Below the pieces are notes generated by a model. The model saw only the letters and a program-made list of their open reading frames with translations, was not told the origin of the DNA and did not search any database. A DNA stretch of 59,534 bases, counting the filler, from Dugesia japonica (lineage: Eukaryota): assembly GCA_001938525.1 (NCBI GenBank). It is 6 parts of 6 records of this genome, joined end to end, with 100 filler letters (N's around TTAATTAATTAA, not from the genome) between each part and the next. Parts side by side here need not be neighbours in the genome. Positions count along the whole stretch, not along the records: positions 48,639 to 59,534 come from MQRL01498732.1; 5 more parts are not named here. The stretch is one strand, 5' to 3'. The position numbers and the translations under genes were made by a program. Within the stretch, counting starts at the first letter, position 1, and each line of letters opens with the position of its first letter. Below are positions 1 to 59,534 of the stretch, one piece after another.

Positions 1-216
1 TCTTCAACAAATCAAATCAATTAAGAACATTCAATAAAGATTTCGAAGTTTTAATTGATTTGATTTATTGAAGAGATTGCATAATTGCTTACATAATCAG
101 AATTTTTTATAATCATTTTTTAAAAAAATGAAAAAAAGAAATAAATATTGTTTCAATAAATAATTTTCAAAAAATAATTAAATTATTGTATCCAAAGATG
201 ACAGTTATGCTGTCGA

Positions 217-217
<1 letters not shown>

Positions 218-284
<67 letters not shown>
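218..284. repeat. (TAT)n microsatellite running into an assembly gap
   Basis: Perfect tat repeat seen directly. Confidence 0.95.
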
Positions 285-382
285 NNNNNNNNNNNNNNNN
301 NNNNNNNNNNNNNNNNNNNNNNNNNNNNNNNNNNATTATCATTATCATCATTATTAATCATCTCCTCTAAAATTTTATAAAG

Positions 383-3300
383 CGCTTGACGGTATCGATT
401 TTATAATATATGATGATGAAAATGAATTATTAGTAGAGGAATTTATATGAAAAGTTAAAATATTTTATACATATCATAATTTTGATTGATTTTTAAAATT
501 TTTAGATGTCTGCAATGAATATAATATGCGAATCAGGATGTGATCATAGATTTTGTCCAACTTGTATGTTATTTATACATTTAATTAATTAATTAATGTA
601 TATTGTATTATATTCCACCAAATATTATTATCAAGAAGTATACGTAAAACTCTAAATTACTTTATTTTAAGGAATATTTAATATCCACAAGTAGCAAAAA
701 TTCAAAGAATATTTAACACGTTCAAATTTAATATTAAAACTTTATATCCTGATAAACATAGTCACCCTATTGATTTGCGATTATTTTGCTTTCTTTATAA
801 TTAATTTTAGCCATTTGAATCAGAACACCACTTTATTTGGATTTTTAGAAATATTTATAGAAAATTTATGTGGTTTATTTTAATGGATTTCGAAGTCAAA
901 CTGTATTGGGCCATTTATTTTTATCAATTCCTTATTTTGAAGGTTTTAAAATGTTTAAGTATTCGATTCTAAAATCTACTAAGAATTTTCGTTTATTGGA
1001 AATTGTTTCCACTTCATATAAAATTGTTAATAGTTTTGTTAATAGATCCCATAAATCGATTGGTTTGTGTTATAACCTTGTTTATAAATTTAAATGTAAT
1101 CAGTATAATGCTACATAAATGGAAGAAATAGCCCGTCATTACTGTACAAGATTTCAAGAGCACAATTGTATTGGTTGTGGTTGTAATATTGCCGAGAATA
1201 AAAATAAATGTAATGCAAAATTGACATTGAAAATTTTGAAAATATTGGAAGAGTGTTGTATGATGCTTTATTGATTATGTTACATAATCAAAGCATCAAT
1301 ATACAGACAGCTCTTTCGACTAAATTAATAAAACTTTGTTAGATTTAAATTTGGATTATTTATAAGTTTTTTTAATTCTATAATTTTTTAATAAAATTTC
1401 AAAATTCTAAAAGTTTTGAATTTTTATTATAGATTTTGAAATTTCGATACATATTTTAATTTTATTAAATGTCATTATTAAAGAAATGGAGAAAAAGTAT
1501 TTTCTATGTTTTACGATGGATTTGGAAAACTTTTATTGATTTCTGACAAATTTTTAAAATATTTCATCTATATTTAGTAAATATCTGAAAAGATTACATC
1601 ATTTTTTTAGTAAATATACATCGAGCATTTATTAAAATTTTGTGTAGATCTAAAGGAATTTGTATAAGTTTTATGTCTTAAAAAATTAGTTTCCATTTCA
1701 TTCTTAATAAATTTAGTGTATAAACGGATAGAATAAGCGATTCAATGGGTAGATTGAATAGTTAAAATACATTAAGGAAATGATTGTACGTAGTTAAAGG
1801 GTTGATGAGTGAACACAGTGCTCTCCTTTAAAGAATCATAATAAGTGAAAGGACGCACAGATAGCATAGCTAAAAGAATGTATCAAAAGGGGTATACACA
1901 GAACTTATTTTCCCTACCAATATATATTAGATGGTTTTCCAGGCAAGAATAGTATTCAAAAATACATAAGGTAGCCGTAATATCAATGTTAGACGTTCCT
2001 CCAGCAATAATAACATTTGAATTTATATTTTTATCAATAATATGAATATTTTGTTTCATAACATAATATATTTTCTTATTACTTGGTTTTCAATTTAATT
2101 AAAATCGCTTAATATAAGGTAATATCCTTAAATGGATAGAAAAAAATAATTAGAGCAAAGCATATGTGAAACTATTAGAAGAAAATTTCATAAGAGTAAA
2201 GAACCAAAAAAAATTGGAATCGACTTGGATCTTAATGTAAATACCATCTCTTTTGTAATTAAACTGTTTAAAGACACTGGGCAAGTAGAGACCAAAAGAA
2301 AAAGAGAAAATCGACAAAAAAAGATGAACAACNNNNNNNNNNNNNNNNNNNNNNNNNNNNNNNNNNNNNNNNNNNNNNNNNNATATGAATATTTTGTTTC
2401 ATAACATAATATATTTTCTTATTACTTGGTTTTCAATTTAATTAAAATCGCTTAATATAAGGTAATATCCTTAAATGGATAGAAAAAAATAATTAGAGCA
2501 AAGCATATGTGAAACTATTAGAAGAAAATTTCATAAGAGTNNNNNNNNNNNNNNNNNNNNNNNNNNNNNNNNNNNNNNNNNNNNNNNNNNNNNNNNNNNN
2601 NNNNNNNNNNNNNNNNNNNNNNNNNNNNNNNNNNNNNNNNNNNNNNNNNNNNNNNNNNNNNNNNNNNNNNNNNNNNNNNNNNNNNNNNNNNNNNNNNNNN
2701 NNNNNNNNNNNNNNNNNNNNNNNNNNNNNNNNNNNNNNNNNNNNNNNNNNNNNNNNNNAATTCAAATTGATGCAAGTATTTCAAAAATAACTTGTGTATT
2801 AACGAAAATGATTTAATCCATAAAAGAACGGTTTAGGTACCAGAAACCCGTAACTCGCTTTAAAATATACATCTTAGACAATCATATTGCGATAATTACA
2901 TGTTTCAAAATGAAAAAAACTTAATATTTATGGTTGATTTTGGTATCAGTTGCAGTACTCGAGTTGCTTATGGAAACAATATTGTTGGCACGCCAGCAAG
3001 GAAACCTATAAGGTATATTACGTCTAAAACATATCGGTTTGTACCGACATTGGTAAAAGAGGAATACATTATTTTAAAACAAAAAATTTGTCTTTTAATA
3101 TTCAAGAATTCTTAATTTTCTGTATTAATTTCTTAATTTCTTAACGTCTTCTTGCTTCTTCTCAATTAAATCCAATCGAGGAGTCTTTAAGCAATACGAT
3201 AAAAGGAGTTTTAAATAAATTTATTGAGTTCTTTTTTATAAAAAATAATATTTTATTTCTAAATATAAAGTCATGGTCATTTTACTAAATGACAAGTCCG

Positions 3301-6300
3301 TTTTATTTAAAATACAAACCCATTAAATTAAATGAAAAACCCTGTTATATTTAAAGAGCTTNNNNNNNNNNNNNNNNNNNNNNNNNNNNNNNNNNNNNNN
3401 NNNNNNNNNNNNNNNNNNNNNNNNNNNNNNNNNNNNNNNNNNNNNNNTTATTTGAAAGAATTATGTTTCTTCTTTGACTGATAAACACTTCTAATTTCAT
3501 TTGTATATTTTAGCTTTGCAAAAAAATGATTTCAGTAATATTCAAGCAAAGAAATCCTTAAATTCCGGTAACATATATTTTTGCAAATCTTCAACGTCTA
3601 ATAAGGAGTTTGCCATTAAAGTTTTGGCAGTAACATTTAATGATATCAAAAATGTTGAAAAAAATATTAATGAATGCACGAAAGATTTATCTAATGAGAG
3701 AATCGTCAAATACTATGGAGTAATGGAAAATCAAAATCATTTACAAGTTCTCATGGAATATATCGATGGAGTAAGTTATTTATATTACTTCTTTTCAATT
3801 ATAAATATCATGTTTATGTTGTTTTAATACTAAATTATTTGTAAATTCGTAAATTAATGAAATAAATGAATTCGAGTGGGATTTAGCGATGAAGAACATT
3901 TCCGAGTACAGTTAAAATCTCCGTTTTAACCAGTCATAGTTGTAGTTCCATTCGACAAAATGGGGTTGAATAGGATACTGTTAGAAACTGATCTTGTCAC
4001 AATTCATTTGGATTAATATTTTTTTGAATTATACGTTGAAATGTTTGTTTTTTAATATTTCTTTATTAAGTTTGTTGATTGCATCTGTTCTGTGACAATG
4101 ATGAAACAATTGTGATACTTATTTCTGATGATAATTCAGAATAAAAAACAAAATTTTGGAAACTCTTCCTTTATAAAATATTAACGAAAAGTTTAAATAA
4201 TAAAGAAANTTTTTTTTCGTTTCTTCAGTTCTAAAAAAATATATTATTGATGTATAATAAGGAAAGCGCTGATAAACAGAGAAGAGAACTTGTGCTTGTT
4301 TCATATGCAGTATTTAATGCATTTTTATAAATTACATGAAATGTTTTTGATAATTGTAAGATAATTTTTAAAAGCCAATTTGAATTTTTTGTGTTACTAG
4401 CAAAATTTATTGGAATCAGTTTTGTTAAATATTTAAATTTGTATTATAAATATAATTTATAAATAGATAAATTATCATTTTCATTATTTATAAAAATAAC
4501 CAAATATGTATTGAAATTTTTGTAATTTTGTTAATATTCTTAAAATTTTCAAATTTTATATATTTTTAATGTATTTTTAATTATTAAAATTTTAGATAAT
4601 ATAAAAGATACAAAATTTTAAATATAATGGATTATAAAATATTGTCAATGAAATGTTTTTTTCTGTATATTTAAATTTGACATTAGAAAAAAGCAAATTA
4701 ATCTAAATAATTTTGTTTTGTGAATATATTTTCTATGGAATTGAGTTTTGATAATTATGATCTGATAAGTCAATTTTATAGAACTTCAAACTTATCTAAC
4801 AATAATAATAACCTTATTATAATAATAAAGGCGCTACCTCCGTACTGTATTATTTTCTTTCATCTTTTCTCTTCATTTTTGCTATGATTTTTACAATATA
4901 CAAGAAATGTTTAATTGAGTCCGCAATGAAGTGTAAATGCCAGTATGTTATGCTATATAGTATTCCTTACTATTTCTTTTATTGTATTGGCATAATTATT
5001 ATAAATTAGATACACTATATTNNNNNNNNNNNNNNNNNNNNNNNNNNNNNNNNNNNNNNNNNNNNNNNNNNNNNNNNNNNNNNNNNNNNNNNNAAATTTG
5101 AATGTAAAAACATTTTAACGTAGTCAAAAGAGTTGTTTGTACATTAATTGTTGAATTATGAAATCTAATCTCCTCTGATAATTTATTTTCAATTGAATAT
5201 GTAAAAATAAATAATTTTATTGAATTGGTAAACTCAAAACTTAATTCCGATAAATTTCCATTTAACTTTAATTATAATAATAATTTTTGAAAAACAAGAG
5301 GTAAATATTGAATAAATTAATACTAGTCGGTTTTTTTTAAAATTTTATGTGTAAAACATATTTTAATAAATTTGATATTGGTATTTTTAGATTTCTCTAC
5401 ACGATGAAATACTTAATGAGAAGGTATTATCTTGGATTACCACTATGAATTACACAAAACAAATACTCCAAGGACTGGAATACTTGCATGGTAAGGGTAT
5501 TGTTCATAATAATTTACAACGTAATTTTAATTTTTCATTATACTTTATTATTTTTAGTTTAGCATCTAAAATCTTGTTAGACAATGCTCACAATATAAAA
5601 TTAATAGATTTTATTGAGTATAAATCTACACTACCTAACCTTGATCCTTCATTTCGTGGAATTGTTAATTTTATAGCTCCAGAAGTAAGAAAAGGAAATT
5701 GTTACAAACAATCAGCAAATATTTGGTCTTTGGGAGCTATAATTGTTAATATGTTAACAGGTTTGCCAATGTATTAATTGTATTGAAATATATTGATAGT
5801 AATAATGATTTTCTTAGATATTATATTAACTGATACAAGAAAAATGGCTACAGATTTGTATTTTTAATAGTATGTTAATCATGGTTGTCAAATAAGTGTC
5901 ATCAGATAAATCAATTGAAAATAAAACATTAAGTGAAATAATCTATCAAATTATTTCCTCATTCGTTGTTAGATCAACAAATAGATAACAAATATGCCTG
6001 ATGTAAGCGGTAGGTCAAAGCCTGTATCACAGGTGTGCGCTATGTCATCAGTCTGATTTTTACANTATTTAAATAAGTTATAAAATGAACCATTTAAAAC
6101 TTTAACAGAGAAACTATTTAAAATTAATTTTGCAGTTGTAAATAGGAAATAAAGTATTAATTTTAAAATTAACTGCTATTATTTTACATATGGAAAACCT
6201 TTGATTATGAAATGTTAATAACAAGTAACAAAACATTGAAAAATAATCGGGCGCGTAGTCAAAGCATGTAGGTGAAAGAAGAAAAATCATCGCACTGGTG

Positions 6301-8426
6301 CATATGTACATGTAATTAAGTCTTCACCGACATAATGCAAATATTCTACACTGATTCACAATAGTTGGGACATGGTGACGCATGGCGCCAACTCCCTCTA
6401 CCCTCCCCCACGCGCATAGAACAATTATTGGGTACAGAATTTGGTTGGTCAAAAATTTAGACGTTTTTCGCCCCGTGTATGTATATAGAATCTTAATCAA
6501 GCCATGAGTCATTTATTGGATCTCGCTGTAAATGTGTGAGTGTGCCACTCTGATGTTTAATTGTTTGTTTAAATTAAGTGAAATTAATGGTATTTTGCTT
6601 AAGTTAACCGATTCTTTACAAAGCTTCGTTTAAATTGAGAGATTTTTATAATATTTATTAAGTTGACAGAAATTTAATTTTTAATTCAAATTAAATGAAT
6701 TTTTTGTCAATAATCGTACGCTGATAATTGTAAATACGATAAAGGTATAAGTGAAATTCAGAATTCAATATGAAACAATTAAATCTGTTGTGGTAAAACC
6801 GGTACTACTAAATCTAATAAGAGGAAGAGAATTATGGAGACAGTTTTGGTTATAATAATATAAATGCAAACAGAATCCAATTCATAGCACAATAATAATT
6901 CAAATTAAGTACCAAACTATGATTATTTAGACTGCTCTTGACATTAATAAATTGCCCGATGAAAACATAAAAATGTATTTCCTGCGGAAAGATTTTCAAA
7001 AATTTATAATGTACCTTTAACCTCAATTTTCATAGAGAAGAAAGCATTTTACAATGCAAGCTCACGAAACAAGCCTGCATTACCTTTTAATTTCTTATCC
7101 AATGATATCTGTTTTGCCTCGAAATCTTGTATACCACGCGGTATATTTCACCACTCTTAAGGAAAAATGTATTCCTCAATAGTAGTTCATTAAACAATAT
7201 AAATGGTATCAAAATATCAATTAGTATAATGGAAATATTTTTCTGTACAACGGTTTTAATAATTTTTGATAATCTGAATATTGATGAAACAATTTTTTAA
7301 ATAACAGAATTTTACAACATCCAAAAACGTGCCCAACGATATAAAAGTTAATTGAATCGGATAATAATTACAAAAGCAAGAACAGTTTATATTAAAAATC
7401 CACGATAAATCATTAGGGTAATACAGTGCGCTACACTATTTTATATCGAAAATTATATATTTTCAACCAAAAGTCATTTCGATAATGTATAGATAGGTTT
7501 TCATTCTGAGTCAAATAATAGAAACAATGTTTTAAATAAAATATTTAAAAACGAACAATTAGTAAATTCGATTTCAGAAACACACGTATTAAAATGTTGT
7601 CATGATCTATTTGACTGTCTAGGGGGTGCTCTCGCTAATCTGTTTGGTTGAAATCACTGTGCATGATTTCTCTGTATAACACTTGTATAATCTTTACTCA
7701 TTGGTCACAAAGAAGGAAACTTTTTCTCACATTCTGATTGATCAAAACGGCGTAAATTTCAAGGCCATACAAATAAAGTATCAATTTAATTGGTTCATTT
7801 TTCAATAACCATATACTACTTACAATTATTTACTTACAAATTGTAAATATCTGATAAACGACTTATAATAGGTATGTGCTCACTTATCTAATTATCATAA
7901 ATCTTTAACTTTAACTTTCAATATTTCAATTATTAATTAACTTAAATTTATAATTAATTTAGTAATTTAATTCTCATTTTTGAAATTCTTATATAATTTT
8001 ATATTATTTACTTTTTTAATTATTTAAATTTAATTTTTCAAATATTTTTTCCTAACGAAATCAAATTTTCAGTGCTAAAATCAGAATCTTAAAAAAACAA
8101 AATAATTTTTAAAATTTCTAAAATAATGATTGTTAATTAAAGTTCAAACTGATAGATTTTATTTAGTTCTTGTTGTTATATTACAAATATTAAAATGTTA
8201 ATATTTAACTGTAATATAAATTAATGCAGGAAATCCTCCAACTCTAGAAATGCTTTTATCAGAAATCATGAACAATATAAAAACGAAAACTACATTACCA
8301 CCAGAAATAAAAGAGATAGAAATAATGGACAATTTTATGAACTGTTTACTGAATTTAGAACCAACAAACCGATCATCTGCATCTCAATTACTGAAACATA
8401 AAATATTTTGTATTTTACGAGAATAA
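383..8426 (+). CDS. MEKK/MAP3K(STE11)-like protein kinase-domain gene, probable pseudokinase. Exons 3514-3770, 5391-5520, 5563-5760, 8230-8426; tentative upstream exons 383-432 and 506-563
   Basis: GT-AG splicing in consistent phase gives ...FAIKVL...IVKYYG...VLMEYIDG|ISLHDEI...YTKQILQGLEYLHGKGIVHNNLQ|PSKILLD...IKLIDFI...FIAPEV...ANIWSLGAIIVNMLT|GNPP...LEPTNRSSASQLLKHKIF-CILRE-stop (TAA 8424-8426), i.e. kinase subdomains II-XI in order. The two upstream exons are phase-compatible but less certain. Confidence 0.85.
2132..3200 (+). mobile_element. Decayed Tc1/IS630-like transposase remnant inside a kinase intron
   Basis: HTH-like N-terminus (..KKIGIDLDLNVNTISFVIKLFKDTGQVETKRKR), NLIFMVDFG..TRVAYG..VGTPA (degenerate first catalytic-D block) and SSQLNPIEE (cf. 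SPDLNPIE). Contains stops and gaps. Confidence 0.65.
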
Positions 8427-8949
8427 TCAACAAAATAATTTATTAATAATGTTGGCTTTTTAGAATTTTGATGTTAAAAATCACAAGCATTTATGATACC
8501 TCTGCACCATGCTCCTCTCTTTCTTGTGTTCAGCGCGACTTTGTGGTATCGCGTCTAGCTCTCTGATTATCGATGTTTACAAAAGAATACCATTAACTCG
8601 CTCAGCTCACTTTGATGAAACATCCATACATATATAGACCTGGTCGCAAATATTCATAATAAATTCATTAAAATCACATATTTTTAACATTTATTCTTTA
8701 TTTAATATTAAACTTTTAATTTAATTTTATTTTAATTAATTTAATTTAATATTAAACTCAGGCATTCTTAAATTTATCAATTTCGGTTAACAATCTCTTT
8801 TGATTAACGAATAATAAAACAATTGATATGCATTATGATTTTTTGGCCTGCGACCTATCATTTTTGGATCCACCGCTCCTAGATTACGGACCAGAGAAGA
8901 TACAAGCTTTAAACTACAATCTTTTCTCGTCTCCAATCGTACAAAGCTC

Positions 8950-10559
8950 GCGCACGAATTTCCCTATCGTTCCATTCAAACTCAACGTTTAAAATAACTA
9001 TTTCCATTACTAACTTTATTGCTCCAAATATTTTTTGTCACAACCTGCTTCCTCATCTATGAAATTTATTTTAGCTTCATCAATTATTCCTGTTTTACTG
9101 GTTTCTGAATTGTTATATTTAGAATGAATATTTATTTTCAGGCCAAAAACTATTTCAAAAAGAGAAAATTTAATCGAATTCTGCTGAGTTGCATTAATGC
9201 TGGATTCAATTCTTGGCAGTAATTCAAACCAAGTCCTTTCTTTACATTTATTTTTTATTGATGTTGTCATTATATCTCGTACCGTTCGTATCACTCGTTC
9301 TACCAAAACATTTGATTGGTGTTGATAAGGTGAAGTTAATTCTTGTATTATATTCAGTTTTGATATCTTTTCTTTGATAAAATTGCTTTCAAAATTTTTT
9401 CCTCTGTCTGTCAAAATACTGATTGGCTTTCCGTTACGATATATCCAATTATTCAAAATAACTTTGAATACAGATTGATCACCTAATTTAGATATTGCTG
9501 TTAAACCAACTAATTTGCTAAATCTGTCTACAATAACAACAAGATACTTTTTATTAAACTCAGTTTGGTTCATATATGCAATGTCTACGGCAATTTGCTC
9601 AAGTATATTATGACTTTGTCTAGGAATCAGTGTTTCTTTAGTACGACTTTGAGTAATTTTCATTTTAGCACAAATTATACATTGTTTTTAACACGCTTGT
9701 ATTGTATTCATCATTGATGACCAAAAACAATGATCCTTAAGATAATTAAAAAATTCTTTCCCTCCAAGATGTCATAGATCGTTGTGTATCATTATTACTA
9801 ATACATTAGCAAATTTCATTGGTACTAAAATTAATATATGTTTACCGTCTTCCTTAACAAATAAATCATCAATAATTTTCAAGTTTTCAATACTTTTATA
9901 CAGGTAACTATTTTTCCAGATTTCTGAGCATTCCGTAATTTCACTAATTAAGTACCTTTTAATTTTGACTACTTTTAATATTGTCCACAAAATTCAATGT
10001 TTGGTCTAGACCATTTATGTATTTAACTTTTAACTTGCTGTTTTTTGGCATCTTTGTGTTTCGTTTCACACTGCGAACATAATACATCAGATATTCTTGA
10101 TAAAGCATCTGCATTATTATGCTCACTTTCTTTTCTATATTGAAGATCTAAATCATACTCAGAAAAATTGGCCATCCAAGTTTGAAATTGAGGACTTATC
10201 GGTTTTCTTGTTGTTTTCATAAAAAATAGAGCTTTGTGATTAGTTCTAGCGATAAATTGTTTGCCATATAAGTATTGTTTAAAATACATAACATATTCAT
10301 GTAACGCTAATAATTCTTTTCTAGTAACACAATAACCTTTTTCATGAGAAGAAAGATGTCGTTATCCAAATGCAATTACTGTTTCATCACGATTTTCTTT
10401 AATTTGACTTAATACAGCTCCTATTGCTCCAAAAACTAGCATCTGTATATAAAATAAACATTCGATTTTTTCTAGGATAATCTAAAATAGGTGCAGAACA
10501 TAATTTATTTTTCAAGTCATTAAAACTTTGATCGCATTCATTTGTCCAATAAAGTTTTT
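8950..10559 (-). mobile_element. Ty3/Gypsy retrotransposon pol fragment (RNase H + integrase), disrupted
   Basis: RNase H (HEKGYCVTRKELLAL, RTNHKAL, NADALSR) and integrase core (IAVDIA, VIVDRFSK, ILTDRG, TSPYQHQSN..VERVIRT). Frameshifts and stops present. Confidence 0.9.
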
Positions 10560-10576
10560 NNNNNNNNNNNNNNNNN

Positions 10577-12495
10577 ATATAATTAATTAACTAATTAATT
10601 TAAATAATATATGTATTGATATTTATATATGTATTTATATTTGTGTCACATAATTCGCATCATAAACTCTTCGAAAGATAATTGATATTCCATCTTATGT
10701 AATAATAAGAAATGGAAATTATTATATCATAACTTAACCTATGATAAATCAAATCATAGGTTGAGATGTGATATAAATATATATATATATATATATATAT
10801 TTCGATGAATCAGAAGCGATTCAGAATATATTTTGATATCTAATAAATATTTATAATAGATTTGTGTTTTATCTTAACCCAACATGGCGACATCACAGGC
10901 TCTAATAAACAGACTGGTACAAGATTTATATGATAGAAGAATGGATCTAGAAACCTTAATTTCAGATTGCTGGAGATTTTTCGACGTCGCAAATATTGAC
11001 AAAAATTCAAGAGGATTAATCATCAAAACAATGAACAACAGAGAATTGATTCCAGTATATCAAGCAGTTGACATCAAAATTATCAGTTTAGAAGAAAGAT
11101 TGAGAAAAGCGTTTCAAAAGCCATGTTCCCTTATTAGTGATCTTAAAGAAATCATGGAATACCGAAAAGGATCGACTACTGCGGAAAATTATTTTGAAGA
11201 TGTAAATCGTATGACGGAAAAATTATTGCGACACAAATGGGANAAAAATGAACTAACAAAGTATTTTTTAATTCATTGCGTTGATGACAAAGAAATTCAG
11301 AAAGAAATAAAAATGAGAGAAGCAACAGATGTGCCAGAAATTGAAAAAATTGTTAAAAAGATCGATAGTATTATGATGGATGAAGAAGTTGCACCAATAA
11401 GACGAGTTACATTTGCAGAGGTGGCAGGGGTGAGAAGAAATTTAGAGAATATCAAAACAAGAATTTAAAACCTCCTCATGTGAGGGAACATCAAATGCCT
11501 AAGAAAATAATATGTTGGACATGCGGATTTAAAGGTCATTTTTTCACGACAATGTAGAATGGTGCCAAATGTAAGACGCTATGCTTGTAATGAAGAAGGG
11601 CATATATGAAAAAATTGTCATAAAGTCAAATCAGGCCATTTGGAAAAACAGTGTTATTTCAAAACTGAATTTTAAAGACATCAATTCAGAAATAGATCCA
11701 ATACAAGACTTAAACGAGAAAATAATCGAAATGATAATCCATAAAACTTTTATGCGAACAGAGAAAATGGGAACAGAAATGAAGATTATGGTAACTATCC
11801 GCAAAATTCGTTATTAAGAGAGTACAAGAATTCAGTTGATAACAATAGACAAATCCGAGTAGTAGTTGTAGATGAGGATTTCTCGGATGATCAAGAAGAA
11901 ACATTCAGATAAAATTACCCAAAAAACGAGTCTCGACCATGCGAAGAGAAGATCAGAGCCATGCAGTAAAAGATGGGATTATGTTGACACAAATTGTTCA
12001 TATTATAATAGATGTAGTGATAATACGTATTATATGAGTAAATTTGATAACAATAATGTTAATAATAAATTTTAAAAAATTAAATATTTTGATAATGAAA
12101 ATTTGATGATTACGGATAATGATTTAAATAATGATAAAAATTTTAATAACTTTAATAATAAGGATTTAATTGAAAATAATTATTTTGATAATAGAAATGT
12201 TATGATTAAAATTAATGATTTAGATAATGTTGTAATGTTTAATGATAGTAATTTTTGCCGTAAAAAATAAATTAAAATGAATTATTTTGACAAAGGAAAT
12301 TTTATGATAAAAAATAATAACTTAAATATTGATAAAATAAATTATCCTTGCAGAAATGGGTTTATGGATAATAATCAAAAATCAATAGATAAAAATAGAA
12401 TTTTAACTTCGGAATTAGAATTGATAGACAAAAGTATTGAAAGAAATAGTGATGAGGTATTTGAGGAAAATTATGAGATTTTAGAAAATTTTGAT
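10577..12495 (+). mobile_element. Ty3/Gypsy 5' portion: LTR-like segment, PBS-like TGGCGAC and gag with CCHC zinc knuckles
   Basis: ORF 10884-11468 is gag-like. Downstream CWTCGFKGH.. and CYACNEEGH..C knuckles are frameshifted. CA|TGGCGAC at 10883-10891. Segment 10577-10681 recurs in reverse complement at 40397-40483. Confidence 0.75.
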
Positions 12496-12539
12496 NNNNN
12501 NNNNNNNNNNNNNNNNNNNNNNNNNNNNNNNNNNNNNNN

Positions 12540-12551
12540 TTAATTAATTAA
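12540..12551. other. Artificial contig linker TTAATTAATTAA flanked by 44 N on each side (also 21410-21421, 31927-31938, 40341-40352, 48583-48594)
   Basis: Identical 100-nt N44-12mer-N44 unit occurs five times; the 12-mer has stops in all six frames. Confidence 0.95.
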
Positions 12552-12684
12552 NNNNNNNNNNNNNNNNNNNNNNNNNNNNNNNNNNNNNNNNNNNNATGTT
12601 ATGCTAAATTCTGGGGATATTATTTGAAAATTTCAAAAAATAAAAAACAAATGAAAATGTAATTTATTACAGATAACAAATCAA

Positions 12685-13620
12685 TTGTGTAATTTCCAAC
12701 TGGATTCTCAACCATTCCCTATCTTTCCACTAAACTTTGAACATCTNNNNNNNNNNNNNNNNNNNNNNNNNNNNNNNNNNNNNNNNNNNNNNNNNNNNNN
12801 NNNNNTCTTTGTTCCAAAATGATTTTTCTGACAAAATGTGGACAATAATAGAAGGAAATAATAATCAGATAAAGCACAAACGAAGAAACAAATGATGTGA
12901 CAAGAGTTCCCATTTCAAGCCTTGAAAACTTTGCATATTCTTCATTGCTGCATATTTTTTGACTTTGGACTGGTGAAATATAATCCTTTATTTGATAAGG
13001 GGTTGCTATACAACTCANNNNNNNNNNNNNNNNNNNNNNNNNNNNNNNNNNNNNNNNNNNNNNNNNNAATAATCAGATAAAGCACAAACAAAGAAACGAA
13101 TGATGTGACAAGAGTTCCCATTTCAAGCCTTGAAAACTTTGCATATTCTTTATTGCTGCATATTTTTTGACTTTGGACTGGTGAAATATAATCCTTTATT
13201 TGATAAGGGGTTGCTATACAACTCAATTGTTCACAGTGAATTTCTGCATTAATGATCTCTCCATCTTTAAAACGTCTAAATGAATAATTCCTTTATGGTC
13301 TCGCTATATGCACTATTGATACTTTTCGGATGCAACTCTGGTTTGAAGATAAATATTAGTACTTAAACTTTAGATCTCTATTGCTGTTTTTTAGGGTTTT
13401 TATATGATATCCATTTCTCTTCTTCCGTCCACATTTGTCTTAAAAAATTCTCAAGTTTATTCTCAAGTTGAAGTAGTAAAAAATGGAAAGGCAAGAGACT
13501 CATTTCTTTCTGAATCTATGTCAATTCTCTAGACAGCCAAACAACATGAATTATATTTTAAAATCATTCTTTCATTAAAGTATATATGAGACTTATTTTG
13601 TTGGAATATTATAAATATTC
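12685..13620 (-). mobile_element. Decayed mariner transposase
   Basis: Minus-strand fragments FLRQMWTEEEKWISYKN, KPELHPK, DHKGIIHLDVLKDGEIINAEIHCEQL and C-terminal DVQSLVER..GNY follow the mariner DD34D layout. Confidence 0.7.
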
Positions 13621-14174
13621 AGAATTTTTAACTGTCAACAAAAACCAAAACAATTTGTAATTAAATAAATATTTATGGAGACTTGCAATATTTGTAACCA
13701 AATTAATATACATAATTGTTCATGTGAGAGGATTATTAATCAGGAGCATAATTAACAGAAAATTCATAATATATAATACACCAATAATTAGTTCACTTCT
13801 ATACTAAGTCAACAAAAACAGTTTCATTTCTTTTTAACGTTTTAATAGGTCACTTCTAATAGTAGTAAAACTCTAAAGTGAATATTTTTATGATTTATTT
13901 TCATGAGATTTGAAATGGTATTAATACATGTTTTCTAGTACGCATCAATTCTTCCTATTGGCTTGTTAACATCATTCGATCTTTCAATAATTTCTGTTTG
14001 CTAAGCTTATCACTTCACATCATACCACTTATTCCTATTGGCTAGTTTTGAAATTCCAAAACTATGGAATTTAATTGGCTATACTTATAAAAACTGTATC
14101 TTTTTGGTGAAGCTACTTCTTTCTAACCGAAATTACTAAAATCTACATATTCTTTCCGACAATAATATTCTTTT

Positions 14175-14350
14175 AAAATTGCAATTATTGTGAGAATAAC
14201 TGTTTGACGTAACCATTGATCGTTTTACAGAATTCATTAAAATAAAACGTTCTATCAAAATTTGTTTTTTTGTGTTTTTGAAAATAATTCTAATTTTCAT
14301 GAAAAAGTCAATTTCTGACGATGACAAAGTCGAAAATTAGAATTATTATG
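14175..14350. repeat. Dispersed repeat; diverged second copy at ~20322-20490
   Basis: Both sites share aattgcaattattg(t/c)gaga...attgatcgttt..cagaattcatt..aaaataaaa in the same orientation. Confidence 0.6.
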
Positions 14351-14535
14351 AAATTTTTTACTTTAGTCTCCTATTCTTTGTTTTTTCATACCTAGTCCTT
14401 TATATGACAAGTCTTTAGCCTTCTATACCCGATGAACGTTTTGCTTACTTCACCCATAAAGAAAGATTTAATAAATTTAATTTTAATTTAGATAAATTGT
14501 TTTATTTTTAAAAATCCATGTTTTTATGGGATAAA

Positions 14536-14569
<34 letters not shown>

Positions 14570-14989
14570 ATAACTTTAGCAGTCATCTTTTAGAAATGAA
14601 GACATGGTACCTTGGGATAAAGAAATTGATATTGGAATACCAAGTCAATTTGAAATTTTAATCAGAAACATTAGTACCCCTCGTTCAGATATATCCACAG
14701 ATAAAGTGAGAACTAATTATTAATTAATCTTTATATAATACATTTTAAACAGAGGTCAAATATTATTTTTTTTGATAAAACATTAAATACCATATACATT
14801 TTGGTATATTACCTAAAGATTTTCCTATGTTTGAATAAGTTATTATTAATAATTTCAATATTTTTAAAAGCGTCTAAAATTCATAATTTATGGCAATTAA
14901 ATTTGTTTTAAGGTTTTAAATTGATTTATATATTAAAATTTATTTCATTAAAGTTGCTATAATATTTAAAATATTTTACATGCACTATG

Positions 14990-15600
14990 AATCAATAAGA
15001 AATTTCCCTAAACCCTTTAGATCTTAAAGAGAAACTTATCAAGGAACAGCTTAAATCTTTAGGCTTTTATTATTTTCTTCCAGGAAATTATGCAAATATC
15101 ATCGTTTTCAAGTTTTAAAAAATAAACGAAATTTTAAATAAATAAAACAAATCAATTATTTATCAAATGAAAGATTTTCTCTATAAAATATAATGCTAAG
15201 ATTGCTTGTAGCATTTTAATCCAAGAATTAGACCTAACAGTTACCAAAACTTACAAAGTAAAGATATGGCTAGGATTATTTACAAATGCAAACATCAAAT
15301 AATTTAAGATTTCAAACATAAAAAAAGACTTAAAACTGTGAGCTCATGGAAACCAGATTGACGAAAGTCTATTTTCAGAAGAAATGGATATCATTTTGGA
15401 CGGATCCGAAGATTATTGTGAATATGAACTGAAATCAGATAGTTGTGTCAAAAACAATCGACATTACGAATGGAGTGGGTGGCAAATGTGTATTCTAAAT
15501 AGTTTGCTCTTATTCAGAATTATCAGGAGTATATTTAAATCAGACTATTGTCTAAAAATAATATAAAAAGATTGAAAAAATTGTGCTGTTTTGGTACCTT
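14990..15600 (+). mobile_element. Highly decayed Tc1-like transposase fragment
   Basis: LFSEEMDIILDGSEDY resembles the Tc1 block VIFSDEKKFNLDGPDG. Many stops. Confidence 0.45.
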
Positions 15601-15794
15601 TAAGCCTATTTTAAATTATATATGAAATTTTTTATAACATATTTTAATTTTTTTTTCAAAGCCGATTTTTAATTGTATAAGGAATTTTTTTTCTTGTCAG
15701 AGGGGGGTCTTCAATGAAAAATCAATGCGGGCAATGCGCCACTATCTACCTACCAAATTTAAAAGAGATTTGTATTTTGATATACTAGCTCAAG

Positions 15795-17760
15795 CAGTAG
15801 CGTAGGCAAGGGAAGGTTTAGGGGGTTAAACCCCCTCTTCATTTTTTCATGCGACTTAAAGATTTCAAACTGAATATTTGAATATATTTGTGTGTTAATT
15901 GACTATTTGACATTCGAATATTTGGAAAAAATAAAATTGGTGAAGCCACATATAGTACCTGTAACGCAAACGTAGGGTGTCGAAGTTCAACCACACTTAT
16001 GATTAATCATTTGAAGTTACGACACAACATATTTATATCTAAATCTGTATTAAGTGAAAATTATGAATAAAATAATGATCTGCAGATAAAGCCAAAAATT
16101 GAACTAAGTACTATTTTGAACTTTGTAAAAAAAACAGTCTTTAAATGAAATATTGTCAAAAGTCGCAGCAGTTGATGCAACAAAAAGGTTAAAAAAATGG
16201 CAAAAAGTCCAACAACTATTTCAAAATGTATCATCAGTTTCTATAAAAGAAAATTGTATTGAACTACGAAATAAATTTGAAAAATCTAAAAAGCAAATCG
16301 TAAATTTGCTATTACTGTGGATGAATGGATAGATTGCACCATCTTACGTTATGTAAACGTAACAGTTCCTAGAGTTTGAATGGAATCAAATAAAGTTTAA
16401 TACTATCTACTGGGTTTAAATAGGAAAATGAAGAAACTATTTAACTTTCATTTGAAGCTTAGCTAGCAAACTTTAGCATTTCTTTAAAAACCAATGTAGT
16501 TCCATCAACTAACGACGCGTCAGCTGTAATGAAAAAATACTGGAAAATATTAGATATTTTTTATCAGCTTTGCCATCATCATGGACTCGATTTAGCCGTA
16601 ATGGACTGTTTTATATACAAATAAATTCTACTCCTAATGAAGCTTTGGACTTGGACAATATCAAAAATTTTGTTGATGATAAAACTGAAGATGATGTAGA
16701 AGAAGATTTCAGAGAAGATCTGTATTCGGATAACCATTTAAAGTTAGTTAAAGAAAATAAAGATTTTATGACATTGAGTATTGATTTTGGTCAAATTATT
16801 AACAGGTTAATAAGAATGTTTAAAAAAAGCAATTTATTTTGAAACAAAATATAGTTCAAAAAATAGGGAAAAACTGAAGTTGAAATTAGACATCAAAACA
16901 AGATGGAATTCTTTGATTGTAATAATTCGACGATTTTTTTATCAAGTTCCAGCGATTATTTTCAATATTCTTCAAAAAATGCAGCAATTTTATTACACCT
17001 GTCTGTACTCTCAGTACAGTATAATTATTAATTTTTTTCTGATGTCCCATACGTTGTCTCCATACTTTAAAGAATCAGATAAGACGTCATTATTAAATAC
17101 TTTGCGTCTTTGTTATTTTATGTTAGTAAACAAAAACAAAAATTTTAAAAAAAACTTCAACCCCCCCCNNNNNNNNNNNNNNNNNNNNNNNNNNNNNNNN
17201 NNNNNNNNNNNNNNNNNNTTGGACAATATCAAACATTTTGTTGATGATAAAACTGAAGATGATGTAGAAGAATATTTCAGAGAAGATCTGTATTTGAATA
17301 ACCATTTGAAGTTAGTTAAAGAAAATAAAGATTTTATGACATTGAGTATTGATTTTGGTCAAATTATTAACAGGTTAATAAGAATGTTTAAAAAAAGCAA
17401 TTTATTTTGCAACGAAATATAGTTCAAAAAATAGGGAAAAACTGAAGTTAAAATCGTACATCAAAACAAGATGCAATTCTTTGATTGTAATTATTCGACG
17501 ATTTTTTTATCAGGTTCCAGCGATTATTTTCAATATTCTTCAAAAAATGCTGCAATTTTATTACACCTGTCTTTACTCTCAGTACAGTATAATTATTAAT
17601 TTTTTTCTGATGTCCCATACGTTGTCTCCGTACTTTCAAAAATCAGATAAGACGTCATTATTAAATACTTTGCGTCTTTGTTATTTTATGTTAGTAAACC
17701 AAAACAAAAATTTAAAAAAAACTTCAACCCCCCCTTCATATATTCCTGGCTACTCTACTG
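15795..17760 (+). mobile_element. hAT DNA transposon (non-autonomous) with TIRs and 8-bp TSD
   Basis: Left end CAGTAGCGTAGGCAAGG; right end (rc) CAGTAGAGTAGCCAGG. Flanks AGCTCAAG / AGCTCATG. BED-finger remnant (..SSTTLMINHLKLRHNI), ITVDEW and LDIKTRWNS motifs. Confidence 0.9.
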
Positions 17761-20700
17761 AGCTCATGACATTAGTTACCAAGGAATCCTTTTTAAATGT
17801 AATTGAATACTTTTGGTAGATTATATAAAATGACATGAACAATAGTTGAATCTGTATTGACTGAAGAATACTGCATATTCCTGTTGAAAAGAAAATTTGA
17901 CAAAGCGATAGCCGAAAAGGTCAAAACGGCAGAAAATATAAATTTTGAACGAACAAACAGGCCCTTTTTTGGGGCACAAATGTTGGTTCTTAAAGAAAAT
18001 GACTTAGAAATAAACTTTTGAATGGAAAAACCGATTCTCTTTATCTTTGTTTCTTTATTTTTCTTAAAAGTGATTAATTATAAGAAAACCACTGCTAGGA
18101 TGCATATATACGCGAAATTTAAAATTTTCTATTAGCTGATTGGTTCTGGATTGCACAAATATAAATAATTGTAACACAAGTGCAAAACGTCTGCAATATG
18201 CATACAGCACAAGTCGAACCTAAAATCACGTAACTGATGATTTCTAGACTGCTTAGAGCATAAAAATTCATATATAATTAGCTTTTGCGACATGATTTCA
18301 TCAATCATGTAACCACATACATGTATCAAGACACATAAAGACTGTTCGAACAAAAAATATTAAGACTACCCTAACAAAAGTTTTAGGACTGCCTGAACAT
18401 TTATATGTAAAAGAACTGCCATACATTCAATTGAAAAAATGAATATGACATATATAAATTTATTCTTGCTTGAAAGTAATGCCTTTGATGGCGTCACTGA
18501 GGCCCATCATCTCTTGTAAAACTCTTTCCTCCTCTTCTTTTTTCAAGTTGATCTTCTAACTCTCTTTTTAATTCTTAAAAATTATCCTATGCCTGCTTTC
18601 GATCGGTAAGCGATATGACACATATTGAAGCAAGGTGCCACAGTCTTTGTATGCTTGGTCGCCCTGCTCTTTGAGACCGTGAATTTTATCTGTTCTATTC
18701 TAGATTTGCATGCTTGCTATACCTAGATCCTGCTTTGATGTCAGCACAGTTCAGTTCCATAAATTGCTTTTGTGCTAAGAGTATTTTTTGTACTTCGCTC
18801 CACTCGAGGAAGTAATTGCTGTCGACGTTGATGTATGACCAATTGTACTCATTTACCCTCATCTTCCCATGAACTTATTTTAATAAACTCAACTAGAATT
18901 AATAAACATTAAATCAAAAATGATTATTGCGGTTGTTTAGATCGAACTAAAACACAACTAAAAAACCAAATTTAATAAAACTTGTCTTTTTGGCCCGTGG
19001 CCTAGCGTGTCCAGTTTCACACTCCTAGAGTTTGAGCGAGAGATGATGAAAATATTTCGTTATCTTTTCTTGCTCGAACTCCTTAAAGAGTTCCTTAAAT
19101 AATATAAATGAAATATTAACCCAATATCCATTTCTATTAAATGAATTTTCGACCAATATTCAACTACATTTGATCATTTCTATCACCTTTTTAAATTAAT
19201 CAAAGAAGTGACTTTTATTAATTTTGCTTCTCTGTCTGGCAAATGAGTGACAGCAAATTTGGCTTTCCAAATTTGCGTTGGCACTATGGTAAGTGCTTTA
19301 TTTCGTTTTACATTAACCAATGATTCATTGCTTTGTTATAAATTTGGAAAAACATTTATTTAATTACTGAGTGCTTGGGCCAGCTAATTGGCACTATTTT
19401 TATTATAATATAAGTAGTCTTATTCTCATAATAATTTTGAATAATTATGTAAAAAAAAATTTAAAATTTCATTTATATAAATTATGGGCCCTCAATGACA
19501 CAATTTTTGTTTTATTTTCTTCATAATAATAATACCATAATAATAACAATAATAATTGGTTGTCACGGCCCAGCATTCGCTCTTTTCTCTCACATTATAT
19601 TCAACAAATTTTCTCGTTTTGTTATTCTCATTTTCGTACTCCAATTTCATTTTTAATCATTTATAATATTTCATTATCTTCTCGTACTCTGTCCTTATTT
19701 ATTTATGTTTCTTTACCCATCCGGCTCGGGAGTTCTAGCCCAACAAAAAGCTTATTTTGTGAACTTTTGATTTATTTCTACTAAATTTCTTTCATTTTTA
19801 GGATTTCCGTTTTTAAATGTTTTTTAAAAATGAGCTGTTTTTTCAAATTTAAAAAATGATTTAAAAAAGATTAATAGAAATCAGAAAATTATGCTTCAAT
19901 TCTGATAATTTTGATGATCTACCGACTATTGTGTTGCAAATTGTGATTGATTTTTAAAATTTATTTAAAAAAAATATTTTCTGTCTTAAATATCCAAAAG
20001 CCCTGAAAACCCTGTGTTCGGAGAGTTTGGAAAACTCATCGAATCATTAACATCAGAATTTAACTTAATATAAATTTATTAAAATAAAAACAAACACATC
20101 AAACAAATGAAAATCCAATGTTTTAATTGGTGATCTTTTTTCTAAAATTAAAAATCGAAACTTGTAGTTATTAAAATTAATTTAATTTAATTCACTTATA
20201 AGCATTTCATTTACAATTTACGACAAAATTTCCGCTCACTTTTAAAATTTTATTCATTAAAAAGTTTAATTTATTATTCAATAATTTTAATTTATCCTTA
20301 AACCAAATATTTGTTTGTTTTACAATTGCAATTATTGCGAGACAATTGTTGGACATAATAATTGATCGTTTTTCAGAATTCATTTAAAATAAAAGCATTA
20401 AAATAAAAAATTTTGATTTTTTATTGATTTTTGTAAAAAGTAAATTCCTGAAGAAGAAGACACGGTTGAAATATCAAATTGTTATAAAATATCAATAAAA
20501 AAACAAAACTTTTGATCGAAGCTTTTATTTTAAATAAAATATTTGTTTATTTAAATAATAAGGGCTTGCTATATTATGAGCTAATAGAACCCGGTTAAAC
20601 AGTTATTGAAACAGTAAATCATTAAGATGACCAATTAATCCGATTGAGTCACATTTGGAGCTGAAACGCCCAAACCTCAAGTCATTATCATTTGTTAAGA

Positions 20701-22319
20701 GCGATAAAATAAGCCTTGTGCGATAAAATCAATACATATCAGCTAAAATGGCTTGATAACTTAATTGAGTCTAAACAGGCAGATTCTTTTCGAGATTGAA
20801 TTAATCAACTGTTGTAAGATGACTTAAAGTTATCACTAACATTGATAATTTAGCGGTTACTTTAAATGAAATTTTGTGGCACTTTTTTATTAATAAATTT
20901 TGAAGTTTGCTGGAAAATTTGAATTATTTATTTATAGGCGTAGTACATTAATAAAATTACACAAATACCTCACTTTGCGACGAAAAAAAATCGGCTAATA
21001 GTTTTGCGCCGTTTTCGATGTCGTTAAAAATAACCAAACTATAACTGAAATCTTATATAAATATAAATAATTTTTTTTNNNNNNNNNNNNNNNNNNNNNN
21101 NNNNNNNNNTTAATGTCTAAATGTCAAACAACAAAATTATATAAAAATGTAAATCCAAAATATGCATGTAAAGTTCATTTTGATTTTTGTTAACAATTAT
21201 GTGTAAGAATTTGCATCACTTGAATTCAGTTTGATAAAAGTTTTGTAAACGAAAGCTTTGTTTTTAAAAATCGAAAAAATGTTGCATCGTCCAATCAAAA
21301 ATTTCCAATAACGCTAGATTTTGATTTTTCATAAATATATGATTTTTATTTAATTTGAGGAAAATNNNNNNNNNNNNNNNNNNNNNNNNNNNNNNNNNNN
21401 NNNNNNNNNTTAATTAATTAANNNNNNNNNNNNNNNNNNNNNNNNNNNNNNNNNNNNNNNNNNNNAATTATTGAACGATATATGAAAATAGAAGAACATT
21501 GTTTTGATCTTTGCATTTGGAAATAAATTTTAAATAACGAAATTTGGTTTTTCATAATATTTGTTTAATATAAGATCAATGGTAAAGTTAATTTTTATGA
21601 AATTAAATTATAAAAAAAAATTTTAAAATTAAAATTTGTACAAAGAAATTTAATAATAATAATTATTATAATTATAATATTTATTAGGTATTTTTCAGCG
21701 AGGAAACAGAAAATAGGATCATTATACATACGATCGAGACAACAACACGCAAAAACATTCAAAATATGTTAATACAGCAGATGATGAATAAATATGTTAT
21801 CCGCGTATTTCAGAATAACTACGTAATGTATTGAAATTTTATGAATTTCAAATCTCTTTATTCTAGAAGTCGGCAACCTTTTTTATTTGATGGGCATTAT
21901 TTAATACGGCCCTTATTTGGTAGACACCTTTAGATTTAAAAATTTATTTGAAAATGAAATTGTTGTTAAGTTGCTTTTTTATTAGTTGTTAAATTTTTAT
22001 GTTAACTTTGAAAAAGATGAGAAAAAATAATTTAATAAAAATATTTTTAGAAACTATTCATTTTAATCAAGCGCATTTATTTTCAACAACGTATTTAAAT
22101 TAAAATACTTATAATTAGGCATTTGGCACCGTGTTATCGACATTTTATTTATTTCAAGTCAATAATTTTTATAGTATTCATATATAAACTAAATTATAAG
22201 TTATACTATTAAATTATTCATTGATATAAACCTACAATAGTAAAATTGATACAATTATCAAAACAAAAAGTTATTTATCGGTAAAATGATGATAATAATG
22301 AATAAATCGTCCATAAATA

Positions 22320-22896
22320 CCAACATTTCTTGAAATTGCTTCAATGAATCTAATTCTGGAATTTTACATGACCTGTCACTTTTTTCCTTTGGAACGGATT
22401 CTCCAACTAAATAATTTACGTCTAATTTGCCCATATCGAATGTTCGGTATTTGGCTAAATATACCGATAAAGAATTTCTTCTAGGCCTATTCATTAATAA
22501 TTTTCCTATTTTTCACATAAAAAATAGTTTTTAAATCTTGAAAACAAAACCATTAGAAAAGCCTTTGTAAGAATATGAATGTAATGTATCTTTATTCATA
22601 ATAGGTTGAATCAATTGCTGATTTTTGATTGGGGGAATATATGGCAAATCTTCTTGTTGAAAAATATCTATGTTGTTTTCGCGAAAACTTTGAGAACCAA
22701 TTTGTCCATTATAATATCGTGCTGCTAGAGGAGTTCTGATGCGTGTATTTTCATGTACGTCTTTCAGTATACTCTATTAAAGAAATATATATTTTTACAA
22801 TATATAAAAGATAACAAAGAAAAAATATCATTACTTTTTTGATCATTATAATTTTGTGAATTTAGTAACAGAGTATTTATAGAAATGGAAACAATA

Positions 22897-22931
<35 letters not shown>

Positions 22932-25900
22932 NNNNNNNNNNNNNNNNNNNNNNNNNNNNNNNNNNNNNNNNNNNNNNNNNNATTATTATTATTATTATTA
23001 TTTATTATTATTTTTATTTTATTATTAATATTTATTAATATTATTATTTTTATTATTATTATTATTATAACCATCAAAATTGAATGTGTAAAAAATACAC
23101 ACACACACATCACTCTTTGAAATATACAAAGGTAAATATAGAAATATTAGTCATATCTATCATTCCAACCTTTTAAAGTGTTTTAACCATTCAATATTTA
23201 TTATTATATTTTACCATTAATTAGTTCTAATTTAAAACTCCTATCATGTATTTTCTCTAAAATTATTGCTGGTCCTTCATATCTGTTTTCATTTTTATGC
23301 GAACTTTCTCTTTTAATTAAAACTTCATCACCAATATTAAATTTTCTAATTGTATTATTTTTGGAATTTTTATAATTATTTAAATTACTTATAATTCTTT
23401 TACACTTTAGATTTTTTTCATTTAAATTATTTTGATTATTCTTAAAAATCCATTCTTTGTATAAGTATTTCCCAAAAACTATTTCAGCTGGATATACATT
23501 CGTCGTTATCTAAATTGTGGTGTTGATCATAAATTACATCCTGCATTTTCTTATCCTTAGTATCAGTTGGAAATTAATGTGACCTTGAGGTTTTGTTAAT
23601 GTATTAAAGTGTAAATAATAAATATATTTTCAAATTTTAGATGTCTGTTATTACTGATTTAACTGGCGACCACTGCCATGTCAATTCAATAGCAAGAAAT
23701 CAAGCAGTAGAAGCACAAAGAATTTATGATGCCTTATCAAAAGAATTGCGAGAACTGTTATTTCCAAGAATAACAAAATTCTCAGGAAATTATGATGAAA
23801 ACCCAATTGCGTGATTGAAAGGAATCGAAACGTTCTTAGCTACAAATAACTTCGTCTGCATGTCAACTTTTGATTTTTTATTAGATGTCAACGCTAAGGA
23901 TTTATGGCTAGCTTGCAAATCATGAACCAAAATGGACAACAAATCAATAAGAGATTAAAGTTCGTTAAAGATAAATCATTTTTACGAATGATTGAAGATT
24001 TCAGTATAATCAGTCAAAAGACTGATGAAATATATGAAAACTTTGAATTACGAGTTACAAGAGCTCTGAAGGAAATATTTGAATTTGGATTAACAATAGA
24101 AAAAATTGTGAAGCAAGTAATTCAGATAAGAGTAAAATTTCAAGATTTAAAAAAAGAATTTACAGCGTGGTTAAAGTAAATCGTAGTGGTGTANAGATTT
24201 TATGGGACATAGGAGCATCGATTTCAGTAATGGATATGAATGCTTGCAAAGGATGTGGTTCGTTTCCATTGGGAAATTCAGAGATAAAATTGAGTGGAGC
24301 ATTTTTGAAGGAAGCCGTTAAATACTTAGTCGTCTGAAAAGTGAAAATTGAGTACCATAATATGAACGAAACTGTCAATTTTGAGGCAGTACAGAGTATA
24401 AGCCCAGAGTTCATTGGTGGAAAAGACATGTTCAAAGTTTTTAATATTCAATTAAAGATGATTGGATTAATCGAATAAAATAATGTAATGTGTGATGTTT
24501 CTGATGACGATCACTATAGACGTTTTCAAAACAAGAGATGACACCTTGGAACAAATTGTTAACGCTTTTTGCCTCGATATTCATGGTGCATACGTTTGAC
24601 CAGGGTAAATACATTTATTTAAACACCCTATCCAAACAACGGAAAATCTGTCTTAAAACAGCCAAGACGATAACCGATGAATCTAGAAGGCCAGATTGAT
24701 GAGATGATTAATACACTCGTCAAAAGTGGCATTATAAAAGAATGAAGTAGCCCATGAAACTCACTTAATGTGATAGTTAACAAAAAAAATGGAAGTTTTC
24801 GTTTCCTATGTCAGATCATCAAATGCTATTCGATCCTTTTAGTAAGTGTACCATATTCTCAACTCTAGATATAGGCCAAGCGTATTATCAAGTCGAACTA
24901 GAAGAGAAGGATAAAATAAAAACCGTTTTTTTACAAAAAAAGACCAGTACTGCTATAATCGCATGTCATTTGACCTATCAATCGCTCCAGCTACATTTCA
25001 AAAGTTAATGCATTCAATTTTGTCAGATATTCTATTTAAAGGCGTTGTAGTTTATATTATATCAGATTTATTATATATTATATCGCATTCTATCAGACGT
25101 ATATCAAAGAATTCAAGCATTTTGTCTTAAAGAAAATCCAGCCAAATGTAAACTTTATCAAGAGGAGCTTGTGTTTTTGGGTCATACAATAAACAAATTT
25201 GGATTAAAACCAAATTCGCAAAATGTCAAGGAGATTGATAATGCTGGAATTCCAAAATGTACTAAACAATTGCGATCTTTTCTTGGAATGGCCAACTATT
25301 TTAGGAAATTTAGAAAGAATTCTTTGCAACTTGCTGCTACAGAAGGTCAAAAGCACGAAATAATATAGAAAAATGAATACAAGACGAGTTTTGGGAAAAT
25401 CAAGGAAGCTCTTTGTAATTCTTTAGTATTGGGGTATCCTAATTCAGAAGGTCAATTTATTCTGGATACTGATGCCAGTTTTTCGGGAATTTGTGCTGTA
25501 CTGAACCAATCACAAAACGCTATAGAAGTCGTTATAGTATATGGATCAAGGTTGTTGAACGCACATGAAAAAGGATATTGTGTAGCCCGGAAGGAGTTAT
25601 TAGCTCTTTATGAATTTATTCGACATTTTCAGCATTATCTTTACTGAAAATGTTTTGTCGCAAGTTTATAAAGAATTCGAAAAAACCAATTACACCGCAG
25701 TTTCAGACTTGGTTAAACGAGCTATCAAAATATGATTTTGTATTTAAGTATAAATAAGGGGAACATCATTCCAATGCTGATGGTATGTCAAGACTGACGT
25801 CTAGTTATTATTCATAAGGCCAGACCAAACATAAGAATGCCAAGTCTAAATTTTCTAAGGCGAAATATTTAAATGTTATGAACATTTTCAGAAGTGATTC

Positions 25901-28900
25901 GCACAATTACATATAGGAAATTAAAAGAGACGAATTATTTAAGGAAATCAAAATTTATTTGATTGACAAATTTGTTAAATTATTAGAAACATTAAAAACT
26001 TCCCAGAGTTTTAAATATTTAGATAGGTTTTTAATTCAAGACGATATGCTGTTAATTGAGTCAAATGATGAGCAAAAGATAGTTGTTTCTAATGCGTGAC
26101 TGATTTNGTGAACAAAATTCATAGAGATTTATGTCATGTTGGAATAAAGAAAACAACAAAATATGTATCTGATTATTTCTTATGGCCGAATATGATTACG
26201 GATATTTAGAATGCTATCAGAGAATGCCATTCTTTTGTACAGGAGGTTTAGTAATGAAAAAGTTAAGGAAAGATTTATATCAAGATACGCAGCCAACCCA
26301 ATGAAACAAATTTTGATAGATGTTGCATATATGGATAACAGTAAATCCAACAAAAAATACACGATAGTCATAATTGATCAGTTCAGTAAGTTAGTTAGTC
26401 TTTATGCAACCACAAATCAAAACGAAAACACTTTCAAACGTGCATTGTTAAAAAACTGGATTTACCAATATGGAAAACCTAAACGTATTGTTTCTGATTG
26501 AGGAGCAGTGTTTGAAAGAAAGGTTTTACAAGAGTTTGCTTCAAGATTTCATATTTCGTGTATATTTACATCACCCTATGAGCATAAGTCAAATGGTTTA
26601 GCAGAACTCGTAATTAGAACTGTCAGAGATAAGATATTACCATCTTTGAAATCGGGAGTAGAGGAGAAGTGTTGGGATTAATTTCTTCCAAAAGTTGAGT
26701 TTTTATTTAGTTGCACGATATCAAGGACGACATGATTCTCTTATTATTCATTCAACGAAAGAATTCAAGATTAACCGTAAAGAAATTCTGGAAAAGGCCG
26801 AAAGTAACTTGAGCAAAGCTTCGAAAAAAATGATGAATCAAAAAGGAAACCGAGTTGAAAGGGAATTTAAAGTTGGAGATAAAGTTCTGGTAAAGAGAGA
26901 TCCGGCAAAACGAAAGAAAAACGATTATATATATGATGGGCTTTTCGAATTTATGGAATTCATATTACCTCATAAAGTAAGATTGCAGAATTCAGAAGGT
27001 GTGAAATACCTACATATATAATGGCTGAAAAGGTATTAAGGTGTCCGTTTTTTTCGTTTTTTTACATTTTCAAGCAAAATAAATCATTCAATTTTTTATA
27101 ATTTCTATCATTTACAACCAACAAACATTCACAAACATTCACATTACACATTAGTGCTCAAAATATTATTATCTGACCTAGATTTATTGCTCCAACTGCT
27201 TTTTCCTCATCAGAGCTTTGGCATTTCTTAAGGTATTTCTTTGATCTACTTGGACAGATATCATAATCATCAGCATCATCATAAGCATTCATTTGAAATT
27301 TTCGTGGCTTGTTATGTATTTCTCTTCTTTCTGCTCTTATAGGATAAATTATATGGCAAGAAAATCGGAAATTACTTAGATTTTTACAATGCGACCATTT
27401 AGCATTAGAGAGTATGTGACCTTCTTTTTTACATGCTCAACATTTTTCACTTTAAAAAATTGAACATTGGATGCATAATTCCCTCTCATAAATTTTCCGA
27501 TATTTCTTCGATATATTTTAGAATAAATTTTGTTTACATAATTTTTACTTTGATTTAAATTTTCATTGTATCTTGGTTTATTAAATGTATTATTTGAATT
27601 TGGAATTTCACGTGCGACTGTTGCATAGATGACTTTTTTCTTCAATGCTTTTTCCATATTCTGGTTGCATTTCCATTTTTAATCCATCAATTTTAATAAT
27701 AACTTCTTTCATTTTGTCAACATCTTCTGCAAAGACTGTCTGAAAAGCTTTAAGCCCGACCCATTTCCAAATATTTTTTTGGTTTCTTGTTAACAGCTTA
27801 TTAAAATGCATTCTTTATTTAGTATTAATAAATCGATTATTATATTTTTATCATTTAATCAATAGGATTATTTTTTTTAGTAAATGACTTCAGATGAATT
27901 AAAAAGTTCTGAAAAAGTTGAATATCGGGCGGTCATAAAATATCTTTTTTTAAAGGACCTAAGCCCAAAAGAAATTTATGAAGACATGAGCAGAACATTA
28001 AAGAATACATGCCCGTCATATGCAACAGTGAAATATTGTGTATCATGATTTGAGAGAGGCAAAACAAGCATCTAAAATGAGCCTAAGTATAAACTATCAA
28101 TTTCTGCATAAACTCAGGAGAACATTGAAAAAGTACACGAAATGATTCTTGAAAATCGTCGAATTTCAATCAAAATTATTGCTGAGACCTTAAAACTATG
28201 CAAAATACGTGTTGGTAAAATTATTCACGAAGATTTGGATATGAATAAGCTTTCTGCAAAATGGATCCCTAAATGCGTGAATTCTGATCAAAAGCAAAGA
28301 CTAGTGCAGAGTTCAAAGGTGATTTTTTCACATTTTGGAAGTGATAAAAGTAAATTTATTAATCAAATTCTAACCTTCGATGAAACATGGTTGCATTTCT
28401 TTGATTCAGAAATCAAGCATCAAACCATGGAGTGGAGGCATTCCGGATCGTCCTGATCCAAAAATTCTTTAAGACAAAAGTCTGCAGAAAAAGGTTTAGC
28501 CACTGTTTTCTGGGATTGCAAAGGCATTGTGATGATAGACTTTAGAAAAAGGCTCAACGATAAATTTTGAATATTATTCATTTTTATTGGTCAAAGTTAA
28601 AGAAAAATTAAAACAAAAACGATCTGGAAAGTTAAGTAATGGTATTCAATTTTTGCAGGACAATGCACTTGCACACACCTCCTTATAGACATTAAATACA
28701 ATTCAAGATAATGGTTTCCAAGTTTTAGAACACCTAGCTTATTCTCCGGATTTGGCTCCGTTCGAATATTTTTTGTTTTTATATTTGAAAAACATGTTGA
28801 AAGGAAAGCATTGTGAAGCAAACAGTAATATCATCGATACTACAAAGGCACGGTTTAAAGACCAATCTGCAGACTTCAACTTTGAAGGCATAGCTTCATT

Positions 28901-30484
28901 AGAAAAAGATGTAATAAGTGTATTAATTGTTCGTGAGAATATCTTGAATAAAAATACTGGTTTTCTCTATTTTGAAATATTTTTTTATGGGTTAGGCTAA
29001 AATTTTTTCAGACCCCTTTCGTACATCTTGCATTTTGATTTTTTTGTTAACTTCTATATCATCCATTGAATTTTTGTAAAAAGGAATTTTACCAGTTTCT
29101 CTTTCGTTAACTGGTTACATAGATATTATCTGCTAATTTTTCAAACTTTGAAAAAGATGAAATTGAAGATTTATTAAGTCTTCAATATTTCAGGACATTA
29201 ATTAAATCCTTGCCAAGATCTGCAAGTTCTGAAAGTGCTTTTCGATCTTTTCCCCAAAATCCAAATGATTCCTCATCGAAATTATTTCTTGCTTTCAGCT
29301 TGATTATTAGAACTTTCCTTTCGAGTTTGAGATTGATCAATTTGACATTTTTGAGGAATCAGTTATGTAATAATGTTTGAGCATTCAAATTTTACACACA
29401 CTCATGCATTCAATCATGAATTAACTTATTATTAAATACATATTACTCTTTCAAATATACAAAGGTCAATATAGAAATATTATTCATATATCATAGTCAT
29501 ACAATAAATTTACTATTTAAATATTATTTAATTAATATATTTTAATTTATTCCGTCTGGAGCAAAAAAATTAAACTGATATTTTATGGGGCAAAAAGATT
29601 AGACTGATTCCCACCTTTTTTTAAAAAAATATTTTTTACACAAATGTATTTTGAAATCGTTTAACCATTTAAACAAAAAGATAATTCAATTATTATATAA
29701 TTAACATGTATTGTTTTTTGCACTTACAATAACTGAACTTGGTCTGTCAAAAGAAATCATTTTCTGCCGGTTGAAACGAGCTTTCTCTCGGTCAATGATA
29801 GCTTTTCTTATACTTTCTAAATGTCGTCTTGCTTGTAATTCGTTTTTCATAATATTTTGTAAATGACTAGTTGGCAGAGGTCCTTTCCCAAGTGGAATCA
29901 ATAAATCCTCAGAATTATCGATTTTTATTTTATTCATTTTTTCAGAATTAAATGAAGGTCGGTTATCGTTCACGATTTCCTCCAATGATTGTGATCGTTT
30001 AAATTTAATAGATTTTTTCGATTTCTAATTTGATTAAAATTTTTAAAATAAATATTTAAATAGATAAAAAGTGTTTAATTTAATCAAAAATAGTTATTTT
30101 GCAAAAACAAGAGTGAGTTTTTGTTTTACAACAAATAATTGAAAAAAATCGTGCATATACACAAATTCTAAAATGTAAATGATATCTGTGAATTTATTAA
30201 GGATAAAATGATTTGTTTAAATAATCATCGAAAGTATAAAACTAATTTAAATAAATAAGAAAATAAAATTTATAATAGATATTTGATGCTTTTCCTTTAC
30301 ACAAGCAGCAAACATAATATTTGCTGTTTATGGTAAATGGGCTTTGTCTGTGAGAACTGTTAAGAAATGGTTTGCTAGGTTTAACGCTTGTGATTTGAAC
30401 CTTGACAACCAAGAAAGTTTTGCAATTACGATTACTGCGAGAATATTTCTTGGATTTAACCATTGATAGTATTTGAGAGTTCAT
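22320..30484 (-). CDS. Uncharacterised spliced host gene. Exons ~30484-30314 (tentative), 30024-29728, 22773-22551, 22505-~22320; 3' end unresolved
   Basis: Phase-consistent GT-AG junctions join KSKKSIKFKRSQSLEEIV...RPSSVI|SILKDVHEN...KGFSN|GKLLMNRPRRNSLS...QFQEML with no stops. One intron is 45 nt, another 6.95 kb. No recognised domain. Confidence 0.7.
22892..23068. repeat. (ATA/TAT)n microsatellite tracts around a gap
   Basis: Seen directly. Confidence 0.85.
23545..27040 (+). mobile_element. Inner Ty3/Gypsy element: PBS, gag, protease, RT, RNase H, integrase (decayed)
   Basis: PBS-like TGGCGACCAC at 23664. Protease LWDIGASIS, RT FSTLDIGQAYYQV / FLGH / LRSFLGMANYFR, RNase H ILDTDAS..KELLAL, integrase IDQFSK..YGKP..IVSD, tail FKVGDKVLV. 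Domain order is Gypsy-type. Confidence 0.92.
27730..29021 (+). mobile_element. Full-length (~1.29 kb) mariner element with inactivated transposase
   Basis: EYRAVIKYLFLK..., WIPK (WVPHEL-like), LTFDETW, LQDNA, YSPDLAP motifs. Degenerate TIRs (caaagactgtctgaaaagctttaagcccgaccca vs rc cgaaaggggtctgaaaaaattttagcctaaccca). TA on the right flank, TG on the left. Confidence 0.92.
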
Positions 30485-30699
30485 TTAATTAAAAACTTCG
30501 ATCAAAATGTTGTTTTTTTAATATTTGTTTAGGTAGTATTTCAAATTTTCTATTTTTGTCTTCTTAAGAAATAAACTTTTTGATTTATTTATTAGATTTA
30601 TTATTGGAATTTATTTTATTTCATTGGTTAATTTATTTAAAAATTATAAATTACATTTATTTTAGGTTTATTTACTTTAATGAGTAATTCTTAATATTT

Positions 30700-31760
30700 C
30701 TTCCAATAAAGTGTCGAAATGTAACCTGTTTCTTGTGTTTCCCATGTTATATGGTGTTGTTCTGGTGAAAATGTTATGTTTGTGTTGAAATAATTTGAAG
30801 ATTTTACTTGATATTTGTTTGAGATCTTCCTTAATTCTTGTTCGAATGATTCTGCATGTTTCACATATATGTTTCTTTACTTATAGTTCATGTTATTTAA
30901 TAAGTAAAATCTTTCTTATTGCATATATTTCTACCATCACAAATGCAAAACAAATAAATGTGGAACCATAAAAGTGTTATCGTGGTTTTTGCAATTGGAT
31001 GGTCAGAGGTGCTGGTGTTTTGAATAATATTCTTGGATTGTGCTTAAGATTAGATTATTTTATTACATTTTGCATGATTTCGCTACATTTTTTTATAATA
31101 AAAAGTAATTTAATTAATGTGTTTGATTTTTGTTTGATTTTATTAAATTTTGTATTAAAAGATAAATATTTTGATATAATTTCAGCTCTAATTCTTTCAT
31201 CTGGGATTATACCAATTTCCCGCCTAATGGTAGTATTACTGCTCTTATATAATATATGTCCACTATAAAATGGTTTCATATATAATTGGGTAGTTAATAT
31301 TTCACCAGGTTTCTCTTGGCTTAAGTATCAAGAAAAGGACTATGAGTGTCAATTGACTTCTCAAAAGTGAATTTCGTGTTATCATTATTACTATTGACTA
31401 TTTCCCAAATGTTTTTTAAAATATAATTAGTAACAAAAATGAATTTGAATGATAAATGAATTTTCTTTATTGCTTTAAGAATTTTTGGATTTTCAATGAA
31501 GTTTATAAAAATGTTTGANNNNNNNNNNNNNNNNNNNNNNNNNNNNNNNNNNNNNNNNNNNNNNNNNNNNNNNNNNNNNNNNNNNNNNNNNNNATGAAAG
31601 AACAAACACAAATTAATAAGACATTTGAAATCATTTTTCGGAATCTCTTGAAGATCTGTATGTTCTTTATATCTTTTAAAAAATTACAAAAGAACACTTG
31701 CCCTGACACGCCATTTTGTCCACCACTGGTTTAATTAGTTTTATATATTTCCATTTTGAT
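30700..31760 (-). pseudogene. Fragmented coding-like region of unknown identity
   Basis: Consecutive minus-strand ORF pieces (31503-31709, 31321-31611, 31055-31279) interrupted by stops and a gap. No recognisable domain. Confidence 0.25.
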
Positions 31761-31810
31761 GAAAAAAATAGGAATTATTAAATCTTTCATCCTTTGTATT
31801 TTTTAATTTC

Positions 31811-31813
<3 letters not shown>

Positions 31814-31874
<61 letters not shown>

Positions 31875-31882
31875 TTATTATT
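31814..31882. repeat. (TTA)n microsatellite at contig end
   Basis: Seen directly. Confidence 0.9.
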
Positions 31883-34320
31883 NNNNNNNNNNNNNNNNNN
31901 NNNNNNNNNNNNNNNNNNNNNNNNNNTTAATTAATTAANNNNNNNNNNNNNNNNNNNNNNNNNNNNNNNNNNNNNNNNNNNNTACCAGGTCAATGGCCCT
32001 AGATTTAATTTTACATAAAATTCGACCCCCTAGATTTAGGTATATAAGAAATTAACCGACCTAGGGTAAGATTCTAACAATAATATTAAGTATAATAATA
32101 GATATAACAAAATAAAAATAATAAATTTTTTTAATTGGGCTTTGTTTCAAGCCGGTTAACTGTTTTAAGTTAGGTGACTAATAAGTCACATGAAATTGTG
32201 ACATAAAGAAAANNNNNNNNNNNNNNNNNNNNNNNNNNNNNNNNNNNNNNNNNNNNNNNNNNCATGAAATTGTGACATAAAGAAAAATACTAAAAATAGA
32301 TTTTAGTTAAAATTGGTAATTTTAAAATTACCAAATATGGACAGCATATTATTTTTAGTAATTTATTTGATTGGTTGTGCAATTTAATATAAATTGCAAC
32401 CACTCGACAATAATGGGCAGAACAAAAATTTACTGAACAGAAGTTTACTACACCAAAATTTTACTGTGAATTGATTGATTAGCACAAAGGTAAATTTAAT
32501 TTTTATTGAAATCAAAATTTTAAGTTCAGTTATATTTCTAGCGTTAAGAGGCTAGTGAAATATAGCCCCTTGATCTACAGTATCGAGTTAAGATAAAATT
32601 AAAATCACTACTTAAAGTCAATAAAAGTAAACGCAGATTGTTAAATCTGGACNNNNNNNNNNNNNNNNNNNNNNNNNNNNNNNNNNNNNNNNNNNNNNNN
32701 NNNNNNNNNNNTTGTGCTAAAAACGGTGAGCCAACGTTTGTTTAGTTTTGGCAAATTGATACCTTGAATACTATGTACTTTATAGGAAAACGCCAAGTAA
32801 CGGCTTGTAAAATTACACTAAAAAATAGTCCTTTTTATAAGGTATTTGTATTGTGATATTTGATAATGAATTATTGAATCTTATTGTTTTTGTTTTCAAG
32901 TTTTTATATTATTTGATAATAATAATTAAAATATTNNNNNNNNNNNNNNNNNNNNNNNNNNNNNNNNTGAAGTAAAATATTTACATAATTACCGATTCCT
33001 TCCAAACTCATTTAATTTACCGCAACCGGAAATTAACTGATATTGGACTCAGATACGAGCATTCAGTGTGAGGATCCCTAAAATCAAAGTTACATTTTTT
33101 CAATACTTTTTAAAATACAAAAATCGCAACCAAACACATTTTTGAATCTCACAAATTTCTTTAATTAATTATATTCCTAATAGACAAAATCAAACGACAA
33201 GTACCCATTATACCACCCCATATAATTATCAATTATATGAATCCATATTAATACATATTAATTGTAATATCTATCATACCTGTTGACTAGATCGCTTATC
33301 AACCAGAATAAATTATCCCAACATAATGCAATTATCACTACAGTCCACTGAACACTTGGTCTCTCATCATTTTTATTAAATATTTAGTTTCATTTGTCAC
33401 TTAATTTAATAATGCTAAAAATTCGAAAAATTTAAGAATTTATTACAAAAACGACATCTCATTAATTAATGCAATTATCACCGTTATTTACATAGAAACA
33501 CTTTTCATATGTTATCAGCATTACTTTAGAGAATATGATACTAAATTCGTGTATAGTTCTGTGGAATTTCTCGCAGAACCTACAAAAAATGTTTAAACCA
33601 AGCAGTGATTGCACGAATCCAACTTTTTGTAGTGGTATCCTAACATTTTCAAATGAATTGAGTAAAATGAAACACTTAAACCACATAATATAACCGAATC
33701 AAGAGATAATAAAATTAGTAAATCTTTAACACAAAAATTATCTGTAACAAATGAGATTCCACTTCGCAAATAAATAAAATTAGCTCAGCACATCAGATTT
33801 GATGAATTAACGCAAATTTCTCCTTGGTTTACAAAAATGCCGTAATGAAGTTCCAACCTATTTCTAAATGAATCTATCGTTTATAGAAATTTATTTATAA
33901 TAACAATTTATTACATTCAAATTAGTTGCTGAAATGAAGATTTTATAAAAAAATACAAGATTTCAGAGTCAAATAGGAAATGCACACAACTGAATCGTCT
34001 TAAAATAATTTAACTGATATAAAATCGATTGATTGTTCCATAATAATACTCAGCTCAGAATGAAAATAAAATTCAAATTATTTGCAACAATTTTGTGCAC
34101 AAAATTATTTTTAAAAAAATTTGTGCAAAACTGGAATACTGACAAATAATTGATTACGTGCATTTAACAGAACAATTATTATTTGTAAAAAAAACACAAT
34201 TACACAAAATACAAATTAAGAAAATATATTCATGACTGAGAGAAGCTACTAAGATATCTATAAACAGCCTTCTTTTAGTTAAAGGGGGAAAATCGTTAAA
34301 TGATAGTTATATATATAGAT

Positions 34321-37078
34321 TCAATAATAAGTTTCGTTTTCTTGAGTTTCTGCGATTAAAGCTTGATCTTCAGGTAAAGGACATAATCTATTGCCAGCGG
34401 TGGAGTTTTCATCTGATATCCACTTGGGATATGCGTGGTGGGAGATCTTGATTTGATTTCGACAAATCGGACACTGATTTAATCTTGCAGCACACATTTC
34501 ACAACAGACAATGTGCATACATGGAATAAATACCCTGTTTATTTTTCGGTCTTTGCATACCACGCATTGTACTAATTCTCGAAGCATCTCCAGTTCTTTT
34601 CGCATTTCTACAACAACCTGAATACAATAAATTAAAGAATTGAAAACATTTAGATTCAATTTATTTAATATTTCAAATGTTATTAAAAATATTACAATAG
34701 ATCAAAACACGAAGAAGTTAAAAAAAAAGAAATCCAGATTTGATTTTATCGAAGCATTCAGAGTACTCGCATTTTTCAAATGAAGAAAAAAGTTAAATGT
34801 TTCATTTCTTCAAAAATTTTTCATTAAAAGATCTATAGAAAAATTGACGATTGGATTTATTCAGTAACATTCAAGCTTTACAAGTTGTATCATTAAGAAC
34901 AATTGAAGATTTTGAGGATAATGAGAAGTGTGACTACCAACTATATTTTAATTAGACTTAGCTATTACTATAAAACATGAATTTCATTAGGAGTCAGTGA
35001 AAAAAATAACCATCTATGAGCCCGTGTATCTTCAAAACAACATTCTCTTCTTATAGGCTTTCTGGTGATATTTTAGCTAAGAACCCCCTTGTCCCCAACT
35101 GTACATCTAAAGCAACACATCGTTATTAAATATAGAAATAGCATTAGTCATCTATGTTAGCACTGTTCAATTTCTACAGAAGTTCGAGACAATTTTTTAC
35201 AACAAGCCTTAGTGGGCCATATCTTCTGTAAATTTTAGGGTTTTAAAAAAAAATTCCTGTTTTCTTCAAGCTACTTTAATTGAACCTTTTCTGCAATGCA
35301 ATAACTTAAAATAAAACAGTTTTGTCATTTGGTTCTTTAATTAAAATAAAATTCACAAATTCATTTTATTTTCTTTTATTCATATTTATTTTCAAAATTA
35401 TTAAAAAGTCTCGCGGGCCGTCATGTGGACAGTGCTGATCTATGTTATTGACGCCAAAATATTTTATAAATGATGACATTTAATTTACAAAATTTTTGGA
35501 TCATATCTAAAAAATGACCCCAGGGGTAGAATTTGAACATTTTTATTATTATTATTATTATGTATTTTTTAGTGTAAATTAATTTTAGGATCAAACTTTT
35601 AATATGTATTTTTTGAATATGTTTAATTTAATATTTTTTAACACGTGATATAAAAATTACTATAAATGATTTGTTATAATAAATAGTAAATTTAAATAGC
35701 AATCAACATGTTCACTCATTATGAGGAAAAGATAAGAGTCTTACTGGAGTTTTGTATGGAAATGCCAAAATAAACATTGTAGTGACTATAAGACTACAAC
35801 ATCCATAAAAAAATATTTCATTTTTTGGTAGTTTCACAATCGATCTTAAAACTTGATTGGAGAGAGTATTTGTCAGATTAAAAAGTCGATATCGATTGTG
35901 CCATCTACAATAATTAAAATCTTCAAACTGTTGAGAACCTATGTGTCCAACTATCCAATTAAATTGCGAGGAGAAAATGTTGAATGTCAAATTGACGAAA
36001 GCTTATTTTGTCATAAGCAAAAGTATCATCGAGGCAGATTTTCAGATTCCCAAAAATGGGTATTTGGAATTGTAGACTGCAGTTATGTTCCAGCTAAAGG
36101 ATTTATGCATGTGGTACCTGATAGAAAAGCTGATACTTTATTGCCAATAATTACTCATATGAGTATAAATATTTAAATTTGTAGATCGTTGTTAATTTTG
36201 GTTTGATTTATTTAAAGAAAGAAGCGTTCGATGTAATATGGGATGTTATTTTTGTGAATGTAACTAGACACTCTCGTCTTTACAAAATTGAACCAAGGAC
36301 TATTGAATTCACAAACCTTAGATAACCTCAAAAATCTCATTAACAATGTTTCATTTATGTCTTGATTTTTACGATGCGTCTTTAATTTTTAATCAGAATT
36401 TTAAGAAATTACGGTTTTTAAAAAAGTTTTAGAATCCTGTTACAAAATTTAATAAAAAACTATGCTATCAACACAAATTGTTAAACTATTTGTTTTTGAA
36501 AGTCCCATTTAAGTTAACAAACATTAAATTATTCAGCCAAAATCTATTAAGTGCAGAGGGATATTTTCTAACTAATCCAATTTTTGGTTATTTATATGAT
36601 AAATCGGTTGCCACTTTGTATTTTCTTAACAAGTCAACTATTAGTAACATTTTTTAAAATGTTTTTTTTGGTACCACACTAGATTTATGTTTGATTATAG
36701 CAAAATATTGATAAATCAGTAAACAGTCATACATGATCGCTATGATGAATTCAGATAAGAATTAAAATGATAATTTATGCAAATGTTAGCAATATATCTT
36801 CAAAATACTATTTTTGAGAATTATGTATTATAAATAGTTTTATAGTTATAAATAGTATTATAAACTCAAAAACAAAAATTTTAAAATAAAACTATCAGTA
36901 ATTATTTTTACTTCGTCACTGGCCTGTGAAGATTCTGGATTTTTCGGAATTACATCATTAGAAGTGTGATTAACGGTATTGGTTGGACTGTTATTTGATG
37001 AGTAACTGTAAGCTCGACGACGAGCAGAATCGTAAACTTCTTTCTGTGTTTTTACAATATCGTAAAAGTAAGACCTAC
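34321..37078 (-). CDS. MYLIP: MYLIP/IDOL (Dnr1)-like FERM-RING E3 ubiquitin ligase, last two exons 37078-36912 and 34617-34321
   Basis: Exon GRSYFYDIVKTQKEVYDSARRR resembles MYLIP [21 protein letters not shown]. It splices in phase to a C3HC4 RING CVVCKDRKINRVFIPCMHIVCCEMCAARLNQCPICR. FERM exons were not located. Confidence 0.8.
35158..35437. mobile_element. hAT-type MITE (280 bp) with perfect 8-bp TSD ATCTATGT
   Basis: Ends tagcactgttca / tggacagtgctg. ATCTATGT at 35150-35157 and 35438-35445. Confidence 0.85.
35853..36176 (+). mobile_element. Merlin / IS1595(ISXO2)-like transposase fragment inside the MYLIP-like intron
   Basis: VECQIDESLF..KQKYHRGR..KWVFGIVD..VPDRKADTLLPII is the characteristic Merlin N-terminal DDE block. 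Confidence 0.85.
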
Positions 37079-37838
37079 CTATATAGGGAAAAAATAATTT
37101 TAGAATGGTGATTTGTTTATGTTTTAATTTATCAATAAAAATTTAAAGAATATAAAATAAAGAAAATCTGAAATTTATATTATTAGTTTAATTTATATGA
37201 TTAATTTAAAGTTATTATAGAATTTAAAATTTATTAAACAAATAAATTGTACGATAAAAATCAAGAAATTATATATTTTTTGTAAAACTCCAATAATTAT
37301 CTTTCAATTGTTAATTGGTATCAACAAATCATAATACTGAAATTGTTGTCAAATTATTATTATTCGTTTCAAATAAAATAAAATTAATTTATTAAAATTT
37401 CATCGCTGCTTAATTCAAAATTTTGTAAATTTCTATCACCATATTTTTGTTCTTTAAGTAGAAGCAGTAGCGTAGCACGGTAAGGATGTACTTCACGTCA
37501 TTTTTGAAAATGCGTCCTCCCCAATTTAAATATAAAAAAGTTTGTTAAATGTTCTTATTTTTTCAATAATATTATTAAACTACATTCAATTTAATTGAAT
37601 CTGTTACTTTTTTTAGGATTGGTACTTTATTACCTTTTTGTAAAATAGTAAAATTTATTATGTAATTCACATATTACTTTTTTGCCCTAAGAATCGAAAT
37701 GATTACCCAACTCAAAAAAAANNNNNNNNNNNNNNNNNNNNNNNNNNNNNTAATAATATTCACTTTCCTGAAAACGAGAGGAAAATAATTGAAAAAACAT
37801 ACAAGGCTATGAATAAATATATTTAATAATTTGAATTA

Positions 37839-38150
37839 CCGTATTTGTAAAATTGTCTACTGTATTCTATACACAGTAATGACTTATCCAATAAATTTTT
37901 AATTGAATTTCAGGTACGACTTATCTATTAATTTTTTATGGTATTATTAAATTGTAATATTTTTATATATTCTTAATGGATAATTATTCAATTTAATCAA
38001 ATTCATATCAATTTACAAATAAATGTTTTAATTTTATTGAATATTTTGTATTGCTACTTATATTCAGGAGCGACTTATCTAGTATGTTTTACTGATTTTC
38101 AAGGTCACGCGACCTACATTCGGAAGCGACTTAAAACCCGGAAAATACGA
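37839..38150. mobile_element. pogo-type MITE with TA TSD
   Basis: TA|CCGTATTT ... AAAATACGA|TA, with repeated subterminal (GC)GACTTA motifs. Confidence 0.65.
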
Positions 38151-38808
38151 TAATATATTAAAATATATAATCTTATAGCAATGATAATCCAATATGTATT
38201 AAAAGTATTGTGCAAAAATCAAAATTATTTTAGAAAATTTTTAGAAAAATTAACTTTACTCTAAAAATACAACAGTTAATTTTGAATTACTTTTTCTTAA
38301 TTTAACACCATTAACAAATATTGAAAAATTATTCGTGTTAAAGGTCAAATATTTGAGTGTTTTTAAATCAAATAAAGTTATTTAGTTACATTGTATACTT
38401 TTAATAATGGAAATTCAGAAATTGATGAAGATTAAATTCACTTGTACAGTAAATTTCATTAAATATTGATTAAGAATTTATCATACTTAGATAAATTAAT
38501 TATTTGTTAATTAATATTTCTTCGTGTTTAGTTCAGTAGAGTATGGAAATATAGTTTATATCAAGTGGTTTTCGTGTTATACAATGCTGTTCCGGAGATA
38601 TTTTATGTACATTATTAATTCATGGTAGCATATATCCACTGTGAAATGATTTCATATATACCCTGAATTTTTGATTAATCTCTAAAGTATTTATTGGGCT
38701 TGAAAAATTGAATTGAAAAAATAGAACCCCTTTATTATAAAATATATTTATGTAAAAAATGGAAAAATAAAGTTCCATAATCTGATCTAATTGCTCAGCG
38801 TCTTAAAT

Positions 38809-38968
38809 CTGGCATGTGTAACTTAGACGTGACCGCGAGCCGGAAAATAAATTACATCAAATATTGGGTCTGGTTTATAATTATAAGGTTTTGAAATTAT
38901 TATGAGGGCCGGATAAAATCAAGCAGTAAGCTGGATCCAACTCGGGGGCCGTATGTTGCACATGCCTG
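38809..38968. mobile_element. hAT (Charlie-like) MITE, 160 bp
   Basis: Ends ctggcatgtgtaac / gttgcacatgcctg. Flanks tcttaaat / gcataaat match 6/8. Internal GGGCCG motifs. Confidence 0.7.
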
Positions 38969-40396
38969 GCATAAATAATAATGCATGTTGATGTAATGAT
39001 GTTTTTTTTATTTAGAATTATTTTAAGGTAACTTATTGATTTCCTAAATTTCCCGTGCCATAAAATTTTCAATTTTTTCTTGGAAAATTCGAAATAAACT
39101 TGTAATAAAATGTAAAATACTTTATATTAATTTAATTAGAATCCAAATACATTAAAATCGTTATCAATAAATGGTCAACTTAATACGTTCACGTTCAGTG
39201 TCAAATTAATATATCGGATATTTTTTTTCTCCTTGAATCTGTTAATAGATAAATGAATGCATCTAGATAATGCGTCTATAAATGATAAATATTGAAATGC
39301 ACAAAAAACTGAAGCTGATTAAATAAATTGGTTTAAAATTTAATCAAAAGAAAAATTTTCCAATGAAAATTATAGGATTGAAAAAAAACATGGTCGTAAT
39401 AAAACATGGTTCAAAGTCGATTTTAAAATTAAGACAATCAGAAATTAAGAATATTCTAATTGAAAATTTTTAACTCATAAATAAATTAGCATAATTACAT
39501 TTTTTTGAGATTTTCTCCACCAAGATCGAATTTAATTAAGATTATATACGAAATAGCTAAGATTGATTTTGAAAAATATGGAATTTCTCATATGAAAAAA
39601 TTCAAATATTAAGTTCAGATTCAATTTCAAAAATTGGAATTTATTTTATATTTATACAAAACTATAATTTGAAATTCACTGATATTCTTCTTATTTACTT
39701 GAATACATTTCATGAGTGTTTTATTGAAACTAAATCGAAATGTTTTCTTAATGTAACAAGCCTAACTGGCACCCAGAGCACAATACCTTTTTTCCATTCC
39801 CCCACTCCCCGAAAACCAGAAAAACATTCAGCAGTAATTAATTAATTAAGTTAAAAAAAATTTTTTTTGGACGCAGAAAATCTTGTTCATATTAGGGATC
39901 ATTTCATTTCGCCCGGGGCATGATAGAACCCCTTCCCTCCTTGCTACGCCACTGAATCGAATGTTAATTACATCTTTATCCATATGTTTTTAACCATACC
40001 AAACATTTATGAATAACCTACATTCTACTTTATCTTTCACTCGGCAATTTCTCCAAATTATTTCTAATACTGTAATTACAATAACAAAAAAGAAATGATT
40101 TCTTTGGTGAATTTATGACTTACTAAAATTTTCAAAAAATTATTAAATCATATTTTAAAATTACAAATTTTCAATTATTATTTAAAATTATTTTTATTAT
40201 TGCATACAGATATAAAATTTTGGGAAAATCATCAATAGGAAATTTGAATTTTAACTATATATTTTTTAAACATGCAGTAAAATATAAATGACAAAANNNN
40301 NNNNNNNNNNNNNNNNNNNNNNNNNNNNNNNNNNNNNNNNTTAATTAATTAANNNNNNNNNNNNNNNNNNNNNNNNNNNNNNNNNNNNNNNNNNNN

Positions 40397-40483
40397 TTAT
40401 CTTTCGAAGAGTTTATGATGCGAATTATGTGACACAAATATAAATACATATATTATTTAAATTAATTAGTCAATTAATTATAT
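40397..40483 (-). repeat. Copy of the Gypsy LTR-like segment seen at 10577-10681
   Basis: Near-identical reverse complement (ttatctttcgaagagtttatgatgcgaattatgtgacacaaat...). Confidence 0.85.
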
Positions 40484-40491
40484 CCCTAATA

Positions 40492-40910
40492 ATGATGATA
40501 TATTTAAAATTGGACGTATTCTTGCTATCAGATTTTTTTCAACAATTGCGAGCAAATTCGCTAGCGCACAACAATTTGGACTCATTGGCATATTTTGGAA
40601 TCCCATGTATGAGTTGGGCTTCTGCGTTAATGACTCTAAATCAACCGATTGAGCTTTGGACGGACAATTATAAGTTCACCTTTTTTGATGGCGGAATAAG
40701 AGTTGGACTCACCTTTAAAAATAAGCATTATGTCGTCGCAAATGATGAAACAAAATTGTTGTATATTGATATCAACAGCTTATATGGTTAAGCATTAAGG
40801 CAAAAGTTGTCCTATAAAGATTTTGAGTAGATTTATTCGGATTTGGATGTAATATTGGAAGAATGTAAGTGAGCAGACCTGGAATCATTATCCTACAGTT
40901 ATACATTAGT
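40492..40910 (+). pseudogene. Polinton/Maverick-type protein-primed DNA polymerase B fragment
   Basis: YLKLDVFLLSDFF (Exo III), GIRVG and LLYIDINSLYG (pol motif A). Collinear with ORF 54093-54458. In-frame stops downstream. Confidence 0.85.
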
Positions 40911-42347
40911 TATTAATTTTTTTATTATTTTAAATAGAATTTTTAATTTTTTAAGTATGTTTTGATATTAAAAAAATTTTAATTATTATTTTGATCATTT
41001 AATAACAATTGAAAAGAAAAAAAGTATAATTATTTTATTTAAATTAATTTAAATCATTTATTAAAAATTTTTTAAATAACATTTACATTCAATTTTAATT
41101 TCGTGAACTATATATGCATCCTGCTTCATATTTTGATAGAATTATCAGTCCAATTGTACTGACAGATGTACAAAAAACAGAATTCGAAAAGTGTATAATG
41201 ATTACATGAGTGAACTGATATATGATGAAAGGGACATGCCCAAGAAATTTTCAAATTATTTTTATTTACTTGCAAGAATCCTCTGAGCTCTTGAAAAAAA
41301 AGTTAATTTTAATTAAATTTACAAATTTATTATTCATGAATTTATAAATGTTAATAACGTTGTTTCTAGATTAGAAGATAGTTTTCAAATAAACGACATA
41401 ACTTTCAAGAAAAAATAAGAATAACAATACTTAATTAATGTTTCTTTGGATTTTCTATTGTTATATTTTTGTTTTGTGTATTACTATTATTATTTTTTAT
41501 TTGCTTATTATTTATATTATTATAATATTTATTATTTTTGTTATTAATATTGTTATTATTGATTAAACTTTCAGCAGTTCAGACGCCTTTTAGGTTTCTT
41601 TTAGAAGAAGCGTATGGAATTTGTCAATACTATGATTCATCCACCCATCAGGAATTATTAACTTCCATTAGGGACAAGACAAAAGTTAAATATTTTATTT
41701 AAATATTTCATATTTTAACGTAGTATTTCTAGATTCAAACTTGGTTTAACAATAAAAGGGCCAAGAAGAACTAATTACTAAAGCGTTTAAATGTACAAGA
41801 GCGTCATAATTTATTATTATTTTGAATTAATGTCTTTGTCAAGATAGACTTGTTAGTAATATATTTGTTATTGACCAAATTGTATATGCATGCCACAAAA
41901 TTTGCATGTACTTCACTTCATTGCTTCGGTACATTTCTTGGGCCGGATTCGCTCCATAGCATTTTTGTGCTATGAAAGTGGCCTATTCCCTATCTCAGTA
42001 AGTCTTAGGAACATCTATCAGTAGTTTGTTGTATTGCTATTTGTACTTTTAATTTGCTATTCTTTTTTCTAGGTTCACAGAGTCAAGGTCTGACAGTTTT
42101 TTTCTCTTTTTTGGTCGCTTAAAATTCTTTGTGCCTCGACTTCTTTTGAACCACGAATATTGCAATATTTAAAATTTCCATGAGTTCCGATTTACTGGTG
42201 GTTTATTAAAAATACAATAAATCTTTATCGTAACAAAAAAACCAGAAACCACATATAATCCGTTATTAATTATTACTTTATTATTTTACGCCGTAGTTCC
42301 TTATTGAGCATAATTTCATTCTGAATGACAAGCCAATCTTTAAAACT

Positions 42348-43024
42348 CAAGAGTTTATATGAAAAAAATAAAAGTAACGCTAATAACAAACTAGTAAAAA
42401 ATTAACAATTTTATTAAAAGACGAAAGAACAAAAATTGAAATTACTGTTTCAATTTGGATCCGATTAATCTGTACTTTATTTCAGCTTGAATTCAAACTA
42501 GATTAAATTCAGTAATCTCTAGTTGCATGATCGAATTTGTGTAATTATCTATTTCATCCTCCTCGACTATATTCCTGTAATTTCATATTTCAAGTGCTCG
42601 TCAAGACAGATGCCGTCGTTTTGGGATTTTATTTTCCAATGCTATGCTAGGTAACCTGGGTTTCAGTCCTCCAAAATATGGTTAACGTTGCAGCCTCACC
42701 ATTGAGGCAATGTAACCTGTTCCACTGCTTATAATCCTCCTATTCTCCATGAAAGAACTTTCTCTATTTGGCATTATAAAATTCCTAGTTTTTTTTTCTT
42801 GCTTAAATCTTTTGCTCATTCATGAGGTTTGAGAGGTACTTTTAATATATTAATTGGTTTGCTTGAATCCAGTTTGAATTCAAACTGAAATAAAGTACAG
42901 ATTAATCGGATCCAAATTGAAACAGTAATTTCAATTTTTGTTCTTTTGTCTTTTAATAAAATTGTTAATTTTTTAACTAGTTTGTTATTAGCGTTACTTT
43001 TATTTTTTTTCATATAAACTCTCG
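42348..43024. mobile_element. Mariner-derived fold-back element/MITE with ~155-bp inverted repeats
   Basis: 42351-42505 is the near-perfect reverse complement of 42865-43021. The right end reads ..CTCG|TA. The interior has minus-strand remnants (IEKV..MENRRI) resembling the mariner at 28142. Confidence 0.8.
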
Positions 43025-46000
43025 TAGAATAAGTAAAATATTTTAAAATAACGTAATATACATCCCGGTTGTCCCAACATTGGTCTAGGAGACTCTGTCG
43101 GGCTAAACAGACTTCCTTATCGAATAAAATATAAAATAATTTTTATATTAATAGATAAAATACTGATATTCAGATAACTTAACTTTACATAAGGTTTTAA
43201 GGACTCCAGTAATGACAAAGAACTCTAATCATAATAATATGTCAAACACAACATCCAATCAAAACTATACTATTAATCTTACCCTCTAGTTTTCGGTATC
43301 AGTTTTGTTAAAAGAAAGAAAATAATAATATTTCTTTTTTATGATTCGTTATTATTTCTTGAAATTTTAAATTTCTTAGAATTTTACTTTTACATTTTCC
43401 TTATTTCCTTGTTTATACTTGATTTCAGTGTTTCTAATCGTTATTTCAATTTTTATGAATTTCTATGTAATTAGATTTTCTTTTAATATATATACTTAAT
43501 TAAGCTTTTATACTAACTCTTTAAATCAAATGTCACAAATCTTTACAATTTATTAAGATTTAACTATTATTTTAGAAAATTAATCAAAATATTTTTTTTC
43601 TCCAAAGAACAAGAATAACAATTGTTTAAATCAGTAATAATTTTATCTTATCATTTAAAATGTCAAAATTTTTTATTAGTAATAATATTGTTGGGGTGAA
43701 ACAGTCGATTAATAAAGAAAACAAAGGCCAGGGGCCCAAATTCTAATAATAACGAAGTAATACGTAGGAAAGAAACCCAGTTAAGAATGACAGTTGCAGC
43801 GGAAAGAATGTGATAATTAATAACAAAGGCAGCCAAACCGAAAAAAAAGATTTCGAATAATCATTACAGCTAAAAAATTAATCAAAATAGAAAGATGGTG
43901 GCGAAGATCTCGGGTGAACAAATCTAACCCACATCGATCACAATAATTAAAAGAAATTAATAATTCGATAATGAAAACCAGTAAAATTATTACGAAAAAA
44001 TAATTAATTATCGGAAAAATATTAATTAATTTCGAAATAAAATAAATTTGAATTAGACATAAAAAATCAGTTTTTTATGAATATCTCTGCCCAGGATATT
44101 CGCAAAGACTCGGAGAAAGAAAATCTGGAAAGGGCAAGATCGGGGGCAATATAATTTGGCTATTAAGAAACCAGGTCGTCATTAGGAAGACCCCTGTAAG
44201 TGTCTGGAAAACGAACCAATGAGGGGGTGAAAAATAAAAATAGAACAAAGCCCCGATGGTCACATGGCGTTCCAAAAATAGACGCCAATGAGAATTCTAA
44301 AACTCTGCAAAAAAATCTAAAAATTAGTACCACCGCCAATGAAAACCGAAGGTTCCAAGTCAAAAATAGACCATCAATTATGATGATGTCGGGGTGCAAC
44401 GAGAAAACTATAAAAGGCGCTCAGAATTTAGTCAAAAAAATTGCTCAAAAAAATTTTTCAACTTATTGGTAACCAAGGCGTGCCAGTCATTTTATCAAAG
44501 GAAAGTTGACTATTAAAATCACGTTTGAACGAATTATTGTCAGAAGAGCTTAGCTAATTTTAGACACCAGTTATCGCGCACCACTATTTGGTATTGCTCG
44601 ATTCAGTTAAAGAATAATCAAGTAATCCTAATCTCACTTTGATCAAGACTAATTTTAATTGTAAAGAAAACCAAAGGACTCTTATAACAAAGGATATTCC
44701 CTGTACTAATACAAATCGACACTGGTAATAAGAATATTTTCGAGAAACCATTGCAGAAATCTCAAGAATTTAAATTGAAAGTAAAATTTTTATTGTACTT
44801 AATGTTTAATTATTAGCTTGTTATTCGATAATATATGTTTATCGTATAAATGATGTTGTACCAATAAATAAATGAAACCAATTTTCTAACTTATATTTTG
44901 TTTAAAGCAAACCAACCAATAATTTTTTCTGAATTACAACATTGAAATTCGGTCGAGTTTGTAATTAATATTTCATCCTGATTGTTTTTGAGACGGAGAA
45001 TAATATCCGCATACACATAGGAATAGCTATTAAATCCAGAATTGAATTAGTTCACTGAGATCGAATTAGAATTTCTAGCAAGACAATCACAAGTGGTGCA
45101 CATGCATCAATTAATAATCCCAGATGATCGATTAATAAGTAGCGCCATGATTTCCAATATATTTTTGTTTCTTTTTTCCTCCATTAGTTTACTCACACTG
45201 TACCAACAAAATCTGTTCATAAGTCTAGGCTACCAGATAGACCGGTTTTATCACTGAAGGCACACTGGCAATGGAATGTGGCCGACTGGCATTAATAACA
45301 TCACTAATTGGAGATAGTAGTGTGTATGACTAATCAAATCCTAGTGTCATTGTTTCGTTCCAACACTAATAACTCTCGCAGTTACACACTAACGGATCAT
45401 CTAAATTACTGACGATAATTTCCAGTAGAATAGTATTGGCATTAATATATAAAGAAACTAATAACCTTCTAATTATTACCTCATCCCAGGTATCTACCAT
45501 CTTTAATAATAGTACTATATTTAATATTATTACTCATTATTATTTATCCCTATTATTATTATTAGTTCTTATTATGGATAATCCATTTACCAAAATTGTG
45601 GTTAATATTCTGCGTATTTTTAAGAGTATTATTATTTTATAGACATTATTAGGGTAAATGTGGTTATCAGTAATATTAAAATGTGATGTTAAACTAAGTG
45701 TAATATGGATAAATTATTGATCATTAATGACAATATCTAAATTGCCATCATCATTGAATTTATTCCTACTGTTAACGTTAATAGAAATAGTAATATCAAT
45801 CTCAACATTATTATTAGCCTTACGATTGATTTTTCAAACATCAGTATGGACGCATGGGTAAAATAAAAATAATTTTGTTACAAAATTTATTACCAGTATA
45901 ACCAACTTATGCGACATTACTTTTACTATTAATACAACTGTTCGGTCTCTAAGTATGAGAATGATGATTGGTATTATTATTATTATCAATACTGTCCAGT

Positions 46001-46142
46001 ATTTGACACAAGAGGGGATGCTACTGGTATTAAAAGATTTATTTTTGGTATTTCATCATGTATCCGAAATCGTTAAGTTATAAACCGAAAAATGCAGATA
46101 CGACAAGACTGACCAAAGTTAAGATTTCATTCCATTTAGATC

Positions 46143-47088
46143 ATGTCAGACCATCTAAGCAACACCCTACGTCTCATTCGGAAACAGCGAAAAACGACCA
46201 GGCTAAGGCAATTGTTGGCCCACCTATTGAATCCCGGGCATATTGAACATCCCGACGAAACGGATTTGTGTTGTTTCGTCGAGATGTTTCCCCAGAAATC
46301 AAACGTGGATCTCGATGATGAAAATCGGCTGTTTATCTAATTCCAATTTGATCAAAATAAATCATTAGTTAAAATTATTGTAATCAATCATGTAATCGAT
46401 GTGGTGTTTTGTATTACATTTAATTTACAGACTAGAAATAATTTAGATGGAATGTGTGGGAATCACTCTTTGACAAACGTACCAACAGAGTAGTTTTCCG
46501 CAGGTATTGGAATCCTCACGACCGGGACGCAGGAATTTTAGCCGATTATTCGAACTTGTCACCGGAAGACGCCGAGAACCAACGCCATGGGAATGAGACC
46601 AAACGACGTGCGTTCTATGCATGGAGTGGCCCTGACAGCACCAGGGAAGTGTACCATGCTGTTTCAAATCGCCAAGTAACTGAGAATGGCCACACTCGAA
46701 GTATCAGTGAGTGGCGAGAAGGCCCCTCCTTTATCAAGTATCTGCTGCTCACTTGCCCCCTTCCATGGTTATAAGTGCCAGTATCAGCGATACGTTATGG
46801 GAGTTGAGAAATCGTGTCGATAACCGAACGTGCCTTACTCAAACACCTTACACACGCAACAAATTAATAAAAAAGCTGGACCACATCGTTAAAAAGCAGG
46901 GAGATCTCATGGAACAAACGAAACAACTCCTTCAAAATAAGATCGATTTTTTAAAAATGTACATCGCGGATCTATTCCGCCAGTTAGGTAATGCGTCATG
47001 GTTGCAATGGGATGATAATGCTGTATTTGATTTTATTCAAGAGGAGCCTACCCAGTGGTTAGACCCGGGTGTTCTCGAGGAGATGTGA
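46143..47088 (+). CDS. Orphan ORF chain (46143-46340, 46447-46774, 46711-47088), possibly one spliced/frameshifted gene
   Basis: Locally GC-richer, protein-like composition, with an intron-like AT-rich GT..AG segment at ~46380-46446. No recognised domain. Confidence 0.4.
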
Positions 47089-47351
47089 TTTATAAAATAA
47101 TACATATTAATGCTAACATTTTGCTTATTTATTTGATGACTCCAGTGATAGGGAAATGAATACGAACCCAAACTAAAGGTGTACGAGTGTGAACCTCAAG
47201 TAAGTATTAGAGGTCAACCGCTCTGCACTGAATATCTAATCTAGGGACGTTAGATTTAAATTCTTGAAGGGGATCCCTTGAAGGCCATTTTATCCCCGGC
47301 CAGCGTTTCTTTTCACCATCAACTCAGGTGGAACGCCAACAATATTTAAAA

Positions 47352-47695
47352 ATGGATAATTGCATTAATGTGTTCGTAGCTGGGGGAGAAAAACGATATT
47401 ATAAAGTAAGATTAATTACAAATTTAATATTTAGGTAAAAACTCAATCTTGGGTTAATAAAATTCTAAAGGTCAAATATGATCATATTATTGGGATAAAT
47501 TTTGATGTTGATCCAAATACAGTTTATCAAGAATATTTCTTGAAGAAGACTAATGAAAAATATGAGTATCATATTAATGACGACGTTTTAGTCAAAGATC
47601 TCAAATCATTAAATATGTTTCGTCCCGCCAAAATAATAGAGTGTCTGGATTCTGATGCCATAATAAAATATAAATTGTCTGAAATCAAAACATAA
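47352..47695 (+). CDS. Small spliced ORF (exons 47352-47405, 47435-47695; 104 aa) with a Tudor/SH3-like C-terminal pattern
   Basis: ATG..YYK|GTAAG..(29 nt)..TTTAG|VKTQSW.. stays open for 86 codons. YHINDDVLVKD..FRPAKIIE resembles beta-barrel (Tudor-like) signatures. Not present in the ORF track. Confidence 0.45.
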
Positions 47696-48638
47696 AAACT
47701 TGATTATACTTTAATAATACCCATGCCAAGTTTTATTTCGCCGACTGTGAGATTTTTCAAGGAAATATGTTAAAGATAAATGGCAAATATCCCTATGAAA
47801 AATATGAAGATGAGAACTCAATTAATTAATTTAGTCCATCAAATTCGTCCATCAGATTTAGTTGGAAACTCAGGTTTGAAAGCAGTTCTAAGGGGATCGA
47901 TATTACTGGCAATATATGAAATGGATTCGGTGCAGTTTATTCTGTTATTAAGTGATGTTAATAATCACGAAGTAAATCACCACTTCACGTCTTCTCTCGT
48001 CCAACTTATCAATACAATAACTTACTCAATATCGAAGAATAGTTTAATCCTTGCATATTTAATGATCCATGTCACAACAGTATCCCCTCTAGCTTTCACG
48101 ACATAAGCTGTCCTTTCTTCATCTTATTCTTGACGACTCAAGATGCAGGATCATCTTCGTCTGAGTGGAGTATATTTTTGGGGGAAAAAAACAATTAAAA
48201 CCCGCAACAATAGCCATAAACACGCAACACAAAACATAACATCAAATAATCATATAATACAAATATATACATGCAAACAGACACAACAAACAGTTCAAAC
48301 AAATCACGACATGAACCATCAGATCAATAATCACTTTAGTCTGCTCTAGAAACTTAATAAGAATAGTAATCAACTCAATTTCTCTAGATGTTGTTCGATT
48401 TAACATTTCAATCTTGTCAAACATTAAATATGATTCTTTATATATATTCTTTATGTATATTAAATTTGACCAAAAGTCATCTCCTTGAAAAAATTTTATT
48501 ATTTCTAACGACAATGAATTCTAATCCAACAACAAACANNNNNNNNNNNNNNNNNNNNNNNNNNNNNNNNNNNNNNNNNNNNTTAATTAATTAANNNNNN
48601 NNNNNNNNNNNNNNNNNNNNNNNNNNNNNNNNNNNNNN

Positions 48639-48690
<52 letters not shown>

Positions 48691-48731
48691 GTATAATAAT
48701 AATAATGATAATAATATTAATAATAATAATA
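48639..48731. repeat. (ATA)n microsatellite at contig start
   Basis: Seen directly. Confidence 0.9.
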
Positions 48732-48942
48732 TTCCCGGGTTCAAATCCATTAGTTTTTTTATCGATTTTTCAACAACTTGTCAATAACATACATTAAACT
48801 TAAATTTCAATTACTTTTTAATATAATTCTTTACATGTTTAATGGATTTATTAACATGATTATATTTATTAATTCATTCTACTTCATATAGATGAGTACA
48901 ATACATTAGGCAAGATCTGAGTATGTTCTATATCATTTAGTT

Positions 48943-49815
48943 CAGTGGTCTTCAACCTTTTTAAGCCTAACACCCACTTTGGTTATATTTTCATCTATGA
49001 ATAAGTCTACCGTCTACTTAAATATACAAAACTTATTAAAATCCAAATAACAAGTAGAATTTTATATGACGGATACAAAAGTGTTAGAGATTTTTTAGTC
49101 AATGAGCCGATGCACCTGCCAAAGAGTAAATATCTGGTTTCAGGTGAATGAGGATTGCTTATTTGATTGATGAGAAAATTAGTTACTGCACGAGACGAGG
49201 TCAAATGTGGGAAATACTAATATTAGGAATTTCATTTTTGCCATAGGTTTGGATAGACTTGACATTTCCTTGCCCTGCCAATTTTTGGTATACAGTTGCT
49301 GTAAAAGAAATGTGTAACCTCATCACTTTGCAATTCCAACAATTCATCTTGAACTTAAACTACTGCACTTTACTTTTAGTTCAAACACATGGCACAATGC
49401 TAAAGGTCCGTATATTACATTTGTGTACTTTTGTGAAACATCATGGTCATTGTTTTTTGTTCCTTGAATTGTTTATACAGAATTTCAAAATATTCCAGTG
49501 GCTTATCTTTTTTGTTTGAGTGCATGAAATATAAATTTACTTGATGGCTTTTATATTATCATTTGAAAATGTGTGTTTTCAAAAAAGTCACATTGGGATA
49601 TGCTTGCTACTAAGAATCTTAAAAATCCATTCGGGAGATAGTCCAATAAATACGGTCGACAAGCCTTACTGTTTGATGGCATGTCCTCATTATCTCTTAT
49701 ATAAATCATACTCAAATAAGTGTATTTTTAAAGTATTTAAGTCTACTATTTCTACTCGCAGTGTGCTTAGCGCCCACTTAAAATTTTCTAACCCCCAATA
49801 ATGGGCGATATTATC
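48943..49815 (-). mobile_element. Decayed hAT (Charlie/Buster-like) element
   Basis: Terminus CAGTGGTCTTCAACCT at 48943. Minus-strand remnants resemble the hAT C-terminal dimerisation region. The other terminus is unclear. Confidence 0.5.
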
Positions 49816-50425
49816 CAAGTTCTAGTTATTTAAAAGTATTTTGTTTTTGGTTTTCTGGTTTCAAGAAATTAATGCAGTTAATATCAAAGTTGACAGGACA
49901 AATTACAAATAAGTTATACCTTTAAAGTTTGAAAGGAAAGAGATCATCATTTCTTTGGAGAACCAATATTAACATATTAATTCCAAGTGCAAAATATCCT
50001 CATACATTTTCACCAATCATATAGCATAATGTTTTATTCAAACCATTTATGTTTGATAACAGGTTGTGTCAATTGACCGAAGTCCAGTTACAGCTTTCTC
50101 ATACACAATCCGTTTTTAATAGCAAGTGACAATTTTTTTGAAGAAACGGTCAGCTTGGGTATTGACAAGAAATTTATGATACCCTCACAAGACCCATTTT
50201 TATTACGTTGGAGTCAAATCATGTGGTGCCACTCTTCAGATTCCGTTTACTTTCATGAGAAGAATGCAGTAACGATATATTAATTGTCAGAAATGTGTTA
50301 GTTATGGGATTGGCTTTTATGGATTTGATAAAATAACTGGCCTTCACCGTTGTTTGTTTTCACTTAGACTAGCATCTTCAATAGTGTAGCGTCTAAATCA
50401 GATTGATATTTTAACATTGCTAGTA

Positions 50426-52134
50426 CCGTGTTTTCCTAACTAAAAAACACTGCCTTCTATTTCCAGCCTTTCAAAATTGTATAAAAATAGGTACACCGCC
50501 TTTTATTTGGGTACTGCCTTCTATTAAATTTCTATAAAAATTAGAAAGAATGTTTATAATTATTTTGTTTTTTGTAAATGTAAAAAAAAATATTTATAAT
50601 TTTATTAATGATAATATAATTTATTCATCAATCACAAATACATCGTCAGCTTCTTCTTAAAAGGCATCTGTCATCACTTGTATCATATTTTGGCTATCAA
50701 CAAGAGAACCAAACTTTTCATGCTTCATGATTGCCGAAAGAAGATACATGTATGAAGCAATCAACACATTGTTAACTACTTCAGGTGTTATTTTATCCCA
50801 GGCATTTTTATTCCACGTCGTGACTTCATCAAGACTTGGCTTGATAGGATTCCCTCTTACATTTCTCTTCATACGGTGTTCAATGAAATCATTAATTTCA
50901 TCTCTAAGATAAATCTTGAATGAATGGTTAATTACCAAATCAAGACTTTGAAGATATGCCGTAAGGCCAGATGGTATTATAATAGAATCGATCTTTCTAA
51001 TGCGCAAATTCTCCTCCATGCCCTTTGCACGATGAGTGGATGCGGAGCCCAAAAAAAGAAGACGTCTCATGTTATTAAAAAATCCTGATTTGAGATTTCT
51101 GTCCAACCATTGTTTGATAATTTCTTGAGTTGCCCAGCCTTTTTCGCATTCAACAATATCGATACCGTTAATACTTGAAATTCCATTATTTTTCCATTAG
51201 AAATGATCATCGGTGTAACCTTTGTACTATTACGCCTTATTGCCAAAATACATGTAACTCTAAATGACCCGGTTGCTGCAATATAAATAGAACCTTTTCT
51301 CGTCATGTCAACTGTTCTTTGATTGATATTTCCATAATATACTGCTTTTTCATCCATGCATATAATATTAGAATTACTTTAGTTTGTTAAATTCGTATCT
51401 TCAATAAACTTCTTGAAAAACAAAGCTCGTGCAACAACCTGATCATCTTGAATTTTAAACAGGGTTGTCGGTGCACGCAAAGACAAATGAAATCTCTTCA
51501 CGAAGTTAGAAAGCCAATGAGAACTCGCCTTAAATACACTTCGCAAGTTGAAGTGTAAACGCCTGGATATATCCGCGAATCACCATCAATCCACGGCTGC
51601 GTTTGTCTACAATCATGTCGAAGATATTGTCCTCCAGTTCTTCAATGATTGACTTGCGGCCAGCTCCGGACTTTCTACATTTCATATACTGATAACCCAA
51701 ATGTTCCTCCCCGACATCACTTTTCCATTTTGAAATTAGTCTGATATGAATGTTATTCTTTTTTGACACTCCAGAAAGTGACTTATGTTCGAGTTTGCTG
51801 ACAATCTCTTTTTTATACTCAATGCTATATGATTTTCTTCTGTTGGTCATTAATTAACGGCTTGGTAATATAAACGTTTTAAATAATGGGTATATAAAAT
51901 TTATTGGCAATCGATTTTAAGAAAATAATCTATAAAATATATTATGTTGTCTTTTCAACTTTTGTCAAGATGGCTCATTGACATTATTTTGCTCCTTTGA
52001 ATACTNTTAATTATTGAAATTCTTTATTAAAATCTATACCGCCTTCTATTCGGGCACTGCCTTCTATTTCCAAATATTATAAAATTCGCTACTGCATTAT
52101 ATTCGAGTACTTCCTTCAAATAGGGAAAACACGG
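50426..52134 (-). mobile_element. pogo/Tigger-type DNA transposon (1.7 kb), frameshifted transposase
   Basis: TA|CCGTGTTTTCC ... GGAAAACACGG|TA. Brinker-like DBD (RRKSYSIEYKKEIV), CENP-B HTH, and DDE_1 motifs (MDEKAV, IPSGLTAYLQSLDLVIN..FK). Subterminal (C/T)GCCTTCTATT repeats. Confidence 0.92.
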
Positions 52135-53363
52135 TAGTTACCTTTCTTAGCACAAACTTTGGCATATGCTGTTTGCGTACTAAGTGATATCTAATTAAGG
52201 ATGTAAGTATAAACACGAAACAGTCGATAAACAATTTCTACCATAAACTTATTTGTAAAACTAAATACGGGGTTATGTGACAGAAAAAAAGTCAATAAAA
52301 ACTAATTTACTTAACGGTTATCCTATTATTTGCTGTATTTATTTTTCTGCTATTGAAACATTGAAAATACCTTTTGTTTGTCAAATTCAAAACGATTAAT
52401 GATCTGTTGAATGCTAAAATGGAATATTCTTATACCTATTTTTTTTATATTTATATTATTATTTTCGTATACATTTAAATTATATCTTCATTTATTTTAA
52501 ATGCAATTATTAGTATTAATTTTGTTTAATATTTTCTATTTTAATTATTAATTATAATGAATTAATTTAATCATTAATTAAATTGAAAATTAAATTAACC
52601 AGGTTCTTTAATATAATAAAAAACATAAACTAAAAATAATTAAATTAAACTAAGAGAAATAAAAACGAATCAGTTTTTTTTCAGATTATAAGAAATATAT
52701 TTCATATCAAAATAAAGGTGCTGAAAATGGAATTAGACTCGCGACAGTGAAAATTAACGCGAATTTTCTTTGATGATACGAATATAATTAATCAGAAATA
52801 ATGGATAAAAATTGTAAAAAAAAATAATTCAACTTTTATTATATAAATTCATTTTTTTAATTTATTTTGAAAAATAAATTTTATATTTTTAAAATTACAT
52901 TTTTTTTAAAAGATTTCATTTTAATTTATGATATTTTCATCCTCTGCATATTACGATAATTGAAAATCTTCTGTTATCATTTTAAAATTATTTTTATCGT
53001 TTTCATTGTCATAATAGACTTTGATTAAAATTTTTTAATTAAAATGTTTAAATTAATCGGTTATTTATTGAATATTGAAGAATTTTTGCATATTCGAAAT
53101 AAAACTAAATATTTGTAATTTGTTTTAGTTAAAAGTTTTTTTAAAAACATTTTGCTTATTAGAACAATTAGATTCTTCCAATTGAAAATGTCGATTGTAG
53201 TTTTCTATTTGTTAATAGCAATTCAAACAAAGGTCATTTGTTTTTGTTTAAATTAAGTGAAATTAACGATTTTTGTTTAAATTGATTTTCTTCATAAAAA
53301 ATTTATGTAATTATTTTTAATTAAATTTAAAATTAAGTAAAATTAATTAAATCCAATCAAAGT

Positions 53364-56300
53364 AGTACATGGATAATTGCGCTCTGGACCACCCTCTCCC
53401 CCTCCCAAAAAAGAAAATTTTAACTTTGCGGATTTTTAACGTTTTTATTGCCCAACCACACGTTTTTAGAGTTTTTGATTGGCCAAAATTTTAAGGTCAA
53501 GGTCAACTGGCCTCAATTTTTGACGAGTTATCGTTGTGTTATTATGAGGTCATCGTAGGGATTTCATGTCAAGGTCATTTGTTTTTGTTTAAATTAAGTG
53601 AAATTAACGATTTTTATTTAAATTATTTGATTTTTATGATTGCTTTAAATTTACAGATTTTTGAGATTTTTATTTAAATTAATAGATTTAATGATTTTCA
53701 TAATTTTTCACAGAAGATCGATGGTAAAACCTTTTTTGTTAAAATTTTTAAATTTTGAAGTGAATTTCCCCCTGCCAATATTAAGATTAGATGCTTCTTA
53801 GACAATCTTAATAATAAAATATAAAAGACTAATCAAAACATAAAACACTTTGTTGATAAAACACATAATCTTCAGTGCACTATGTAATTGAACTTTGAAT
53901 AATGAGTCAACATTAATTTTTTGACCTTGCTTCCTGGAGCACATTGATGTTCGGCTGCTTGGGTAAGTCACTGAGGTAATCGTGAAGTTCGTTGGGAATC
54001 TCTATGTCAACTTCTAGAGTGTATCCATATTGTAACGACTTGAGATCTGCATATTTACATTCTTCTAAAACTTCTTCTAATCTACAATATACCTATTCAA
54101 AAACTTTGTATGGTAACTTCTGACTCAAAGCCCAACCATACAAGTTATTTATATCGATGTATAACAACTCTGTGTTTTCATCTAAAATAACATGGTGTTT
54201 GTTGACAAAGGTGAGTCCACCTCTAATTCCATCTTCAAAAAAGGTGTACATGTCGTTATCAGTCAAAAGCTTGATGGTTTCATTTAAAGTCATCATAGCA
54301 GATGCCCAGTTCATACCTGGAATGCCAAAGAAATTTAAGGGTTCCAGATGGTTGTGAACTAATGACTTGGCTCGGAATTGCTGAAAATAGTCAGCTAGAA
54401 GAAAGACGTCCAACTTCATGTACACCAGCATATAGTCCAGTAAGTTTTTGCATTTCAAGATTTTTCACATATCCACCACTTTTTTATGTTCTTCATTACT
54501 AACTCCATCCCATTTGGCGGCATTTTATTTGTATTAATCAGCACTTGTAAACTGGTAGCGTGATTGTATGGGGAAATCCTTTTTGTCCTTATAATTCTGT
54601 TGTCAATAAATTCATGTGATGTTAAAGGAGTTTTTTTAATGGTTTTAACAGCTGAATCTAGAGATGATTTGATAAATTGATTTGAATCAATAAATCGAAT
54701 AGTAGGTAACTTTGTTTGATGTACAATAAGACAAAAGAACTTTTCACTTGTAGTTGGAATAAAGCCAAGGCCCCAATGTGGCAACTGACGGACTCCATAC
54801 TTAAGAATATGATGCATGTCATATCCTCTTAAATTATGGAATACAACCGGTAACTGTATATTTATTCTTCTGTTTAGATTGCAACTGTTGCATGCTGCAC
54901 CCATGTATTCACCTCTGCAACGATTGTGGTCTCTAACAGAACTTACTAATGATTTCTTACATAAATGACATGTTTTGGTAGCAACAAAGCAAATTTCTTG
55001 ATCCAGAGTTATATTCATTTTCTTTTTACCATTATTCATATAATACAGATGCACAGTATTCTTGCTGATTTCCTCAATTTCTTTCAAAAATTTAAAAACA
55101 CAGTCGCTTCCGATTAATTTTTTATATTTTGTTTCGTTAATGTAGTTGTTAACTAACAGAAGTCCGGCATAATAGGTAAATGCTTTTGATAATAATCTTC
55201 ATGTGGTGATAATACTGATTCAAAATCAGCGTATATAGCACATGGAGAACTTATAGTTTTTGAGTAGTCTTTAAATTCTAAGTTAGGATCGGTCGGCATG
55301 GTATATAACGTGTTACCTGTCAGGATTGTACTACAAAGAGGTTCATGTTTTTCAAAAGCTGCATTATCTCGGAATCCATTTAAACAATTAGAGCACTATG
55401 TTGACCGTATTCGGACACCATTCTTTTTAATGTCTCTATTCATGAGTCTATAGAGATTTATTATGTTTGTGTAATGTAACTTTTGTTTATCTTCTAATTA
55501 TAATAAATTTATTTTTCTTCCCTTAGTTATTTTTGATCTATGAATTATGTCAAGATTTGGATGTTTCATTACAATATCATCGTCTTTAATGGCTTGTGAG
55601 TTCCAAGAGAGTACATTGATAGATAGTACTGGGTTTTATTTTTCAAATTTCGGAATGTTCACCAACTTCATTGGCATTTCCTTTAAATCGAATACAAGTT
55701 CTGACATGTATATTTTATATTTTGCTACTTGATACTTAAGATTTCTACCAACCATATCTTTTTTAAGCACAGAAAGAATAATATAGATGAAACCAAAATT
55801 ATCTGTGTTCTGAACATTGATTATTATTTGTTTTCTCGCAACGTCACTAGGAGTTGGAATATAACTGCTTCCCGTAAGACAACTTATATCACTAGTCTTT
55901 GTTTTCTTAAAACTTATTTCTAAGATACGAGATAATGTCCGACTACTTCCTAACTCTGAAATAATAATTATCTTTTCATTCATTGAATCGATGCCTTCTT
56001 CGAAAAACTTATCGCTTAAAGGGACTGCTCTTTTCGATAATCTACATGTTTTTATTTCTTCATCCTTGACGAATTCCGTATCTATTCCAAATTTTATTTT
56101 AACACTCTTCATTTCTTTCAAACATTTATCTATTAAACTATCCGGTAAAATTATTTGTTTCATATTTAATTTGTACACGTCAAGTTTCAATATTTGATGA
56201 CACTTATAAAGGTCACTTTCTATAGTAGGTTCATTAAGAAAACTGCCAACTTGCGTATCTTCTTCATCTAAAATATTTTATAAAAATATATCTGCATCTC

Positions 56301-57391
56301 TTTCTGCCTTATTTACTTCATTCATTTCTTCGATTATTTCAACATTACTCCAATCTGGTTCATTAATGACTTCTAATTCCTCGATAACATTCACTTCTGG
56401 ATCTAATTTTATTTTTTACATGTAATTTCGTCTAATATTTCAAATAATAATTGTTTATTACCAACAATAAAACATGTCAAATGATGTGCATGCAACCTAT
56501 AAAATTTATCATATGTACTAAAACCTAGTGTCGTGCATGCTAAAGTATTTCTTCATCATCTTTATGGCAGTCAACATTATGTCTTGTATTAGTACAGTAG
56601 TTTTTGTACAGTAAACATTTATCTTAAGGAATATATAACTCATTAAATTGCTATATAATTATAATCAAATCAATAAAATTACAATTAAAATCGATAAATA
56701 TATTCAGGTAAAATCATACTAAAAAGTAATAAAAACTTAAAAATATATATTTATCATTCATTAATATCAGAAAGTTAAATCATTAAATTAAATTAAAATA
56801 ATTCAGTTTTATCATTAAGTTCAATCATTTAGTTCAATTAAAATCATGAAGTTAAGTAAAAATTATTAAGTTAAAATTTGATAATATTATGTAAAATTTA
56901 AATCATTACAATAAAATTAAAATGATAGTTAACTTAACAATTTAAATAAAATCATTACAATAAACATTGTATAGAATTAACTTAATAATACACTAAAATT
57001 TGATATTTTTATGTTACGTTTTAATCATTACAATGTTAATAATAAAATATAAAAAACTAATTTTAATATTGCCAGGGGGAAATTCACTTCAAAATTTAAA
57101 AATTTTAACAGAAAAGATTTTCCTATCGATCTTCTGTGAAAAATTATGAAAATCATTAAATCAATTAATTTAAATAAAAATCGTTAATTTCACTTAATTT
57201 TAACAAAAACAAATGACCTTGACCTTAAAATTTCAATCAATCAAAACTTGACCTTAAAATTTAGGCCAATTAAAAACTCTAAAAACGTGTGGTTGGGCAA
57301 TAAAAACGTTAAAAATCGGGCCCAGTTAAAATTTTCTTTTTCGGGAGGGGGAGGGGGAGGGGGTGGCCTTGAGCACCACTATTCATCTACT
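53364..57391 (-). mobile_element. Internally deleted Polinton/Maverick-type element, 4028 bp, with long TIRs and 6-bp TSD
   Basis: CAAAGT at 53358-53363 and 57392-57397. Termini AGTAC.. / ..TCTACT. Inverted repeats ~53364-53785 and ~57063-57391 enclose a pPolB pseudogene. Confidence 0.92.
53875..56190 (-). pseudogene. Protein-primed DNA polymerase B (N-terminal region, endonuclease VII-like Zn domain, exonuclease, motif A); C-terminal half missing
   Basis: GSSYIPTP..INVQNTDN, YADFES (Exo I), CHLC..VRDH..GAACNSCNL, FHNLRGYD (Exo II), RFIDS, YMKLDVFLLAD (Exo III), IRGG, YIDINNLYGWA. Frameshifts present. No KxxxNSxYG or YxDTDS before the TIR. Confidence 0.9.
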
Positions 57392-58622
57392 CAAAGTTTA
57401 AAAAGTTAAAAGAATTTAAAAATTATTCGCTCTTTTATTTTTCATTTTTTCACTGATTTGACAATTTTTTCTTCATTCAAAGCTTTGCTTCTAGTTTGTT
57501 TCTAATTCAAATTCGTCTTTCATATTTCACTTTTTAAAAATATTAAACATTTTAAAAATATATTATATCACATGTTCTAAATAATTCATATCATATTTGT
57601 ATAATGTCTTTTATTACAGTCTTGTATCAAATGTTTATTTCATCTACATACATCGCAATTCTATCTCTGTCCATTGATTATTTGGTGGCTCAAAACAAAT
57701 TGCCGTTCTTAACTTTTATTAAAGATTTAACACTAATACCAGAGTATAATAAGCTATACAGTGTTTACATGAGATTGAAAATGAATTAACTTATCAGAAG
57801 AATTGTTACCATTACACAGGATAACATCGTCAGTATGTTTCAGCAACTTCTTACATTCATCTCATATCGTATCAGAAAACAAACTATTGTATGATTCTAT
57901 TAAAATTATATAAAACTGCTCAAAGGTTGGAAAGATTTTATTCCTGCGATATGTTTCGTAATTTCTAAATACAAAACGATCTTGTAAATTGAGATCTGGT
58001 TAGTAGGCAAGTTGTCTTAATAATTTAATACCGGAATTAAATCCACGCATTTACCAAGTATTGCGAAATAGCAGTTGGTGAAAACCCATTGTATATCATT
58101 GTTTCTATAAAATAGTGTAATTTCTAGTTCCATTATTGCGATATTTGAAATCTTAGATATAATTATTAACAGTTATGATAAATTAAAACGAGATGACTTT
58201 TACAAACATGATACTTTAGTAAATATTAGTAAAAATCATAAAAATTAGGCCATTTTTATGGGAAACAGTATATAAATTTGTAGTTAATAAAAATTAATTT
58301 AAATCAAATTATTTCAAACTAAAAATCTTTCGTTCATGATTAGAATAATGTTAAAATATTGAACAATCTTTTAAATTAGAAAATAAAAATTTTGATCTTT
58401 GTAATCTGAAAATTGTATGTCAAGATTTTCTATATTCAATTTATATTATTTTCAAAATTAATGATGATAAATCTATTATGAGAAAAATTTAATTGAAACA
58501 GAGGAAACGATTTACACATTATCAGATTGAAATGAAACTTGTTAATTATTTGCTTAGTATTGCATGCTGATAGGTCTGGCAATAGATTAAATATTCGTTT
58601 TAATTTGTATTATTATTATTAT

Positions 58623-58880
58623 TTAATGTGTTAGTTAATGTGTTAGTTAATGTGTTAGTTAATGTGTTAGTTAATGTATTAGTTAATGTGTTAGTTAATG
58701 TGTAAGTTAATGTGTAAGTTAATGTGTTAGTTAATGTGTAAGTTAATGTATTAGTTAATGTGTTAGTTAATGTATTAGTTAATGTGTTAGTTAATGTGTA
58801 AGTTAATGTGTAAGTTAATGTGTTAGTTAATGTGTTAGTTAATGTGTAAGTTAATGTGTTAGTTAATGTGTTAGTTAATG
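58623..58880. repeat. 12-bp minisatellite TTAATGTGTTAG (variants TTAATGTGTAAG, TTAATGTATTAG), ~21 copies
   Basis: Seen directly. Confidence 0.95.
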
Positions 58881-59534
58881 CGTTAAGTTGTTTAGTAAAG
58901 AATTTATGCAAATTTATGCTTACGAATTCGCGTTCTAAAGATTTATAAAAATTTATCTAGATATTATAGATATCTAGATTTTATAGAACTGTATTTTAGT
59001 TTAAAATGTAGTTTTTAATATTGAGAAAGTCTCAATATAATAATGAGAATACGATAAATTAATTCATGTGTACAATTGTACATGTAAAAGCATATTGATG
59101 AATAGTTAAATAATTAGAAAATGAATACTTTCAGTCAATAATTTAGTCAAATAAAGCCACATCATATGTACAAAATATCTGTTATACGAATAGATAATTA
59201 TTTTATTTTATCNNNNNNNNNNNNNNNNNNNNNNNNNNNNNNNNNNNNNNNNNNNNNNNNNNNNNNNNNNNNNNNNNNNNNNNNNNNNNNNNNNNNNNNN
59301 NNNNNNNNNNNNNNNNNNNNNNNNNNNNNNNNNNNNNNNNNNNNNNNNNNNNNNNNNNNNNNNNNNNNNNNNNNNNNNNNNNNNNNNNNNNNNNNNNNNN
59401 NNNNNNNNNNNATTTTAAATTAATCAAATAACCTTTAATCAGCTTACTTTTTAATCAATAACTTTTTTAAAACAAAAATAATTAAATATATGTTACTGTC
59501 TAGAATAAACTGTATTTTGAAAAAAATAAAACCA

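Follow-up and report, generated by a model that had tools for sequence, protein, structure and literature searches.

A long-decayed Polinton remnant in Dugesia japonica with a truncated polymerase and a fold-back-like junction

A Polinton/Maverick-like element of 4,028 bp (positions 53364-57391) in the genome of Dugesia japonica is a long-decayed, Polinton-derived remnant that falls short of an autonomous Polinton, and the copy is incapable of replicating or integrating unaided. It lies in a 59,534-nucleotide stretch of assembly GCA_001938525.1 (filler included), which was analysed as a whole and is called the window here. Our preferred explanation, to which we give a probability of about 0.6, is that a full-length element inserted at this site and that its middle was lost later in place, leaving an old, decayed remnant with a fold-back-like junction. 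Loss of the middle after landing, an ordinary fate for Polintons, is the most likely course, and from the features described below we infer the order of events and the route of repair.

Boundaries and terminal arms

The element begins with AG, ends with CT, contains no N letters, and is flanked on both sides by an exact 6-bp CAAAGT, with the left copy at 53358-53363 and the identical right copy at 57392-57397 (both on the plus strand). Given the local flank composition, the probability that two flanking 6-mers match by chance is 0.0015. An exact 6-bp target-site duplication (TSD) and AG..CT termini, both expected of an autonomous Polinton/Maverick, are therefore present around 4.0 kb of DNA, as the original prediction had claimed. 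The size is not that of an autonomous element: 4,028 bp compares with 12,723-24,620 bp for intact elements. The end hexamers, AGTACA and AGTAGA, also differ from the vertebrate (AGT)2 or (AG)3, a mismatch of little weight because that motif was described in vertebrates. We rejected a left end that would start at 53361 and read AGTAGT; alignment puts the arms in register from 53364, and this is the sole parse that yields a duplication.

Alignment of the two arms delimited a left terminal inverted repeat of 427 bp that starts with AGTA (53364-53790, plus strand) and a right one of 335 bp that ends in CT (57057-57391, minus strand), in register from their first base. These are the long inverted repeats that had been predicted and that an autonomous element would carry, and 300 of 325 aligned columns are identical. 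They are not, however, the intact ends that had been announced: the global alignment holds 25 mismatches and 112 gap columns beside its 300 matches, and 8 of the mismatches fall within the outer 28 columns. The left arm has a block of ~60 bp and another of 56 bp that are absent from the right arm, which in turn carries a 29-bp tandem pair at the position of the left arm's extra block. Mismatches occupy 13 of 69 outer columns as compared to 10 of 233 inner columns, an outer clustering with a post hoc scan p of 0.003-0.008, or of ~0.03 with G/C columns permuted separately. With 7.7% mismatches and 112 gap columns, the arms are not the near-identical pair expected after recent mobilisation.

Two arm patterns were also used as probes. 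One of 18 bases occurred in four viral contigs, none of which was similar to the element by blastn, and we regard these occurrences as chance; one of 21 bases matched none of the metagenome contigs. Separately, a 58-bp arm-like piece (53230-53287, plus strand) lies outside the duplication, 70 bp upstream, and is 96.6% identical to 53571-53628 and 94.8% identical to the right arm. Further Polinton debris in the window includes a piece of protein-primed family-B polymerase (pPolB) at 40492-40962, whose 157 codons include 3 stops, and additional arm-like pieces.

The polymerase relic and the missing genes

The interior is dominated by a pPolB relic on the minus strand (53866-56537), delimited by tblastn of six relatives, stop counts, and Pfam. 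One stop-free piece of the relic matches Pfam DNA_pol_B_2 (E 3.7e-7), and of 999 candidates, 41 proved to be relatives when another piece served as query, with identities of up to 51-52%; the best relatives are 1242 and 1256 aa long and contain DNA_pol_B_2 together with an Endonuclease VII domain. In the two best relatives the alignment begins at residue 20 or 67 and extends to 915 or 921, and the relic covers ~72-74% of the relatives' length (~1,240-1,260 residues), considerably more than the half polymerase originally described. Similarity stops at 53866-53869, ~50 residues short of motif B, which was placed in the relatives by what we take to be its motif pattern, and the relic is without motif B or the motif C region.

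Far from being an intact protein-primed family-B polymerase, the relic is broken at at least ten places. Its 879 codons include 7 in-frame stops, and there are at least three frameshifts, the clear ones near 55170, 54513, and 53960, in agreement with the truncated and frameshifted gene that had been predicted. One further frame change, in the weakly matched N-terminus, may be an intron, and the N-terminal portion itself (56439-56537) is based on a single weak match of 29.6 bits. About 600 bp of the element lie outside the arms and the polymerase. Of this, 519 bp (56538-57056) form the 5' and subterminal region, which is AT-rich and contains short imperfect repeats; all that remains is 75 bp on the other side of the relic.

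Alignment of 19 of the 41 relatives led to 12 viral loci and 80 kept metagenome loci, while a search with the single sequence P0001 gave no viral locus. One metagenome locus of 12.9 kb, L019, carries an inward-pointing pPolB at one end and an opposing module with an rve integrase, an A32-like ATPase, and further ORFs, among them capsid candidates that have no Pfam name. This layout is likely the parent arrangement of the element. The retrovirus-like integrase of L019 (rve ORF, tblastn E<=1) had no match in 53000-57800, integrase-like matches in the window being confined to 9025-9687, and in the same interval 11 further ORFs of L019, other than its polymerase, scored no higher than 20.4 bits. 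When all 1282 ORFs from the 92 related loci were used as queries, every in-element match lay on the polymerase stretch (one extended to 53716), and no match to packaging ATPase, protease, or capsid genes was obtained in the element, with the capsid and protease ORFs among these queries carrying no Pfam name. None of the 14 first-listed blastn matches of the related loci fell outside the polymerase. The earlier statement that no other Polinton gene could be recognised thus stands, with ORFs of L019 and the other related loci as queries.

The junction, the parent family, and the age of the copy

The polymerase does stop near the left arm, as had been noted, but what separates the two is a complex junction of 75 bp (53791-53865) between the end of the arm at 53790 and the end of pPolB similarity at 53866. 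It consists of ~11 unassigned bases, a 32-bp inverted piece, and then ~30 unassigned bases. The fold-back-like 32-bp piece (53802-53833, plus strand) matches 57030-57061 at 94% identity on the same strand, with a local score of 54 that was reached in 0 of 300 shuffles (shuffled maximum 42). Because 57030-57061 borders the right arm on its inner side, the left 32-bp piece is inverted with respect to the expected continuation of the arm, and the junction as a whole would be a fold-back templated insertion at a break. Fold-back junctions arise from host end-joining and from polymerase template switching; since both give junctions of this kind, the junction does not time the deletion. Another match, between 53811-53850 and 47660-47701 (score 51, maximum 44, 60 of 60 shuffles beaten), was set aside as AT-rich and overlapping the better 32-bp match.

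Parts of the element are present in 7 of 12 listed public sequencing runs (three studies), in shares of 0.14-0.27 of its words. Comparison of the contigs of four runs (three studies) with the element and ~25-bp flanks, at 85% likeness, revealed that all 30 bins are covered in all four runs. Polymerase bins reach summed depths of ~6,000-160,000, a quantity that is not a copy number, while listed long diverged pieces have depths of 6-32. The parent family, which matches both arms and polymerase, is plainly very abundant in the contigs, with no intact full-length copy seen among them. In each run, 31-36 of the 36 best-supported difference places have 95% or more of their sister-contig depth reading otherwise than this copy (median share 0.997-1.0, median remainder 0-28); the 36 are what is left of 40 listed places after four seen in a single contig of a single run were dropped, and 349 others lie outside this set. 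Since sister depth reads otherwise at nearly all of the counted places, this copy's version is private and not amplified. Sister contigs differ from the copy at one of its stops and two of its frame changes.

Coverage of the junction is less clear-cut. Of ~20,400 long pieces 32 were listed, and not one of these spans the junction or the element. In three of the four runs the depth of the junction bin falls between what no cover and full cover would predict, and in the remaining one it sits at the no-cover value, figures to be read with bins of 137 bp and with a 32-bp piece that has a further match in a very deep repeat. In two of the four runs, a single contig joins 53784 to 53823 with unknown letters between, at a depth of 22-30 and with just 23 letters on the shorter side. 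The subterminal region at 56538-57056 has the highest contig depth, and sister contigs show a go-back joint there from 56997 to 56876. Terminal bins have ~100-fold lower depth (16-103), which we rejected as evidence, with C/G runs, divergence, and the filter each a possible cause.

Two clocks bear on the age of the copy. Arm divergence of 7.7%, or 8.1% after correction, corresponds to 4.1 +/- 1.6% per arm, and the 7 stops in 879 codons correspond to a polymerase divergence of 4.7-6.7% (95% limits 1.9-13.8%). Because these estimates overlap, no extra decay before insertion is needed, and the similar decay of arms and polymerase is consistent with a single old insertion; the probability that the TSD would stay exact at this divergence is 0.62. 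The inner arm alone gives ~2% per arm, and if it is the better clock, the interior is more decayed than the ends, as in a non-autonomous lineage. The outer mismatch cluster and the differing middle blocks may likewise mean that the ends come from two subfamilies or that the interior is older than the ends. Private decay dates the copy, not the deletion.

Origin of the element and comparison with known systems

In the sequence of events that we favour, a full-length element would have been inserted by a DDE integrase, which would have generated the 6-bp duplication. One deletion would then have taken the last quarter of the polymerase together with the converging gene module, of perhaps ~9-20 kb judging from the published sizes of intact elements, and the break would have been closed, as in templated end-joining, with a short stretch copied by fold-back from subterminal DNA close by. 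Arms and polymerase would subsequently have decayed neutrally together. Deletion in place is supported by the overlapping arm and polymerase clocks, the abundant parent family, the non-amplified copy, the absence of the junction from the listed long pieces, the other Polinton debris in the window, and the wide occurrence of Polinton remnants in published genomes, vertebrate and C. elegans loci among them. Against it stand the outer mismatch cluster and the differing middle blocks, which uniform decay does not predict, the faint joint of 53784 to 53823, which hints at a related junction elsewhere, and the fact that polymerase template switching also yields a fold-back junction. The original prediction had offered either a derivative integrated in trans by a helper or a deletion after insertion; our data favour the deletion, and arm divergence, the broken polymerase, and the private differences rule out a young mobile mini-element.

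The patterned arm differences and the fold-back piece at the junction are also what would be expected if a deleted, possibly chimeric extrachromosomal molecule had arisen by a template switch, been integrated once by a helper integrase, and decayed unamplified, an account that we consider unlikely but credible. In its chimeric version the left end would derive from one subfamily and the right end and polymerase from another, and since the TSD is exact, ends of different origin would have had to be joined before integration. The clustering mostly vanishes, however, if G/C-rich columns mutate faster (p ~0.03), the indels sit in short tandem units, which are prone to slippage, and the same pattern would follow if an abundant family donated sequence by ectopic conversion or if its arms were unequal by nature. 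We hold it decidedly unlikely that the element was a genome of the defective-interfering type, in which a replication template switch fused two subfamilies via the fold-back and a helper integrase inserted the resulting 4-kb chimera. More doubtful still is an old non-autonomous family with a common junction, whose members full-length helpers would have copied and integrated in trans. Both cis-acting ends are retained, a large helper family is present in the contigs, the junction bin exceeds the no-cover model in three of four runs, and a faint low-depth joint crosses the junction in two of four, but in all four runs the junction bin stays under the full-cover models, one run giving just the no-cover level, and the depth of the joint is that of one to a few copies. 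Recent mobility of such a family is contradicted by arms that are 7.7% different.

That the element is so short because the assembly collapsed repeat copies into one another is very improbable. The draft sequence has many N runs, none of the listed contigs crosses the element from end to end, and just 0.14-0.27 of the element's words are present in the runs. Yet no N lies within the element, and a TSD that is exact and in register at either side (0.0015) argues against a join of two loci, although a collapse inside one locus is conceivable. One contig also overruns an end of the compared stretch in three of the four runs, and a low-depth remainder, which may carry the copy's own letter, is present at 31 of the 36 places in at least one of three runs.

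As most Polinton loci are fossils, a dead remnant is of limited import; this one would matter if its junction were shared or its ends came from two subfamilies. Views of Polinton replication and integration are still deduced from the genes that the elements carry; a deletion product inserted in trans, if that is what it was, would reveal which cis-acting sequences suffice, and a host in which copies number in the hundreds or more is well suited to testing this. A chimera, if true, would be a fossil record of Polinton co-replication, recombination, and trans-integration in an animal germline.

Among known systems, the N in Repbase names such as Polinton-1N1_DR marks non-autonomous families, and the founding Polinton paper reportedly described families of this kind. 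As we understand them, these resemble the present element in retaining their ends and lacking an integrase; they are, however, families of copies, whereas a junction shared by several copies is here no more than a possibility. Polinton-1N1_DR itself appears as a published name in the available part of PMC9341505, a point in favour of a non-autonomous family here. A literature search of main texts found no small Polinton family that retains pPolB, and planarian Polintons are piRNA-silenced, according to the part of PMC8532177 available to us.

Remnants in C. elegans offer a closer likeness: an inverted repeat and pPolB without integrase occur at 10 loci, in several sizes and all from the pPolB end, in the accessible text of bioRxiv 10.1101/2024.01.15.575659. 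Our element shares the repeat, the pPolB, and the absent integrase, but it has both arms and a TSD, which that portion of the source does not describe around the C. elegans remnants; the latter are tied there to rearrangements of a host gene, of which we see no sign. With L019 it shares a related pPolB (37-59% over four pieces) with an Endonuclease VII insert, situated at one end and pointing inward, but the open pPolB, rve integrase, A32-like ATPase, and further unmatched ORFs of that locus set the two apart. Of 3,511 Maverick/Polinton loci in vertebrates, 96% are degraded according to the available part of PMC8097293; intact Mavericks there span 12.7-24.6 kb, their arms measure 46-1,447 bp, and their TSDs are 6 bp long. 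Compared with the loci of that source, the element differs in its 4.0-kb size, its AGTACA/AGTAGA hexamers, and its host of invertebrate type, and it resembles the degraded ones in its 6-bp TSD, its arm lengths within the range, its AG..CT termini, and stops and frameshifts of the kind left by host mutation.

Polymerase relic and terminal arms

The broken polymerase relic of the element (pPolB, 53866–56537, minus strand) carries a 59-bp GT..AG stretch at its N-terminal frame change (56403–56461, minus strand); judging by sequence, this stretch is a candidate short intron. Matching the assembled contigs of four sequencing runs to the element revealed that summed contig depth across 53888–54435 of the polymerase was ~3–4 fold that of the other three runs in run X1, with similar depth over the arms (the terminal inverted repeats), a polymerase excess to be read with the caveat that contig depth is not advised as a basis for ranking. 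Perhaps another subfamily is present in the X1 sample.

The motif AGGTCA occurs four times at 53490–53580 in the left arm and three times at 57210–57260 in the right arm, as compared to 21 times across the other 58.6 kb; these hexamers resemble nuclear-receptor half-sites. A further 58 bp of arm sequence lies at 53230–53287, 70 bp beyond the left CAAAGT duplication and in the orientation of the left arm; it may be left over from an older neighbouring insertion or may have arisen by templated copying.

Other features of the window

Additional Polinton debris includes a second, unrelated pPolB fragment (40492–40962, plus strand; three stops in 157 codons), which shares 70.6% DNA identity with the element's copy across 374 bp; a weak pPolB piece downstream of this fragment (41158–41256, plus strand), whose order is not collinear; and an older arm-like fragment at 6564–6678, 74% identical to 53584–53692 of the left arm.

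Two G+C-richer plus-strand ORFs (46442–47088 and 47435–47692) returned nothing above cut-off in a Pfam search, and the end of the latter is similar to part of the element's junction filler (53791–53865, between left arm and pPolB). The window also contains kinase exons (3495–5777), a retrotransposon-like rve integrase region (9016–11468), a RING-finger ORF (34321–34701), a DDE_1 transposase piece (50657–51196) and a tandem array of ~30 12-bp units (58557–58952).

A metagenome relative

L019, a metagenome Polinton locus with a related pPolB, encodes a TATA-binding-protein-like gene at 10321–10764 on its minus strand (Pfam TBP, E 2.3e-17).
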